DNA of 64,000 nucleotides from an uncultured Alphaproteobacteria bacterium. GTDB taxonomy: Bacteria; Pseudomonadota; Alphaproteobacteria; CAAHEQ01; UBA3637. Numbering within the stretch: position 1 is the stretch's first letter; each line of letters opens with the position of its first letter. Shown one piece after another: positions 1 through 64,000 of this stretch. A program made the translations under genes and the position numbers. The notes under the pieces were generated by a model, which was given only the letters and a program-made list of their open reading frames with translations, ran no database searches and was not told the DNA's origin. The DNA lies in contig CALXXX010000019.1 of NCBI GenBank assembly GCA_944392795.1, forward strand, positions 15,916-79,915, written 5' to 3'.

Positions 1-1264
1 CTTAACCGATACTTTTTTTATCGGTCAAACCGGGAATGCAAATATGGTGGCATCTATTGCTTTGGCTATGCCGTTTGCCATGTTGATACAAGCATTCGGA
101 AATATATTTGCCATCGGTGGCGCATCATATATTTCTCGGCAGTTGGGCGCTAAGAATTATGATGAAGCGAAAAGGACGACGGCGACCGTTTTTTATTTGT
201 CTATTTTGTCGGGCGTTATTATCACAATTGTTGTTTTCTTTTTGATGAAGCCTGTTTTGACGATTTTAGGAACGTCTCCTGCGACACGAGACTATACACA
301 ATCTTATTTATCTATTTTGACAATGTTTAGCTTTGTTCAAATATTACAAGTCGTATTGGCGGGGCTCATTCGTTCTGAAGGTGCTACTCGTCAAGCGATG
401 AATGGTATTTTTATCGGAACGGGTTTGAATATTGTTTTGGATTACTTGTTTATTCTAAGATGGGGGTGGGGTGTAGAAGGAGCCGCTTGGGCAACACTTG
501 CAGGAAATGCGTGTGGTGTTTTGTATTATTTATTTTATTTTGTTGGAAAAAGAAGCTTATTAACACTTTCTATTCACTATTGGGGGCCGGATAAACGGAT
601 GATGTTTGAGGTTTTGGCTATTGGGCTTCCTGCCGCTTTAAACGCGCTTGTGATGAGTGTTTCACACGTTCTGACAAATAATATAGCTGTGCAATACGGA
701 GACGAAACAATTGCGGCGAATGGGATTATGATGCGTATTGTTGGGATTGTTTTATTTTTGATTATGGGGATTTCTCAAGGGTATCAGCCTTTCGCCGGAT
801 ATAATTACGGAGCGGGGAATTTTGAAAGATTGAAAAAGGCTTTTCATGTGACTTTAGGGTATGCGTCCGGTCTTGCGTTGATTTTTTGTGGTTTATTTTA
901 TCTTTATCGGAATCAGTTGTTTTTATGGTTTTTGCCAAATCAGGAAGTGGCTCATATCGGCTCACAAATGTTAAGCGCATTTTTAATCGCTATTCCTTTG
1001 TTCGGTCTTCATTTTACAATTGCGATGACTTTCCAGGCAACGGGAAAAGCATTATTGGCATTTTTAATCGTTCTGGCTCGGCAATGTTTGCTTTTTATCC
1101 CGTTTTTGTTTCTCTTTAATGCGTGGTGGGGGTTCGAAGGATATATTTGGGCTCAACCCATTGCAGATGTTGCAACGGTTATTTTGTCCGTTTGTTTCTT
1201 CGTTTATTTCCTACATCATTTGCCTAATTCGCATACTGCAGCCGAGTCGTCCCGTCCGTCGTAA
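1..1264 (+). CDS. MATE family multidrug/oligosaccharidyl-lipid efflux transporter (5' end outside window)
   Basis: ORF 44..1264. Its frame stays open back to nt 2, and the upstream in-frame residues (..TDTFFIGQTG..) match the conserved MATE N-terminal motif. The hydrophobic profile fits about 12 TM segments. Confidence 0.8.
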   Translation, partial: LTDTFFIGQTGNANMVASIALAMPFAMLIQAFGNIFAIGGASYISRQLGAKNYDEAKRTTATVFYLSILSGVIITIVVFFLMKPVLTILGTSPATRDYTQSYLSILTMFSFVQILQVVLAGLIRSEGATRQAMNGIFIGTGLNIVLDYLFILRWGWGVEGAAWATLAGNACGVLYYLFYFVGKRSLLTLSIHYWGPDKRMMFEVLAIGLPAALNALVMSVSHVLTNNIAVQYGDETIAANGIMMRIVGIVLFLIMGISQGYQPFAGYNYGAGNFERLKKAFHVTLGYASGLALIFCGLFYLYRNQLFLWFLPNQEVAHIGSQMLSAFLIAIPLFGLHFTIAMTFQATGKALLAFLIVLARQCLLFIPFLFLFNAWWGFEGYIWAQPIADVATVILSVCFFVYFLHHLPNSHTAAESSRPS

Positions 1265-1676
1265 TCAAAAGAACTTTATCTCCCACTCGGAAATGCAATT
1301 CATTGGACTGCACAACCGCCGTTGTTTGACCATTCGAGAGTTGAACAATAAACTGCATGGCCGTATCTTTTGTTATTTCGCTTTCAACGGCGCTTCCGAT
1401 TATTCCCCCTAACAGAGCGCCTGCCGTTCCTCCGATAATATTCACGGCTGTGTTGCCACCTATCATAGAACCGGCGGCTCCGCCGGCGACAGCGCCTCCA
1501 ATAGCGCCAATTGTGCCTGTTCCTTCTATGTTAACCGGCTTCATTGACAGAATAATGCCTTCTCGAACAATCGCGGCTTGGCCGATGTCTCCTCGAGAAT
1601 AGGTTGTGTTTGTTTCTCCGACTCCGCAAGCCATTAAGGCTAAACAGAGACATAAAATAACGCTCTTTCTTTTCAC
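1224..1676 (-). CDS. glycine-zipper outer-membrane lipoprotein (SlyB / 17-kDa-antigen-like)
   Basis: Basic N-terminus followed by the lipobox LMAC. Gly-rich GxxxG zipper segment (GAIGGAVAGGAAGSMIGG...IIGGTAGALLGGIIG). The 3' end overlaps the MATE gene 3' end by about 40 nt (convergent). Confidence 0.7.
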   Translation of the reverse strand: MKRKSVILCLCLALMACGVGETNTTYSRGDIGQAAIVREGIILSMKPVNIEGTGTIGAIGGAVAGGAAGSMIGGNTAVNIIGGTAGALLGGIIGSAVESEITKDTAMQFIVQLSNGQTTAVVQSNELHFRVGDKVLLITTDGTTRLQYAN

Positions 1677-1764
1677 TTTCCCCTCCCTTATGAAAAAAGC
1701 TTTTGCCTTTTGCTTTTTTTCACGCTATAACAAACATATTCCCTCATGACAAAAGAACGGAAGA

Positions 1765-2367
1765 ATGTTTGTAAAACTATATAATAAAACGATTAAAAGA
1801 ATATATGATTGGGCTTTACATATTTCAAGTAAGCCTAATGCTGTTTGGTTGTTAGTTGCTATTTCATTTATGGAGAGTTCTTTTTTCCCGATTCCACCAG
1901 ATGTTGTCTTAATTCCACTCGTGTTAGCGCAGCGAGAAAAGGCATTTCGATTGGCTATGTATTGCACAGTTGCAAGTGTTATTGGTGGATACTTCGGATA
2001 CTTTATCGGTTGGGTTTTGGACGAGTCGGTCTTAAATCCGATTTTGGTACGTTATGGCATGATGGATGCGTTCAACACATTTAAAGGTTGGTATCATGAG
2101 TTTGGTGCTTGGATTGTCTTTACGGCCGGATTAACGCCGTTTCCGTATAAGGTTGTTACGATTGCATCCGGGGCAGTCGATTTAAATTTGGGTGTTTTTA
2201 CGATTGCTTCCGTTTTATCTCGTGGCGGTCGTTTCTTTTTGGTGGCTTGGTTGCTCTGGAGATGGGGCGCGCCGATGAAAGCGTATATTGAAAAGAATTT
2301 AGGATGGTTATCTATCCTGTTTGTTGTTCTTCTCATCGGTAGCTTCTTTTTAATTAAACTTATGTAA
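1765..2367 (+). CDS. YqaA/DedA-like inner membrane protein
   Basis: 200-aa polytopic membrane ORF with a DedA/SNARE-associated-like pattern (FFPIPPDVVLIPL..G..GA). Confidence 0.6.
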   Translation: MFVKLYNKTIKRIYDWALHISSKPNAVWLLVAISFMESSFFPIPPDVVLIPLVLAQREKAFRLAMYCTVASVIGGYFGYFIGWVLDESVLNPILVRYGMMDAFNTFKGWYHEFGAWIVFTAGLTPFPYKVVTIASGAVDLNLGVFTIASVLSRGGRFFLVAWLLWRWGAPMKAYIEKNLGWLSILFVVLLIGSFFLIKLM

Positions 2368-2448
2368 AGAATTTTTAACTTTTTTGTTGACATTTTGTTT
2401 AAAAGCGTGTAAAAGGAACGCCTAGGTTTTATTTAATGAAAGGATTTC

Positions 2449-2745
2449 ATGATGGCAAAACGTTGCCTCGTCACCGGGAAGGGTGTACAAACTGGAAATA
2501 CGGTTAGTCATGCAAAAAATAGAAAAAGACGCCGTTTTATGCCGAATTTACAAAATGTTTCTTTAATGAGCGAAACTTTGGGAAACGTTATTCGCCTTCG
2601 GATTTCAACCCGTGGTTTGCGGACGCTGGAACACAACGGCGGATTGGATGCTTATTTATTGTCAACGCCTAATAGCCGTTTGACAAAAGAAGCTAAGGAA
2701 ATCAAACAACGTATTCAAAATGCTTCTGCTCAAGAAACAGCGTAG
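2449..2745 (+). CDS. rpmB: 50S ribosomal protein L28
   Basis: N-terminus MAKRCLVTGKG..GN.VSHA.N..KRRF.PNLQ is the canonical L28 signature. Followed by a strong hairpin plus T-tract. Confidence 0.9.
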   Translation: MMAKRCLVTGKGVQTGNTVSHAKNRKRRRFMPNLQNVSLMSETLGNVIRLRISTRGLRTLEHNGGLDAYLLSTPNSRLTKEAKEIKQRIQNASAQETA

Positions 2746-2765
2746 TCTGTTGCAGATTTAATTTT

Positions 2766-2796
2766 AAAAGGCCTTCCTACGGGAAGGTCTTTTTGT
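2766..2796 (+). terminator. intrinsic terminator after rpmB
   Basis: GGCCTTCC-tac-GGGAAGGTC hairpin followed by TTTTTGT. Confidence 0.6.
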
Positions 2797-2879
2797 ATTT
2801 GTACTAAATTTGATAAAAGTTAAATTTTATGATATAATAACTAAGTTCACTATTAGTAAGACAACAAAGGAGTTTTCTA

Positions 2880-3544
2880 TGACGGATTTAGAACGAGCTC
2901 AGATGAAAATGAGTAGCGAAGATTGTGAAACAATAACAAAAAAAATATTGTCTAAAAGAAAATCAACATCAGTTGATTTAACAATCTTTGATGCTATGAA
3001 AACAGCTTCTGAATATTGCTATGGCGGCGATACTCTTTTTGTTCGCGATTTTAGAAGAGGGCTTTATGAAAACTGTCTTCGGTATGTGAATGCCGGCGCG
3101 GATGATTTTAATTCTGAAACACAAAAAGCTTCATCAGATTCTGTTTCTCTTTGTCCATCTATTATGGTTGCTCATCAATATGAAGATATTTTATCTCGCA
3201 TTCAACAAATTAAGCAAAAATATCCCAAAATAGATTCTATGATGGATGATAAAACAATTTCACAAAAAGGCGTTTGTGCTGAATATGGGGATTGTTGTGA
3301 AAGATTGAATGACTTTTTATATATTTATAGGAAATTGAAAACATCTCCTAAAGGTTTAAATATGAAATGTATTGAAAATTGGTGTAAAGTTTATCCCGAA
3401 CAAGCTGTGCAAGTTGAAAAAGGTTTAAAAGAAATGGAAAAAATGCTCCCAATTTCAGAACAAGAACGGTGGAAAAGGACAACCGAAAAGAAGATTGCTC
3501 CTTCTTTTTTTCAAAAAATTTTAGGAAAGGGATTGAAGCGATAA
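2880..3544 (+). CDS. hypothetical protein (AT-rich, Cys-containing, no signal peptide)
   Basis: ORF 2810..3544. The start was moved to ATG 2880 (MTDLERAQ), which is preceded by AAGGAG. No recognisable family. Codon usage is markedly more AT-rich than the neighbours, and the gene lies next to tRNA-Met. Confidence 0.5.
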
Positions 3545-3567
3545 AAAGTTGACGAGCTTTTTATAAT

Positions 3568-3600
3568 AAAAAAACACTCTTATTAGAGTGTTTTTTTTTG
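3568..3600. terminator. bidirectional intrinsic terminator (A-tract / ACACTCT-tatt-AGAGTGT / T9)
   Basis: Perfect 7-bp stem flanked by an A-run and a 9-T run, between a + strand ORF and the - strand tRNA. Confidence 0.6.
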
Positions 3601-3602
3601 AT

Positions 3603-3679
3603 TGGTAGCGAGGGGGGGATTCGAACCCTCGACACGCGGATTATGATTCCGCTGCTCTAGCCAACTGAGCTACCCCGCC
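3603..3679 (-). tRNA. tRNA with anticodon CAU (elongator tRNA-Met; tRNA-Ile2/lysidine cannot be excluded)
   Basis: The reverse complement folds as a cloverleaf. Acceptor stem GGCGGGG/CCTCGCT, D-arm TAGCTCAGTTGGCTAGAGCA, anticodon stem-loop GCGGA-ATCATAA-TCCGC, T-loop GGTTCGAATCC, 3' CCA encoded. The D-arm is elongator-type. Confidence 0.85.
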
Positions 3680-3911
3680 ATAAGAACAACCGCTTTTATA
3701 CCTTTTCTTTTCTAAAAAGTCAATACTTATTTTAAATTAGGCAATAATATCATTCTTCTTGTTTAAGTCTTTGTCTCTTTTGGATAAGAGAAAAAGGGAA
3801 GTATTTTTTGTTTTCTTTTTAAAATCAATAACTTGTTAGATTTTTCTTGATTTTCTCTCCTGCTTTTATGTTATTATAAAAAACAACAATATGAGAATAA
3901 AGGAAAAAAAA

Positions 3912-4589
3912 ATGACAGAACTTTTTTTAACCGGACCGGCTGGACGATTGGAGGCCAGATATCATGCTGCGGAAAAACCAGATGCTCCAATCGCTTTGAT
4001 TTTACATCCCAATCCACAATTAGGCGGAACAATGAACAATAAGGTTGTTTATACGCTTTATCAGGCTTTTGTTCAGTTAGGCTTTTCTGTTTTAAGGTTC
4101 AATTTTCGAGGCGTTGGTAAATCTCAAGGTGTTTTTGACGGAGATTCCAATAATGAATTGGCAGATACATTAGCGGCATTGGATTTTTTAAAGTCTATGC
4201 ATCCTGAATCTTTGCATGCATGGGTGGCAGGTTACTCTTTTGGTGCTTTAGTTGGGTTATCTGTTTTAATGCGTCGTCCGGATATAAATGGTTTTGTTGC
4301 TGTTTCTCCACCAGCAAATGTTTGTGACTTTTCATTCTTAACCCCTTGTCCATCATCCGGATTGATTATTCAAGGGGGTGCGGATACGGTTGTTTCTGAG
4401 CCGGCAGTTGCAACTTTAGCTGAACGTTTGGATAGCTCACGAAAAGTTCAAGTTGATTATGTCCTATTACCGGATGCGGACCATTTGTATACCGGACAAT
4501 TAAAAGCGGTTTATGATGCTGTTTTAACGCATGTTCCTGAGCTGTTAATTTCTAAGAAGAAATCTGTAAAGAAGAAAAAGTCAGTCTAA
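3912..4589 (+). CDS. alpha/beta-fold hydrolase (COG2945-like)
   Basis: Nucleophile elbow GYSFG. About 225 aa, typical of small alpha/beta hydrolases. RBS-like AGGAAAAA before ATG 3912. Confidence 0.75.
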   Translation: MTELFLTGPAGRLEARYHAAEKPDAPIALILHPNPQLGGTMNNKVVYTLYQAFVQLGFSVLRFNFRGVGKSQGVFDGDSNNELADTLAALDFLKSMHPESLHAWVAGYSFGALVGLSVLMRRPDINGFVAVSPPANVCDFSFLTPCPSSGLIIQGGADTVVSEPAVATLAERLDSSRKVQVDYVLLPDADHLYTGQLKAVYDAVLTHVPELLISKKKSVKKKKSV

Positions 4590-4596
4590 AAAGAAA

Positions 4597-4632
4597 TAAA
4601 AAAGGAACTGCGGTGCAGTTCCTTTTTTTTTG
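4597..4632. terminator. bidirectional intrinsic terminator between hydrolase gene and rpsI
   Basis: A-run, GGAACTGC-ggtg-CAGTTCC, then T9. Confidence 0.65.
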
Positions 4633-4642
4633 TATATTCTCA

Positions 4643-5110
4643 TTAACGTTTAGAGAATTGATAAGAACGACGAGCTTTGGCCTTACCGTATTTTTTACGT
4701 TCGACCGCACGGCTATCGCGTGTTAAGAATCCACCACGACGTAAAATGGTGTGTAAGTCTGGCTCGAACAGATCTAAACAGCGAGAAATACCGTGACGCA
4801 CAGCACCTGCTTGACCAGATAAACCACCTCCTGCAACCGTGCAAACGACATCGAATTGTCCGACGCGTTCAGTCGCAACGAAGGGTTGATTGATAATCAT
4901 TTGAAGAACAGGACGAGAGAAATAATCTTTCATATCACGTCCATTAACGGTGATAACACCTTTTCCTAATTTTAACCATACACGAGCAATAGCATCTTTT
5001 CTTTTTCCTGTTGCATAAGAGCGGCCTTGTTTATCTTTTTTTGGCTCGCGTTTTGCGGCTTCTTCAGGAGCAGCAGTTTGAGTCTTTTTTAAATCGTCTA
5101 ATGTTGTCAT
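4643..5110 (-). CDS. rpsI: 30S ribosomal protein S9
   Basis: C-terminal ..[17 protein letters not shown].....LRRGG.LTRD.R.VERKK.G..KARR..QFSKR is the S9 signature. There is an N-terminal extension, as in alphaproteobacterial S9. 4-nt overlap with rplM. Confidence 0.92.
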
Positions 5111-5577
5111 TCTTCAATGCTCCTTTTATTTTTTCTGTTTTTCGCAGCAATATCTAAAGCGACTGGGTTTTGAGCCGTATGAGGATGTTCAGCACCTGTA
5201 TAGATGCGTAATTTTGTCATTTGAGCTCTTCCCAATTTATTCCGAGAAATCATACGTTCTACAGCTTTGTAGATTAAATCTTCAGGATGTTTTTCCATCA
5301 ATTTAGCCGCATTAACGGATTTTATACCGCCGATATATCCTGTATGATGATGATACATCTTTTTTTCCATTTTGTTGCCGGTCAGCGCTACTTTTTCAGC
5401 GTTGATGACAACGACATAATCGCCGCAATCCATATGAGGCGTATAACTTGGTTTATGTTTGCCACGCAAGATAGTTGCGATTTGGCTGGCAAGACGACCT
5501 AAGACCAAGTCTGTTGCATCGACCAAGTACCAATTTTTTTTGATATCAGCCGGTTTTGCACTTGTTGTTGTTTTCAT
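5107..5577 (-). CDS. rplM: 50S ribosomal protein L13
   Basis: WYLVDA..LGRLAS.IA..LRGKHKP.YTPH.D.GD.V.V signature. The rplM-rpsI operon order is conserved. Confidence 0.92.
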
Positions 5578-5862
5578 CTTTTTGTCCTTTTTGTTTAACA
5601 GAGGATGCTAATATATCATAAAATTTTGTTTTGTCAACGGCTTTTTTAAAGCTTTTTGAGAGAGGTATAATATTACCGTCTTTGAGAGATCTTTTAAAAA
5701 GCAGCTAAATGAACAAAAGAAAGGGTTGTATCTTTAAAGTGATATATTTTATTATTGCTATATATTTTTAACCCATTGAAAAGACTTGCGATGATGATGT
5801 TGCCTGATGAGAAGTTTTTAGATTAGCTAGACTTTTAGAGAAAAATCTGTTATCTTTTGTTT

Positions 5863-6221
5863 GTCAGAAGGTCAGGCAATCGCTGAGCAGTTTCATGCTT
5901 GGAGGAAAGTCCGGACTTCCTGGGAATAGAGTGACGGTTAACGACCGCCCGGGGCGACCCGAGGGAGAGTGCCACAGAAAATAAACCGCCTGTCTGTCGG
6001 CAGGTAAGGGTGAAACGGCGAGATAAGAGCTCACCGCTTTTCCGGTAACGGAAAAGGCAAGGTAAACCCCACTCGAAGCAAGACCAAGAAAGCGGCTCTG
6101 ATTAAATTCAGAAGGGACTGTTCCCATCCCGCCCAATAGGTAGGTCGCAAGAGGCGTTCAGTAATGGACGTCCTAGATGAATGATTGCCCGAGACAAAAT
6201 CCGGCTTATCGACCTTCTGAC
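5863..6221 (+). ncRNA. rnpB: RNase P RNA (bacterial type A)
   Basis: Universal motifs read directly: GGAGGAAAGTCCGGACTTCC, GCCACAGAAAA, CAGGTAAGGGTGAAACGGCGAGATAAGAGCTCACCG, GGTAAACCCCACTCGAAGCAAGACCAA, CTAGATGAATGATTGCCC, ATCCGGCTTATCG. The terminal P1 pairing is GTCAGAAGGTC...GACCTTCTGAC. The region contains only a spurious antisense ORF. Confidence 0.9.
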
Positions 6222-6222
6222 T

Positions 6223-7218
6223 TTAGAAACCTTCATCCTTAAAAGGACGACTGAGTAAATCTTCCATGGCTTGTTGAATGTTCATTCCATGAAATAACAC
6301 AGAGTGGACAGTTTCGCATATAGGCATATCAATTTTAACTTCCGATGCTCGTTTAAGAACGGCAGGGCAAGTTGACAATCCTTCTACGGTGCGAGTGTTT
6401 GTCTCTATTAATGTTTTTGCATTTCCAGCCATGCCAACTTCATAGCCAAAGCTAAAGTTACGTGATTGTGTGCAATTAGCGGTAAGAATTAAATCTCCAA
6501 GACCACACATACCCATCATGGTTCGGGCATGACCGCCAAGAGCTTTAGAAAGGCGGATCATTTCATTTAAACCTCGTGTAATTAAAGCTGCACGAGCATT
6601 ATCTCCTAAACCGGCTCCTTCTGCGATACCTGCTGCGATGGCAAGAACATTTTTAACAGCTCCTCCGATTTGTGGGGAAATGATATCGGTGGTAGAATAG
6701 GGGCGGAAAAATTTTGTGCCAAGCATTTCTGTTAAAGCTTGAGCGATTGTTAAATCTGCGCAAGCGATTGTGGTTGCTGTTGGCTTCATAAGCGCAACTT
6801 CATGAGCAAAGCCAGGGCCTGATAAAATAGCCGTTTGTGTGTCAGGAAGAATTTCAGCAGCGACTTCGCTTAACAACTGTCCTGTTTTATCTTCTATCCC
6901 TTTGGCGCACAAAACTAAAAGTGTTTCAGGACGAATAAAAGGCTTCATTTGTTCGAAGACAGAGCGATTAAATTGAGCTTTAATAGAAACCAGAACAATA
7001 TCAGCAAATTCAAGAACGTCTTTTATATTTTGTGTAGCTTGAATTGAATCTGGAAGCGGTAAATCTGGCATGTATAGCCGATTAACATGTAAAGCGTTGA
7101 TATCTCTGACGACATCTTCTTCTCGAGCCCAAGCTAAAACATGACATCCCGCACGTGCAGCCGTGATAGCTAACGCTGTTCCCCATACACCAGCACCGAT
7201 GAGACCGATTTTTTTCAT
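6223..7218 (-). CDS. gpsA: NAD(P)H-dependent glycerol-3-phosphate dehydrogenase
   Basis: N-terminal Rossmann motif GAGVWGTALA and a GpsA-like core (..NVLAIAAGI..G.G.GDN..AAL.TRGL.E...). Start placed at ATG 7218 (MKKIGLIGAG), preceded by AAAGGAGG. Confidence 0.9.
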   Translation of the reverse strand: MKKIGLIGAGVWGTALAITAARAGCHVLAWAREEDVVRDINALHVNRLYMPDLPLPDSIQATQNIKDVLEFADIVLVSIKAQFNRSVFEQMKPFIRPETLLVLCAKGIEDKTGQLLSEVAAEILPDTQTAILSGPGFAHEVALMKPTATTIACADLTIAQALTEMLGTKFFRPYSTTDIISPQIGGAVKNVLAIAAGIAEGAGLGDNARAALITRGLNEMIRLSKALGGHARTMMGMCGLGDLILTANCTQSRNFSFGYEVGMAGNAKTLIETNTRTVEGLSTCPAVLKRASEVKIDMPICETVHSVLFHGMNIQQAMEDLLSRPFKDEGF

Positions 7219-7327
7219 AACGCCTCCTTTTTTTCTTTTATAAAACAATTTTATTCGGAAAGCAAACGAGAAAATACTTGCGACTCAAAAGAAGTCCGTT
7301 ATAATGAGGCTAAAGAGGTTTTAAAAG

Positions 7328-8149
7328 ATGTATCCAGGTATTCCGTTTCCAAATTTTGATCCTATTTTATTTCAAATAGGATTTTTTGCTATTCGGTGGT
7401 ATTCACTGGCTTATATTGTTGGTCTTTTGTTGGCATGGTTATTGGTTCGACGGATGAGCCGTTTTACAAATTCGACTTTTACGGTTTTAAAAGTTGATGA
7501 TTTTTTAGTATGGGCAACGATAGGAATCGTGGCCGGCGGACGTTTAGGGTATGTTTTGTTTTATCAATTGCCTTATTTTTGTGAATATCCTTTGCAAATT
7601 TTTGCTTTATGGAAAGGAGGTATGTCATTCCACGGTGGTTTAGTGGGAATGATTATTGCGACATTATGGTTTTGTTGGAAAAAAGACATCAATGTGTTTA
7701 TGGTTGGAGATATGTTAGCTGCGGTGGCGCCGATAGGATTGTTTTTAGGACGATTAGCTAACTTTATTAACGGAGAGTTATGGGGACGAGTGACAACCTC
7801 TGTTCCTTGGGCTATGATATTTCCGGGAGCGGGTGATTTACCCAGACATCCGTCTCAACTATACGAAGCCTTAACAGAAGGGTTATTATTGTTTGTTATT
7901 TTAAATATTGTTTGGTGGAAGTCTGAAAAATATCGAAATCGTTATGGATTTACGTGTGGATTATTCTTTTTATTATATGGGCTGTTCCGGTTCGGCATAG
8001 AATTCTTCCGTGAACCAGATCCATTCTTAGGTTATTTTGCTGATTATTTGACAATGGGGCAGTTGTTATGTCTTCCTATGATTTTATTTGGTCTGTGGTG
8101 TATTGCTTTTTCATCACCAAAATTTCGCTTTAAAAAGCTGATGGAGTAA
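7328..8149 (+). CDS. lgt: prolipoprotein diacylglyceryl transferase
   Basis: Lgt signature (..I..GFFAIRWYSLAYI.G....W.....GGRLGYV.FY......P..IF..W.GGMSFHGG..G). Confidence 0.9.
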   Translation: MYPGIPFPNFDPILFQIGFFAIRWYSLAYIVGLLLAWLLVRRMSRFTNSTFTVLKVDDFLVWATIGIVAGGRLGYVLFYQLPYFCEYPLQIFALWKGGMSFHGGLVGMIIATLWFCWKKDINVFMVGDMLAAVAPIGLFLGRLANFINGELWGRVTTSVPWAMIFPGAGDLPRHPSQLYEALTEGLLLFVILNIVWWKSEKYRNRYGFTCGLFFLLYGLFRFGIEFFREPDPFLGYFADYLTMGQLLCLPMILFGLWCIAFSSPKFRFKKLME

Positions 8150-8151
8150 AA

Positions 8152-8790
8152 ATGAAAAAGAAAAGTTTATGGGAAGGTTTTGTTCGTTTATTAAACATGC
8201 GTTTAATTGTTCCCTTAAAACGTAGCCCTCATCCGCCGGAGTATACGGCTCGAGGCGTTCTTGTTGGAATGATGTGGGCAATGACGCCATTAGTCGGGAT
8301 ACAAATGACGACAGTTCTTTTAACTTGGATTGCGGCTAAGAAGATCTTTAAATGGCATTTTTCTCTTCCCATTGCAATTGCTTACACTTGGGTGACAAAT
8401 GTTTTTACCATGGGACCCGTCTATTATGTCTTTTATGTAACGGGCAAGGTGATGATGGGGGATTGGGGAAATATTAGCGCTTTTGCTAGCTTCTCTCACA
8501 TTATGCACGAGGCTTTTTCAGATGTTGGCTCTTTTTGGGAAATTACAAAAGCATTATTGATATTTGGGAAAGTTTTGTTACAAGAATGGGGATTAGCAAT
8601 GTCTTTGGGCTGCATTCCCTGGTCTATTTTCTCGGGATGGATTTCATATCGATTGACAATGAAGTGGCTTTTAAAAAGACAAGCCAAAAAAAACAAATCA
8701 GCAGAAAAACGTAAATACTGGCGTGAAAAATTACATTCGGTTGTACATCCGATTTCGGTTCATCAGGAAAAAAAGAATGAAAAAAAGTAA
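8152..8790 (+). CDS. DUF2062 domain membrane protein
   Basis: Pattern typical of DUF2062 (..P..RSPH..A.G.LVGMMWAMTPLVG.QM....). 212 aa. Immediately downstream of lgt. Confidence 0.6.
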   Translation: MKKKSLWEGFVRLLNMRLIVPLKRSPHPPEYTARGVLVGMMWAMTPLVGIQMTTVLLTWIAAKKIFKWHFSLPIAIAYTWVTNVFTMGPVYYVFYVTGKVMMGDWGNISAFASFSHIMHEAFSDVGSFWEITKALLIFGKVLLQEWGLAMSLGCIPWSIFSGWISYRLTMKWLLKRQAKKNKSAEKRKYWREKLHSVVHPISVHQEKKNEKK

Positions 8791-9409
8791 ACTTCTGACA
8801 CAAATTGATTATCTTGGTCATGCCTTTTATGATAAAGACGATTCAAGTAAATTAAAAAATCCTATTCTTTTAAAACAAATACACTCTTTTGAAGTTATTC
8901 GTGTCAAAAAAAACACAGATACTATGCAATCTGCCGATGCGCTGGTGACATGTGTTCCAGGATTAAAATTAACCCTTAGAACAGCAGATTGTGCCCCCGT
9001 TTTGTTGGCGGATAAAAAGCGAGGCGTTATTGGAGCAGCACATGCTGGTTGGAAAGGTGCTTTGAGTGGTGTTTTGGAAACAACGATTTTAGAAATGGTG
9101 CGTTTGGGCGCTTGGCCAAGTAATATTGTAGCCGCTATCGGTCCTTGTATTCATGTCGATAGTTATCCCGTTGATACAGATATGAAACGACTTTTTACAG
9201 AAAATGTTCAACCATTTTTTGTTTCGTATCCGGATGGAACGACACATTTTAATTTACCGGATTATGTTGCTTATCGGTTGCGCCGTGCTGGTGTTCAAAG
9301 TGTTGATTTAATTGATATCGATACTTATACAGACAAGCACTATAATAGTTATCGTCGTTCTCCGTCTGATCCTGCTCGTCAATTCAGTGCTATTTGGATA
9401 AAAGGTTAG
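8777..9409 (+). CDS. pgeF: peptidoglycan editing factor PgeF / YfiH-family laccase-domain protein (DUF152)
   Basis: ..TADCAPVLL.D..RGVIGAAHAGWKG...GV.E.T...M...G conserved YfiH core. Start moved to the internal ATG 8777 to remove a low-complexity N-extension. Confidence 0.8.
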   Translation: MKKSKLLTQIDYLGHAFYDKDDSSKLKNPILLKQIHSFEVIRVKKNTDTMQSADALVTCVPGLKLTLRTADCAPVLLADKKRGVIGAAHAGWKGALSGVLETTILEMVRLGAWPSNIVAAIGPCIHVDSYPVDTDMKRLFTENVQPFFVSYPDGTTHFNLPDYVAYRLRRAGVQSVDLIDIDTYTDKHYNSYRRSPSDPARQFSAIWIKG

Positions 9410-9569
9410 ATATCTTTTTTCTAAAAAGATAGGAAGCCTTATGCTTCCTATCTTATCGAACAATATTTACTTGTTTTTGTTTTATTTTTTTTGAATTTTA
9501 AAAAAATAGCTAAAAATATTGACAAAATAATATTTTTGAGGTAAACTCTTTCTTAAAAAAAAGGAAGGG

Positions 9570-10646
9570 ATGAAGATGGAATTATCAAGTATTGAAAATG
9601 AACTTTTTATGGCGATTGATCGAGGAAATGTTTCAGAGGTTGAGAAATATTTAAAGGCTGGAGCAGATTTAACCGTTGTTAATAATCAGAGAGATAATGT
9701 TTTACATACGTATTTTAAGTCACTTTTAACAGCCCGTAAACCGTTTGAAGTGAAACAAAGTTATTATGAAGCTAACGGAGGGACATCTCGAGAAGTAAGT
9801 GTGCTGAATACGAATTGGCAACGGGAATTAAATCGTCGTCGGTTAATTTTTGATGTGTTGCTTGAGCACGTTCCAGTTGAGTTATTAAATGCTCGAGATA
9901 AGGAAGGTTTTACGCCTCTTTTACGCGCTGTTGAGATGTCTTTTCCTTATGAAGCCAAACGGCTTTACTTTAAAGGTGCTGATTTATCTTTGCGGACATT
10001 AGATTATCATTTTGGTGTTTTGGAAATGGCGACTTATCAAAACGATCTTCCAATGTTGGACTTTTTTTATCAGGAGGTTCAAAAAGCAAAGGCTCAGCAA
10101 AGTTCTTTGTCAGAAGAAACGAAAAATATTCCGCAGTCGTCTTTTTACAGACATCGTAATTTAATGATGGTTGCTTGTATGAAAGGGAATATTGAGGCAT
10201 TAAAATATCTTTATCAGGCAGAGCCAGAGCGTGTAAATGATCAAGATTCCTATGGGGATACAGCAGCACAGGTATGCCTTAGAACAGATGCATACGGTTA
10301 TTGGGTTCGATTGCATGCAGCTTCGTTGGAACCAAAGGTGAGCCGAGGTCAGCTTTTATGCTTGGATTTTTTATTAAGTAAAGGCATTAGAGTAGATCTT
10401 AAAAATTTAGAGGGTCGAACGCTTTTAGACTGCGTTCGTTTCCAACAACTGCCCTGTCAAAGTCGTGTTGAAGAATTGTATAAAGCTCAAACAGGTTATT
10501 TACCAAAAGATGTGAGAGATATTCAGAAAATTCGTCAACAGCAAATAAATCGAGTGGCTGCTTTAAAACAAAATGAGATGGCTATTCAACGTCGTAAAGC
10601 GTATTTAGCTGCTTTGCGGAAAAGAAATCTAGAATATGGTGAATAA
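9570..10646 (+). CDS. ankyrin-repeat-containing protein
   Basis: Several ANK-like modules (LKAGADLTVVNNQRDNVLH; EGFTPLLRAVE; YFKGADLSL; LLSKGIRVDLKNLEGRTLLD). No signal peptide. Eukaryote-like repeat fold. Confidence 0.6.
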   Translation: MKMELSSIENELFMAIDRGNVSEVEKYLKAGADLTVVNNQRDNVLHTYFKSLLTARKPFEVKQSYYEANGGTSREVSVLNTNWQRELNRRRLIFDVLLEHVPVELLNARDKEGFTPLLRAVEMSFPYEAKRLYFKGADLSLRTLDYHFGVLEMATYQNDLPMLDFFYQEVQKAKAQQSSLSEETKNIPQSSFYRHRNLMMVACMKGNIEALKYLYQAEPERVNDQDSYGDTAAQVCLRTDAYGYWVRLHAASLEPKVSRGQLLCLDFLLSKGIRVDLKNLEGRTLLDCVRFQQLPCQSRVEELYKAQTGYLPKDVRDIQKIRQQQINRVAALKQNEMAIQRRKAYLAALRKRNLEYGE

Positions 10647-10680
10647 GAAACCAGCTCAAGGTTGTCCTTGAGCTGGTTCT
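10647..10680. other. perfect 13-bp inverted repeat (AACCAGCTCAAGG-ttgt-CCTTGAGCTGGTT) between convergent genes
   Basis: Seen directly. No flanking T-tract on either strand, so an intrinsic-terminator role is uncertain. Confidence 0.5.
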
Positions 10681-10713
10681 TACAGAGGAATGAGAATACG
10701 ATAAAATTAGATG

Positions 10714-11313
10714 TTAAAAGTAGTATTGCATACCGATTTTAACATCGCTGTATCTGACGTTTTCTTCTATTTTTGAGCCAGTTGCAACGGATTCAACCTT
10801 TGCTTTACCCAAATCAGAGAAGCGATACCCCAGATCTAATGTGACACAAGGTGTTAATGCATATTCTACACCAGCGCCAACATTCCAGGCAAAATTACTT
10901 TTGCCCTTCCCTTTATATGCGCCTTTGAAACTGTCAGTCTTGTTATAAGAATATCCGACGCCTCCGGTTGCATATACAGAGAACTTGTCATAGACAGGAT
11001 AGCTGGCATAAACATTTGCCATAGCTCCCATTGTCCACATATCAGCTTTGCCGACTTCTGTGTCAGCGTCTTTAAACTTTTGCTTGCCCCATGGACGCCA
11101 TTGAGCTGTTAAATCCGCTTTAAAGTATTCATTCATGCGGAAGCCGACACCAGCATCAAAAACAGCAGCTTCTTCAGTGTTTTTCATACCAATGGCGTAA
11201 CCACCATCAACCCGAACATACATATCATCAAAATATGTTGTTTGTGCGTTGGCTGATGAGGCCATCGTTATTGCTGCGACTGCAGCGAAAGTTGATAAAA
11301 GATACTTCTTCAT
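10714..11313 (-). CDS. 8-strand-type outer membrane beta-barrel protein (Omp25/Omp31/hemin-binding-protein-like porin family)
   Basis: Signal peptide ending ANA-Q. Alternating amphipathic beta-strands. C-terminal aromatic ..MQYYF. Size about 200 aa. Confidence 0.7.
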   Translation of the reverse strand: MKKYLLSTFAAVAAITMASSANAQTTYFDDMYVRVDGGYAIGMKNTEEAAVFDAGVGFRMNEYFKADLTAQWRPWGKQKFKDADTEVGKADMWTMGAMANVYASYPVYDKFSVYATGGVGYSYNKTDSFKGAYKGKGKSNFAWNVGAGVEYALTPCVTLDLGYRFSDLGKAKVESVATGSKIEENVRYSDVKIGMQYYF

Positions 11314-11530
11314 TTTTAACTCCTTTTTAAAATAAGATATGAAGTACAACACGGATTACTTTAACAATAAAAAAAAGAGCTTGTCTACTACAAAAAGTTG
11401 AAAAATTAAAAAATAATAGAAACTTATGCGTGTTGTCATATTGTGATATGAATTTTCTTTTTTCCCTTGCAGTTTTAGGGCTTTTTACATAAACTAGAAG
11501 GTGATATCGAGACAAAATAAGGAAATAAAA

Positions 11531-11980
11531 ATGAAAAATGAAGAAATTTTACGTCAGATGCTCGAATCTCAAGAGCAATTTTATTGGCAAGTAACAGGCT
11601 CTATTGCTGATTGGAAATATAACCCTTTTTATCTAATTTTGACGATTGCGACATTGGGGTTATTTTTAATTCCATTACATTTGTATCGGACATATCGATA
11701 TTATGTTTTAACTTCTACGCGGCTGATTGTTATTTCTGGGATTTTAGGTCGCACTGTTGATGAGATAGAATTATTTCGTATTGTTGACTCGAAAACAGTT
11801 CAGTCATTAACAGATCGATGGGCTAATCTGGGAACGATTATTGTTTCTTCAACGGATAAGACGGGCATTGCCGTTATGAAAAAAATACCTTTTCCGCACG
11901 ATGTTCGAGATTCTTTGCGAGCTATTTATTATGAGGCTCGAATGAAACAAGGCACAGTCTTATTAGAGCCGGCGAAATAG
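11531..11980 (+). CDS. PH-domain (bPH_2 / YdbS-YdbT-like, DUF304) membrane protein
   Basis: Two TM helices followed by the ..RTYRYYVLTSTRLIVISGILGRTVDEIELFRI.. motif typical of the bacterial PH domain. Confidence 0.55.
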   Translation: MKNEEILRQMLESQEQFYWQVTGSIADWKYNPFYLILTIATLGLFLIPLHLYRTYRYYVLTSTRLIVISGILGRTVDEIELFRIVDSKTVQSLTDRWANLGTIIVSSTDKTGIAVMKKIPFPHDVRDSLRAIYYEARMKQGTVLLEPAK

Positions 11981-11982
11981 AA

Positions 11983-12726
11983 TTAAGATTGGCGATTTAA
12001 CCAACTACCGATAGTAATTGGCGTTGGCAATAATTGAAATCGACTGTCATCGGGATAGTGAGTTTCGACGAAATCACGAGGCTCGCTCATAAACCAACGT
12101 TCATCAATACTACGATTACGGCGTTTACGGGTTGCTTCACGACTTCCGGCCTCTCTTTTTTTAATTTCGCGCTGATGTTGACGATCGGAGCCGACATCTT
12201 GCAGAGCATTGATGTCTCCGCGCATTGCCCATACAGGATCGACCAGTTCCCATTTTCCATTGATTTTTATAACATTCCAGTCATGACGGTATTCTTCCAT
12301 GTTGCGAGAAGAAATACCTCGTCCGGCATAACCAGAAACAGTCATAGAATCTAAACCAGCCATGCTTGCCATTCTTTGATATAACTCGGCAAAATCTTTT
12401 GCGACGCCGATACGAGTCACAAAGATATCACCTGTTGTTAAGTTCAGTTTGCGAGCCGCACGAGGGGTATAAGCATGTTCAATAATTGCTTTACTTTTGT
12501 ATGCATCATAATCAACATTATAAACAATCCAAGCCAACAAGATGCGCGCTTTATCCTCATCAGAGGTCAAATCTTTTGTTAAATAACTGACTAATTGAGG
12601 CAAGGTTTTTTCATATTGAGAGGGGACAGATTGTGCTTTTCTATCAATATTCCTGTAATTTTTGGCATAAGCCGGTATTGAGCTCAAGAAAATCAAAGAA
12701 AGTAGGACAAGAATATACTTTTTCAT
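11983..12726 (-). CDS. secreted transglutaminase-like superfamily protein
   Basis: Sec signal peptide. Core resembles a transglutaminase/Cys-protease-like fold (..D.A.LYQ.MA...G......GYA.G......H.WN..). Confidence 0.5.
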   Translation of the reverse strand: MKKYILVLLSLIFLSSIPAYAKNYRNIDRKAQSVPSQYEKTLPQLVSYLTKDLTSDEDKARILLAWIVYNVDYDAYKSKAIIEHAYTPRAARKLNLTTGDIFVTRIGVAKDFAELYQRMASMAGLDSMTVSGYAGRGISSRNMEEYRHDWNVIKINGKWELVDPVWAMRGDINALQDVGSDRQHQREIKKREAGSREATRKRRNRSIDERWFMSEPRDFVETHYPDDSRFQLLPTPITIGSWLNRQS

Positions 12727-13586
12727 AAATTTTCCTCTTGTTTTTTTGGCGTTCCGGTAATACGAATCCGGCGAATATGAGACGGATCCGAGCTTAAAAT
12801 AGTGAATTTAAGACCGCTGGACGGGTGATGAATGACTTCTCCTTTCGCCGGGACACGTCCGGCCAAGTTAGCAACCCATCCACCGATTGTATCAATATCT
12901 GGATTTTCTCGTTCTTCTTCTGTTGCGATCGGACCTAAAAGTTCTTCCACGTCTTCCAGGCGAGCTTTAGCATCAGCTTCAATGACACCTTTTTTGATTT
13001 CTTCGATAAGTGTTTCTGTCGGTTCATCATGTTCGTCATCTATTTCTCCTACAATCAGTTCCAATAAATCTTCCATGGAGACAAGACCATCTGCTCCGCC
13101 ATGTTCATCAATCACAATAGCCATTTGGATTTGGTGACTTTGCATTTCTTTTAATAAATCCAAAGCTCTCATTGCTGGAGAAATAAATAGAATGTCTGAT
13201 TGTATCAACTCTTTAACAGAAGCTTTCTTTTTTTCCATTAACGAAAATAAAATATCTTTTACATTTAAAATACCGACGATATTGTCTAAAGAACCTTCGA
13301 AAACGGGATAGCGTGTAAACTTTTCTTTTAAAATGTATTTATCAAGCTGAGCTCTTGTAATATTCGAAGGGACAGCAGCAATATCAACACGTGGTGTCAT
13401 AATGTCATGGACACGAACATCTCGTAAGCGAAAGATATTCTTTAACATTGGGATTTCACGTTGATCAATCAGTTGTTGTTCGCCTCTTTCTTCTCGTTCA
13501 TCAATGATTTGTTCTAAAGCGTCTAAAACAGAATCTTCTTCTTGTTTATGACGTCTATTTTCTCTCATTTTTTCAATAAATGACAT
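12723..13586 (-). CDS. corC: CBS-domain / CorC_HlyC transporter-associated protein (TlyC/CorC family)
   Basis: Tandem CBS pair followed by the CorC_HlyC C-terminal domain. Downstream of ybeY, as in the conserved phoH-ybeY-corC block. Confidence 0.85.
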   Translation of the reverse strand: MSFIEKMRENRRHKQEEDSVLDALEQIIDEREERGEQQLIDQREIPMLKNIFRLRDVRVHDIMTPRVDIAAVPSNITRAQLDKYILKEKFTRYPVFEGSLDNIVGILNVKDILFSLMEKKKASVKELIQSDILFISPAMRALDLLKEMQSHQIQMAIVIDEHGGADGLVSMEDLLELIVGEIDDEHDEPTETLIEEIKKGVIEADAKARLEDVEELLGPIATEEERENPDIDTIGGWVANLAGRVPAKGEVIHHPSSGLKFTILSSDPSHIRRIRITGTPKKQEENL

Positions 13587-14028
13587 TTTTTTCCTCTTGA
13601 TATGGATCGTTAAATCCCAGCTCTAACATTTTCAGAGTTTCTAGTTGTTCCATTTTCTCAGCGTCTTCTTCTAAGATATGGTCATATCCCAGCAAATGCA
13701 AGCCGCCATGCAGGATTAAATGGGCTGTGTGAGCCTCTAAAGTTAAGTTTTGTGTTTTCGCTTCTTTCTGACAGGTTTCTAAAGCGAGGATAATATCTCC
13801 TAAAGGCGCCATTGGTACATCTGTCGGAGGTAAAGGGAAACTCAGCACATTTGTTGGTTTGTCAACATGACGATAAGTTCGATTAAGCGTATGTACAAAA
13901 TCATCATCCGCCAGAACAACACTGACCTCATGTTGAGATAAGTCAATAATCGAGTCGAGAACACGGCGTACTAATGCTCGCACATGAGGTAATTTTTGTC
14001 GCCATGTTTTTTCTCGGAGTTGTATCAT
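13573..14028 (-). CDS. ybeY: endoribonuclease YbeY (rRNA maturation factor)
   Basis: H..LHG.LHLLGYDH metal-binding motif. Long ORF 13573..14223 trimmed to ATG 14028 (MIQLREK..) to give the canonical length of about 150 aa. Confidence 0.85.
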   Translation of the reverse strand: MIQLREKTWRQKLPHVRALVRRVLDSIIDLSQHEVSVVLADDDFVHTLNRTYRHVDKPTNVLSFPLPPTDVPMAPLGDIILALETCQKEAKTQNLTLEAHTAHLILHGGLHLLGYDHILEEDAEKMEQLETLKMLELGFNDPYQEEKNVIY

Positions 14029-14035
14029 CAAACCA

Positions 14036-14986
14036 TTATTCGGCATTTTGATTTTTGTTCCTAGCATCGTAAGCTTTAACAATTTTAGAGACGAGACCGT
14101 GTCTGACCACATCTTTTTCAGTAAATTCGATGACTTTAATTTCCGGGATATCACGGACGACTTGAACTGCATCGGCCAGACCGGAAGTGACCCCTCGCGG
14201 TAAATCGGTTTGAGATAAGTCACCGTTAATAACCATCCGAGAACCTTCTCCCAAACGAGTTAAGAACATTTTCATCTGCATAGGGGTTGTATTTTGGGCC
14301 TCATCTAAGATAACGACGGCATGAGCTAAAGTTCGTCCGCGCATATAAGCTAAAGGTGCGACCTCAATTTCACCACTTTCAAGTTTTTTATCGACTTGAT
14401 CTGCCGGCAACATATCATATAAAGCGTCATAAAGCGGGCGTAGATATGGGTCGATTTTTTCTTTTAAATCCCCCGGAAGGAAGCCTAAATTTTCTCCGGC
14501 TTCTACAGCAGGACGCGTTAAAATAATTTTTTCGGCGCGGCCTTCCAACATCATGGACACAGCTTTTGCGACAGCTAAGAAGGTTTTACCTGTTCCGGCT
14601 GGTCCTAAGCCGAATACCATTTCGTATTGATTCATGGCTTCGATAAAATCAGCTTGAGTTTGTGTGCGAGGATTGATGTGGCGTTTTTTCGTTCGGAGTG
14701 TTAAATCTTCCGAACCAGCAGATGAGGTTCCTCCCATAATTTTTTGAAGAGCTCGACCAATATCTTCATTTGTAATATCTCCGGCTGTTCGAGCTCGTTC
14801 GTATAACAAGTCTAACAAATCGGATACCATGGGGACATCACGAGAAGAACCTTCAATTGTCACCTGATTACCACGCATATGCATGGTGACACCCATATCT
14901 GTTTCGATTTGTTTTAAGTGACTGTTTTGTGGTCCTACAAGGCCTGAAAACGCGCGATTGTCTTGAAATTCTTTAGTAATTTGCAT
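14036..14986 (-). CDS. phoH: PhoH-like ATPase (YbeZ)
   Basis: Walker A GPAGTGKTFLAVA. PhoH family core. Conserved position between miaB and ybeY. Confidence 0.9.
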   Translation of the reverse strand: MQITKEFQDNRAFSGLVGPQNSHLKQIETDMGVTMHMRGNQVTIEGSSRDVPMVSDLLDLLYERARTAGDITNEDIGRALQKIMGGTSSAGSEDLTLRTKKRHINPRTQTQADFIEAMNQYEMVFGLGPAGTGKTFLAVAKAVSMMLEGRAEKIILTRPAVEAGENLGFLPGDLKEKIDPYLRPLYDALYDMLPADQVDKKLESGEIEVAPLAYMRGRTLAHAVVILDEAQNTTPMQMKMFLTRLGEGSRMVINGDLSQTDLPRGVTSGLADAVQVVRDIPEIKVIEFTEKDVVRHGLVSKIVKAYDARNKNQNAE

Positions 14987-15007
14987 GATATTTCCCTTTT
15001 TATATTA

Positions 15008-16336
15008 TCAAATAGTTTCTCCGGATAAGCTACTGGCAGTGGCAGCAGAAATATGTAATGTGACAATATCTCCCAGCCTGTCTTCCGGCAAAGAGACATG
15101 TACATTCTGAAGATAAGGGCTATAACCGTTGAGTTGCCCTTTTTGTTTGCCGCGTTCTGTAAGCAGAACAGGCAAATTTTTGCCGACAAAAGTTTGATTA
15201 TAGCTTTTTTGTAATTCCAAAAGTTTTGCTTGTAAAATTGAGAGGCGTTCTGTTTTAATAGCCTCTGGAACTTGATTTTTCATGAGACTAGCAGGAGTTC
15301 CGGGTCTTGGAGAATATTTAAAAGAATAACTTTGAGCATAGCGAACTTTATCTACCACAGCCAATGTTTGTTCAAAATCTGAATCGGTTTCGCCCGGGAA
15401 ACCAACGATAAAATCGGAAGAAATCGCGATATCCGGTCTGGCCTTACGTAATTTTTCAACGACTTCGAGATATTGCGCGACACAATAGCGACGGTTCATC
15501 TCTTTGAGGACTTTATCACTTCCGGCTTGAATAGGTAGGTGAATATAAGGCATTAACTTTGGAATATCTCGATGAGCCGCAATCATTTCATCCGTAATAT
15601 CGACTGGATAACTGGTTGTATAACGAATGCGTAAAAGGCCATCCATCTCAGCCAAACGTTCAATGAGTTGAGCTAAATGCCAAGTCTTACCATCAAGGCC
15701 TTCGCCATGCCAGCAGTCCACATTTTGTCCAAGCAGCATAATTTCTTTAGCTCCCGTATCAACTAATGCTCGTGCTTCGTTTAAGACAGCTTCAGCAGAG
15801 CGAGAGTACTCGCACCCTCGCGTATAGGGAACGACACAGTAAGAGCAAAAATTATCACATCCTTCTTGAATAGCTAAGAACGCCGTGCATCCATGAGAAG
15901 TTGGTTGAGCTAAAGCGTCAAATTTTTCAATACTGGTAAATTCGGCGATAGTTTTACGACCATTTTTACGATTGAATTGTGTGATAAGCTCTGGCAATTT
16001 ATGATATGACTGAGGTCCAACGGCAATATCGACACTATGTGCTTTTTTTAAAAAAGCGTCCCCCAAAGCTTGTACGACACATCCGGCGACTGCAATCAAT
16101 GTTTCTTGACCTTTCTTTTTGCGTTCTTGTTTGATTTCCTGAAAGCGTCCAAGGCAAGAAAATACTTTATCAGCTGCCTTTTCTCGAATATAACATGTGT
16201 TGACCATCAACAAATCTGCTTCTTCAGGTTTTTGAGTTTCTTCATAGCCTAGGATGGCTAACGCATCCAGTATTCGTGTACTGTCGTAGACATTCATTTG
16301 ACAGCCCATGGTATTCATAAAAACTTTTTTAGTCAT
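15008..16336 (-). CDS. miaB: tRNA-2-methylthio-N6-dimethylallyladenosine synthase
   Basis: MTTase N-terminal Cys triad. Radical-SAM motif CDNFCSYCVVPYTRG. C-terminal TRAM domain. Confidence 0.92.
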   Translation of the reverse strand: MTKKVFMNTMGCQMNVYDSTRILDALAILGYEETQKPEEADLLMVNTCYIREKAADKVFSCLGRFQEIKQERKKKGQETLIAVAGCVVQALGDAFLKKAHSVDIAVGPQSYHKLPELITQFNRKNGRKTIAEFTSIEKFDALAQPTSHGCTAFLAIQEGCDNFCSYCVVPYTRGCEYSRSAEAVLNEARALVDTGAKEIMLLGQNVDCWHGEGLDGKTWHLAQLIERLAEMDGLLRIRYTTSYPVDITDEMIAAHRDIPKLMPYIHLPIQAGSDKVLKEMNRRYCVAQYLEVVEKLRKARPDIAISSDFIVGFPGETDSDFEQTLAVVDKVRYAQSYSFKYSPRPGTPASLMKNQVPEAIKTERLSILQAKLLELQKSYNQTFVGKNLPVLLTERGKQKGQLNGYSPYLQNVHVSLPEDRLGDIVTLHISAATASSLSGETI

Positions 16337-17078
16337 TCGTTTGTCCTTCGCCTGTTATGCGTTGTTTAAGTTTGCTGACTTCCAGCAATCGACGAGCGGG
16401 ATCCGGTTTTCGTCCACGAGGATAAAGTGTATCTGAAAAAGAAGCAAATTCTTTTTCGGAAAGGACATTTTTAGCCGTTTGTAGCAGTTTATCTTCTTTC
16501 CAGGCAGAGGCTTGTCGTATGGCTTGTTCTCGGGCAGACTTACCATATCGACTTTCTAATGTTGGTAAAAGGCGAACGGCTTCTGGGTCTTGTGTTGCGC
16601 CGGCGGGATAGAACCATTTATTATCGGCTTTTTCAGCGGCTAACAACATCCAAGCATAAGCAGACATTTCTCTTTTCTGAGGAGGTAAAACAGTATCAGT
16701 ATTTTGCGCTTTTAAATCTTGAATTTTATCTTCATATTCTTTTAAAGCGTTTTGTCCTGGCGCTCCCATGCGTTCTACTTCCATCATTAATTGAGCTAAT
16801 GCTCGTTGAGCAGAGGCTAAGCCATTTTCAGCGGCAAAACGATAGTAAAAGAGAGCCAGCATAATATTCTGTTGTGTTCCTGTCCCCGTTTGATACATTT
16901 TCCCCAAAGCGTATTGAGCATGTGGATCATTTTGTTCTTTTGCACAGTTTTCGTAAACTTGGCGAGCTTGTTTATGATGTCCGCGCTTTAAATAAGCATC
17001 TCCGAATAAACAAGCAGCATTTGCCGTTAAAGACAATATTGTAAAAGTTGAAAGGAATAACAGAAATCTTCTTTTCAT
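16329..17078 (-). CDS. Sel1/TPR-like repeat protein with signal peptide
   Basis: Sec signal. Sel1-like motifs (AQYALGKMYQTGTGTQQN...A..YYRFAAENG.ASAQRAL). Confidence 0.6.
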   Translation of the reverse strand: MKRRFLLFLSTFTILSLTANAACLFGDAYLKRGHHKQARQVYENCAKEQNDPHAQYALGKMYQTGTGTQQNIMLALFYYRFAAENGLASAQRALAQLMMEVERMGAPGQNALKEYEDKIQDLKAQNTDTVLPPQKREMSAYAWMLLAAEKADNKWFYPAGATQDPEAVRLLPTLESRYGKSAREQAIRQASAWKEDKLLQTAKNVLSEKEFASFSDTLYPRGRKPDPARRLLEVSKLKQRITGEGQTND

Positions 17079-17878
17079 GATGACTCAGCCTTTTTAAAGG
17101 TAATATCAATTCGACGTGTTTGTAAACTCATGGGTTTTATTTTGGTTTCGAAAGGCAAGACTTCTCCGGGGGAAACGATTTCTTTTACAGGAGCAAGAGT
17201 TTGTTCTCCTGTTTTTTCCCCGGTGCTGTTTGTTAGGATTAGATGGATAAAGGGCATTTTTCTATCTGTATCAGAGGTGTTAACGACGGCTCCTTTAACC
17301 AATAAAGTTGGTACATCATCTTCTTTCATGACGTCGAAAAAAGTGTCTTTAAAATCAAGTCCTGTCCCAACAGGTTCTGTCTGTAATCCGAAACGTTGAT
17401 AAAAAGGCTGAGTAAAGGGAAAACGTCGTGCAATATAAAATCGAGCGGCGATGATCAAAGACAAAAGCATGAGCAATATAAGAAAAAAAATGATCAATTT
17501 TTGACAATAATGATGTTTGGGTGTTGGTTCTTCTATTGGCATAAAAGCATCCGGCATTTCTGATAATGGTTCGGATAATGGATTTTCTGTCAGAAAGGAG
17601 GGTATTTTTTGAGTGAAACAAGGTTTTTGTTCTTCCTCGAGAACGGCGGCAACATCTTTTCGTTCATTTTCGTCTAATTGATCGGGCGTTACAGAAGATG
17701 TGGCAGGTTTTAAATTTTCTGCCAGAGCCGTTTGTGTCATATCTGGTTCTTCATCGGATTGTGTTGTTTGCTCAAAAGTATAATTACAGGCTTTGCAGTG
17801 AAAAACCTGTTTCCCCGGCTTGATTTTATCAGCTGGGACATCATAAATACGATGGCAATTTGGACACATTGTGAACAT
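17075..17878 (-). CDS. zinc-ribbon (MJ0042-type) / DUF3426 membrane protein
   Basis: N-terminal CPNCH..(x)..CKACN zinc ribbon. Central acidic/Pro-rich linker. One TM helix and a C-terminal DUF3426-like domain. Conserved position upstream of ftsE. Confidence 0.6.
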   Translation of the reverse strand: MFTMCPNCHRIYDVPADKIKPGKQVFHCKACNYTFEQTTQSDEEPDMTQTALAENLKPATSSVTPDQLDENERKDVAAVLEEEQKPCFTQKIPSFLTENPLSEPLSEMPDAFMPIEEPTPKHHYCQKLIIFFLILLMLLSLIIAARFYIARRFPFTQPFYQRFGLQTEPVGTGLDFKDTFFDVMKEDDVPTLLVKGAVVNTSDTDRKMPFIHLILTNSTGEKTGEQTLAPVKEIVSPGEVLPFETKIKPMSLQTRRIDITFKKAESS

Positions 17879-17963
17879 TAAAGTATTGCTCTTTTTTTTA
17901 AAATGTTTTACTGTCTTTATACGATAAATGAAAATAAAGCATTTGACAAGGGTGAAATAGAAA

Positions 17964-18692
17964 ATGTTGACAAGGTCCTCTTTGTTGCCGGTTGTGGACT
18001 TTCATCGGGTCTTTTTGAAGTATGAGAATGGCCCGGAAGTGTTAAAGAATATCCAATTTTCATTGGAACGAGGCTCTTTTCATTTTGTCACGGGGGATAG
18101 TGGGGCCGGTAAAACAACTTTACTGAGCTTAATGTATTTAGATCAGCGTCCGACATCGGGTCGTATTCAACTTTTCGGTCAAGATTTATCTGAAGTCAAA
18201 CGTCGTAAGATGCCTCTTTTGCGGCGGAGAATCGGCGTTGTTTTTCAGGATTTTAGATTATTGGATTATTTGACAACCTTTGATAATGTTGCATTACCTC
18301 TTCGAATCATTGGGATGCGAGAATCGGAAATAAAAAAACGAGTTCTTGAACTGTTGGCGTGGGTTGGTCTTGAAAAGTGTGTTGATCAATTTCCCGTAAC
18401 GTTATCTGGCGGAGAAAAACAACGAATTGCGATTGCACGTGCAGTTATCAATCAACCGGATTTATTATTAGCAGATGAGCCGACTGGTAATGTAGATGAT
18501 GCAATGGCCGGAAGAATTTTGCGATTGTTTTTAGAGTTAAACCGTCAAGGAACAACACTTTTAATAGCGACACATAATCAGTCTTTGATCCGTCAATTTG
18601 GTATGCCGCAATTACATTTGGCTCAAGGTCATTTAGAGCTGATACCACCCGCTTTGAGTTATCCAACGGAGGAAAATGATGTTCAGCCGTAA
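17964..18692 (+). CDS. ftsE: cell division ATP-binding protein FtsE
   Basis: Walker A GDSGAGKTT. ABC signature LSGGEKQR. Walker B LLLADEPTGN. Confidence 0.9.
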   Translation: MLTRSSLLPVVDFHRVFLKYENGPEVLKNIQFSLERGSFHFVTGDSGAGKTTLLSLMYLDQRPTSGRIQLFGQDLSEVKRRKMPLLRRRIGVVFQDFRLLDYLTTFDNVALPLRIIGMRESEIKKRVLELLAWVGLEKCVDQFPVTLSGGEKQRIAIARAVINQPDLLLADEPTGNVDDAMAGRILRLFLELNRQGTTLLIATHNQSLIRQFGMPQLHLAQGHLELIPPALSYPTEENDVQP

Positions 18693-19572
18693 ACGAGCTT
18701 TACCTTTTCATGAAAAATCCAGTTTCTTTTTATCTTGGATGACAATGTTGATGGTTTTTATTGCCTCTTTAACATTGTTTGGTAGTTTAAGTTTAACGAA
18801 TATTATCCAAACGTGGAACAGAGCTGTTGTTGGTTCTTTGACTATACAAGTTCCGACTTATGAAATTTCTGGAGAGCCTAGAGAAGAGGCCCTTCATACT
18901 GATTTAGAAGTTATTACCTCTCTTTTGGAAACAACGCCAGGTGTAGCCTCTTTTCATGTTCTGACGGATACAGAAATGGCTACTTTGATGGAACCATGGT
19001 TGGGAGTGCTTGATAAAGTTGAAGATTTGCCTCTTCCTAAGCTGATTGATGTCCGTTTTTCAAAAGAACAGCATTTTGATTTTGCCGCATTTCAACAAGC
19101 TTTAGAAACATCTGCTCCTGCGGCTCAGGTTGATTCCCATCGGATGTGGTTGACTCATTTGATTGAGATGGCTCGAGGCATTCAAAACATGATTTTATTT
19201 GTTTTAATTTTGTTAATTTTAACAACTTCTTTTACGGTTGTTTACACGACATTGTCGAGTCTGGCCGTTCAAGGGAGTGTTTTAAAGTTGCTTCATATGA
19301 TGGGGGCTAGAGATACTGCAATTGCTTTACAATATGCGGCGCGTAGTTTTGTAAAAGCATTTGTGGGCGGATGTGTTGGTTTTGTTTTAGCCTTACCCAT
19401 CGTGTGGGTTGTGTCAAGTATGATCAATCCCTTACAAGAGCCGCTTTTAGCTTCAGGTCGGTTTGAAGCCATACAATGGTTAATCGTGGCTTCTGTTCCG
19501 ATTTTGGCGGCTATTTTATCTTTTATAACCGCATTTATAACTGTGCTGAAAAATTTAAAGGCTGCAATATGA
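18676..19572 (+). CDS. ftsX: cell division permease-like protein FtsX
   Basis: Follows ftsE with overlap. N-terminal TM, periplasmic domain and a C-terminal 3-TM bundle. Confidence 0.8.
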   Translation: MMFSRKRALPFHEKSSFFLSWMTMLMVFIASLTLFGSLSLTNIIQTWNRAVVGSLTIQVPTYEISGEPREEALHTDLEVITSLLETTPGVASFHVLTDTEMATLMEPWLGVLDKVEDLPLPKLIDVRFSKEQHFDFAAFQQALETSAPAAQVDSHRMWLTHLIEMARGIQNMILFVLILLILTTSFTVVYTTLSSLAVQGSVLKLLHMMGARDTAIALQYAARSFVKAFVGGCVGFVLALPIVWVVSSMINPLQEPLLASGRFEAIQWLIVASVPILAAILSFITAFITVLKNLKAAI

Positions 19573-20144
19573 AGCTTAAGTCGTATGTTTTTTACGGAGG
19601 AGTTGTCGCATTAACCAGTTGGATTCTTGGCTTTTGTTTATTTTGCGTATATGCCTTTAGTTTAAAATATACAGCTGTTCCTAATGTGGATGCGATTGTG
19701 GTTTTGACCGGAGGAGCAGATCGTATCAGTCGAGCAGTTGATTTACTTCGAGAAGGGAAAGCAGAAATGCTGTTTATTTCTGGTGTTAATGCTAAAGTCT
19801 CGTTAGGCGCCTTGTTTTCCGAAGCCGATGATGATTTAATTCCACGAATACATCTGGGCTATCTAGCCGACAACACGTATGAGAATGCAATGGAAACAGA
19901 TATGTGGATTCAAAAAAATAATGTTCAATCAGTCCTATTGGTGACAAGCTTTTATCATATGCCTCGGAGCTTATTTGAGATTGAGACACGAATACCTCAG
20001 CTTGTTGTATATCCTTATCCAGTTTTCCCAAAGGAAATGGGGCCACAATTCGTTCGTACGCGTAGTTTTTGGTTATTATTTGTCGAATATAACAAGTTTT
20101 TAGTTGTCGTTTTAAGATCGTTTTTAAGGAGCTTATTTATATGA
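19569..20144 (+). CDS. YdcF/ElyC-like DUF218 family protein
   Basis: DUF218 motifs (IVVLTGG..R...A..L...G.....ISG; NTYENA). The ATG overlaps the ftsX stop (ATGA). Confidence 0.65.
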   Translation: MKLKSYVFYGGVVALTSWILGFCLFCVYAFSLKYTAVPNVDAIVVLTGGADRISRAVDLLREGKAEMLFISGVNAKVSLGALFSEADDDLIPRIHLGYLADNTYENAMETDMWIQKNNVQSVLLVTSFYHMPRSLFEIETRIPQLVVYPYPVFPKEMGPQFVRTRSFWLLFVEYNKFLVVVLRSFLRSLFI

Positions 20145-20860
20145 AAAAAGGCATCGTTGTTGTTCGTTCATTGATTTTTATGGTGTTGTTTTATAGTTAT
20201 ACTTTATTATGGGGTGTTGCGTGTGTAGTGGCCTTTTTTGGAACTGCAAAAGCCGCAAATTGGGTTCCCCGAAGTTGGGCGCACATGAATCGTTTTATGC
20301 TTCGTTGGGTGTGCGGCATACGGATAGAAATCAAAGGACTGGAAAATTTACCATCGCAAGATGGATATATTATTGCGTCGAAACACGAATCTGCGATGGA
20401 GACAGTTTTATTTCATATGATGGTTCCTAATGGCATTTATGTTTTGAAAAGAATATTACTTTGGATACCCATTGCCGGGTGGTATTTTTTTAAAACGGGG
20501 AGCATTGCCATAGATCGTAAAGCCGGAACAAAAGCTATGAGAGATTTATTGGAAAAATCTAAGGCAAGGTTAAGGGATGGGTTTAATATTATGATTTTTC
20601 CAGAGGGGACCCGTATGAAGCCGCGCGTTCCGACACATTATAATCCAGGTGTTGCTTTAATTTATGATGAATGTCATGTTCCGGTAGTTCCTGTTGCGTT
20701 GAATACAGGATATTTTTGGCCAAAAAATTCATTTTGGCGCTATCCAGGAGTGTGTACTTTTGAATTTCTCCCGCCGATAGAGCCTGGTCTGCCTCGGAGA
20801 GAGTTTTTGGTTAAACTGGAAAAACAAATAGAAGAAGCGTGTGCAGCGCTAAATCCTTGA
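20141..20860 (+). CDS. plsC: 1-acyl-sn-glycerol-3-phosphate acyltransferase family (lysophospholipid acyltransferase)
   Basis: Acyltransferase blocks (H(x4)E-like ..SKHESAMET; FPEGTR). Confidence 0.8.
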   Translation: MKKGIVVVRSLIFMVLFYSYTLLWGVACVVAFFGTAKAANWVPRSWAHMNRFMLRWVCGIRIEIKGLENLPSQDGYIIASKHESAMETVLFHMMVPNGIYVLKRILLWIPIAGWYFFKTGSIAIDRKAGTKAMRDLLEKSKARLRDGFNIMIFPEGTRMKPRVPTHYNPGVALIYDECHVPVVPVALNTGYFWPKNSFWRYPGVCTFEFLPPIEPGLPRREFLVKLEKQIEEACAALNP

Positions 20861-20914
20861 CAGTTTTTTAAAAGCTTTTTATCATAAAAAAATCTACATG
20901 AAAGGGAGGTTCTT

Positions 20915-21835
20915 ATGGTTCAAAAGAAAAATGAAAAGAAAACACTAGAAAAAGAAGAAACACAAGTATGTGAGCCCTCTTATAAAGGGTTGGCTTATTT
21001 GTTGGTTATTTTTCTATTATTCGAATTTATTGTATTGTGCGTCGTTGCATTTAAGTATGATGTCTCATTTAAGCCAAAAAATGAGTGTCGTTCTTATGTG
21101 ATGCAGGCACTTCGTCGAGAACAAATGCGTCGCATGCGCTCTCCGGAACAGATGTATCGTCATGAAAGACATGAAAAGGTTCGCTCCGTGCCAGGTGTGC
21201 GTCCAGGTGTTCATCATGGTCGTCCTGTCCCAGCGCCTCATGACGTGCGTTCAAAAGCTCGTCCAGGACATCCTGCACCGGTAGCTCATGGTATGCAACA
21301 AAAGGTGAAAAAGACGCCTCATCTTGTTCCACCTCAAAAAGCAGTGAAGAAACCTTTTACTGAAAAAGATATGCCGGCTGTTACAAGAAAAGCACCAGCC
21401 TGTCCTCCACCAGTTCCACGTAAGGCTAAGTATAATCCGGAGGAATATGCACCATATGCTCAAAAGGGAAACGCGTCTATCCAAGGAAAATTATGTTTCC
21501 CATTGGCGGATGGTTCAGAAAAATGCTTTGCTAATACAACAGTCTTTATCAATCCTGTGACGACTTATTCTGATGAATGGTATAATCGTGGTTGGGCCGG
21601 ACGGGAATACTTGGCAACAGCGGATAAGCGCGTTATTCCATTTAATAAAATGGTCAAAACAGATAAAGATGGAAACTTTGCTTTTAAAGATTTAGCGCCT
21701 GGTTCTTATTATGTCGGAACGATGGTCTGCTTACCAAAGACAAAGGATGCTAAGGCTTGCGCTTATACGCGTTGGGCAGCAAAAGTGACAATGAAGCGTA
21801 TGGTAAAGCCTACTTTCAAAAAGGTTTATCCGTAA
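20915..21835 (+). CDS. hypothetical membrane-anchored protein with a basic/Pro-rich linker and a C-terminal CarboxypepD_reg-like beta-sandwich
   Basis: Single N-terminal TM. Pro/His/Arg-rich low-complexity segment. C-terminal motif DGNFAFKDLAPGSYYV resembles carboxypeptidase-regulatory/transthyretin-like domains. Confidence 0.5.
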   Translation: MVQKKNEKKTLEKEETQVCEPSYKGLAYLLVIFLLFEFIVLCVVAFKYDVSFKPKNECRSYVMQALRREQMRRMRSPEQMYRHERHEKVRSVPGVRPGVHHGRPVPAPHDVRSKARPGHPAPVAHGMQQKVKKTPHLVPPQKAVKKPFTEKDMPAVTRKAPACPPPVPRKAKYNPEEYAPYAQKGNASIQGKLCFPLADGSEKCFANTTVFINPVTTYSDEWYNRGWAGREYLATADKRVIPFNKMVKTDKDGNFAFKDLAPGSYYVGTMVCLPKTKDAKACAYTRWAAKVTMKRMVKPTFKKVYP

Positions 21836-21852
21836 GCTTTTTGCTTTTTAAT

Positions 21853-21888
21853 AAAAAAGGACTCTGTTAAAAACAGAGTCCTTTTTGT
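21853..21888 (+). terminator. intrinsic terminator (GGACTCTGT-taaaaa-ACAGAGTCC + T5)
   Basis: Perfect 9-bp stem with a T-tract, directly after the 20915..21835 CDS. Confidence 0.7.
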
Positions 21889-21968
21889 ATAATTTTACAT
21901 AAAAAAATTGACTTGTGTTTTTTTTATGGTTACAAAAAAATAAGGTTGTTTTTTGTCAGGAGGTATGT

Positions 21969-22445
21969 ATGAAAAATACGATTTCTTCACCAATTTTAGA
22001 TAATACATTTATTTTTGACCTGTTCCAAAAGAAAATGAGGCGTGTATGGAAACAAATTCGTACAACTGTAAATTTACAATCAACAGATTGCCAAGGGTAT
22101 TCGTTACTTCACATGTCTGTTTTTTTAGGGCTGCGACCTTTGAGTGAATTTTTGATCCGTCAAGGAGCAGATGTTAATGCACGTAGTAAGACAAAATTTA
22201 CACCTCTTCATTTGGCCGCGCATCAGGCAAATGAAGAAATGATTAAAATGTTATTGGCCTATGGTGCACGAACCGATTTGAAAGATTATCTTCATCGGAC
22301 ACCTTTAGCGTACATGAAAACACTTGACTTCTCGGATAAAAGAAACGAAGCACGCGCTTGCATGGAATTATTAAAAAGAACGGTTCGCATTCAATCACAT
22401 GAAACAGCTCATTTAAGGAATAGGTTGTTAACGCATACACGTTAA
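21969..22445 (+). CDS. ankyrin-repeat protein
   Basis: Canonical ANK repeats (GYSLLHMSVFLGLRPLSEFLIRQGADVNARSKTKFTPLHLAAHQANEEMIKMLLAYGARTDLKD..RTPL). Start at ATG 21969, preceded by GGAGG. Confidence 0.7.
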   Translation: MKNTISSPILDNTFIFDLFQKKMRRVWKQIRTTVNLQSTDCQGYSLLHMSVFLGLRPLSEFLIRQGADVNARSKTKFTPLHLAAHQANEEMIKMLLAYGARTDLKDYLHRTPLAYMKTLDFSDKRNEARACMELLKRTVRIQSHETAHLRNRLLTHTR

Positions 22446-22888
22446 AAATGTATCCGCTCTTCAAGTAATTTTAATCCTTTTTGTGTCCACCGTTTTAAAA
22501 AAGATGGTTTTTCCTTGGCTTTGTTTTCTTTGAGCTCAAGCAATAACCGAGCATGATGATATCGCTCTAGATACAGTTTTCGCCAAGCGGCCATTTCTGA
22601 TAAACTTTTTTGTGTCAAATCAAAGAAACGAGGAGGGTTATTATACATTTTTTGAACAAGCTCCATCACTTTTTCTTTTGATATCCGTGAATGAATGCAA
22701 GTTCCATTTTTGGCAATTTCCTCGGCCTTACGTGTTGAGATTTGAGCACGTAAGTGTTTGTTTTGATTTTGAAGAGATTGAATTTCTTTTTGAATTTCGA
22801 CAAAGGATAAGTCCTCTGTTTGGGAAAGAACTTTTCTGACCGTCATCACAGCTTTCCCAACTGTGGGCGGTTTTGTATCGTGTATCAT
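22442..22888 (-). CDS. hypothetical protein (coiled-coil rich)
   Basis: 148-aa ORF with no recognisable family. Convergent with the ankyrin gene. Confidence 0.45.
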   Translation of the reverse strand: MIHDTKPPTVGKAVMTVRKVLSQTEDLSFVEIQKEIQSLQNQNKHLRAQISTRKAEEIAKNGTCIHSRISKEKVMELVQKMYNNPPRFFDLTQKSLSEMAAWRKLYLERYHHARLLLELKENKAKEKPSFLKRWTQKGLKLLEERIHF

Positions 22889-22975
22889 AAAAACTCCTTT
22901 AGAAGGACATTATAACACAAACTCTCTCAAAAATCAAGGGAGGTTCTCAAGTTTCTCGTTTTGCGCGTATGGCGT

Positions 22976-23557
22976 TTATTCCTCTTTTCGAGATACAATA
23001 ACTAAAGCTTCGCGTAGCACACGATCTCCACCAATTGTGTAGCCCTTTTGCCATTCTTGAAGAACGGTTCCATTCGGCTTCTCCGGATCAGAGATTTCTT
23101 GGATAGCTTTTTGGAAATTGGGATCAAAGGGTTTGCCGACGGATTCGATTTCTTTGACACCATTTTTTTCAAGAGCTGTTTGTAATTCTTTTTGCGTCAT
23201 GACAATCCCTTCAAAGAGACTTTTTAAATAAGCATTATTTTCTAGCTCTGTCGGGATAGGTAAGGCCAGAGCTCTTGCGAGATTATCTGCAACAGGTAAT
23301 AAAGCTAAGGCAAAGTCAGCAATGGCAATTTTGGCATTTTTTTCGATTTCAATTTGAGATCGCTTTTTCACATTTTCCATTTCAGCATAAGCTCTCATGA
23401 ACTTATCCCGGAGTTCGGTTGTCTCTTTTTCAAGCTTTTTAATTGTTTCCGCTTGATTGAATGAGGCGTTTTCCATTTTTTCTGACTGTTTTTTTTCAGG
23501 CTGTTCTAGTTTTTTTTCTTCTTTTTTGATGTGTTTTTCTTGATTTTTCTGTGTCAT
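22976..23557 (-). CDS. grpE: nucleotide exchange factor GrpE
   Basis: GrpE core (..R..AE.EN.KKR...E.......A.......LLPV.DNL.RAL...). Confidence 0.9.
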
Positions 23558-23644
23558 GGTTTATCCTTTTCAAAAAAACGACTTAAGACTATATGTAGGA
23601 AAAGTTTTCACATTTTGCAAGATTTATTATTAAAAGGATTAAAA

Positions 23645-24361
23645 ATGAGAGTAAATAATCGAAAATCAAATGAGTTGCGCTCTGTTACGCTAACACCGAA
23701 CGTTAATTGTTATGCAGAAGGTTCTTGTTTAATTAAATGCGGTCGAACACATGTTTTATGTATGGCTTCATTAGAAGAGCGCGTTCCTGCCTGGGTGAAA
23801 GGGAGCGGGACAGGTTGGGTAACGGCTGAGTATGGAATGTTGCCGCGAGCAACAGGGACACGGACAGACCGTGAAGCGAAAAAAGGACAAACCGGTCGAA
23901 CCCATGAGATACAAAGGTTGATAGGTCGAGCATTGCGTGCCGCTGTCGATTTAAAAGCCATGGGCGAGGTTTCTATCAAGGTTGATTGTGATGTGCTGCA
24001 AGCAGATGGTGGGACGCGAACAGCTTCTATTACGGGGGGCTTTGTGGCGTTGGCGTTAGCTTGTCATCAGCTTGTTCAAAAAGGGATCTTAAAACAAAAT
24101 CCGTTAATAACAACCGTTTCTGCTATTTCTTGCGGTATTTATGGTGGAGAAGCTCTGTTGGATTTAGATTATGAAGAGGATTCTCATGCGGATACAGATG
24201 CTAATTTCGTAATGACAGGAGATGGCGGTATTGTTGAAATTCAAGGAACAGCAGAAGGGAAACCTTTTTCAGAAACAGATTTTTTGAGGTTATTAGAATT
24301 AGCTAAAAAAGGCACTTCTGAATTGGCTCGATTGCAGCAAGAAATTTTGGAGGGCAAATAA
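23645..24361 (+). CDS. rph: ribonuclease PH
   Basis: R..R..NELR.V.......AEGS.L...G.T.VLC.AS... and [13 protein letters not shown] signature. Start moved to ATG 23645 ([12 protein letters not shown]). Confidence 0.92.
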
Positions 24362-24951
24362 TGACAAAACAGCTGATTTTTGCTTCTCGGAACGCGGGTA
24401 AGATTAAAGAAATTCGTTCTTTGTTGAAGCCGTTAGGTGTTGAAGTTCTATCGGCAATTGAAGCCGACTTACCAGAGGTTGAAGAAACAGGAGAAACTTT
24501 TGCAGAAAATGCCTCATTAAAAGCATCTTCTGCCGCTTTATCAGCAGGCCTTCCGGCATTAGCGGATGATTCTGGATTATGTATTCATGCTTTAAAAAAT
24601 GCGCCTGGTGTTCAAACAGCTAGATATGCACAGAAATGTGGAGGCTATGATTCAGCTTTTGCGGATATTTTAAAAAAGTTGGAGGGTAAGTCTGATTGGA
24701 CAGCTCATTTTTCTTGTGCTATTGCCTTAGCGTTTCCGAATGGAACGATAAAGACTTATGAAGGAAAATGTGAAGGGCGTATTGTTCAACCCAAAGGGAT
24801 AGACGGTTTTGGATTCGATCCGATTTTTGAGCCGAAAGGATATACGCAAACTTTTGCTGAATTACCGGAAGAGGTTAAAAACCAAATTTCTCATCGTGGT
24901 CGTGCGATGAGAGCCTTTTTGGCTGATTTTGAAAATCTTATTGAAATGTGA
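24361..24951 (+). CDS. rdgB: non-canonical purine NTP pyrophosphatase (dITP/XTP diphosphatase)
   Basis: Ham1 family motifs (FASRNAGKIKE; DDSGLC; GFGFDPIFEP). Conserved rph-rdgB adjacency. Confidence 0.9.
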   Translation: MTKQLIFASRNAGKIKEIRSLLKPLGVEVLSAIEADLPEVEETGETFAENASLKASSAALSAGLPALADDSGLCIHALKNAPGVQTARYAQKCGGYDSAFADILKKLEGKSDWTAHFSCAIALAFPNGTIKTYEGKCEGRIVQPKGIDGFGFDPIFEPKGYTQTFAELPEEVKNQISHRGRAMRAFLADFENLIEM

Positions 24952-25405
24952 TGGTTAAGGTTTTGTTTTCCCCGCTGGACGTGCAATTACCACTTCCAGT
25001 TCCACAAGTGACGCTTGTTGCATAAGGCCAATCACGCGCAGTCAAAAGGGTGCACTCATCGGCTGGTATTTCAGACGCACTGACAGTTAAAGAGTCTGGG
25101 GTGCTGCTGAGACAATAAGAACCATCAAAAGGATTTGCGTTCGGAACATTATCAGTACATCCTTCTGGGAAAATATCATTTTCGCAAAGTTGTTTTAAGT
25201 TGATGGCGGGATAAGAGCGTCTCCAAGAATAAAGTTTAGCGGTTTCGTCACCTATATAAGAAATGGAATCATGTAACTGACTGCTTTTAAGTTTCAAACG
25301 AGCTTGTCCGAAGCCGGCTAAAGCGCCAATAGAAATAATACCGATAATCATTAAAACGGCCAGCATTTCAATCATGCTTCGTCCATATTGTGTCGCTTGT
25401 GTCAT
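24938..25405 (-). CDS. pilin-like protein with prepilin-type N-terminal cleavage/methylation-like domain (paralog 1)
   Basis: Short leader MTQATQYG, then RSMIEMLAVLMIIGIISIGALAGF (Glu at +5, hydrophobic helix), which is the class-III signal architecture. Strong RBS AAAAGGAGAAAAAAT before ATG 25405. Cys-containing C-terminal globular part. Confidence 0.6.
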   Translation of the reverse strand: MTQATQYGRSMIEMLAVLMIIGIISIGALAGFGQARLKLKSSQLHDSISYIGDETAKLYSWRRSYPAINLKQLCENDIFPEGCTDNVPNANPFDGSYCLSSTPDSLTVSASEIPADECTLLTARDWPYATSVTCGTGSGNCTSSGENKTLTITFQ

Positions 25406-25430
25406 ATTTTTTCTCCTTTTTTTAGTCAGT

Positions 25431-26567
25431 TTAACGCGAAAGCGCTTGAAATACAACTTCTTTTTCAGAAGGGCACCCTAGGTTTAGCCATATTTCTTTA
25501 TAGTATTTAAAAGCCTGGTTTAACTCTTTTTCAGTTGTTTTCCCTTGTCGAAGCATGTCTTCTACCCTAAAGGGGAACTTAGGTTCTTTCCATTTTTGAA
25601 TATCTTGAAAGCTTTTTTGTGTCATGTGACGGCGACAGATGAGTTCTTTTCGCTGAACGGCTTGAGCTCCATAAAGAAAAAGGGCTTTTTGTCTGTTTGG
25701 TTCTTGTAACGCTTTTCTGAGAGCTGTTAAAGCTCGTCGTTCTTTGTTTTGGAGCCATGTCGGTGCGGGACTTTGAGGGATAAAAGCACACAAACGTGCA
25801 ATGATATCCGGTTTGTTTAATAAATTTAATCGTCTTTCTCGTGCAATCACTCGACGTAAAGCTTTAAAATTCCAAGGTCCGCTAATCATTTCTTTTAAAA
25901 CGCCTGTTCGAGCCATATAACGTAAAACGATATCCGCTCGTGGTAAAGCGAAGATTTTCATCATTTCATCATGTAGCCTTTGCAAAGAAAGGATACTTAT
26001 TTTTTTGCGTGCTGTGTGACAAGCGTGTAAGGCTTTTTTATCCGGTTTTCCTTTTCCGAAGCGCCCCCAAAATCTGAAAAAGCGCAAAATACGCAAATAG
26101 TCTTCTTCGATACGTTTTGTTGGTTCACCGATAAAACGAACATGTCCTTTTTTTAAATCTCGCAACCCATGAAAAAAATCTAAAATATCACCAGTCTGAT
26201 TCATATAGAGAGCGTTTATTGTAAAATCTCGACGAGCTGCATCTTCCTTGATTGAAGTGCCAAAGGTAACTTCAGCATGTCGACCATCGGTGTGAATGTC
26301 TTTCCGAAAAGTTGTTAATTCCACATGATGCTTTTTATAAATAACCGTTACGGTTCCAAAAGCTAAACCGGTCGGAACCACACAACAACCGGCAGCTTTT
26401 AACTTTTTAGTCGCTTCCTCGGGTAAAAGAGGGGTTGCCATATCAATATCATTTCCGGAGATATGCAGAATTTTATCTCGAACGGCTCCTCCGACGAAGT
26501 AAACCTGTTCAGCAAGTGTTTCTAAAACTTTTTGTGCGGCTTTATTGTCTAAAAAATTTTTGTTCAT
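25431..26567 (-). CDS. cca: CCA tRNA nucleotidyltransferase (poly(A) polymerase/CCA-adding family)
   Basis: Pol-beta-like NT motif (..YFVGGAVRDKIL.....DIDMAT). Confidence 0.85.
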   Translation of the reverse strand: MNKNFLDNKAAQKVLETLAEQVYFVGGAVRDKILHISGNDIDMATPLLPEEATKKLKAAGCCVVPTGLAFGTVTVIYKKHHVELTTFRKDIHTDGRHAEVTFGTSIKEDAARRDFTINALYMNQTGDILDFFHGLRDLKKGHVRFIGEPTKRIEEDYLRILRFFRFWGRFGKGKPDKKALHACHTARKKISILSLQRLHDEMMKIFALPRADIVLRYMARTGVLKEMISGPWNFKALRRVIARERRLNLLNKPDIIARLCAFIPQSPAPTWLQNKERRALTALRKALQEPNRQKALFLYGAQAVQRKELICRRHMTQKSFQDIQKWKEPKFPFRVEDMLRQGKTTEKELNQAFKYYKEIWLNLGCPSEKEVVFQALSR

Positions 26568-26809
26568 AATCTTATTCTAGCCTTTTTCTTCTTAAAAGCC
26601 GAGTCGTTTTTTTATTTTGATTCAAATTTATGCGAAAATGAAAATTTATCTTCTTTTAATGAGTCCTTTTAACTTAAAACAGCTGTTTTTAAATACTATA
26701 GGTTGTGGTTTATTGTTTCTAAAGATACTAAATTTGACTTTTGGTTAAAAATGTGTTAATAAATAATTCCATGTTATGTATACCTCTAAATTTCTAGAAA
26801 GGCCATACC

Positions 26810-27547
26810 ATGATTTCTATCCAGAAACTATCTCCTGAATTTCAACTTCTACAACATGACACCTCACTTTTTTCCTCCGAGACGGAGGCTCGCGTTAACG
26901 AGTTATGGCAGGCGGCTCTTTCGACATCGAATAGCCGCCTTTTTAATGGTCTCGTCTTTTCGGCGGATACAGTGAAGCCAGACTGTATTTCCGGTTCTTT
27001 TGTCGAATATCGTTATTTAATTGCGCAGAGAATGGATCCTCGATTAAAACAAGTTTTAAATATCAATCCTGTTTCAGTGATGGGTTTTTTAAGCTGTAAA
27101 GATGGTGTTTTGTTCGGAAAACGTCCTGAATGGGTTGCGACGCGTCCGAATGAATGGGGTTTTTTACCGTCTAGCTATATAAAACCGGATGTTTTTTCTC
27201 ATGACGGTTGTCTTGACTATGTTAAGTCATTTTTAGTTGAGTTGAAAAACGAGTTGAATATTGAAGCACAAGACTTAAATGATTTTTCTCATCATTCATT
27301 GGTTGTGGAGAGGACTTTGGAAGGAGATCACTACGCCTTAGTGATGAAAGCAGATGTGGCATTGTCCGTCTTTAGCATTAAAAATGCGCATTTAAATGCT
27401 TCAGAAGACGAATATGCAGATGTTGTCGCGGTTCATCCGTATGAGTTGGATTCTTTTATGGCAGATAAAACCGGACGAGATATATCCATTGCCGCCAGCT
27501 TATTAGCAGATGAGGGATATTTAGCTCTTGAATCTGATTGCGCATAA
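26810..27547 (+). CDS. hypothetical protein (possibly degenerate NUDIX-like fold)
   Basis: 245-aa cytosolic ORF with no canonical Nudix box. Placement next to cca resembles alphaproteobacterial nudix-cca neighbourhoods. Confidence 0.45.
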   Translation: MISIQKLSPEFQLLQHDTSLFSSETEARVNELWQAALSTSNSRLFNGLVFSADTVKPDCISGSFVEYRYLIAQRMDPRLKQVLNINPVSVMGFLSCKDGVLFGKRPEWVATRPNEWGFLPSSYIKPDVFSHDGCLDYVKSFLVELKNELNIEAQDLNDFSHHSLVVERTLEGDHYALVMKADVALSVFSIKNAHLNASEDEYADVVAVHPYELDSFMADKTGRDISIAASLLADEGYLALESDCA

Positions 27548-27562
27548 GCGTATAACAAAAAT

Positions 27563-28720
27563 ATGATGATTGATACAAATGAAAAACTGGCGGCTTTGTG
27601 CGCTCGTTTGGAGCGTTCGCCTTTTATTACAGTTGACACGGAATTTATTCGTGAAAAGACATATTGGCCTGAATTATGTCTGATTCAAATTGCCGATGAA
27701 AAAGAAGCAGCGTGTGTTGATCCGTTAGCTTCGGGATTAGACTTATCTCCTCTTTTGTCATTGATGCAAAATCCTCGTGTTTTGAAGGTTTTTCACTCCG
27801 GTCGACAAGATATTGAAATTTTTTATCATTTAATGCATGCAGTTCCGGCTCCTGTGTTTGATACACAAATCGGTGCGATGGTTCTGGGGCTTGGAGAGAG
27901 TGTGTCGTATCAGGCTTTAGTTCACTCTTTTTTAAAAATAGAGCTTGATAAGTCTGCTCGATTTACGGATTGGTCGCATCGTCCGCTGACAAAAAAGCAG
28001 GTGGAATATGCCCTGTCTGACGTGGTTCATTTAGTTCCCATTTATCAAAAAATGATACAGCGTTTAGATGAGCAAAAAAGAACTTCGTGGGTACAAAATG
28101 AAATGGATCATTTGATTGATCCGAGTTTATATGATGTGGATCCCATGGAGGTTTATAAACGCGTTAAACGCACAACGGATCAGCCTCTTTTTGTCGCGTT
28201 ATTGCAGGCGTTGTGTGCTTGGAGAGAGCGATTAGCACAAAGTTTAAATCGTCCTCGTCGATTGATTTTGAAGGATGAAGCTTTGTTAGAATTGGCAGCT
28301 TCTCGACCTCAGACTTTGGAAGATTTATCCCAGATGCGTCAAATGCCCTCGGGCATCATTAAAAAGCACGGGGAGGAAATTTTAACGGTAATAAAAGAGG
28401 TTTTATCTTCGCCTTCAGAAAAATGGCCTCATCTCATTAAAGTAAAGCCATTAAGCTCTGCTCAAAAGAATATAAAAGAAATGCTGCGGCTTTTGTTGAC
28501 AATTGTGTGTGAGCAAGCCGGAGTTGCTCCTAAAGTTGTGGCTTCAAATGAGGATTTGGAAGCATTGGCTCGTTCTGAAAATCCGGATATTCCGGCGATG
28601 AAAGGTTTTCGATATGAGCTTTTTGGTCGTTCGGCACAGGCTTTTAAAGCGGGACAACTCGCACTGGTGTTTGATCCTAAAAGTCATAAAATGCTTTTTA
28701 TGGAGCGGCAGAAAATATAA
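27563..28720 (+). CDS. rnd: ribonuclease D
   Basis: DEDDy 3'-5' exonuclease motifs (ITVDTEF; HSGRQDIE; YALSDV) plus an HRDC-like C-terminus. Confidence 0.85.
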   Translation: MMIDTNEKLAALCARLERSPFITVDTEFIREKTYWPELCLIQIADEKEAACVDPLASGLDLSPLLSLMQNPRVLKVFHSGRQDIEIFYHLMHAVPAPVFDTQIGAMVLGLGESVSYQALVHSFLKIELDKSARFTDWSHRPLTKKQVEYALSDVVHLVPIYQKMIQRLDEQKRTSWVQNEMDHLIDPSLYDVDPMEVYKRVKRTTDQPLFVALLQALCAWRERLAQSLNRPRRLILKDEALLELAASRPQTLEDLSQMRQMPSGIIKKHGEEILTVIKEVLSSPSEKWPHLIKVKPLSSAQKNIKEMLRLLLTIVCEQAGVAPKVVASNEDLEALARSENPDIPAMKGFRYELFGRSAQAFKAGQLALVFDPKSHKMLFMERQKI

Positions 28721-28737
28721 TAAAAAGGAGAAAAACT

Positions 28738-29250
28738 ATGGATGCTATGACAAATTTACTGACCCATCGTTCAGTTCGAGCCTATCGCTCTGGTCAAAAA
28801 ATCCCAAAAGAAAAGTTGGAGAGTATTTTAAAAGCAGGTATGTATGCTCCATCAGCAATGCATAAAAGTCCTTGGGCTTTTGTTGTTATTCAAGATCCTC
28901 AAAAATTGGAAGAAATAACACATATTCATCCGCATGCACATTTTGTGACGGAGGCGGGATGTGCAATTGTTGTTTGTGCCGATAAATCTGCCGCTTATGA
29001 AGATTATTGGTGTGTAGATCCTTTGTTGGCCGCTCAAAATATTTTGTTAGCGGCGCATGCAGAAGGTTTTGGAACGTGTTGGTGTGGTGTATATCCGACT
29101 AAAGAACGAATGGCTGCTTTTTCGATATTGCTTTCATTGCCGGCTCATATTCAACCGATGGCTTTGATAGCTCTTGGTGTTCCGAAAGATAAAGCAGCTC
29201 AACCAAAGGATCAATTTAATCCGACGCTTATTCATCAGGAACAGTGGTAA
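28738..29250 (+). CDS. nitroreductase family protein
   Basis: HRSVRAY.......E....IL.AG..APSA...PW.FVV motif of the NfsB/FRase family. Confidence 0.75.
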   Translation: MDAMTNLLTHRSVRAYRSGQKIPKEKLESILKAGMYAPSAMHKSPWAFVVIQDPQKLEEITHIHPHAHFVTEAGCAIVVCADKSAAYEDYWCVDPLLAAQNILLAAHAEGFGTCWCGVYPTKERMAAFSILLSLPAHIQPMALIALGVPKDKAAQPKDQFNPTLIHQEQW

Positions 29251-29252
29251 GC

Positions 29253-29666
29253 TTATTCTGTGTAAGTGAAAGATACTGTAACGTCTTCTTGATTTCCGCA
29301 GATATCTGTACTTCCAGTAAACAGAGCGTCGTTAGCATGGATTGTATGTGTTTTTTCAAGCTTGGGTAAGACGGCTCGACAAACCTTCCATGGAACTTGG
29401 GTTGTCATGGTGAAGCGATAAGGTGTTTCTATTGTGATATTCAGGATGTCTACATCGGATAGCTTATAAGAGCTGCCGGCAGAGAGGCCTCGCCAATCAT
29501 CGCGCAGGACCATTTCTTTTGTCGCATAGCTGACTTCTGAGGCAATATGAATAGCTTGTCCACTGGTTCTTGCTTGAACTAATCCCCATAGGCCGCCGAT
29601 TGACAAAGCTCCCATGATGGCTAGGACAGCTAACATTTCCAGCATTGAACGTCCGAGTTGTGTCAT
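29253..29666 (-). CDS. pilin-like protein with prepilin-type N-terminal domain (paralog 2)
   Basis: Leader MTQLG, then RSMLEMLAVLAIMGALSIGGLWG. The RBS context (AAAGGAGAAAAAATGAC) is nearly identical to that of paralog 1. Confidence 0.6.
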   Translation of the reverse strand: MTQLGRSMLEMLAVLAIMGALSIGGLWGLVQARTSGQAIHIASEVSYATKEMVLRDDWRGLSAGSSYKLSDVDILNITIETPYRFTMTTQVPWKVCRAVLPKLEKTHTIHANDALFTGSTDICGNQEDVTVSFTYTE

Positions 29667-29754
29667 TTTTTCTCCTTTAAAATAAAATAAGATATTTCTA
29701 GGGTTGTTTCAAGAGCAAAGATAATTTTGCAAGAAAAAAGTAATTACTTTGTTA

Positions 29755-30609
29755 TTACTTTTTGATTAAATTTTCAGAAAAATCAGCAGCTTCTAAGGTT
29801 ATATCAGGCTGCATTTGATGTCTAAACCATGTCGATTGTCGTTTAGCATAATTGCGGGTCATTTGTTGAGCGTGTTCAATCGCTTTGCTTTCAGATAAAG
29901 AACCTTCCAGAACTTGTGTTAATTCGGCTACGCCGATAGCTTGAAACACACCGCCGGTTTTGTTTGGATTTTTATTTAACAACTCGGCGACTTGTTGTAA
30001 GGCGCCTGCGGCCATCATCTGTGTGAAACGGTAATTACATTGTATATACAGTTTTTCTCTTGGGGGAAGAATGAGAAAGGTGTAAAAATCTCCTGAAATC
30101 AATGGCTTTGATGGAATTGATTGCCATTCGAATATTGTTTTTCCTGTTGTTAGTTCAACTTCTAAGGCACGACGCAATCGTTGTGGGTCTGAAAAACGTT
30201 TATCTCTGACTTTCGCTTGCACCTCATCAATAGGCATTTGACGAACGGAACGGCGAATTTCTTCAGGAATGTCGGGAAGAGAAGTTAAACCTTTCGTCAG
30301 AGCCTTGATATAAAGTCCTGTTCCTCCAACAAAAATAGGCGTTTCAATGTCTGAAATAATTTGTTTGACTTTTTCCAGCCATAAGGCGACGGAACTTTTT
30401 TGAAAAGCATTTAAAAAACCATAGAGTAAATGAGGAATATTCTCTTGCTCTTCTGGCGTGGGGCGAGCCGTTAAAATGGGAACGTCTTCATAGACTTGTA
30501 AAGAATCTGCATTGATGATTGTCCCGTTGACGGCTTTGGCTAAACGGAGACTGAAAGCAGATTTACCGGAAGCGGTTGGTCCGGCGACCACATACATTTT
30601 TCTTTTCAT
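29755..30609 (-). CDS. miaA: tRNA dimethylallyltransferase
   Basis: P-loop GPTASGKS and an IPT-family core. Confidence 0.9.
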   Translation of the reverse strand: MKRKMYVVAGPTASGKSAFSLRLAKAVNGTIINADSLQVYEDVPILTARPTPEEQENIPHLLYGFLNAFQKSSVALWLEKVKQIISDIETPIFVGGTGLYIKALTKGLTSLPDIPEEIRRSVRQMPIDEVQAKVRDKRFSDPQRLRRALEVELTTGKTIFEWQSIPSKPLISGDFYTFLILPPREKLYIQCNYRFTQMMAAGALQQVAELLNKNPNKTGGVFQAIGVAELTQVLEGSLSESKAIEHAQQMTRNYAKRQSTWFRHQMQPDITLEAADFSENLIKK

Positions 30610-30668
30610 GATGTTATTTTATGTTCTTTTTATTTAAAAAATCATTAAAATGAATTATACTCATCGAT

Positions 30669-31415
30669 ATGACAGATAGATATGCTTTTAGATATGTTGA
30701 AACAACTGTTCAGTCGTCTTGGCGGAACAGCTTTTGGGCTGAGGGGAAAAACCTTTTGGATGACGTGTCCGCACGATTTAAGGGGGAAAAAGTTATTTTC
30801 AAAGATATATCCGCACCGGCCCTTTACTGGGGTGTTTTAACGCCTGTCTGCGAAGAAAAACCAGCCTTTGAACTGGTTGATAGCTATGGTGCCGATGCGG
30901 TTCGATTAGCAATGCTTCAACCGGGAGGTCTGTCCGAACAGACATTGACGGGAGCTTGGCGACTGATGAACGCATTATGGTTGGGGCTTCGGGATAAAAC
31001 AGAAATGGTTTCTGATTGGAATGATAAGGAATTGGTTCCGGCTTTGCATGCTTTACAGAAAGAGGACTTTTCTGATTTGTTGATACACCTAAAAAGTCTT
31101 TTTCACAAAGGTCCAAGAGCATCTTTGCTTCCGTTATTATATCCGTTTATACCACACTTAATAACGCATTTGATTCCGGATATACAGGCACATATGCATG
31201 CTTTTTCTCAAAAATGGAAAACTCAATGTTTGCCGCCCGTCTTATTTATTGAAGTAAACGGAGAACGTCTGGCTGATTTTGTGCCGAATAGTTTAGAAAA
31301 CGAGGAAATAAAAAAAGAAGCCTTGTCTTTTCCAGTCGTTCAACATAAAATAAGTGGACGTCCAGTACGTGATGTTAAAATAATACCGTTAAAGGGAGTG
31401 AATTTTGTCGTTTAA
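30669..31415 (+). pseudogene. leuS: leucyl-tRNA synthetase 3' remnant (about 250 codons, post-KMSKS / anticodon-binding / C-terminal domain only)
   Basis: ..SYGADAVRLAML.. matches the conserved YGAD(T/A)(V/L)RL motif that follows KMSKS in class-I LeuRS. The C-terminal ..VNGE.......V........E.......V.......GR.V..V..IP.K.VN.VV matches the LeuRS C-terminus. The catalytic domain is absent. Position upstream of lptE-holA is the canonical leuS locus. Confidence 0.6.
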
Positions 31416-31914
31416 GTCTGTTATATGTGTTTGTTTGTTGGTTCTAACGGCAGCTTGTGGATGGACGCCGGTATATATGAAAAATAAACAAGATATTTCC
31501 GTTCTGAATGAAACGGCTCAAATTCGTGTCGCAAAGGTGCCTGAAGAAACAGGACGTATTTTGGTGCGAACATTAAAAAATGCGTTAAATCCGAATAATC
31601 AAGATGTTTCTAAAAAATATGAGTTGCAAATTAACTTATCTGAAACATTAAACACCGATCAAGGAATTCTAGGAGATAACACGGCGACACGAGCGACTAT
31701 GCAGTTAACTGCTAAATATAAGTTAGTCGAGTTAGAGACGAATCGTGTTCTTTTATCAGATTCGGCATATACAATCTCAAGCTATAATATTTTGACGGCG
31801 CCTTATGCAACTTTAACGGCTGAGCAAACAACGCGTCGACGCTTGGCAGAGCTTTTGGGTGATGCTATTGCTCTTAGAATGGCCAGTTATTTCAAAGGAA
31901 AGAGCTTGCCATGA
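31405..31914 (+). CDS. lptE: LPS-assembly lipoprotein LptE
   Basis: Lipobox LTAACGW. Size about 170 aa. Conserved position between leuS and holA. Confidence 0.7.
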   Translation: MSFKSVICVCLLVLTAACGWTPVYMKNKQDISVLNETAQIRVAKVPEETGRILVRTLKNALNPNNQDVSKKYELQINLSETLNTDQGILGDNTATRATMQLTAKYKLVELETNRVLLSDSAYTISSYNILTAPYATLTAEQTTRRRLAELLGDAIALRMASYFKGKSLP

Positions 31915-32945
31915 AAGTGAAGGCTGGGCAACTGAAAGCATTGGCTCCTGAGATTAGTTCTTCTTTTAAAGCTTTCCTGATTTATGGAACAGATGTCGGC
32001 GCTATTGATGAAACGGCTGCTCGTATTCAAAAAATGTTATCGGATAAAAAGCCGTTGGCGGTGACAGAATTGACTGTTGAGCGATTGCGAGAAACGCCAA
32101 CTTTATTTTGGGATGAAGTTGGTGCATTATCTATGTTTGGCGATCGTCATCTTATTCGAATGAAAAATCCGACGGATACTTTTGCCAAGGAGTTGGAAAC
32201 ATATTTATCGTCAGATACGGGAGATGTATTTGTTTTAATCACCGCAGATAATTTGAATACAAAATCAGCTTTAGTTAAATTATGTGATAGCGCTGTTGGT
32301 GTCGGTGCTTTAGGTTGTTATCCGCAGGAAGAAAGTGATATTCGTGCAACGATTTCTGGAATTTTATCAGAGAATGGTTTTGTGATTGCACCAGAAGCAT
32401 TAACTTTTTTGTCTCAGAATTTAGGAGCGGACAAAGGTATTACTTTATCGGAAATAGATAAGTTAATGCTTTATATGGGAGATGAAAAACAAGTGAGCTT
32501 AGCCGATGCTGAAGCAGTGATTGGAAATGGTTCTGCAGTTTCTATGGATGATTTAATGATGCATGTTTTATCTGGGCAAGCTTCTTTAGCACAGAAGGAT
32601 TTTGATTTATTGCAACAAGAAGGAGTTGCAGCAGCACAGATAACGCGCGCTTTTGTTTTAAAGATAAATCAACTGCTTTTGGTTTTGTCGAAGATGAAAA
32701 AAGGAGAGCCGGTCGATACAGCTATTCGTGGGACGCCGCCGTTTATTCCTTTTAAGTATAGCTCATTGTGGAAACGTATTGTCTTAAGTTGGCCTGAAAG
32801 TTATACCATGGATGCTTTGAATATTATGTTGACAGCGGAGAAAGAGACTAAGATAGGTTTACCGGCAGATTTGATATGCAATCGGGCCTTAACGAGCTTA
32901 ACAGCCGCTGGGAAAAAATTTTTAATGGGCAAAGATCGGAAATGA
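31911..32945 (+). CDS. holA: DNA polymerase III subunit delta
   Basis: Length and AAA-lid-like organisation. Conserved leuS-lptE-holA synteny. Confidence 0.8.
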   Translation: MKVKAGQLKALAPEISSSFKAFLIYGTDVGAIDETAARIQKMLSDKKPLAVTELTVERLRETPTLFWDEVGALSMFGDRHLIRMKNPTDTFAKELETYLSSDTGDVFVLITADNLNTKSALVKLCDSAVGVGALGCYPQEESDIRATISGILSENGFVIAPEALTFLSQNLGADKGITLSEIDKLMLYMGDEKQVSLADAEAVIGNGSAVSMDDLMMHVLSGQASLAQKDFDLLQQEGVAAAQITRAFVLKINQLLLVLSKMKKGEPVDTAIRGTPPFIPFKYSSLWKRIVLSWPESYTMDALNIMLTAEKETKIGLPADLICNRALTSLTAAGKKFLMGKDRK

Positions 32946-32950
32946 TTGAA

Positions 32951-32978
32951 AAAAAACGCCCCGACCGGAGCGTTTTCA
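32951..32978. terminator. putative bidirectional terminator between holA and rpmJ
   Basis: A7, then ACGC..GCGT stem with an internal CCGG, then T4. Weaker than the other terminators. Confidence 0.35.
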
Positions 32979-32994
32979 TCTTAACAATCGCGTT

Positions 32995-33135
32995 TATTTT
33001 TTGGTCGGTTTACCCTGACGCGCTTTATAACGCGGATTTACTTTGTTAATAATAAAGACACGCCCTTTTCTTTTAACGATTTTGTTATTTTTGTCGCGTT
33101 TAAAAGCCGCCTTTAAAGAGTTAACGATTTTCATA
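32995..33135 (-). CDS. rpmJ: 50S ribosomal protein L36 (Cys-less, YkgO-type)
   Basis: Not in the ORF track because it is below the length cutoff. Reverse-strand translation gives [46 protein letters not shown], matching the L36 pattern MK(V/I).(N/S)SLK.......(C/N).(I/V)(V/I)(K/R)R.GR(V/L)(Y/F)(V/I)I(N/C)K.NP..K(A/Q)RQG. Confidence 0.8.
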
Positions 33136-33212
33136 ATACCACCTTACTTCATTTTATCGGAAACTTGAGAGGGTAAAATACAGGATTTTAAAATACTTGT
33201 CAACAAGAATCT

Positions 33213-34199
33213 TTATTTATCAAAAAAACCGACGACTTCAATGTGTTTTGAATAAATAAATTGATCAATGGGAATGACTTTTTGCAGCATCCATCCGCCG
33301 GCAGTTAAAAGAGCTGCATCACGTGCAAAAGTTTGAGGATTACAGGAAACCATTATAATGCGTTTCAAATCAAGGTCTGCCAATATTTGACATTGTGCTT
33401 CAGCACCAGCACGAGGCGGATCCAAAACAACAGCCTCTACATTTGAGAACTCATGCGATGTTAACGGATTACGGAATAAATCTCGTTTTTCGGCAGGTAT
33501 GTTTTGCTGCTGGAGTGCAGCAATCGATTCGTCAGTAGAATCATACCCTTTAACGATAAAACCAGCCTGATGCAACGGTCGTGTAAAAGTTCCTTGTCCA
33601 CAAAACAAATCTAAGACATGTGAACAGCCGTTAACGCCTTTTAACACAAGCTTGACTAGAGTTTCTTCTCCAATTTGAGACGGTTGTAGAAAAACATCTG
33701 GAGGAAAAGGCAGTGTATGGATCTGATAAATCAGTTCATCGTGATAATGAAAACGCACAATGGAATTATTTTGGCAGAAAGTTGTGAGTGCTTCTAACTT
33801 TGCAAGAGGAAGTTTATGTTCTTTGTCTTTCCAAACAATATCGATCCCCCAGTCAGTGTCTGTGACGGCAATATCTCCTGAAGAATGCAACGCTTTAACA
33901 AGTTCTCTGAGTGATGGTATTAGTTTTTCCAAAGAGGGTGTCAGAACTAAGCAGGAAGTAATAGGGATAATTGTGTGGCTTTTAAAGGCGTTAAATCCCA
34001 ATACTCCATTTTTCATAGCAAAAGTTGCGCGCCGACGTGTTCCTGACGGAAGAGCGATGACATCATCGACTGGCGGTGTTAAATCTCGATGTCGTAAAGC
34101 CTCTATAACGACATTCTTTTTCATTATAAGATAATCAGATGGTTGTAAGTCTTGAAATAAACATCCGCCACATTTGCCAAAAAAAGGACATTGTCTCAT
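33213..34199 (-). CDS. class I SAM-dependent RNA (uracil-5-)-methyltransferase family protein (RlmD/TrmA-like, no TRAM domain)
   Basis: N-terminal Cys cluster CPFFGKCGGC. SAM fold motif DLFCGQGTF. Catalytic ..DPPRAG. and the C-terminal nucleophile region. Confidence 0.75.
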   Translation of the reverse strand: MRQCPFFGKCGGCLFQDLQPSDYLIMKKNVVIEALRHRDLTPPVDDVIALPSGTRRRATFAMKNGVLGFNAFKSHTIIPITSCLVLTPSLEKLIPSLRELVKALHSSGDIAVTDTDWGIDIVWKDKEHKLPLAKLEALTTFCQNNSIVRFHYHDELIYQIHTLPFPPDVFLQPSQIGEETLVKLVLKGVNGCSHVLDLFCGQGTFTRPLHQAGFIVKGYDSTDESIAALQQQNIPAEKRDLFRNPLTSHEFSNVEAVVLDPPRAGAEAQCQILADLDLKRIIMVSCNPQTFARDAALLTAGGWMLQKVIPIDQFIYSKHIEVVGFFDK

Positions 34200-34930
34200 T
34201 TATCGCTCCGAGTTTTGGCCGCAATCATACCGGCAAAGTACATGAAGAAAAAGAATAAATAAACACGTACGATTAAATCAAAGATGAGCAATAGTAAATT
34301 TACAGACCAAAAAAGTGTGGATTGTCCTAAATCGACTAAAGAAAAAGAAATCCAATTTAAAAATTGTCCCCAATAGGAGAAAAATAAACTTAATACAACA
34401 GCAGCACCTGTAATATCTAGGACATGTAGCCAGTTTTTTTTGAAATATTCAAAAGTGTGCCGGAATGCTGGTAATTTATTTTCAGGAAGTCGTTGAATGA
34501 AAAGAAGGTTGTAAGGAGTAACAATTATCAGCAAGTAAGCCAGTAAAATAAAAGCAGCTAAATGAGGAGTCGTCATTGTAAAGGGAAGAATCAAGCAAAT
34601 TCCCAGAACGGTTAATCCGGCTTGACAAAAGAGGAAAGATAAACCGGTAGTAAAGAGCTTTTTAAAAGATATTGCTTGCCAGGGATTTTTTTTGCTTTCC
34701 ATAACATGAACAGAAAACATTAATCCATGTCCTATAAAGAAAACAAAAAGGAACAGAAAGATGAAAGAAGTTATCAATTGCTGAATGAATAAAGTTTCTA
34801 TTGAAAAATCACGGAAAAAGGCTCGAGAAAAAAGGAAAAAGAAGAAAGCATAAACAAAGAGCAAACAGGCCGTCCAAACGAGAATAGAACGTCCCCAAGT
34901 TTCTTTTAACATTTTTTTTAAAAAAGACAT
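34196..34930 (-). CDS. hypothetical polytopic membrane protein (Phe/Leu-rich)
   Basis: Start at ATG 34930, preceded by AGGAGG. 6-7 predicted TM helices. No family recognised. Confidence 0.5.
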   Translation of the reverse strand: MSFLKKMLKETWGRSILVWTACLLFVYAFFFFLFSRAFFRDFSIETLFIQQLITSFIFLFLFVFFIGHGLMFSVHVMESKKNPWQAISFKKLFTTGLSFLFCQAGLTVLGICLILPFTMTTPHLAAFILLAYLLIIVTPYNLLFIQRLPENKLPAFRHTFEYFKKNWLHVLDITGAAVVLSLFFSYWGQFLNWISFSLVDLGQSTLFWSVNLLLLIFDLIVRVYLFFFFMYFAGMIAAKTRSDK

Positions 34931-34940
34931 AGTTCCTCCT

Positions 34941-36077
34941 TTAAAGTTTATGAAAATAATTATCTTGCTCTTTGTTGTTGTGTGCATTTAAAAAGATATC
35001 ATATTGTTCTTCGATAGGAGCTAGACGCTCAGGATTGGAAGCTTTAACATCACTTTGAGGTGTTTTTTGTTTTTGATAGACAAAGCCTGTTTGAGCAAAT
35101 AAATGAGCGATTGTTGCAAAATAAGCGCTCCATAGGAAGAAAAAGAAAAATAAACCAAAAACATTTATCATCAGAGGAATGATTAAATCGTTTGACCACA
35201 TAGGTAGATAATGTGTTAATATCAGCCATAAAAACGCAAACGGGATTGTCGGCAGGAAAAACCATAATCTGGCCGGAGAAAATAAGACCATCATTAACAC
35301 GTAAGATACCATAAAAAAGAAGCAAACAGTTAAATTATCTGAATGTTTGAGAACCAGGATAATTAAAGTTTGTAATCCAGCAAAGATAAATGTCGTCAGG
35401 AAAGTCCAACCTAATAATTCGGCAAAGGTTCGTCTATTCTCAAAAACGGTCTTCAGATTAACCACATTTTTAAAAGCGAACCGTTGAGCAAATAAAGGAT
35501 AAGCATAGGCGAAATAAACTAAGACACCGATGGCGACACAAAGGAAAATCCATATTCCAAAGGGTTGTGGCAAAAAGTCGCCTGCAGCAGAGGAGGGGGG
35601 CGCCGTTAGAGTGAAAATACGTCTGACTTGTTCATCGAGTAAAGCATAAATTCCGGCGAGGACAGGAAAGCTGAAAAGTAGAGCTTTCCCAAGTAGTTTT
35701 AGGAAAAACAGGAAATGAATTGTCGGCGGATATTGAAACAAATCTCTTTTGGCTCTGGCGAAATAATAATTAAAGAAAATTAAATGTATTAAAGCCATAA
35801 AGAAAGACATTAAAACGACTATTTGCAAGAAAATGAAAATTAAATATGTGTTTTCTGAAATAATGACAAAAAAGCCGAAGATAAATTGTAATAAGGCTGT
35901 TTCGGAATCGAATGGTATAGAAATAAGATACCTGAATGCAGGAACTTTCATTAACACTCCCCAACTGATGGAAGCATTTAAGAAAAAGAAAATAATAAAC
36001 ACCCAAGTCATCCAAAAGCCGCCTTGAAAGGTGCGTTTATGAACTGCAAATTTTGCGGCATCATAAAATGAAAGCAT
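34941..36077 (-). CDS. hypothetical polytopic membrane protein (Phe/Leu-rich)
   Basis: Start at ATG 36077, preceded by GGAGG. About 10 TM helices. Tandem with the previous gene. Confidence 0.5.
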   Translation of the reverse strand: MLSFYDAAKFAVHKRTFQGGFWMTWVFIIFFFLNASISWGVLMKVPAFRYLISIPFDSETALLQFIFGFFVIISENTYLIFIFLQIVVLMSFFMALIHLIFFNYYFARAKRDLFQYPPTIHFLFFLKLLGKALLFSFPVLAGIYALLDEQVRRIFTLTAPPSSAAGDFLPQPFGIWIFLCVAIGVLVYFAYAYPLFAQRFAFKNVVNLKTVFENRRTFAELLGWTFLTTFIFAGLQTLIILVLKHSDNLTVCFFFMVSYVLMMVLFSPARLWFFLPTIPFAFLWLILTHYLPMWSNDLIIPLMINVFGLFFFFFLWSAYFATIAHLFAQTGFVYQKQKTPQSDVKASNPERLAPIEEQYDIFLNAHNNKEQDNYFHKL

Positions 36078-36256
36078 TTTTCCTCCGTTTTTTTTCGTAT
36101 CACTATACTTGTTTTTAGTCTTGTTTTCAACAAAATAACACATAAAGTCGGTTTTGCTTTGTTTAAAAAGATAAAAATCATGTTTCTTTCGTAATAAAAT
36201 ATTGACGAATGTGAGAAAAATGCTAGGATAGGAGGAAAAGAAAGGAATAGTGAAAA

Positions 36257-37741
36257 ATGACAACTGAAAATAGTAATTTAGCTGGTTTGGATCAACGTAC
36301 CATTCGGATAGAGAAGCTTAAAAAACTAGAAAATATGGGTATTAATGCGTACCCTCATATTTTTAATCCGGATTTTACATCTAAAGCTTTAAATGAAAAG
36401 TATGCAACATTGGCGAATGAAGAACAAACAGAAGATGAAGTGAAAGTTGCAGGGCGTATTCGTGCTATTCGTAATTCTGGTATGTTTATGGATTTATATG
36501 ACGATACCGGGAAAATCCAAATTTTTTCGTCTTTAGAGAACTTGCCACAAAGTGAAAAAGATGTGTTAGCATTGTTGGATTTGGGAGATATTATAGGTGT
36601 GACTGGGACTGTTCGCCGCACGAAACGGGGAGAGCTTTCTGTTGCAACAAAGCATTTAGATGTTTTGGCTAAGTCATTACAGGTTTTGCCGGAAAAATTC
36701 CACGGTTTACAAGATCAAGATACAAAATATCGTCAACGTTATTTAGATATGATGATCAATCCTGACACAACACGAACGTTGATTATGCGGAGCCAAATTA
36801 TTTCAGCTATTCGTGAATTTTTGAACGGATTAGGTTTTTTGGAAGTGGAAACGCCTATTTTGCATCCTATTTTGGGGGGAGCAAATGCGAAGCCTTTTAT
36901 TACACATCATAATACATTAGATATGGATTTATATTTGCGAATTGCTCCGGAATTGTATTTAAAAAGACTGATTATCGGTGGCTTGCCGGCCGTATATGAA
37001 ATTGGTCGTAATTTCCGCAACGAGGGAATGGATACGCGGCATAACCCGGAATTTACGATGATGGAATTATATTGGGTTTATAAAGACTATAATGATATGA
37101 TGGATTTGTTCGAACAAATTGTTCAGTATGCCGCTATGAAAGTGTTGGGAACAACAACAGTCTCTTTTGATGGAAAAACTTTCGAGTTGGGAGGACATTG
37201 GCCTCGTCGTTCGATGTTGGATTTGGTTAAAGAAGAAACAGGTATTGATTTTGATGCTTTTGAGACAAATGGAGAGGCCATTGAGGCTGCTAAAAAATTG
37301 CATGTAGAGGTTCCAGAAAATGCTTCTTGGGGACTTGTTGTCTCTACTGTTTTTGAAGAAAAATGCGAACATAAACTGATGGGACCGATTTTCGTTATTG
37401 ATCATCCTAAGGATATTTCACCGTTAACAAAAGAACACCGTGCTAATAAACGTTTGGTGGAACGGTTTGAGCCTTTTATCAATACTTGGGAGGTCGGTAA
37501 TGCTTATTCAGAACTTACCAACCCGCTGGACCAACGCGAGCGGCTGGAAGAGCAAGTCAAAGCCCGTGAAGCTGGCGATGATGAGGCAAATATGATGGAT
37601 GAAGATTTCGTCACGGCGTTGGAACATGGTATGCCGCCCACAGGGGGACTTGGCATGGGGATTGATCGGATTGTGATGATTTTAACCGGTTCTTTATCTA
37701 TTCGGGATGTTATCGCTTTCCCAACAATGCGTAAAAAATAA
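36257..37741 (+). CDS. lysS: lysyl-tRNA synthetase, class II
   Basis: OB anticodon-binding domain plus class-II motifs 1-3 (..FRNEG....HNPEFT..E.Y; GGLGMGIDR). Confidence 0.92.
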   Translation: MTTENSNLAGLDQRTIRIEKLKKLENMGINAYPHIFNPDFTSKALNEKYATLANEEQTEDEVKVAGRIRAIRNSGMFMDLYDDTGKIQIFSSLENLPQSEKDVLALLDLGDIIGVTGTVRRTKRGELSVATKHLDVLAKSLQVLPEKFHGLQDQDTKYRQRYLDMMINPDTTRTLIMRSQIISAIREFLNGLGFLEVETPILHPILGGANAKPFITHHNTLDMDLYLRIAPELYLKRLIIGGLPAVYEIGRNFRNEGMDTRHNPEFTMMELYWVYKDYNDMMDLFEQIVQYAAMKVLGTTTVSFDGKTFELGGHWPRRSMLDLVKEETGIDFDAFETNGEAIEAAKKLHVEVPENASWGLVVSTVFEEKCEHKLMGPIFVIDHPKDISPLTKEHRANKRLVERFEPFINTWEVGNAYSELTNPLDQRERLEEQVKAREAGDDEANMMDEDFVTALEHGMPPTGGLGMGIDRIVMILTGSLSIRDVIAFPTMRKK

Positions 37742-37752
37742 AGGAGAAACTC

Positions 37753-38121
37753 ATGGAAAAAACAAAATTCGACTTTAAAAAAGAAGCTAAGAAAGTCACT
37801 GATTTTTTAGCTCAGTTTAAGGATGTAAAAGAACCGATTTTAACATCTAAAATCGGCCCTATATTAAAAGCGCACATTGCAGTTGTTTACATGATTGGTT
37901 TAATCGTGTTAGCAATTTATGCTTTGGTTGCTTTATTTAGATTTCCAAATGTTTCTGCGATGTTAGGCGGATTTTTAAGTGTTTTTGTTGCTTTTGTCGT
38001 TTTCAGAATGCTCTGTGAAATTTTGGCGGGAGCTCCAGAAAAAAAATCTGAGCCAAAGGCTTTACCAGCTGTTGTTTCAAAAGCAAAAACAGCTTCTAAA
38101 TCAACGCCTAAGAAAAAATAA
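37753..38121 (+). CDS. small hypothetical membrane protein (2 TM, Lys-rich tail)
   Basis: 122-aa ORF immediately after lysS, followed by a strong terminator. Confidence 0.45.
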   Translation: MEKTKFDFKKEAKKVTDFLAQFKDVKEPILTSKIGPILKAHIAVVYMIGLIVLAIYALVALFRFPNVSAMLGGFLSVFVAFVVFRMLCEILAGAPEKKSEPKALPAVVSKAKTASKSTPKKK

Positions 38122-38144
38122 AATATACGTTGTTTAAAAGACAT

Positions 38145-38183
38145 CTCCTGCTCCTGTTAAGAACAGAAGCAGGAGTTTTTTTT
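38145..38183 (+). terminator. intrinsic terminator (CTCCTGCTCCTGTT-aag-AACAGAAGCAGGAG + T8)
   Basis: Long GC-rich stem with a T8 run. Confidence 0.7.
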
Positions 38184-38255
38184 GAAAATTTATTAAAAAA
38201 ACTTGACTGAGAGTATACTCTAAGTTTTATGCTTTAAAAAGCAAAGGAGGGAAAC

Positions 38256-39257
38256 ATGAAAAGACGTGATTTTTTAAAATTGACATCTAGCTTTCTTTTT
38301 TTAGGTTTGATAGGCAAAACTTTTGGTATAAAAAGTGCTGTTGCGGCGGCTGGTTCTGCTTCTGCAGAGCAAAAGTTGTCTGATACGGGAAAGGCAACGG
38401 TTTATTTTTCTAGAGACATTAGTCCGAAAAGTCTTGTAAAATTATATGATAAAATCAGTCAAAATATTGGTGGAAAAGTCGCTATTAAATGGCATTCAGG
38501 AGAGCCTCATGGTCCAAACATTATTCCACGTGAGATGGTAAAGGCGCTTCAAGAGCATATTCCTAATAGCACACTTGTAGAAACAAACACGCTTTATGTC
38601 GGAGAACGACAGACAACACAGCAACATAGAGAAACTTTAAAAACAAATGGATGGGATTTTTGTAAAGTGGATATTATGGATGAAGACGGAGCTGTGATGT
38701 TGCCGATTAAAAATGGTAAGCACTTTAAAGAAATGTCTGTTGGAAAACATATGTTGGATTATGATTCAATGGTCGTTTTGACGCATTTTAAGGGCCATGC
38801 GATGGGAGGCTTTGGCGGTTCTATGAAAAACATAGCTATTGGTTGTGCGGATGGTCCTATCGGCAAAAAAATGATACATGAAGCACCGGACGATCATGAT
38901 TATTCAAAATGGCGTTCAGGAGCTCGTTTTATGGAAAATATGGCGGATTCTGCAAAGGCAACGGTTGATTATTTTTCTCCACGCATTGTTTATATCAATG
39001 TTTTGCGCAATATGAGTGTCGATTGTGATTGTGCTGGAGTGGGAGCGGCGCCACCAAAAGCAAGAAATATCGGTATTCTAGCGTCAACTGATTTGTTAGC
39101 TGTTGATAAGGCCTCTATAGATTTAGTTTATCAATTACCAGAAAATGAATTGCATGATTTAAAAGAGCGGATTGAAAGTCGAGAGGGGTTACATCAATTA
39201 ACGGCTATGAAAGAGTTGGGGTTAGGAACTGATGTGTATGAATTAGTCGAAGTCTGA
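38256..39257 (+). CDS. TAT-exported DUF362 domain protein
   Basis: Twin-arginine motif RRDFLKL followed by a hydrophobic region and AxA. The core resembles DUF362 (PF04015-like), with conserved Cys in ..NVLRNMSVDCDCAGVGA. Confidence 0.65.
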   Translation: MKRRDFLKLTSSFLFLGLIGKTFGIKSAVAAAGSASAEQKLSDTGKATVYFSRDISPKSLVKLYDKISQNIGGKVAIKWHSGEPHGPNIIPREMVKALQEHIPNSTLVETNTLYVGERQTTQQHRETLKTNGWDFCKVDIMDEDGAVMLPIKNGKHFKEMSVGKHMLDYDSMVVLTHFKGHAMGGFGGSMKNIAIGCADGPIGKKMIHEAPDDHDYSKWRSGARFMENMADSAKATVDYFSPRIVYINVLRNMSVDCDCAGVGAAPPKARNIGILASTDLLAVDKASIDLVYQLPENELHDLKERIESREGLHQLTAMKELGLGTDVYELVEV

Positions 39258-39285
39258 CATTCTTTATGAGGGAAAGAGAAAAAAG

Positions 39286-39831
39286 ATGAAAAAAATATTT
39301 TTATTTTTAATGGCTTTGTTAACATTAGGTATAACAAAAGGAGAAGCAGAAATGATATCGTCAAAAACACTGATAGCATATTATTCATGGAGCGGTAATA
39401 CACGTGCGGTCGCAGAAGAAATACAAAAGCAGGTAGGTGGAACTTTATTTGAAATTCAAACAAAAACTCCCTATCCTGAGGCATATCAAGCAACAGTTGA
39501 TCAGGCAAAGAAAGAAATTGCCGAAGGCTATCGGCCAGACTTGGTTCAACCTCTTCCAGATATGTCGGGATATGATGTCATTTTTATCGGTAGTCCTAAT
39601 TGGTGGGGAACAATTGCTCCAGCCGTCTCCAGCTTTTTAGCTTCAACAGATTTACAGGGTAAAAAAGTTATTCCGTTTATCACTCATGGAGGGGGATATG
39701 CTCAAAATACTGTTAAAGATTTAACAGCTCAATGTAAAGGATGTCAAGTAGAAGAAGCTTTTATTGGACATGGAACATCTTCACCAAACAAGGAAGATAT
39801 AGAAGAATGGCTAAAGAAAGTTAATTATTAA
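39286..39831 (+). CDS. exported flavodoxin-like protein (Flavodoxin_4-like, with Sec signal peptide)
   Basis: Signal peptide. Flavodoxin motifs (LIAYYSWSGNTRAVAEEI; VIFIGSPNWWG; PFITHGGGY). Confidence 0.7.
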   Translation: MKKIFLFLMALLTLGITKGEAEMISSKTLIAYYSWSGNTRAVAEEIQKQVGGTLFEIQTKTPYPEAYQATVDQAKKEIAEGYRPDLVQPLPDMSGYDVIFIGSPNWWGTIAPAVSSFLASTDLQGKKVIPFITHGGGYAQNTVKDLTAQCKGCQVEEAFIGHGTSSPNKEDIEEWLKKVNY

Positions 39832-39840
39832 AAGCCCTAT

Positions 39841-39871
39841 GAAGCCTATTTTTAAAATAGGCTTCTTTTTT
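39841..39871 (+). terminator. intrinsic terminator after flavodoxin gene
   Basis: GAAGCCTAT-ttttaaa-ATAGGCTTC + T6. Confidence 0.65.
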
Positions 39872-39993
39872 AATGAGAGAAAGGAATATACAGAAATTTA
39901 TTTTTTTATATTCAGAAATACTAATTTTTTACATTGACACATTTAATTTAATATAGATATATAACTTAACCAATCGAGTGAGTGTGTCATAAA

Positions 39994-41166
39994 ATGTCGT
40001 TAATAAGGAAATTATTTTTCAAGTCTTGTTGTGGACGAAGTATGATAGAAATGCTTGGCATGTTGGCGATTGTGTCACTGCTAAGTTTAGGGTCATTTTG
40101 GGGGATAAGACAGCTTCGTATTCATGAAAAGGCAAACGAGCTTGCCTTTACTTGTACTCAAATCAGTCAAGACGTGTTGACTTCTGAGAAGATACAAAAT
40201 CTTCCGGAAGGGAGCTTGATTGAAGAAGTTGATTCAATACAAGTTTTCTCTGTCTCCTCAGATGCTTTTGTATTATCTCTGCCGCCGGTATCTGAGCCAA
40301 TTTGTCGTGTTTTATTGCCCTTATTTCAAAATGATTATCGTGTCTGGATAGAAGATACATTATGGAATGGAAATGAAGCTGCTTGTGTCGGGGAAGCTAT
40401 TCAAATTCAATTAGAAAGAAGTATCTCCGGTATATGGGATGAGCTGGATTCTTGTGAGGCGGGAAAAGTTCCTTTATTCTCTGGAGGGTGCGGATGTCCT
40501 GCAGATAAACCATTGTTAGTTGAGGGAGAATGTTCTGCGTCTTGTCCTCCTGAGCAAAAAGCGGGAAGTAATGGATTATGTTGTGCGGAACTGAATGAAG
40601 AGGGGAAGTGTTGTCAAACATTTTATGATTATGATAAGGCCACGGTCTGTTGCGAAAAAGGGGAAACAGCCTATACAAATGCTTATAACAAAGCTATGTG
40701 TTGTCCGGCCTCTTCAAAATTATCTGAGGTTGGCGTTTCTTGTTGGGGTGAGCAAATAAAAGCGTGTTGTCCCGTTGGTTTTTCTCCGCTGATGAAAAAC
40801 TGTAATCAACCTAAATGTTGTGTAGATGAACATTTCTATGATCTTTCAAAAAATGTTGTCTACTCGATCTGTTGTGCAGATGGATATATTGGGTACTCTC
40901 CTGAGGCTAATAGCTATTGTTGTCCTGTTCATTTAAATTATCATTTAGATATTGTTATCTCAAAAGATGAAGGATGCTGGTATGTTGATTTGAAAACTTG
41001 TTGTCCTGAGGGATATAGTGGCTATCTTTCTGAAACAGATATGAATAATCGATGTTCCCGAGAAAAAAGATGTTGTCCCGTTCAAAATTTGGTAGATGGT
41101 CATTGTTCTGGCGGCGATATTGAGACCTATAGAGGTGCTCCAAACGGTCAAATGATAGATGGTTGA
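39994..41166 (+). CDS. pilin-like protein (paralog 3) fused to a large paired-cysteine (CC-dyad) C-terminal domain
   Basis: Leader ..KSCCG, then RSMIEMLGMLAIVSLLSLGSFWG. A C-terminal region of about 250 aa carries at least 12 CC dyads (CCAELNEEGKCC..VCCEKGE..MCCPASS..ACCPVGF..KCCVDEH..ICCADGY..YCCPVH..TCCPEGY..RCCPVQN). The ORF track starts at GTG 39982; the first ATG is at 39994. Confidence 0.6.
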   Translation: MSLIRKLFFKSCCGRSMIEMLGMLAIVSLLSLGSFWGIRQLRIHEKANELAFTCTQISQDVLTSEKIQNLPEGSLIEEVDSIQVFSVSSDAFVLSLPPVSEPICRVLLPLFQNDYRVWIEDTLWNGNEAACVGEAIQIQLERSISGIWDELDSCEAGKVPLFSGGCGCPADKPLLVEGECSASCPPEQKAGSNGLCCAELNEEGKCCQTFYDYDKATVCCEKGETAYTNAYNKAMCCPASSKLSEVGVSCWGEQIKACCPVGFSPLMKNCNQPKCCVDEHFYDLSKNVVYSICCADGYIGYSPEANSYCCPVHLNYHLDIVISKDEGCWYVDLKTCCPEGYSGYLSETDMNNRCSREKRCCPVQNLVDGHCSGGDIETYRGAPNGQMIDG

Positions 41167-41242
41167 ACAATATCTTTTAAAAAGGCTTGAAAAAAAGATT
41201 GCTTTCTTTTAAAACAACAAGAATATAATTTTATGTTATATT

Positions 41243-42601
41243 TTGGGAGTAAAAGAGTATATGCGTCACCCAAAAGTCTATTTAATCCGGCTCAGCTTTG
41301 CTTTTATTATCGGCGTTTTTTTTCTATTTGCTTTTATGGGGGTCAAACATATAACGCCTTTTTTGAAAGGGCAATTTGGTCCGGCATTGTTGCACTTTAT
41401 TTCTCAGCCAAAACTGATTATTGGTGGAATCGTTTTAGGATGGATATTGATAACGCTTTTGTTCGGTCGGTTTTATTGTAGTTTGTTTTGTCCTCTTGGA
41501 TTAGCACAAGAAATTGAAATGTTGCTTTTTCATCGGACAAAAGGAATAAAGAAAAATAGTTTACTTTTGCGTTGGGCTTTGGCGTTAATATTTTGGGGAA
41601 GCTTTTTAGGAGGGACAACCGCACTTTTACGATTTGTCGAGCCTTATTCTCTTATCGGAAATATCTTGTCGTTTGGAATCGTCGGTTTGTGCATTGTCTC
41701 TTTTATTTTAATTTTAGCTTTGCCGTTTGGGCGCTTTTTTTGCACACATGTGTGTCCTGTCGGGGCTATTTTGGGAGGTTTATCTAAATTTTCGTATTAT
41801 CGACTTCATATCGGTGACAAATGTGTTCATTGCGGGCGATGTGAGCAAAATTGCCCCGCAGGGTGCATGCGCCAGGCAGTATATTCGATTGATAATACGC
41901 GGTGTGTTCGTTGTTTAAAATGTGTGTCGAATTGTCCTGTTGGAGCCATAAGCCTGGCGCATGTAAAAAAAGCGCCCGTTATTTCATCAAAAGAAGCTTT
42001 AAAAGGGGAAGTGTCTTATAAAGCGTTAAATCTAAATCGGCGTCGGTTATTGAAGAGTGCTGGATTAGGTGTTTTATGTGCTGGTGCAATAGCAACAGGA
42101 CGTTGGATTAAACAGACAGCTCGAAGTGTAAAGTTGCGTATTCTACCTCCGGGAGCCGGTTCGGTCGAACGATTTTTAAATCGTTGTACAAACTGTAATG
42201 CTTGTGTTGAAAATTGTCCGCAGGGCATTATTCGAAAGGCAGATCAAGATTTCGCAAGACCCTTTATTGAGTTTGATAAAAGTTTTTGTCGATTTAAGTG
42301 CCATCGTTGTTCAAGTGTTTGTCCGACAGGAGCTTTACGAAAGCTTGCATTATCAGAAAAACAAAAGACACGAATCAGTATCATGAATATTAATAGAGAT
42401 CGCTGTGTCGGTTGCTATGGATGTGTTCAGGCTTGTCCCAAGAAAGCTCTTTCTGTCGTGCGAGGACAACGCGTTCCGGCGTATGATGTTTTGTCTTGTA
42501 TCGGCTGTGGTAAATGTCAGAGTGTTTGCCCGATGGGTGCCATTACGGCAGCAGCGATTCCCGAACAAGTTTTATTGACACAATCTTTGTCGGATAGCTG
42601 A
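41243..42601 (+). CDS. NapH-like / NapG-like fused polyferredoxin (membrane quinol dehydrogenase-type iron-sulfur protein)
   Basis: N-terminal 4-TM domain with two CxxCP motifs (CSLFCPLG; CTHVCPVG) as in NapH/MauN. Two ferredoxin-type CxxCxxCxxxCP sites follow. An internal twin-arginine-like segment (NRRRLLKSAGLGVLCAGAIATG) precedes four more CxxCxxCxxxCP sites, as in the TAT-exported ferredoxin NapG. Confidence 0.7.
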   Translation: MGVKEYMRHPKVYLIRLSFAFIIGVFFLFAFMGVKHITPFLKGQFGPALLHFISQPKLIIGGIVLGWILITLLFGRFYCSLFCPLGLAQEIEMLLFHRTKGIKKNSLLLRWALALIFWGSFLGGTTALLRFVEPYSLIGNILSFGIVGLCIVSFILILALPFGRFFCTHVCPVGAILGGLSKFSYYRLHIGDKCVHCGRCEQNCPAGCMRQAVYSIDNTRCVRCLKCVSNCPVGAISLAHVKKAPVISSKEALKGEVSYKALNLNRRRLLKSAGLGVLCAGAIATGRWIKQTARSVKLRILPPGAGSVERFLNRCTNCNACVENCPQGIIRKADQDFARPFIEFDKSFCRFKCHRCSSVCPTGALRKLALSEKQKTRISIMNINRDRCVGCYGCVQACPKKALSVVRGQRVPAYDVLSCIGCGKCQSVCPMGAITAAAIPEQVLLTQSLSDS

Positions 42602-42658
42602 CTTTTTCCTGGACAATGATAGCTTTTTTCTTTTATGATAAGAAAAAAAGGAAGAAGA

Positions 42659-43303
42659 ATGACACCCGTAAAACTTTTTGATTTAAATATGGGAGAGTTG
42701 CCCACGAAAATCCCCTTGCTTAGTTTGCCAGGGACGGTTCTAATGCCGTGCGGTAAGTTATCCATTCGATTGATTGATCCAAAACAAATGATGATGGTTT
42801 TTGATTCATTGGCTCATGGCCGAATGATAGGGATTGTTCAGAAGAAAGAGCAAGGGAAAGGCTTTTATGATGTTGGATGTGCAGGTCGGATTGCCGGATT
42901 TATGGAAGGAGAAACAGATTCTTTAATGTTGCATTTGGTGGGTGTCTGTCGTTTTCGTGTTTTAAGCTGTTTTAAGTATGAAGATCATGATATGGCAGAA
43001 GTGACATATGCTCCATTTCAAAAGGATTTTCAAGAAATAAAGCCATTATTTGACACAGAGGCTGTTTTATTTGCCTTAGATATATATGCGCGGGCTAAGA
43101 GGCTTGATCTTGATTCAGATCTATTTCGAGGTCTATCGGCACAGCGGTTGATTGCTGTTTTAGTTTCTTTATTACCATTTGACCCATCTGAAAAACAAGC
43201 GCTTATGGAAAAAGAAGATTTAAACGAATGTGCAGCGACGCTTTTGACGATTTTGAAGATGGAGGCTGTTCCTGATACAGGGAAAGGACACAGGGTATGT
43301 TAA
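42659..43303 (+). CDS. stand-alone Lon N-terminal (LON substrate-binding) domain protein
   Basis: ..LP.LPL.GTVL.P...L.L.IFEPRY-like Lon-N motif (LPLLSLPGTVLMPCGKLSIRL). About 215 aa with no ATPase or protease domain. Start at ATG 42659, preceded by AAGGAAG. Confidence 0.65.
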   Translation: MTPVKLFDLNMGELPTKIPLLSLPGTVLMPCGKLSIRLIDPKQMMMVFDSLAHGRMIGIVQKKEQGKGFYDVGCAGRIAGFMEGETDSLMLHLVGVCRFRVLSCFKYEDHDMAEVTYAPFQKDFQEIKPLFDTEAVLFALDIYARAKRLDLDSDLFRGLSAQRLIAVLVSLLPFDPSEKQALMEKEDLNECAATLLTILKMEAVPDTGKGHRVC

Positions 43304-45426
43304 AACAAATAGTGAAATGGTTAAGAGCTTGTCTTTGGGTTGTTGTCGGCGTTTTTATCGGCATTTCGTTGTTTAGTTACCATCCGACAGATCCGTCGTT
43401 AAATACAATAAGTGGTTCTATTGTACAAAATTGGGCGGGTTTACCTGGTTCTTATTTATCAGATTTTTTAATACAAGGTTTCGGGTGGGCATCATGGTTA
43501 ATTGTTGTTGGCTTTGTTGTGAAAGGCATGTGGATTTTCCGGAACTTTCCTTTGAAATATCCATTTTGTCATTTTTTTGGTTTTTTTGTATTGCTTTTAT
43601 CATGTTCTGTTCTTTTGGGCCCGTTGGATAAAGGGGGTGTTGTTGGTTTCTTTAGTTTTAGATTCTTGCCGTATATTCCGAAAGTGGGACAGTTTATTTT
43701 ATGGACGGTCTGGATTTGTTTAGCTTTATTTGTTTTCCAAATTCCTGTTGGTTCTATGGTTCGTCGTTTGACTGGGCTAAAGCTTCCGCATTTTTCTATG
43801 CCGTTTCTTTTAAAGAAAACAGAGGATAAAACCATTGCAAAAGTTGAGCCTGTTTCATCTCAGAAAAAGACAGCAAAAAGTTCTTCTAAACCATCTGCCC
43901 AGATAAAAAAGAAACATCCCAAAGATGGATTTAATTTACCTCCGGTATCTTTGTTAGACGATCCTAAAGCTCAAAACAAAGAGTCATTAACGAAAGATAT
44001 GATGGATAATATTTCTCGTCGCTTGGAGGCAGTTTTGGGTCAGTTTGGTGTAAAAGGGACGATTCAACGTGTAAGTCCTGGTCCGGTTGTGACACTTTAT
44101 GAGTTTGAGCCAGCAGCAGGAGTGAAAACTGCACGCGTGATAGGATTGGCAGAGGATATTGCACGTGCCATGAGTGTTGTTTCGGTTCGTATGGCTGTTA
44201 TACCAGGTTCATCTGTGATTGGCATTGAGATGCCGAATAAAAATAGGCAGACAGTTTTTATTAAAGAATTAATAGATTTACCGGCGTTTGCAGAGCATAC
44301 GGGAGCGCTTCCATTAATTTTAGGAAAGAATATTGGAGGTAATCCTTATTTTGCTGATTTAGCTAAAATGCCTCATTTGTTGGTTGCCGGTACAACCGGT
44401 TCAGGGAAATCAGTTGGCATCAATACAATGATTTTATCTCTGTTGTATCGTTTTACGCCTGATGAATGTCGCCTCATTATGGTTGATCCTAAGATGTTGG
44501 AATTATCCGTTTACAATGGTATTCCTCATTTATTGACGCCTGTTGTGACAGAATCTGGCAAAGCTGTTGTTGCATTGAAGTGGACGGTTCGAGAGATGGA
44601 TGATCGTTATCGTCAAATGGCTAATTTAGGTGTTCGTAATATAGAACTTTACAATAAAAAAATTGCAGAAACATTGGCCGCAGGGAAAACATTAACACGA
44701 CAAGTTCAAACAGGTTTTGATCCAGAAACGGGTCGTCCGATTATTGAGACACAAGATATGGATTTAACTCCAATGCCTTATATCGTTGTTATCGTAGATG
44801 AAATGGCAGATTTGATGTTGACGGCGGGTAAAGATATTGAAATAGCTGTCAGCCGGATTGCAGCTAAGGCACGAGCGGCAGGTATTCATATGATTATGGC
44901 GACGCAGCGTCCATCTGTGGATGTCATTACCGGCACGATTAAAGCGAATTTTCCATCTCGGATAGCTTTCCAAGTGACCAGTAAGTTTGATAGTGTGACG
45001 ATTATAGGTGATAAAGGAGCTGAACAATTATTGGGTCGAGGAGACATGTTGTTTATGGCAGCGGGGATGCGCCCTGTTCGTTTACATGGTCCTTTTGTCA
45101 GTGACGAAGAAGTGGAACGGGTCGTTTCTTTCTTGAAAGAGCAAGGAGAAGCGCAATATGTTGAGGCTGTTATGGAAGAAGAGGAAGAAAGTTTTGATGA
45201 AGGCGCTGTTTTTGATCGTTCTCAGATGGGTGGGGAAGGCGATTTATATGAGAAAGCAAAAGCAATTGTTCTACGTGATAAAAAGCCATCCATCAGCTAT
45301 GTTCAGCGTCAGCTTCGGATAGGTTATAATCGAGCGGCGGATTTAATTGACAGGATGGAGGCTGAGGGAGTTGTTTCAAAAGCCTCTCCGACCGGGCGGC
45401 GAGAGATTTTGACAGGAGATAACTAA
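43297..45426 (+). CDS. ftsK: DNA translocase FtsK
   Basis: N-terminal 4-TM domain, linker, and motor domain with Walker A GTTGSGKS. C-terminal gamma wHTH. Confidence 0.92.
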   Translation: MLKQIVKWLRACLWVVVGVFIGISLFSYHPTDPSLNTISGSIVQNWAGLPGSYLSDFLIQGFGWASWLIVVGFVVKGMWIFRNFPLKYPFCHFFGFFVLLLSCSVLLGPLDKGGVVGFFSFRFLPYIPKVGQFILWTVWICLALFVFQIPVGSMVRRLTGLKLPHFSMPFLLKKTEDKTIAKVEPVSSQKKTAKSSSKPSAQIKKKHPKDGFNLPPVSLLDDPKAQNKESLTKDMMDNISRRLEAVLGQFGVKGTIQRVSPGPVVTLYEFEPAAGVKTARVIGLAEDIARAMSVVSVRMAVIPGSSVIGIEMPNKNRQTVFIKELIDLPAFAEHTGALPLILGKNIGGNPYFADLAKMPHLLVAGTTGSGKSVGINTMILSLLYRFTPDECRLIMVDPKMLELSVYNGIPHLLTPVVTESGKAVVALKWTVREMDDRYRQMANLGVRNIELYNKKIAETLAAGKTLTRQVQTGFDPETGRPIIETQDMDLTPMPYIVVIVDEMADLMLTAGKDIEIAVSRIAAKARAAGIHMIMATQRPSVDVITGTIKANFPSRIAFQVTSKFDSVTIIGDKGAEQLLGRGDMLFMAAGMRPVRLHGPFVSDEEVERVVSFLKEQGEAQYVEAVMEEEEESFDEGAVFDRSQMGGEGDLYEKAKAIVLRDKKPSISYVQRQLRIGYNRAADLIDRMEAEGVVSKASPTGRREILTGDN

Positions 45427-45508
45427 TATTAAAACAGTTCATAAAAAAAGGCTGTTTGATGTTGTGCAATATGTATTCATCATCAAACTTTGAATAGGAG
45501 AAAAAAAG

Positions 45509-46126
45509 ATGAAAAAGTATTTATTTATAATCCTTTTAATGCTCTGTGTAACATCTGTCCAAGCAGATGTTCTTCCAGAATTACAAACAGCTGAGAACAA
45601 AGCTATTTTGACAAAAGTTGAAAAGTTGTTAGATGGGATTACGACCATGAAAAGTCGTTTTTCCGAGTTTTCGTCCAAAGACGGAGACTATATGAAACAT
45701 GGAGATTTTTATCTGGCCCGCCCCAATCGAATGAGATTAGTGTATGATGCGCCGACGCAATTAGAGTTTATTGCAGATGGACAATATTTTATCTATCATG
45801 ATAAAGATTTTGATCAGGTTTCTTATCTAGAAATTAACCAGACACCGGCGGCGATTTTGTTGAAACCCGGATTTTCATTTGAGGATCCTGAATTTTTAGT
45901 GACGAATGTGCAAGAGGATTTGGATGAATATCGTATTACGGCGATTAAGAAAGATGAACCGGAGTTAGGGGAATTAACTTTGATTGTTTCTCAAGACCCC
46001 GTTGAATTGAAGCAGTGGGAGCTTGTGGATATGAAAGGTATTAAGTCAACAGTTGGTTTATATGAGATAGAAGAGAACATTCCTATCAAAGCAGATTTAT
46101 TTGTTTTTGTTCCTCCCAAGGATTAA
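45509..46126 (+). CDS. lolA: outer-membrane lipoprotein carrier protein LolA
   Basis: Signal peptide. LolA-like beta-barrel motifs (..F.Q.......G..Y...P...R..Y..P). Confidence 0.75.
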   Translation: MKKYLFIILLMLCVTSVQADVLPELQTAENKAILTKVEKLLDGITTMKSRFSEFSSKDGDYMKHGDFYLARPNRMRLVYDAPTQLEFIADGQYFIYHDKDFDQVSYLEINQTPAAILLKPGFSFEDPEFLVTNVQEDLDEYRITAIKKDEPELGELTLIVSQDPVELKQWELVDMKGIKSTVGLYEIEENIPIKADLFVFVPPKD

Positions 46127-46179
46127 GCTTTTATGTGAAAAATTTATACGGGAAAGAAAAAGGTTTCTTTCCTGTATAG

Positions 46180-47673
46180 TTAACTTAAAAAAGTGATGGT
46201 TTGTTTACGAAAGTTATATAAGGACCATCCGATTGCCAGTAAGCATAATAACAAAGGAATAAGATTTCCCATTCTTCCATATAAAGTTGGTGGTAATGCT
46301 CGAGGTAAATCCGCGTCAAGGATACCTTCCAATCCAAGGGGAAGAGAATCGATGATTTCCCCTGTCGGAGATATAACGGCACTAATGCCTGTTCCGGCAG
46401 CTCGTACGACAGGTAAGCCTTCTTCAATGGCACGCATTTGAGCTGCAGCCAAATGTTGATAAGGTCCTGCACTTAATCCATACCAACCGTCATTTGTCAC
46501 ATTGATAAGCCATTCCGGGCGATATTTTTTTTGAACAACGTGCCCTGGGAAAATAACTTCATAACAAACCAACATCCCAGCCGGCGGAGCATTTGGAACA
46601 CGAACTGTTCGAACATGAGGGCCTTCTGCGAAATCAGAATGTATTGGTACAATTTTATCGAATGGCAGAATTCCTCGTAGAGGGACATATTCTCCAAAAG
46701 GGACTAAATGAGCTTTATCATAAGTACTTTTAATTTCTCCCATATCGTTTAAGACAAAAATACTATTAGCAAGTTGGCGTGTTTTAGGGTCTGTTAATCG
46801 TAAGCCTCCAGTAATTAAAGTTCCTCCTTGAGGAACGGCGCTAATTGTCATGGCTCTTGCCTCTATATCAACATTTAACAGATAAGGGATAGCAGATTCT
46901 GGCCATATCACATGTGTGACTTGTTTTTGCCCGGCTTTTTTACTTAACCGAATGTGCTTCATTAGATTTTCTTCTCGAGCAATTGGATCCCACTTGAGTG
47001 TTTGAGAGATGTTGGGTTGCACCAAACGTAATCGAACACCCCAGACAGTTTCGTCTTCTGAGGCAGCTAAACGAGCTGTTCCAATCGCTAATACTAATAG
47101 GAAAGAGACAGAAATTGCTGCTAAGAGATTTTTCTTTTTATAAAAATAAGGTGCAGCGAACCAAAAAACAGAAGCAAAAGTTAGACCATATACACCAGTA
47201 ATAGAGGCGAGTTGTGCGACAGGAAGACAGGAAATCCAAACAGAACCTAATAAATTCCAAGGAAAGCCTGTGAAAATCCAAGAGCGTATCCATTCAAAGA
47301 GCGTTAATGAACCGGCTAACATGATCAACCGAGGAAAACCGGGACGGCTCCAATAACATAAAAGTGTCGGGATTGCCCAAAAAATACCAAAAATCAGTCC
47401 AAATCCAATCGGAACAATAGGTAAAGCCCATACAAAAGAGCCATTATCAATCATCAAAGCGTTGGTTAACCAAAACATTGAGGCGGCGCCCATACCGGCT
47501 CCAAAGCTAAAGCCTAATCCAAATAAAACTTTTTTATTTTGAGCTTGATTGATAAATGCAAACCAGACAGGAAATAAAACAAACATCAACCAAAATAGAC
47601 CGGCAGGGACAAAACCAAGCGCTGAAATAAGTCCCATTCCGAAGCTAATAAATAATTGTTTCTTTATTTTCAT
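46180..47673 (-). CDS. lnt: apolipoprotein N-acyltransferase
   Basis: N-terminal multi-TM domain plus a CN-hydrolase domain (..WPESA.P; catalytic Cys region ..LVCYE..FP). Confidence 0.85.
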   Translation of the reverse strand: MKIKKQLFISFGMGLISALGFVPAGLFWLMFVLFPVWFAFINQAQNKKVLFGLGFSFGAGMGAASMFWLTNALMIDNGSFVWALPIVPIGFGLIFGIFWAIPTLLCYWSRPGFPRLIMLAGSLTLFEWIRSWIFTGFPWNLLGSVWISCLPVAQLASITGVYGLTFASVFWFAAPYFYKKKNLLAAISVSFLLVLAIGTARLAASEDETVWGVRLRLVQPNISQTLKWDPIAREENLMKHIRLSKKAGQKQVTHVIWPESAIPYLLNVDIEARAMTISAVPQGGTLITGGLRLTDPKTRQLANSIFVLNDMGEIKSTYDKAHLVPFGEYVPLRGILPFDKIVPIHSDFAEGPHVRTVRVPNAPPAGMLVCYEVIFPGHVVQKKYRPEWLINVTNDGWYGLSAGPYQHLAAAQMRAIEEGLPVVRAAGTGISAVISPTGEIIDSLPLGLEGILDADLPRALPPTLYGRMGNLIPLLLCLLAIGWSLYNFRKQTITFLS

Positions 47674-47729
47674 GAAAGGCTCCTTTTTTATTCAGCCTAA
47701 CAGACTTTTTTTGAAATTCAAATGAGATT

Positions 47730-48977
47730 TTAAATAGAACGGCTATTTTTTGTGTGAAGGGTATCAGCGACTTTCAACTCTTTGGGTGAGTTGGACATTT
47801 GTTTTGCTCCTATTGCGATTTTTTCTTTAGCTGTGGGTGTCCAAATATACTCGTTACCATTTTTCTTTCGTTCCGTGTCAATGATGTAATACATTTCCTC
47901 TAGTGTTTTAATTTTTCCATGGACAAAATCTCTTAGAGCCGGTTCTACAATTTTATGCGCATCATATTCCATTCTATCAGGGTTGCTGTAATTATTAAGT
48001 TGTGCTTTCGGCGTAAAACCGATGCTTTTAAAAGTTAAAATATCTTTTAATCCATCACCGATGAATTGTGTCGCCTCTCCGAATACGTTGTTTTTGTGGC
48101 GAAAGGCATGAGCTATTTCAGGGAGAAGATAATCTACATTTGCTTCAGCGTTAAATGTTTCGTGACCTAAGAAATGTTCAGGAATGAGATAAACCGTATC
48201 TTTGCCATATAAAGAAGGTTTAAAATGAGCAGTTTTCCCATGGCGATTGTATTCAATTATACGTCCCATGAGGGTCATATTTTCTTCTGTTTGATTGCGA
48301 ATTTCTGGATATCCACATACGCGCCAAAGTTGGTATAGTCGATCTTTCATTTCTAATTCTTCTGAGGGTTTTGAAGTATATAATTGTGCATATTCGTTTA
48401 GATATTTTTTGCTTTCTTCGTCTTGAGGCGCCAGAACTTCTTCATATGTATTTCCAAAAACGTTCATTTGTTCTTGAAGAGGATAATAAGAGCAGGCTTT
48501 TTTCTCTTCGTCCATAAATGTATATGTCGCTTTTCCTGCTTTTCGAGCAGCTTTTAGTTGTTGATTTTCTGCATAAGCTGTTTCTGTTTGATAAGTAACG
48601 CCATCAAAAACAAATGAAGATTTTTTTTCTTTATATGCACGATAAAGTTCAAAATCAAAGCTAGCGCCGTAAGAATAATCAATGTAATATTTGTGTCCCT
48701 CTTTTGTTGTATAAGTTGCGTTTTTTTGATCTCTTGCTTGGCATTCTAACTGAAAATGTTCTTGCATTTCTTCAGGAGATAAAAATGTTGTGGAACCTGT
48801 TTCTTCATTTATATCAGAATTAACTTGAGGTGTTTGTTCTTTGTTCTCCGTCATGGTAATCTTTTCATGGGACACCGGTTCTTCTATATTAGGTTCACCT
48901 CCCAATAAGGCACTGCCAGCAGTCATACCGGCTAAAGAAGCACTTAATAATTTTTCTTTCAGACCCATAACAATCAC
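47730..48977 (-). CDS. hypothetical secreted protein
   Basis: N-terminal signal-like region. 415 aa. No family recognised. Confidence 0.5.
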   Translation of the reverse strand: MIVMGLKEKLLSASLAGMTAGSALLGGEPNIEEPVSHEKITMTENKEQTPQVNSDINEETGSTTFLSPEEMQEHFQLECQARDQKNATYTTKEGHKYYIDYSYGASFDFELYRAYKEKKSSFVFDGVTYQTETAYAENQQLKAARKAGKATYTFMDEEKKACSYYPLQEQMNVFGNTYEEVLAPQDEESKKYLNEYAQLYTSKPSEELEMKDRLYQLWRVCGYPEIRNQTEENMTLMGRIIEYNRHGKTAHFKPSLYGKDTVYLIPEHFLGHETFNAEANVDYLLPEIAHAFRHKNNVFGEATQFIGDGLKDILTFKSIGFTPKAQLNNYSNPDRMEYDAHKIVEPALRDFVHGKIKTLEEMYYIIDTERKKNGNEYIWTPTAKEKIAIGAKQMSNSPKELKVADTLHTKNSRSI

Positions 48978-49084
48978 CTTCTTTTATTATATCAAAAGAT
49001 GTTATTTCTGTCAAAAAGAGGTCTGAAAGTTTTTAAAAACAGGTCTTGCTTTTTTAAATAAAATCGTGTATAAAATGGCGGTGC

Positions 49085-49160
<76 letters not shown>

Positions 49161-49341
49161 TTTTAAAAATAAGGTCTTTTAAACATCAAAAATGTAAGTA
49201 TGTTGAAAGACCTTTTTTCTATGAACTAATCCGAAACTGACGCAAAATTTTGTCTATACTCTTGAAACATTTTCTTGTGTTTGAAATTGCTTTTTTACAT
49301 TTTTGTAATATAATACTTCTTAATTAACATTAAAGGAAAAA

Positions 49342-50250
49342 ATGAGAGAATTAAGATTATTGTTAACAAGCAGCTGTAATTATAATTGTTTCTTTTGTCA
49401 TCATGAGGGATTACAAGAAAGGAAACAACGTCCTATTTTCGACGCTGAAGATTATACATATCTTTATAAAGCATTTAGAGATTTGTATTTATCTGATGAA
49501 ATTACTGCTACCGGTGGTGAGCCTCTTATTCGAAGTGATATTTTTGATATTTTAAAATCTTTAAAAGCAGCTCAGTCAAAAACAACATTGGTGACAAATG
49601 GATCTTTGTTAGGAAACTTTTATCAAGTTGGGAAATATGTAGACAGGATAAATATTTCTTTACATTCATTAAATTCTGATATTTACTCATCCATCGTTGC
49701 TTCTAATCCGGACGCTTTATCGAAAGTAATAAAAGGAATTCATAAAGTAGCTTCAAAATTTCCAAACGCTCAAATTCGCTTTAACACGACTGTTCTTAAA
49801 GGCGTAAATGATGACTCTGATAGCATTGGTTCTATTGTAGATTTTGCACAAGATGTTCATGCATCTGTAAAATTTATAGAACTCTATCCATCCTCAACAA
49901 CGGGTTTTGTTCCGTTGTCTGATGTTGAAGATAGATTAAAAGAGCTTCGTTTTAAAAAAAATCAAGAAAACGCACGTCAAACCATTTATTCAAGAGATAA
50001 TGCGATAACTGTTGCCGTCACAAGAATTTTCTGTGCTCACGCCATAAGAACTCAAGATCCAAGTGGATATTGTCGTGCGAATCAAGATTTATTTATTACT
50101 CCAGATGGTGGAATAAAAACTTGTATGAATACATCAGAAGAAGTTCCTATTTCTGAAGCAGTAAAAAGACGTGATTTAAAGAGAATTTCTTATCAATTTA
50201 TGTCAGCAATCAACCAAATGGGTAGGCATTGTTATCAAAGAAAGGATTAA
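49342..50250 (+). CDS. MoaA/viperin-like radical SAM protein (CxxxCxxC; GGEPL; NGSLL; GVNDD)
   Basis: CNYNCFFCHH cluster motif. SAM-binding TATGGEPLIR. VTNGSLL. VLKGVNDDS..I..FA......V.FIELYP and the C-terminal ..DLFITPDGGIKTC resemble MoaA (..RVSATGKLHLC..). The MoaA auxiliary CxxCx13C cluster is not intact. Markedly AT-rich. Confidence 0.75.
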   Translation: MRELRLLLTSSCNYNCFFCHHEGLQERKQRPIFDAEDYTYLYKAFRDLYLSDEITATGGEPLIRSDIFDILKSLKAAQSKTTLVTNGSLLGNFYQVGKYVDRINISLHSLNSDIYSSIVASNPDALSKVIKGIHKVASKFPNAQIRFNTTVLKGVNDDSDSIGSIVDFAQDVHASVKFIELYPSSTTGFVPLSDVEDRLKELRFKKNQENARQTIYSRDNAITVAVTRIFCAHAIRTQDPSGYCRANQDLFITPDGGIKTCMNTSEEVPISEAVKRRDLKRISYQFMSAINQMGRHCYQRKD

Positions 50251-50252
50251 AA

Positions 50253-50819
50253 ATGGCCAATCGTAATTTACTTTTAAGGGCTTTAAAAACATATAAAACA
50301 AATTATGAATCAGAGCAGGGTTTTATTCAAGAGATGATAGATTTCATAGAAAAAAATCCGAATTGCTTTGAACGTTCTAATTTATCAGGACATGTTAATG
50401 GGTCTGCTTGGGTTTTAAGCCCTGATGAAAAGAAAGTTTTATTAACACATCATAAAAAGCTTAATCGCTGGTTGCAGTTGGGTGGTCATTCGGATGGAGA
50501 AGACAATACTTGGAATGTAGCTCTTCGAGAAGCAACTGAAGAATCTGGAATTTCCAACATCCAATTTGTAATGAAAGAGATTTTTGATATTGATATTCAT
50601 ACTATTCCAGAAAATCCGAAAAAAAATGAGCCAGAACATAAACATTATGATGTACGTTTCCTATTAAAGGCTCCTACAGAGGAATTTGTGATGAGTGAGG
50701 AATCAAATTCTTTAAAGTGGGTCAGTGCATCAGAACTATCATCGATGGCTTCCAAAGGAGAAATATCTTTAGCTATGGTTCGTATGATGGATAAATGGTT
50801 AAATAGAAAAGAAAAATAA
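50253..50819 (+). CDS. NUDIX hydrolase
   Basis: Complete Nudix box GGHSDGEDNTWNVALREATEESGI (Gx5Ex7REUxEExGU). The ATG follows the radical-SAM stop by 2 nt, giving operon structure. Confidence 0.8.
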   Translation: MANRNLLLRALKTYKTNYESEQGFIQEMIDFIEKNPNCFERSNLSGHVNGSAWVLSPDEKKVLLTHHKKLNRWLQLGGHSDGEDNTWNVALREATEESGISNIQFVMKEIFDIDIHTIPENPKKNEPEHKHYDVRFLLKAPTEEFVMSEESNSLKWVSASELSSMASKGEISLAMVRMMDKWLNRKEK

Positions 50820-50867
50820 CATTTACTCTGCTCCATACTTTAAAATCAATTCTGCTAAATAGCTAAG

Positions 50868-50950
50868 CAAAAAAACTATGTTTTACATGAAATTGTGTAT
50901 AACAAAGCGATTGTAGATTCTTTTTTAAAAAAAACGGCGCTTATGATATT
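50868..50950 (+). other. about 80-nt degenerate duplicate of an internal ispH segment (matches ispH nt 51474-51560 at roughly 85%)
   Basis: Direct comparison: CTATGTTTTACATGAAATTGTGTATAACAAAGCGATTGTAGATTCTTTT... versus ispH CTATGTTTTACATGAAATTGTGCATAACAAAGTGATTATAGATTTTTTC... Confidence 0.6.
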
Positions 50951-51326
50951 GTTGGCTTTGATTTCTTGATGGGAAAAGGTTTTTATGAAATAGCTTAGAG
51001 CGCATTAACAGATTCTCTATTAACAAAATAGAGTTATGTTTTTCGATAGAGAAGATGAGATGCAACGTATTTAAGAATTATTAAAAAGATACATATACAC
51101 TGATACTTAGAAAATCTTACAGCTATTAGATTGGATTATTCAAAGAGATCATGTATGCACAATAGAAAATGGTTATGAGTTCATAAAAATATTATAGTCA
51201 TTATGATGGATTAGATGATTGTTATAAAGAGTTTGTTAAATTGAGTTTATTTTGTGCTTGACATTTGCTTGAAAACGGCGTAGTTCAAAGGAAAAGCCGT
51301 TTTATTGTGAATGCAAAGTCTATCGG

Positions 51327-51375
51327 TTCTTAATCAGCAGGTTCAGAGTTCATGTCTCTGAATACCCACCATTTT
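51327..51375 (+). repeat. direct repeat of the 3' half of tRNA-Lys (anticodon loop to CCA plus ATTTT), attR-like
   Basis: TCTTAATCAGCAGGTTCAGAGTTCATGTCTCTGAATACCCACCATTTT versus tRNA CTCTTAATCAGCGGGCCCAGAGTTCGAGTCTCTGATCACCCACCATTTT. Located 2.2 kb downstream of the intact tRNA-Lys and immediately upstream of ispH. Confidence 0.75.
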
Positions 51376-51388
51376 CCAAAAGGTATGT

Positions 51389-52210
51389 GTGATGAAAACA
51401 ATTTTAATTGAACCTCGAGGTTTTTGCTTTGGCGTTCGACGGGCGCTTGCCTTATTGGAAAAAGCATTACCTCAAAAGCCCTATGTTTTACATGAAATTG
51501 TGCATAACAAAGTGATTATAGATTTTTTCAAAGAAAAAGGCGCTTGTTTTGTTGAGGATTTATCAGAGGTTCCTGATGGTTCTACAGTTGTTTTTTCCGC
51601 ACATGGTGTTGGAAAAGAGATAGAAAGTTTGGCGGCTCAAAAAAAATTAAGAGTCATTGATACAACGTGTCCGTTTGTGAAAAAAGTTCATGCACATGTC
51701 GAGCAGTTGGAAAAAGAAGATTATCATATTCTTTTAATTGGTAAAAAAGGTCATGCGGAAGTTATAGGGACTTTAGGGCGTTTATCTTCCGAAACATCCG
51801 TATTTGTGATTGAAAAAAAAGAGGATATTCCTCAGAAGCTTGATAAAGTCGGCGTTGCAATGCAAACAACGCTTTCTCAAGATGAAACAGATGTTTTATT
51901 AAAGCGCATTCAACAACTTTATCCAAATGCTATTCTAGAAAATGGAATTTGTTTTGCAACAACGGAACGGCAAACGGCAGTTAAGAATTGTTCTTGTCCT
52001 ACAGTATTAGTTGTCGGCGATACACATTCTTCCAATGCCAAACGATTAGTAGAAGTCGCAAAAGCAAGTGGTAAAAAAGCCTATTTAATTGAAACTCCGG
52101 CAGATTTACGTGGATTGAATTTACAAGAGCCTATTGGAATAACAGCAGCCGCTTCAGCACCTGAGAGCATGGTTCAAGCTGTTTATCAGATTCTTTCCGA
52201 TATGTCATAA
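51389..52210 (+). CDS. ispH: 4-hydroxy-3-methylbut-2-enyl diphosphate reductase
   Basis: IspH motifs (..PRGFCFGV.RA; HEIVHN; SAHGV; TCPFV.KVH; three conserved Cys). Confidence 0.88.
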   Translation: MMKTILIEPRGFCFGVRRALALLEKALPQKPYVLHEIVHNKVIIDFFKEKGACFVEDLSEVPDGSTVVFSAHGVGKEIESLAAQKKLRVIDTTCPFVKKVHAHVEQLEKEDYHILLIGKKGHAEVIGTLGRLSSETSVFVIEKKEDIPQKLDKVGVAMQTTLSQDETDVLLKRIQQLYPNAILENGICFATTERQTAVKNCSCPTVLVVGDTHSSNAKRLVEVAKASGKKAYLIETPADLRGLNLQEPIGITAAASAPESMVQAVYQILSDMS

Positions 52211-52350
52211 TTTTTACTTGTTTATTTTTAATTTTTTGAGAGCTCTTGTGTATTTTTTTTCTTTTTCTGCGATTCTGAAAAGAAAGCTAGCAACATCGTG
52301 GAATATGTGGTAAATAAAAAAGAGAATGAATAGCAGAGGATGAAAACACA

Positions 52351-55300
52351 ATGGGAAATATTTTAAAAGAAAAGAAGGTAATGCCTTTATTGACAGCACA
52401 TGCACTAGGGGCTTTTAATGATAATTTAATCAAGCATATTTTTGTTTTTTTGACAGCTATTCATTTGACAGCAGGTAGTATATATTGGCAAAGTATTGCT
52501 TTTGTGCTTTATGGTATGGCATTTTTAGCAACAGCTTTGTTTGCTGGACCTTGCTCGGATAAGATAGAGCGAGATCGTTTAATTCAATGGATTAAACTGG
52601 CGGAAATTGGCGTGATGGCTTTAACGATGACTTCAGTTGCTTATGAAAGTCGTTTGTTGATGTTAGCCGCATTGACTTTATTGGGAGGATGTACATCGTT
52701 TACTCGAATTGTGAAATATGCCATGATACCTAATTTGGTAAAAGATAAAAATCTTTTAGCGGTAGATGCTTTTTTTAAGGGCATAACTTTTTTCGCAGCA
52801 ATTATTGCGAGTTTATTATTTTTAGTATTGGTCCCTTGGCGAGATGTTCTTCCTATTTTAGGTGGCTTTTTGATCGTTTCTTCTATTTTAAGTTATTTAG
52901 CTGTTTTGCGGTTGCCGCATTTAAAATCAGCAGATGCAGGACTTATGATTTCTGGTAATCCTTGGAATTATTTATCCTCCTTTAGTAGCTTTGTTGAAAA
53001 AGTTCCTCAGTTTAAGTTTTATCTGATTGCAATGGCATGGTATTGGCTTTTGGGGAGTATTGTTTTATTTTTTGCTGTTGATTTTTTAACAGATATTCTT
53101 GGTGTCCAAAAATCAGTTTTGATTTTGTTGACGGTTTTATTCTCTGCTGGTTATATAGTTGGTTCTTTTTTATGCACTTATCTTATCAATAGACGTCATT
53201 GGCAAAGCCTAGCTCCGCTTTCTGCTTTAGGTATTTCCTTATTTTTGATGGATACTTTATGGGCGGCCGTATCATTGGAGCCTCATACGGTTCAGTTGAC
53301 ATTAGGGCAATTTTTAGACTTAGGCTTAGGTGTTAGCCGATTGATGTTTGATATTTTTGCAATGGCATTATGTGGTGCCTGTTTTATTATTCCGTTTTAT
53401 CCTTTGATACAGCGAGCAACGCCTGATAAATTCCGTGGTCGTATGTTCGGCTTTTCTAGCGTATTGGGAAGTATGGCTGTTTTAGGGGGCGTTTTGATTG
53501 TTGCGTCACTGACATTATTACATGTGTCTATTTTAGTGACTTTTTCAGCTTTGGCTGTTTTGAATGCGTTTTTTGCTATTTATGTTGCTCAGATTTTGCC
53601 GTTTGAAACACGGCAACGGTTATGTCGTCGTCTTTTGAAATTTTTCTTTAAAGTAAAAGTAGAGGGATTAGAGAATTTGAAAAAAGCCGGACCTCGTGTT
53701 TTAATGATTCCTAATCATACTTCTTACTTGGATGCCTTATTGATTTCGGCATTTGTAGATCAAAAAATTACTTTTTCTTTAACCAATGAACTGTCAGACA
53801 AATGGTGGGTTCGGTTGCTATGTAATTTAATGGATGTGAAAGCGCTAGATCCTCAAAGTCCATTGGCTGTTAAAACGATGGTCGGAGAAATTAAAGCCGG
53901 TAAATTATGTATGATTTTTACTGAAAGTCGTATAGCAAATGGCAATACGCAAATGAAAATTTATGAAGGGCCGGCGTTAATGGCCGAAAAAGCATCAGCT
54001 TGTATTTTGCCCATACAAATTTTAGGCGCTGAACATGCTTTTTTGACACGGATGAAAGGTCGTTCAGAACGTCGTTTTTTACCACAAATTACTTTGAAGT
54101 TTCTGCCGGCAGTTGATTTTACGCCTAAAGCTGGTCTTTCTTTCCGAGAAGCACGACGTATTTCTAGCAATAAGTTGTATGATATGCTTTCGTTGATGGC
54201 ATTTGAGTCTTATAATTTAGACAGAACTTTGTTGGAAGCCATGATACACACCATGCATGCGGTTGGTCGTCGTAAACCGATGTTGGAGGATACTGAACGA
54301 AAACCCTTGACTTACCAACAAGTCTTTATGAGAGCTTTTGCATTAGGAGGCTTGATCAATAAAGCTCTTCCAAATGAAAAAATGTTAGGCGTTATGCTAC
54401 CGACTTCAAATGCTGCGGCTTTAACGGTTCTGGGATTACATGCGTATGGGAAAATACCTGCCATGATTAATTTTACTTCTGGACCAAAGCAGGTCATATC
54501 AACTTGTCGAACAGCACAAGTTAAAACAATTTTAACAGCTCGTAAAGTTGTAGCGCTTGGAAAACTGGATACTTTGATTGATTGTTTAATAAAGGAAAAT
54601 ATTCAAATTGTCTATTTAGAAGATTTGAAAAAGTATTTAACGCTTAAAGATAAGTTATTTGCTTTATATGCTATGTTCTTCCCGATGAAAGCCTATCATC
54701 GGACATCTGGAGATGTTAAGCCTTCAGATCCTGCTGTTGTTTTATTTACCTCAGGTTCAGAGGGGCTTCCTAAGGCCGTTTTATTAAGCCATCGCAACTT
54801 TTTGGGTAATATCTGTCAAGTTCCTTGTATGATTGATATTTTTCCTCATGATGTTATGTTGAACTGTTTGCCAATGTTCCATTCTTTTGGGTTGATGGCT
54901 GGAACTTTTTTACCGCTTGTTATTGGTTTTAAGACGGTTTTGTACCCAACTCCATTACATTATCGTATTATTCCAGAATTATGTAGTTCAACACGGGCGA
55001 CTATTTTATTCGGGACAGATACTTTCTTGGCTGGATATGCTAAATGTGCAAACCCGTATGATTTTAACAGCTTGCGTGTTGTTGTGGCAGGCGCTGAAAA
55101 GCTAAAAGATGAGACACGTCGGCTTTGGTCTGAAAAATTCGGGCTCCGTATTTTGGAAGGTTATGGTGCAACGGAATGTTCTCCTGTTATCGCGGTTAAT
55201 ACTTTTATGCATAACAGATTAGGTTCTGTTGGACAACTTATGACCGGTATGAGCTATCGGTTGAAAAATGTTCCCGGGATTAAAGAGGGAAAAGAATTAG

Positions 55301-55758
55301 TCGTCAAGGGACCTAATATTATGTTGGGATATATGCGTCCTGAGAAACCCGGTGTTTTACAACCGCCAAAAGATGGTTGGTATGAAACAGGTGATATTGT
55401 AGATATTGATACGGATGGTTTTGTCTTTATTAAAGGTCGTTCCAAGCGGTTTGCTAAGATTGGCGGTGAGATGGTCTCTTTATTAGCTGTTGAGCAAGTC
55501 ATAGAAAAGAAATGGCCTGGTTTTATCAGCGGTGCTGTTTCAGTTCCTGATCCTAAGAAAGGTGAGCAAATTATTTTGATTACAACATGCGGTGACATTA
55601 ATCAAGAAGGGTTAATTCTCGCTTTTAAAGAAGCAGGAATTAGCGAATTGGCTATTCCCAAAAAGATTATTCTAACAGATACGCCTCCTTTGTTAGGGAC
55701 AGGGAAATTTGACTACGTGAGTGCTCAAGATATGGCGCAAAAGGCAGTTGTTGGATAG
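52351..55758 (+). CDS. aas: fused lysophospholipid transporter (LplT-like MFS) / 2-acylglycerophosphoethanolamine acyltransferase / acyl-[ACP] synthetase (Aas)
   Basis: N-terminal region of about 400 aa with 12 TM (MFS-like). PlsC-type acyltransferase block (PNHTSYLDAL; FTESR). C-terminal AMP-binding domain (FTSGSEGLPKAV; GYGATE; ETGD). A single ORF of 1135 aa. Confidence 0.85.
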   Translation: MGNILKEKKVMPLLTAHALGAFNDNLIKHIFVFLTAIHLTAGSIYWQSIAFVLYGMAFLATALFAGPCSDKIERDRLIQWIKLAEIGVMALTMTSVAYESRLLMLAALTLLGGCTSFTRIVKYAMIPNLVKDKNLLAVDAFFKGITFFAAIIASLLFLVLVPWRDVLPILGGFLIVSSILSYLAVLRLPHLKSADAGLMISGNPWNYLSSFSSFVEKVPQFKFYLIAMAWYWLLGSIVLFFAVDFLTDILGVQKSVLILLTVLFSAGYIVGSFLCTYLINRRHWQSLAPLSALGISLFLMDTLWAAVSLEPHTVQLTLGQFLDLGLGVSRLMFDIFAMALCGACFIIPFYPLIQRATPDKFRGRMFGFSSVLGSMAVLGGVLIVASLTLLHVSILVTFSALAVLNAFFAIYVAQILPFETRQRLCRRLLKFFFKVKVEGLENLKKAGPRVLMIPNHTSYLDALLISAFVDQKITFSLTNELSDKWWVRLLCNLMDVKALDPQSPLAVKTMVGEIKAGKLCMIFTESRIANGNTQMKIYEGPALMAEKASACILPIQILGAEHAFLTRMKGRSERRFLPQITLKFLPAVDFTPKAGLSFREARRISSNKLYDMLSLMAFESYNLDRTLLEAMIHTMHAVGRRKPMLEDTERKPLTYQQVFMRAFALGGLINKALPNEKMLGVMLPTSNAAALTVLGLHAYGKIPAMINFTSGPKQVISTCRTAQVKTILTARKVVALGKLDTLIDCLIKENIQIVYLEDLKKYLTLKDKLFALYAMFFPMKAYHRTSGDVKPSDPAVVLFTSGSEGLPKAVLLSHRNFLGNICQVPCMIDIFPHDVMLNCLPMFHSFGLMAGTFLPLVIGFKTVLYPTPLHYRIIPELCSSTRATILFGTDTFLAGYAKCANPYDFNSLRVVVAGAEKLKDETRRLWSEKFGLRILEGYGATECSPVIAVNTFMHNRLGSVGQLMTGMSYRLKNVPGIKEGKELVVKGPNIMLGYMRPEKPGVLQPPKDGWYETGDIVDIDTDGFVFIKGRSKRFAKIGGEMVSLLAVEQVIEKKWPGFISGAVSVPDPKKGEQIILITTCGDINQEGLILAFKEAGISELAIPKKIILTDTPPLLGTGKFDYVSAQDMAQKAVVG

Positions 55759-55773
55759 TTTTTATTCACATAA

Positions 55774-55806
55774 GAAAAGCCCCTCGGAAGAGGGGCTTTT
55801 CTTTAT
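55774..55806. terminator. bidirectional terminator between aas and eno
   Basis: AAAAGCCCCTC-ggaag-AGGGGCTTTT. Confidence 0.7.
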
Positions 55807-55815
55807 TAATTTTTC

Positions 55816-57132
<1,317 letters not shown>

Positions 57133-57409
57133 TTAAAAACATATCTTTCCTTGTATCTCGAAATTAACAAAGTTTCAAGTTTTTTTTATAAAAAAGCTCT
57201 TAAAGAGACTTGTACTTCTGTTCAAGATACAGCAAGATAATACTAATTTGAAGATTATTGAAAAAGTTTCTCCCAAAATGACTATATAGAGGATAAAAAA
57301 GCAGCTGTTTTTTTATTTAAAAAAATATTTACAAATCGACTATTATTTTGTTATTCTAACTTAAAGAATATACAAAAGGAGTTTAATATGTCTATTTTAG
57401 CTAAAGTTA

Positions 57410-57421
57410 CCCCCCCCCCCC
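57410..57421 (+). repeat. homopolymeric poly-C tract (12 C), candidate slipped-strand phase-variation switch
   Basis: Twelve consecutive C in an AT-rich genome. The tract sits 22 nt downstream of an ATG (57388) that has a good RBS (AAAAGGAGTTTAAT), and separates that start by +1 from the downstream CC-dyad ORF. Confidence 0.9.
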
Positions 57422-57502
57422 ATATTAATTAATTGTTTTAATTATATAATCCTCTTTTCTATTCTTGCTTTACCTGCTTCTGCTAAAGTTGTTCAAAGAA
57501 AA

Positions 57503-58036
57503 ATGTATATGGTTTGTGAAGAGCATGAAAAAGCCTATTGGAATGGTTCAAAGGGTGTGTGTTGCAATGGTAATGTTTATCAAAAAGCTGAAAATGAGTA
57601 TGCTTGTTGTCCTGTCGGGCAATTTGTCAAAAATATCAGCGGTTCTTCTTACCAAATTTGCTGCGCGGAAGATTATCTGAGTGGATATATTCTTGATGAT
57701 GTCGTTATGTGTTGTTCGAATAATCCGAATGCTGCAGGTCAGGAAAAGCAATGCTGTACGAACGGTGGAGAATGGATTTTAACACAACAAACTGGTTCCT
57801 GTAACTGTAACAATGGAAATGCACCTGCCGAAATTAATATACAAGAAACAATTTATTCTTGTGGCGGACAACAATATTGTGATGTCAATAGCCCTGGTTC
57901 ACAATGGCTGTTATCTGCTGAACTCTGTACATACGGTCCATTATATTTTAAAAGATATGATTGTATACAAGAAGAACAATTAACGAGCTGTGATAATTTT
58001 TCCAGCTATGACTGTTGTGGATATTTTTATCAATAA
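57503..58036 (+). CDS. secreted CC-dyad cysteine-rich protein, paralog of the C-terminal domain of the 39994..41166 pilin-like gene (probably translated from ATG 57388 only when the poly-C tract is 11 or 14 nt)
   Basis: The ORF contains VCCNG..ACCPVGQ..ICCAEDY..MCCSNNP..QCCTNGG..CNC. repeats. The in-frame upstream extension back to the poly-C encodes a signal-peptide-like ILINCFNYIILFSILALPASA. Confidence 0.55.
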   Translation: MYMVCEEHEKAYWNGSKGVCCNGNVYQKAENEYACCPVGQFVKNISGSSYQICCAEDYLSGYILDDVVMCCSNNPNAAGQEKQCCTNGGEWILTQQTGSCNCNNGNAPAEINIQETIYSCGGQQYCDVNSPGSQWLLSAELCTYGPLYFKRYDCIQEEQLTSCDNFSSYDCCGYFYQ

Positions 58037-58111
58037 AAAACTTTCAAAAAAATATTTTGACGGATTTAATTTTTTTTGTGTTGTATGAATTATGCGACTG
58101 AAATGATAATT

Positions 58112-58936
58112 TTATAAATCGGTTTTTGCTACACAATCAAACGCCATCATTTTTTTCAATAAGTTTTCCAACTCAGCAAAAACAATCATATTAGGACCAT
58201 CACTGGGAGCTTTGTCCGGATCTTTGTGTGTTTCGACAAATACACCGGCTATTCCGGTCGTCAGAGCAGCATTTGCTATAACGGGTGCAAACCGTCTGTC
58301 TCCGCCAGAAGAGGAACCCTGTCCTCCGGGTTGTTGTACCGCATGCGTTGCGTCAATAATCACAGGATATCCTGTTTCTTTCATAATAGGTAAACTCCGC
58401 ATATCAACGATCAAGGTGTTATATCCAAAAGAAACGCCTCTCTCCGTTAATAAGATATTCTGATTGCCAGAATCGGCAATTTTAGCGGCGACATTTTTCA
58501 TATCCCAAGGCGCTAAGAACTGTCCTTTTTTGACATTGATGACAGAGCCTGTTCGAGCTGCGGCGACAAGTAAATCCGTTTGTCGACATAAAAAAGCCGG
58601 AATTTGTAAAATATCCACAACTTCTGATGCTGGAAGACATTGAGCGGGTTCATGGATATCTGTTAAAGTTAAGCAGCCGACTTGTTCCTTAATCTCTTGA
58701 AAAGCAGACAATCCTTTTTCTAATCCTAATCCGCGTTTCCCGGATAAAGAGGTGCGATTAGCTTTATCAAAAGAGGCTTTAAATACAAAAGGGATTCCAA
58801 GACGGTCTGTCAATTCTTTCAAAGCAGTGGCCATTTCAAGCCCATGCTCCCGACTTTCCATTTGACAAGGACCAGCAATCAAAACAAACGGTAAATCATT
58901 ACCGAATGTAACATTTTTAACAGAAACATGTTTCAT
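58112..58936 (-). CDS. kdsA: 3-deoxy-8-phosphooctulonate synthase
   Basis: KdsA motifs (..LPFVLIAGPCQMES; KASFDKANR.S; conserved HxH region). Start moved to ATG 58936 (MKHVSVKN). Confidence 0.9.
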   Translation of the reverse strand: MKHVSVKNVTFGNDLPFVLIAGPCQMESREHGLEMATALKELTDRLGIPFVFKASFDKANRTSLSGKRGLGLEKGLSAFQEIKEQVGCLTLTDIHEPAQCLPASEVVDILQIPAFLCRQTDLLVAAARTGSVINVKKGQFLAPWDMKNVAAKIADSGNQNILLTERGVSFGYNTLIVDMRSLPIMKETGYPVIIDATHAVQQPGGQGSSSGGDRRFAPVIANAALTTGIAGVFVETHKDPDKAPSDGPNMIVFAELENLLKKMMAFDCVAKTDL

Positions 58937-58940
58937 CAAA

Positions 58941-59231
58941 TTATTCCTGAACTGGAGCTTCAATAGGAACGGTCGTTGTCACCATACTGGTTCTTTGCAA
59001 GTCACGTTTTGCTAAAATACCTAATGTGAGTGTTGTTACAACAAAGCAAAAAGCTAAAATAGCTGTCAAACGAGTGAGCATGTTTCCGACAGAACGACCT
59101 GTCATAAAGCTGGTTGCTGCTGTTCCGCCGCCTAAGCCTCCTAAAGCACCGCCTTCAGAACGCTGTAATAAGACTAAGGCGCACAAAAATACGGCTAAAA
59201 TAATATCAATAACAAGAACGACAGTATACAT
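58941..59231 (-). CDS. secG: preprotein translocase subunit SecG
   Basis: Two TM helices with the Gly-rich loop (LLQRSEGGALGGLGGG) typical of SecG. Conserved tpiA-secG adjacency. Confidence 0.8.
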   Translation of the reverse strand: MYTVVLVIDIILAVFLCALVLLQRSEGGALGGLGGGTAATSFMTGRSVGNMLTRLTAILAFCFVVTTLTLGILAKRDLQRTSMVTTTVPIEAPVQE

Positions 59232-59290
59232 TTGTTTTCCTTTCTTTTTCTTTTGCCTCTGTCAAATAGGTTTTAAGAGGATTTTTGTAT

Positions 59291-60055
59291 TTATTTTTGT
59301 AATTGTGTTTCGGCAATTGCCCAAAAATCATCTGCTTTTAAGCTGGCACCGCCAATAAGTGCTCCGTCTACATCCGGCAAGCTTAATAACTCTGCTGCAT
59401 TGTTGGGCTTGACGGAACCACCATAAAGCAGTTGCATCTTTTGAGCCGTTTCTGAACCGAGCATATTAGTTAAAGTTTGGCGCATAAAAGCATGCATTTC
59501 TTGAACATCAGCGCTGGTGGGCGTTTTACCTGTTCCAATTGCCCAAACTGGTTCATAGGCAATCACAACTTTGCCAGCTTCGGCTTCTTCAGGAACAGAA
59601 CCTTTTAATTGTTGACCAACGACGGCTAATGCTTGACCGGCCTCTCGTTCTTGGAGTGTTTCTCCAACACAAATAATGACACCTAAACCGGCTCTGAGAG
59701 CCGCTTTTGCTTTTTCTTTGACTAAAGTATCAGTTTCTCCGTGATCAGCACGACGTTCTGAGTGACCGACAATTACGCCGCCACAGCCTAAATCTTTAAT
59801 CATTTCCGGACTGACATCCCCGGTGTGAGCTCCTTTTTCTTCAACAGCGCAGTCTTGTGCTCCAATCCATACACCTGTTGCTTTTGTTGCTTGCACAACT
59901 GCATCCAGCAATGTAAAAGGAGGAGCCATGAATACATCAAAAGAGGGCGTAGACAATGCTTTATATCGACGAGCAATTTCTAACGCTAAAGAAACTCCAG
60001 CTTCTTTATAGCAATTCATTTTCCAATTTCCGGCAATTAATTTTCTTCTTGTCAT
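59291..60055 (-). CDS. tpiA: triose-phosphate isomerase
   Basis: ..LIAGNWKMN; catalytic ..AYEPVWAIGTG; GGS.K..N. Start moved to ATG 60055. Confidence 0.9.
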   Translation of the reverse strand: MTRRKLIAGNWKMNCYKEAGVSLALEIARRYKALSTPSFDVFMAPPFTLLDAVVQATKATGVWIGAQDCAVEEKGAHTGDVSPEMIKDLGCGGVIVGHSERRADHGETDTLVKEKAKAALRAGLGVIICVGETLQEREAGQALAVVGQQLKGSVPEEAEAGKVVIAYEPVWAIGTGKTPTSADVQEMHAFMRQTLTNMLGSETAQKMQLLYGGSVKPNNAAELLSLPDVDGALIGGASLKADDFWAIAETQLQK

Positions 60056-60135
60056 TTTATGATCCTTTATTTGTGTTAAACACCTGTCTGTATTCTTAGC
60101 AGATTCTTCCGATTTTTCAAGTATTATCTTTATCA

Positions 60136-60166
60136 TAAAAAAGCCGGAGATGCTCTCCGGCTTTTT
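60136..60166 (-). terminator. intrinsic terminator downstream of the 60183..62498 gene
   Basis: A5, then AGCCGGAG-atgct-CTCCGGCT, then T5 (bidirectional-capable). Confidence 0.7.
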
Positions 60167-60182
60167 AAAATAAGGTTAAATC

Positions 60183-62498
60183 TTAACCACGACCGTTTGA
60201 TAATTTTTGCTTTAAAAGGGAAGTTGTCGATACGGCAACGGATTTTTCTCCTTCTTCCAAACCTAAGCCCTTTCCGCTCCATTTTAACTGAGCACGTTTA
60301 GCTTCTTTGTTTGCTAATGTCAAAGCTTTTTGAATATCTTCATCAGACAGACCTTTAGATTTTAAGAACTCTGCCAATGTCTGAGGATTTTTTTGTGATT
60401 GTTGCACTTGTTCTTTTTTCTCAGAGACAGCAGGTTGTTTTCCTTCTGCTTCTGGTTTGAAAGCACTTACAGTAATATTGACGTCCTCAGCACCTGTTCC
60501 GACATAAGTGTAAGCTTCCACAGGCTTTGTTTCATCTGCTTTGACTTCGGCGGTTTGCTGTTCTTTTTCAGAAGTAAACAATCCGGATACTTTTTCAACA
60601 CTTTTTTGCGCAAAATTTGAAACATCTCCAGGTAAGTCTTTGACGACTTGAGCTGTTCCATCCACCATTTTGTTAAACCCTTCTTTTGTCGTAAAGGCAT
60701 CAGCAACAACATGTCCTGCATCTTTGACTTTATCATAAGCTGCAGCAATTTGATCACCTGTTCGTTGCATAAATGTTTTGGGATGAGGGTTCATTTCAGG
60801 CGGCAAAGCGACAGGTAAAGCGCCGAATGTAGGTGTTACAATGGTTACGATATAAGGATCTGGTTCAAACTGTCGAACAGTCCAATTTTTTGCATCCGTT
60901 AAAGCGTCTCCCATGTAATCATAAGCTGTTTGTGCTCCGGCTTTTGTCGATTGCCAGACGCTATCCATTGTTGTTCCTTTTTCGAAGGTGAGATTATCTA
61001 CAAAGCGATTCCATCCTTCTTGAGTAGGTGTAACTGCATCTAAAGCTTCTTCTAATAATGTTGGATCAGCAGCTTCTGCAGAAGGTTTTTCTGTTTGAGC
61101 AATTTGTGCGTTTTCTTTTTGAGCAGGTGTAAGCGCATCTATAACAGAATTAAATCCACCTTTGACACTTTGCCATACACCATCCGTTGTGGTGCCATCT
61201 TTGAAAGTCAAATTATCAACAAAAGTATTCCAGCCTTTTTCTAATGAGTTTGGCCCGGTTGCTTCTTGAGTAGTCGTTTCTGCTTGAGCAACTTCAGGTT
61301 TTGCAACTTCTTCTTGAACGGATGTTGTTTTAGTCGCCTCTTGAGCAATTTGTGCGTTTTCTTTTTGAGCAGGTGTAAGCGCATCTACAACAGAGTTAAC
61401 TCCTCCTTTGACACTTTGCCACATACCGTCGGTTGTTGTCCCTTTTTCAAAAGTAAGATTATCTCCGATAACCTGCATTGTTTCTTTTGATGGCGTGACA
61501 TAATCAACTGTGTCAGAAGCAATTTGAACAGTGCCATTCCAAATTTTTTGTAAACCTTCTTGTGTCGGCGTAATAGCATCTAAAGCATCTCCGACTTGTT
61601 GTTGACTTGGTAAGATGGAAGAAACAACATCAATCGTTCCATTCCAAGCTCCCTTGGTTTCTTGAATGATGGTGTCTGTGACTTTTTCTAATCCGGTTTT
61701 TTCGTCGAAACCATAAGTTTGATATTCTCCATTTTCATCTAAGTACATACCAAAACCTTTTGGTATATTTGTCTCATCATCCATTCCCATCATGGCATTG
61801 AGCTGTTCTAATGTTTCTCGTTCTTGTGCCATATAGCGGCCGATCGCTTTTAAAGCTTCTTTTTGTTCGCTCTCTGTTAATCGTTGTTGTTCTGGGTTTT
61901 GTGGAGCCACTTCGGAAGGTGCAGAAGAAGGTGTTTCAACATTGGATTCTTGTTGAACGGTTGGTGTTTGTTCTACTGTTGAAGAAGATTGCTCAGCTAC
62001 TTGAGTTTGCACTTGAATTCCGGTTGTTCCATTTGCTCGATTTTGACGCGCCAAAGCCATCACTTCCTCAAAAGACTGTGGATTTTGGGGAGCTGGAGTG
62101 TTTTCCGTTGACGATTGTCCGGGCATTCCGATACCTGCAGCTGTGATTTTATCGTTAATCGTAGAAGGGGCTTCATTAGAAACTTGAACTTCAATTCCAG
62201 ATGTGTTTGTTCCATAACCGGAAGCGGCTAATCGCCCTTGTTCCAGGACTTGCTCAAAGGCAGAAGCAGCAGAGTTTTCAATACGATTTTGCTGTGCTTG
62301 TGCAATATTTAAACCAGATTGGTCAGAACGAACTTCAACGCGTTCTTGAGCTTGTCGTGCGGCTTTTGCAAAAGGAGACTCATACTCATATCCTGTATAA
62401 TGACGAAGCATGGCATTGCCACCCATTAAAATACCTGCGCAAGCAATTAAAGATAATAATTTATGATTTTTGATGAAACGTGAAACAACACTGGCCAT
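60183..62498 (-). CDS. large lineage-specific repetitive protein (N-terminal TM anchor, Gln/Thr/Glu-rich low-complexity segments, tandem 81-aa repeats)
   Basis: 771-aa ORF with a single N-terminal hydrophobic segment. Repeated module ..(F/I)VDNLTF(K/E)(D/K)GTT(T/M)D(G/S)(V/M)WQS(V/T)K(G/A)G.NSV(I/V)DALTPAQKENAQIAQ.. in at least 3 copies. No family recognised. Confidence 0.6.
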   Translation of the reverse strand: MASVVSRFIKNHKLLSLIACAGILMGGNAMLRHYTGYEYESPFAKAARQAQERVEVRSDQSGLNIAQAQQNRIENSAASAFEQVLEQGRLAASGYGTNTSGIEVQVSNEAPSTINDKITAAGIGMPGQSSTENTPAPQNPQSFEEVMALARQNRANGTTGIQVQTQVAEQSSSTVEQTPTVQQESNVETPSSAPSEVAPQNPEQQRLTESEQKEALKAIGRYMAQERETLEQLNAMMGMDDETNIPKGFGMYLDENGEYQTYGFDEKTGLEKVTDTIIQETKGAWNGTIDVVSSILPSQQQVGDALDAITPTQEGLQKIWNGTVQIASDTVDYVTPSKETMQVIGDNLTFEKGTTTDGMWQSVKGGVNSVVDALTPAQKENAQIAQEATKTTSVQEEVAKPEVAQAETTTQEATGPNSLEKGWNTFVDNLTFKDGTTTDGVWQSVKGGFNSVIDALTPAQKENAQIAQTEKPSAEAADPTLLEEALDAVTPTQEGWNRFVDNLTFEKGTTMDSVWQSTKAGAQTAYDYMGDALTDAKNWTVRQFEPDPYIVTIVTPTFGALPVALPPEMNPHPKTFMQRTGDQIAAAYDKVKDAGHVVADAFTTKEGFNKMVDGTAQVVKDLPGDVSNFAQKSVEKVSGLFTSEKEQQTAEVKADETKPVEAYTYVGTGAEDVNITVSAFKPEAEGKQPAVSEKKEQVQQSQKNPQTLAEFLKSKGLSDEDIQKALTLANKEAKRAQLKWSGKGLGLEEGEKSVAVSTTSLLKQKLSNGRG
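60900..61500 (-). repeat. intragenic tandem repeat, period about 243 bp (81 codons), at least 3 copies
   Basis: Near-identical nucleotide stretches, e.g. 61100-61220 and 61343-61465 (CAATTTGTGCGTTTTCTTTTTGAGCAGGTGTAAGCGCATCTA(T/C)AACAGA...TTTGACACTTTGCCA(T/C)A(C/T)ACC(A/G)TC(C/G)GTTGT), with a third more diverged copy at about 60900-61020. Confidence 0.7.
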
Positions 62499-62665
62499 GA
62501 TAACTTTTCCTTTCTTCCCCTTAATTTAGTGTATATCTTTATTTATAGCATATTTTGATATCTTTGTCAAATTTTTTGTCCTTGTTTGAAGGGCGAAAAA
62601 TTCTTTTATAAGATGATGCTTTATTAAGGCGGATTTTAATCAAAAAAGATAAAAATTTACTTAAA

Positions 62666-62704
62666 ATAAAAAGCCGGAACAGTTTTTGTTCCGGCTTATT
62701 TTTG
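62666..62704 (-). terminator. intrinsic terminator downstream of cysS
   Basis: AGCCGGAAC-agttttt-GTTCCGGCT flanked by A/T runs. Confidence 0.65.
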
Positions 62705-64000
62705 TTAAGAGATAAATTTGACGACGGGACCAGTTGGCGTATCTTTTATTTCAATACCCATTTCAGCCAATTGAGCTTTCAAGGCATCTGCTTTAGCCCA
62801 ATCTTTTGCCAGTCGATATTTCTGGCGTTCGTCAATCAGAGCTTGTTGTTCGGAGGTTAATTGTTGTTCTTTGGCTTTTTCCAGTAAGCCTAAGACCGTG
62901 TCAAATTTTTCCATCGTTTGACGCACACAAGCCGCATTGTCAGAAGAAAGCTCGGCAAAAGCTCGATTTACTTCACTCATAAAATCAAAGACGGCAGCTA
63001 AAGCTTCTGGTGTGTTTAAGTCATTATCCATACCCGCTTCGAATTTTTCAATCGCTTTTTGAATCACTTCATTGCAAGCTGACCAACCCGCTCCGGATGC
63101 TTGTCCCAAGCGTTCCATAAAGTTATTTAATCTATCAATGACGGATTGATTTCCGGGCATGTTTTCTTCTTTGAAATCCATTGTCTGACGGTAATGAGAA
63201 CGCAGCATTTCATAGCGTATGGCTCTCGGTGTATATCCTTTATTTAACAAATCTCGTAAGGTGTAGAAATTATGCTTTGATTTGGACATCTTTTGTCCGT
63301 TAACCATCAGATGAGCGTTATGCATGAAAAAGTTGCAGAACAGTGTACCATAAGCACATTCGGATTGCGCAATTTCATTTGTATGATGCGGGAAAATTAA
63401 ATCTACGCCGCCCACATGAATATCAAAAGGTTGACCTAAATGTTTATGGCTGATGGTTGAGCATTCAATATGCCATCCCGGACGACCGCGTCCTAACGGC
63501 GTATCCCAGTAAACATCTCCATCCGCTTCTGTCCATGCTTTCCAAAGAGCAAAGTCCTGTGCATCTTCTTTTTCATATTCATCAGCCAGGCGTCCATCTG
63601 CATTTACTTTTAACTTGCTGGCGTCAATGTTAGCCATTTCACCATAAGCGGGGAAAGAGCTAATTTTAAAGAATACATCACCGGTTTCTGTTTGGTAAGC
63701 ATGTCCTTTTTGCATCAGCAATTGAATTGTTTCGACCATTGCGTCAATTTCATCGGTTGCGCGAATCACTTTATCGGGGCGAGAAATGTTGAGCGTTGTT
63801 AAATCTTCAAAGAATTTATCGGCGTAAATTGTCGTAAAATCTCGGATAGGTTGCCCGGCTTCTCGAGAACCGCGTATTGTTTTGTCATCGACATCTGTTA
63901 AATTCATTGCAAAGGTGACATCAAAACCTTTGTATTTTAGATAACGATACAATAAATTGTAAAAAACATAAGCGCGTAAATTGCCGATATGAGCATAATT
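62705..64000 (-). CDS. cysS: cysteinyl-tRNA synthetase (5' end outside window)
   Basis: The frame stays open to the window edge, where the reverse-strand translation reads ..NYAHIGNLRAYVFYNLLYRYLKY.. (class-I HIGH motif as HIGN). The ORF track's first Met (MYRYLKY..) is internal. CysRS Zn-binding and anticodon-binding regions are present, and KMSKS is present as KMSKSK. Confidence 0.9.
   Translation of the reverse strand, partial: NYAHIGNLRAYVFYNLLYRYLKYKGFDVTFAMNLTDVDDKTIRGSREAGQPIRDFTTIYADKFFEDLTTLNISRPDKVIRATDEIDAMVETIQLLMQKGHAYQTETGDVFFKISSFPAYGEMANIDASKLKVNADGRLADEYEKEDAQDFALWKAWTEADGDVYWDTPLGRGRPGWHIECSTISHKHLGQPFDIHVGGVDLIFPHHTNEIAQSECAYGTLFCNFFMHNAHLMVNGQKMSKSKHNFYTLRDLLNKGYTPRAIRYEMLRSHYRQTMDFKEENMPGNQSVIDRLNNFMERLGQASGAGWSACNEVIQKAIEKFEAGMDNDLNTPEALAAVFDFMSEVNRAFAELSSDNAACVRQTMEKFDTVLGLLEKAKEQQLTSEQQALIDERQKYRLAKDWAKADALKAQLAEMGIEIKDTPTGPVVKFIS

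Follow-up and report, generated by a model that had tools for sequence, protein, structure and literature searches.

Within the 64-kb window (the whole stretch of DNA analyzed here), a gene for a cysteine-rich and putatively exported protein contains a run of 12 cytosines, and we conclude from tract lengths compared between assemblies that this gene is probably a translational phase-variation (contingency) locus. The first-pass annotation had put the locus forward as a candidate for phase variation, and that proposal is now supported by a tract length that varies across strains and is uncoupled from the haplotype in which it lies, as well as by paralogues found in both in-frame (ON) and out-of-frame (OFF) states.

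Reading frames and genomic setting of the poly-C tract

The run of 12 cytosines (C12) is the sole run of C or G of at least 8 bases in the 64-kb window, where G runs reach 7 at most and every other C run is shorter than 6, and the base composition (38.6% GC) leads one to expect only ~4e-5 such runs. The earlier description of the run as a strong outlier within a 5' coding region therefore holds. It occupies codons 8-12 of the open reading frame that starts at ATG 57388, and this ATG does have the strong Shine-Dalgarno sequence ascribed to it, AAAAGGAG, six bases upstream (Table 1). AAAGGAG and the ATG are kept in the orthologues and in most paralogues, and the leader, MSILAKVT or MF(I/T)LTK(I/L)T, is conserved family-wide, including in P0002, P0005-7, P0019, P0022, and other members that were called in frame. 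The candidate promoter region is almost invariant across eight orthologous loci, save for an A6/A7 difference at 57319-57325 that tracks the SNP haplogroup described below, and no intrinsic terminator was detected 3' of the Cys-rich gene.

Table 1. Coordinates of features at the poly-C locus in the window
Feature	Position	Strand	Basis and remarks
eno (enolase), divergent upstream neighbor	55816-57102	-	ORF; Pfam Enolase_N and Enolase_C on orthologous gene
Candidate sigma-70-like promoter(s): TTAAAA-18-TATTAT, and TTTACA-18-TATTCT with upstream TG	57317-57357	+	consensus scan only
Shine-Dalgarno AAAAGGAG	57374-57381	+	6 bases 5' of ATG 57388; read from sequence
Start codon and 14-codon truncated ORF, C12 allele	57388-57432	+	peptide MSILAKVTPPPHIN; stop TAA 57430-57432
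Poly-C tract C12, putative hypermutable switch	57410-57421	+	run scan; length varies across assemblies
Predicted signal-peptide h- and c-regions ILINCFNYIILFSILALPASA	57422-57484	+	mature-protein frame; out of frame with ATG 57388 in C12 allele
Predicted mature Cys-rich protein, 183 codons and stop, 7 CC dyads	57485-58036	+	encloses ATG 57503
kdsA (DAHP_synth_1 family), convergent downstream neighbor	58112-58963	-	ORF; PF00793 on orthologous gene

In the C12 allele, translation from ATG 57388 runs into an early stop, as the first-pass annotation had it; the frame and the stop were borne out, but the peptide had been given with four prolines and has three (MSILAKVTPPPHIN). We rebuilt the locus in silico with tracts of 9-15 C. 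Tracts of 11 or 14 C gave proteins of 215 or 216 residues, MSILAKVTPPP(P)ILINCFNYIILFSILALPASAKVVQRKMYMVCEEH…, in which ATG 57388 is joined to the signal peptide (…ALPASA|KVVQRK) and the 183-residue Cys-rich mature protein, in agreement with the suggestion that these two lengths would open a frame through the signal-peptide segment into the CC-dyad ORF. Tracts of 9, 10, 12, 13, and 15 C gave peptides of only 12-15 residues, and the ON lengths at the window gene are thus 8, 11, and 14, that is, 3n+2. Because the frame of the signal-peptide-like segment contains no ATG, GTG, or TTG between the upstream stop at 57398-57400 and ATG 57503, the segment is untranslatable in the C12 allele. ATG 57503 is the start chosen by the gene callers and lies inside the mature region; no Shine-Dalgarno sequence was seen 5' of it on inspection. 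A switch at the poly-C tract explains this truncation of the gene calls at an internal Met.

The Cys-rich gene lies on the + strand, divergent from eno and convergent with kdsA, and the earlier statement that it is divergent to kdsA was wrong. It had also been described as an insertion into an otherwise conserved kdsA-eno pair. A recent insertion is ruled out by a family member in the same eno-kdsA slot of the sister species, whose copies are ~35-65% identical to the window gene.

Tract length and selection among strains

The 177-residue ORF of the window falls in a 90%-identity cluster of eight distinct sequences, whose contigs we compared at the tract (Table 2). The comparison of strains that had been called for gave lengths of 9, 10, 12, and 13 C across ~10 independent metagenome assemblies, these lengths being consensus calls from short-read assemblies, some at 2-3x coverage.

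Table 2. Tract length at the orthologous locus, by strain
Allele	Assembly	Tract	Remarks
Window		C12	
L001	ERZ16268244 (ENA)	C10	
L002	ERR10610627 (Logan)	C10	
L007	CASDQF01	C10	97%-identical orthologue in species-representative MAG; eno-X-kdsA order
L019	ERZ28613925	C13	
L020	ERZ24773405	C13	
L021	ERZ16268056	C13	
L022	ERZ16268233	C9	
L023	ERZ16268230	C10	
L024	ERZ28613582	C13	
L025	ERZ24773530	C12	preceding A replaced by C (C13 in all)
L026	ERZ16268229	C12	tract at contig end, contig begins 7 nt before tract; nonsense codon in gene

An alignment of ~1 kb from eight strains resolved two SNP haplogroups, with poly-C lengths of 12, 13, 13, and 9 in group A and 10, 13, 10, and 13 in group B. The poly-C tract was the sole indel in this alignment that did not follow the SNP haplogroups, and the A6/A7 and T6/T8 runs both tracked them. 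Over the aligned 1 kb, the window differs from L019/L020 by a single substitution, yet it has C12 where they have C13. Near-identical strains thus differ in the tract, whose length therefore turns over faster than point mutations build up, as predicted for a hypermutable repeat.

We consider it very improbable that these length differences are a homopolymer sequencing or assembly artefact covering a true tract of fixed length, possibly in frame, since the spread of 9-13 exceeds the usual consensus error and the same lengths recur in separate data: C10 was found in two separate assemblies with the same 177-residue product (L001 from ENA and L002 from Logan), and C13 was found in both L019 and L020, which come from different samples and assemblers. 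Errors of this kind would not spare 11 and 14, nor would they put tracts at matching codons of every paralogue, with both ON and OFF gene calls. What speaks for an artefact is that runs of 10 or more C or G are prone to error, that several contigs have 2-3x coverage (L020 and L025), that the L026 contig begins within 7 nt of the tract, and that contigs of the multi-copy MAG described below break at the cassettes.

Not one of the ~10 orthologous alleles sampled from the window species has an ON length. If one in three alleles were ON, the probability of this outcome would be ~0.02-0.06, varying with the independence of the samples, and the 215-residue form of the window orthologue is likewise absent from the protein database. 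These absences, the nonsense codon in L026, and an internal stop in the paralogue L012 would all be expected of a dead or dying pseudogene in the window species, in which the tract drifts unselected and OFF is permanent. The pattern of substitution is of another kind. Across the orthologues (post-tract signal-peptide codons and mature frame), pN/pS was 0.11-0.22 at a pS of ~0.1, against a value close to 1 expected of a pseudogene, and the pairs with L024 showed 6-12 non-synonymous versus 11-15 synonymous changes, although non-synonymous sites are ~4x as many. In the eight-strain alignment, the tract was the only place in the coding region where indels occurred, and 9 of the ~10 alleles retained an open frame of 204 codons between the tract and the stop codon. 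The signal-peptide region was open in all orthologues, and the changes within it were all conservative (L to F, A to T, V to L, and V to I). The gene body is thus shown to be under purifying selection. Permanent loss of the gene is further opposed by the conservation of the Shine-Dalgarno sequence, ATG, leader, and signal peptide, by an unbroken C9-13 in DNA of 38.6% GC, where point mutation should interrupt an unselected tract, and by ON alleles of the same design in the sister species, and we regard it as quite improbable for the window species as a whole, though the stops in L026 and L012 show that some copies are decaying. The simplest reading of 0/~10 ON alleles together with purifying selection would be that most cells in the sampled populations are OFF and a minority ON.

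Purifying selection on a gene of which all sampled window-species alleles are OFF could also mean that the protein is made at any DNA tract length, whether through RNA polymerase slippage, ribosomal frameshifting, or a start at ATG 57503, with the tract tuning expression. Transcriptional slippage can occur on long homopolymers, though it is mostly known for A/T runs, and the gene callers do start at ATG 57503. We nevertheless give this explanation little chance. Both wrong frames occur among the alleles (9 and 12 versus 10 and 13), such that no single programmed shift rescues all of them, and no stimulatory RNA structure was found around the tract (z = +0.85); these two results together rule out programmed ribosomal frameshifting. 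Initiation at ATG 57503 would have to proceed from a site with no Shine-Dalgarno sequence, and its product would be without the signal peptide that relatives with and without the tract keep, leaving in the cytoplasm a 22-Cys protein that is unlikely to fold there. The change in length between near-identical strains is, moreover, seen directly at the DNA level.

Predicted export signals and the wider protein family

Features of a signal peptide seen in the ON product are K6, a hydrophobic stretch of 17 residues (ILINCFNYIILFSILAL), and an A-S-A preceding a K, with no lipobox Cys at +1, and relatives share this arrangement. By the -3/-1 rule, cleavage is predicted after ASA, and the protein, which contains 22 Cys, would be exported through the Sec pathway and cleaved. 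Searches of Pfam, NCBIfam, and PDB sequence profiles returned no match to it. An AlphaFold2 model built on a 38-sequence alignment had a mean pLDDT of 57 and a pTM of 0.36, with only residues 10-50, which form beta hairpins, above 70, and a Foldseek search of the model against the PDB yielded only noise. Repeated CC dyads ~10-30 residues apart in a secreted protein are also a feature of galaxin-like repeats (PF24748; corals and squid). Four family members gave weak matches to PF24748 (best E 0.0015; P0038 scored 18.1 bits versus a gathering cut-off of 28), and the window protein gave none; with all matches below the gathering score, membership of the galaxin-like family was rejected, and the resemblance is compositional only.

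With the repaired 215-residue protein as query, five clusters were matched, none of them named and none with a Pfam domain, and the contigs of all five have a C-rich tract at the same place. A profile search extended the family to 45 clusters, and when 1.84 billion proteins were searched exhaustively with an HMM, no more than 67 representatives emerged. The assemblies that contributed relatives were all from ENA, NCBI, or Logan; a scan of JGI metagenomes with the family alignment yielded none. Within the genome collection, relatives were found in two MAGs, both of uncultured Alphaproteobacteria: the MAG containing L007 and E02__bin238.

The N-termini of the family are of three kinds: (i) MF(I/T)LTK(I/L)TPPPP… or …PPLPP…, called in frame; (ii) proteins called from an internal MHMVC or MVC, which are OFF or cut by a contig end; and (iii) those of distant members (P0021, P0037, P0039-42, and P0054-60), which have an ordinary signal peptide without the Pro run, as in P0039 (MLKSIAVCLSLSLAALPVHA|KTIHRQAYKVC). 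Given these distant members with ordinary signal peptides, the ancestral design was therefore probably a Sec-type exported protein, and a single sub-lineage later gained the tract. In several larger relatives, CC-dyad-rich domains are preceded by prepilin-like N-termini, which hints that the CC-dyad module may be displayed outside the cell. The window itself also encodes a CC-dyad-rich protein of 394 residues (39982-41166) with a prepilin-like N-terminus, GRSMIEML, with E at +5; the link between this pilin-like protein and the Cys-rich protein is weak (hhalign probability 10%).

Only one copy was found in the window, and likewise in the MAG with the 97%-identical orthologue L007. In the sister species, E02__bin238, there were 11 matches and two further copies at the same loci, one of them a tandem neighbor, and these 13 pieces amount to at least ten genes once contig-end fragments are allowed for. 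Homologues carry C12-C16, or a tract interrupted by one base, at the same codons, and all C or G runs of at least 8 in the 174 kb of DNA that was fetched are at the 5' ends of family members. By tract and frame, seven copies are ON (L003 with C13; L006 with C7TC6; L008 gene 1 with C12; L009, L010b, and L011 with C13; and L010a with C7TC5) and nine are OFF (the window with C12, L001 with C10, L004 with C14, L005 with C6TC7, L008 gene 2 with C12, L012 with C8AC6, L015 and L016 with C15, and L017 with C12), with the caveat that near-identical 5' cassettes in E02__bin238, at which its contigs break, could make per-locus tract lengths unreliable there. Every OFF copy but L012, with its internal stop, keeps a full-length open frame downstream.

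The 5' ends and the gene bodies have separate histories in some copies. L003 and L008 gene 1 occupy the same locus beside eno and are ~99% identical from the AKIIQRK codons past the stop, and they are unrelated upstream; the upstream part of L008 matches L004, which lies at another locus in another assembly and whose body then diverges. The breakpoint of this mosaic lies in a conserved AAAAT(C/T)ATTCAAAGAAAAATGCACATGG segment. Cassettes of promoter, leader, and tract have thus been swapped between gene bodies, and the 5' cassette shared by L004 and L008 gene 1 has C14 (OFF) in the former versus C12 (ON) in the latter.

Proposed mechanism and its known counterparts

We propose that translation starts at ATG 57388 and that the first seven codons and the Pro run encoded by the poly-C tract would make up the n-region of a Sec-type signal peptide. 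During replication, slipped-strand mispairing would lengthen or shorten the tract, and the h-region, ASA site, and 183-residue CC-dyad protein would stay in frame only at lengths of 3n+2 (8, 11, or 14), with translation at any other length predicted to end 2-4 codons beyond the tract. The C12 allele of the window would then be OFF and one deletion short of ON, and the switch may be reversible within a population. In the sister species, at least ten copies with their own tracts in mixed ON and OFF states, and with recombining 5' cassettes, would give combinatorial variation of exported proteins, which may have a role at the cell surface or in interactions with a host or phage.

The mechanism as such is already known, on/off switching by slipped-strand mispairing being classic in Neisseria and Campylobacter; the novelty lies in the host lineage, the protein family, and the presence of a poly-C cassette throughout the family. 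Surface proteins whose translation is gated by a repeat in the signal-peptide region include those encoded by Neisseria pilC, with a poly-G tract, and by Helicobacter pylori outer-membrane protein genes, with CT repeats, which differ from the present locus in phylum, protein, and repeat strand or type and have no homology to it. Throughout, the likeness to phase-variable systems is one of mechanism, with no homology between their proteins and that of the window. Closest in mechanism are Neisseria opa and Gardnerella nanH3. The opa genes have CTCTT repeats in the region encoding the leader peptide, many paralogues, and recombination between copies (PMC3960869). As in opa, the repeat here lies within the signal- or leader-peptide coding region, such that slippage would shift the frame and truncate translation, and many paralogues (here in E02__bin238) each have a repeat of their own, which would let copies switch independently, with recombination between copies yielding mosaics. 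Unlike in opa, where the repeat unit is a pentamer, the repeat is a poly-C homopolymer; the product looks soluble, is rich in Cys, shows no similarity to the Opa beta-barrel that could be detected, and matched nothing in Pfam or NCBIfam; and multiple copies are known only from the sister species, with one in the window and in the species-representative MAG.

The nanH3 sialidase gene of Gardnerella has a tract of C8-14 just after the signal peptide; at most tract lengths the product ends after a few dozen residues, and one length in three yields the complete protein. Strains differ in their commonest length, and clone libraries showed heterogeneity within a culture (bioRxiv 10.1101/2020.09.16.300947). 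Both genes encode exported proteins, putatively so in our case, and their 5' ends have poly-C tracts of much the same length, whereas the tract lies inside the n-region here and after the signal peptide in nanH3, and nanH3 is a single gene for a known enzyme with heterogeneity observed within a culture, where our lengths are compared between assemblies. Among the Alphaproteobacteria, contingency loci arising from simple sequence repeats are reported for the host-adapted Bartonella (PMC11466379), and their genes and repeat contexts differ from those described here.

Poly-C cassettes break short-read assemblies of these genomes and may scramble them. To our knowledge, phase variation through simple repeats has been documented almost entirely in cultured pathogens, and the same logic is met here in a lineage known only from metagenomes and in an unannotated protein family. 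It singles out these Cys-rich exported proteins as probably being under fluctuating selection, such as that exerted by host immunity, phage, or niche binding; in an uncultured organism, such selection can hardly be recognized by other means. We suggest more tentatively, at somewhat below even odds, that the lineage runs a combinatorial Opa-like system of at least ten exported CC-dyad paralogues, each gated by poly-C, with shuffled cassettes and with the CC-dyad module also carried on type IV pilin-like proteins. If true, this would be a previously unseen system of surface or secretome variation in a metagenome-only lineage, and the window gene would be a single-copy representative of that system, OFF in most sampled populations.

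Other features of the window

One protein of the window has a prepilin-like N-terminus (G followed by RSMIEMLGMLAIV, with E at +5), which it shares with the larger distant relatives P0062, P0076, P0088, P0093 and P0102, and its C-terminal part is rich in CC dyads. Its similarity to the Cys-rich family is weak, with a tblastn E-value of 0.046 and a probability of 10% in hhalign. A second, larger protein carries internal repeats (…DALTPAQKENAQIAQ… and …FVDNLTF(E/K)(K/D)GTT(T/M)D(G/S)(V/M)WQS(V/T)K(G/A)G…), its gene is conserved beside tpiA in an orthologous contig, and the sole Pfam-type match of its orthologue is a faint Pex14_N. No A/T homopolymers in the window are longer than a set of three that lie within about 1 kb of one another, close to a tRNA gene, and the longest G run belongs to the same cluster.

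Locations of the features and family copies discussed
Feature	Location	Strand	Detail
Prepilin-like CC-dyad protein	window 39982-41166	+	394 residues
Tandem repeat	window 39886-39949		22-bp unit x 2.9; a short way upstream of prepilin-like gene
Internal-repeat protein	window 60183-62498	-	771 residues
T9	window 3591-3599
A9	window 3904-3912
T9	window 4623-4631
G7	window 3612-3618
tRNA gene	window 3606-3679
Inverted repeat	L006 about 3840-3880		GC-rich; also 5' of genes in L010, L011, L017
Family copies	L010:3099-3728, 4001-4612
Family copies	L005:2-619, 1037-1731
Family copies	L008:84-740, 2948-3798
Orthologous allele	L026:1-240
Paralogue	L012:3956-4243
Mosaic genes	L003:330-1290, L008:1-935, L004:3800-4560

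Copies in the sister species, and a repeat upstream of several paralogues

Family members in the sister species occur as tandem pairs or flank eno on both sides, and many copies sit at contig ends, so short-read assemblies break at these cassettes. The shared 5' cassette of several paralogues includes the inverted repeat GCCCGCCCCCTGAAATTCAGGGGGGCACAGGGGGCGGGC, some 140 nt ahead of the gene; it may be a REP-like element or may terminate transcription of the preceding gene.

Decay and recombination among family copies

Some family copies are decaying: in one orthologous allele (L026) codon 10 of the MHM… ORF has become a nonsense codon through a GAA-to-TAA change, and a paralogue with an interrupted tract (L012; C8AC6, OFF) has an internal stop. 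The genes are also mosaic. At a single locus adjoining eno, two assemblies (L003 and L008) have one and the same gene body but differ in the cassette of promoter, leader and signal peptide, the two versions being unrelated; one of these two cassettes is found again on another body at another locus (L004). The pairing of two cassettes with one body, together with the reuse of a cassette on another, indicates that the paralogues recombine with each other.
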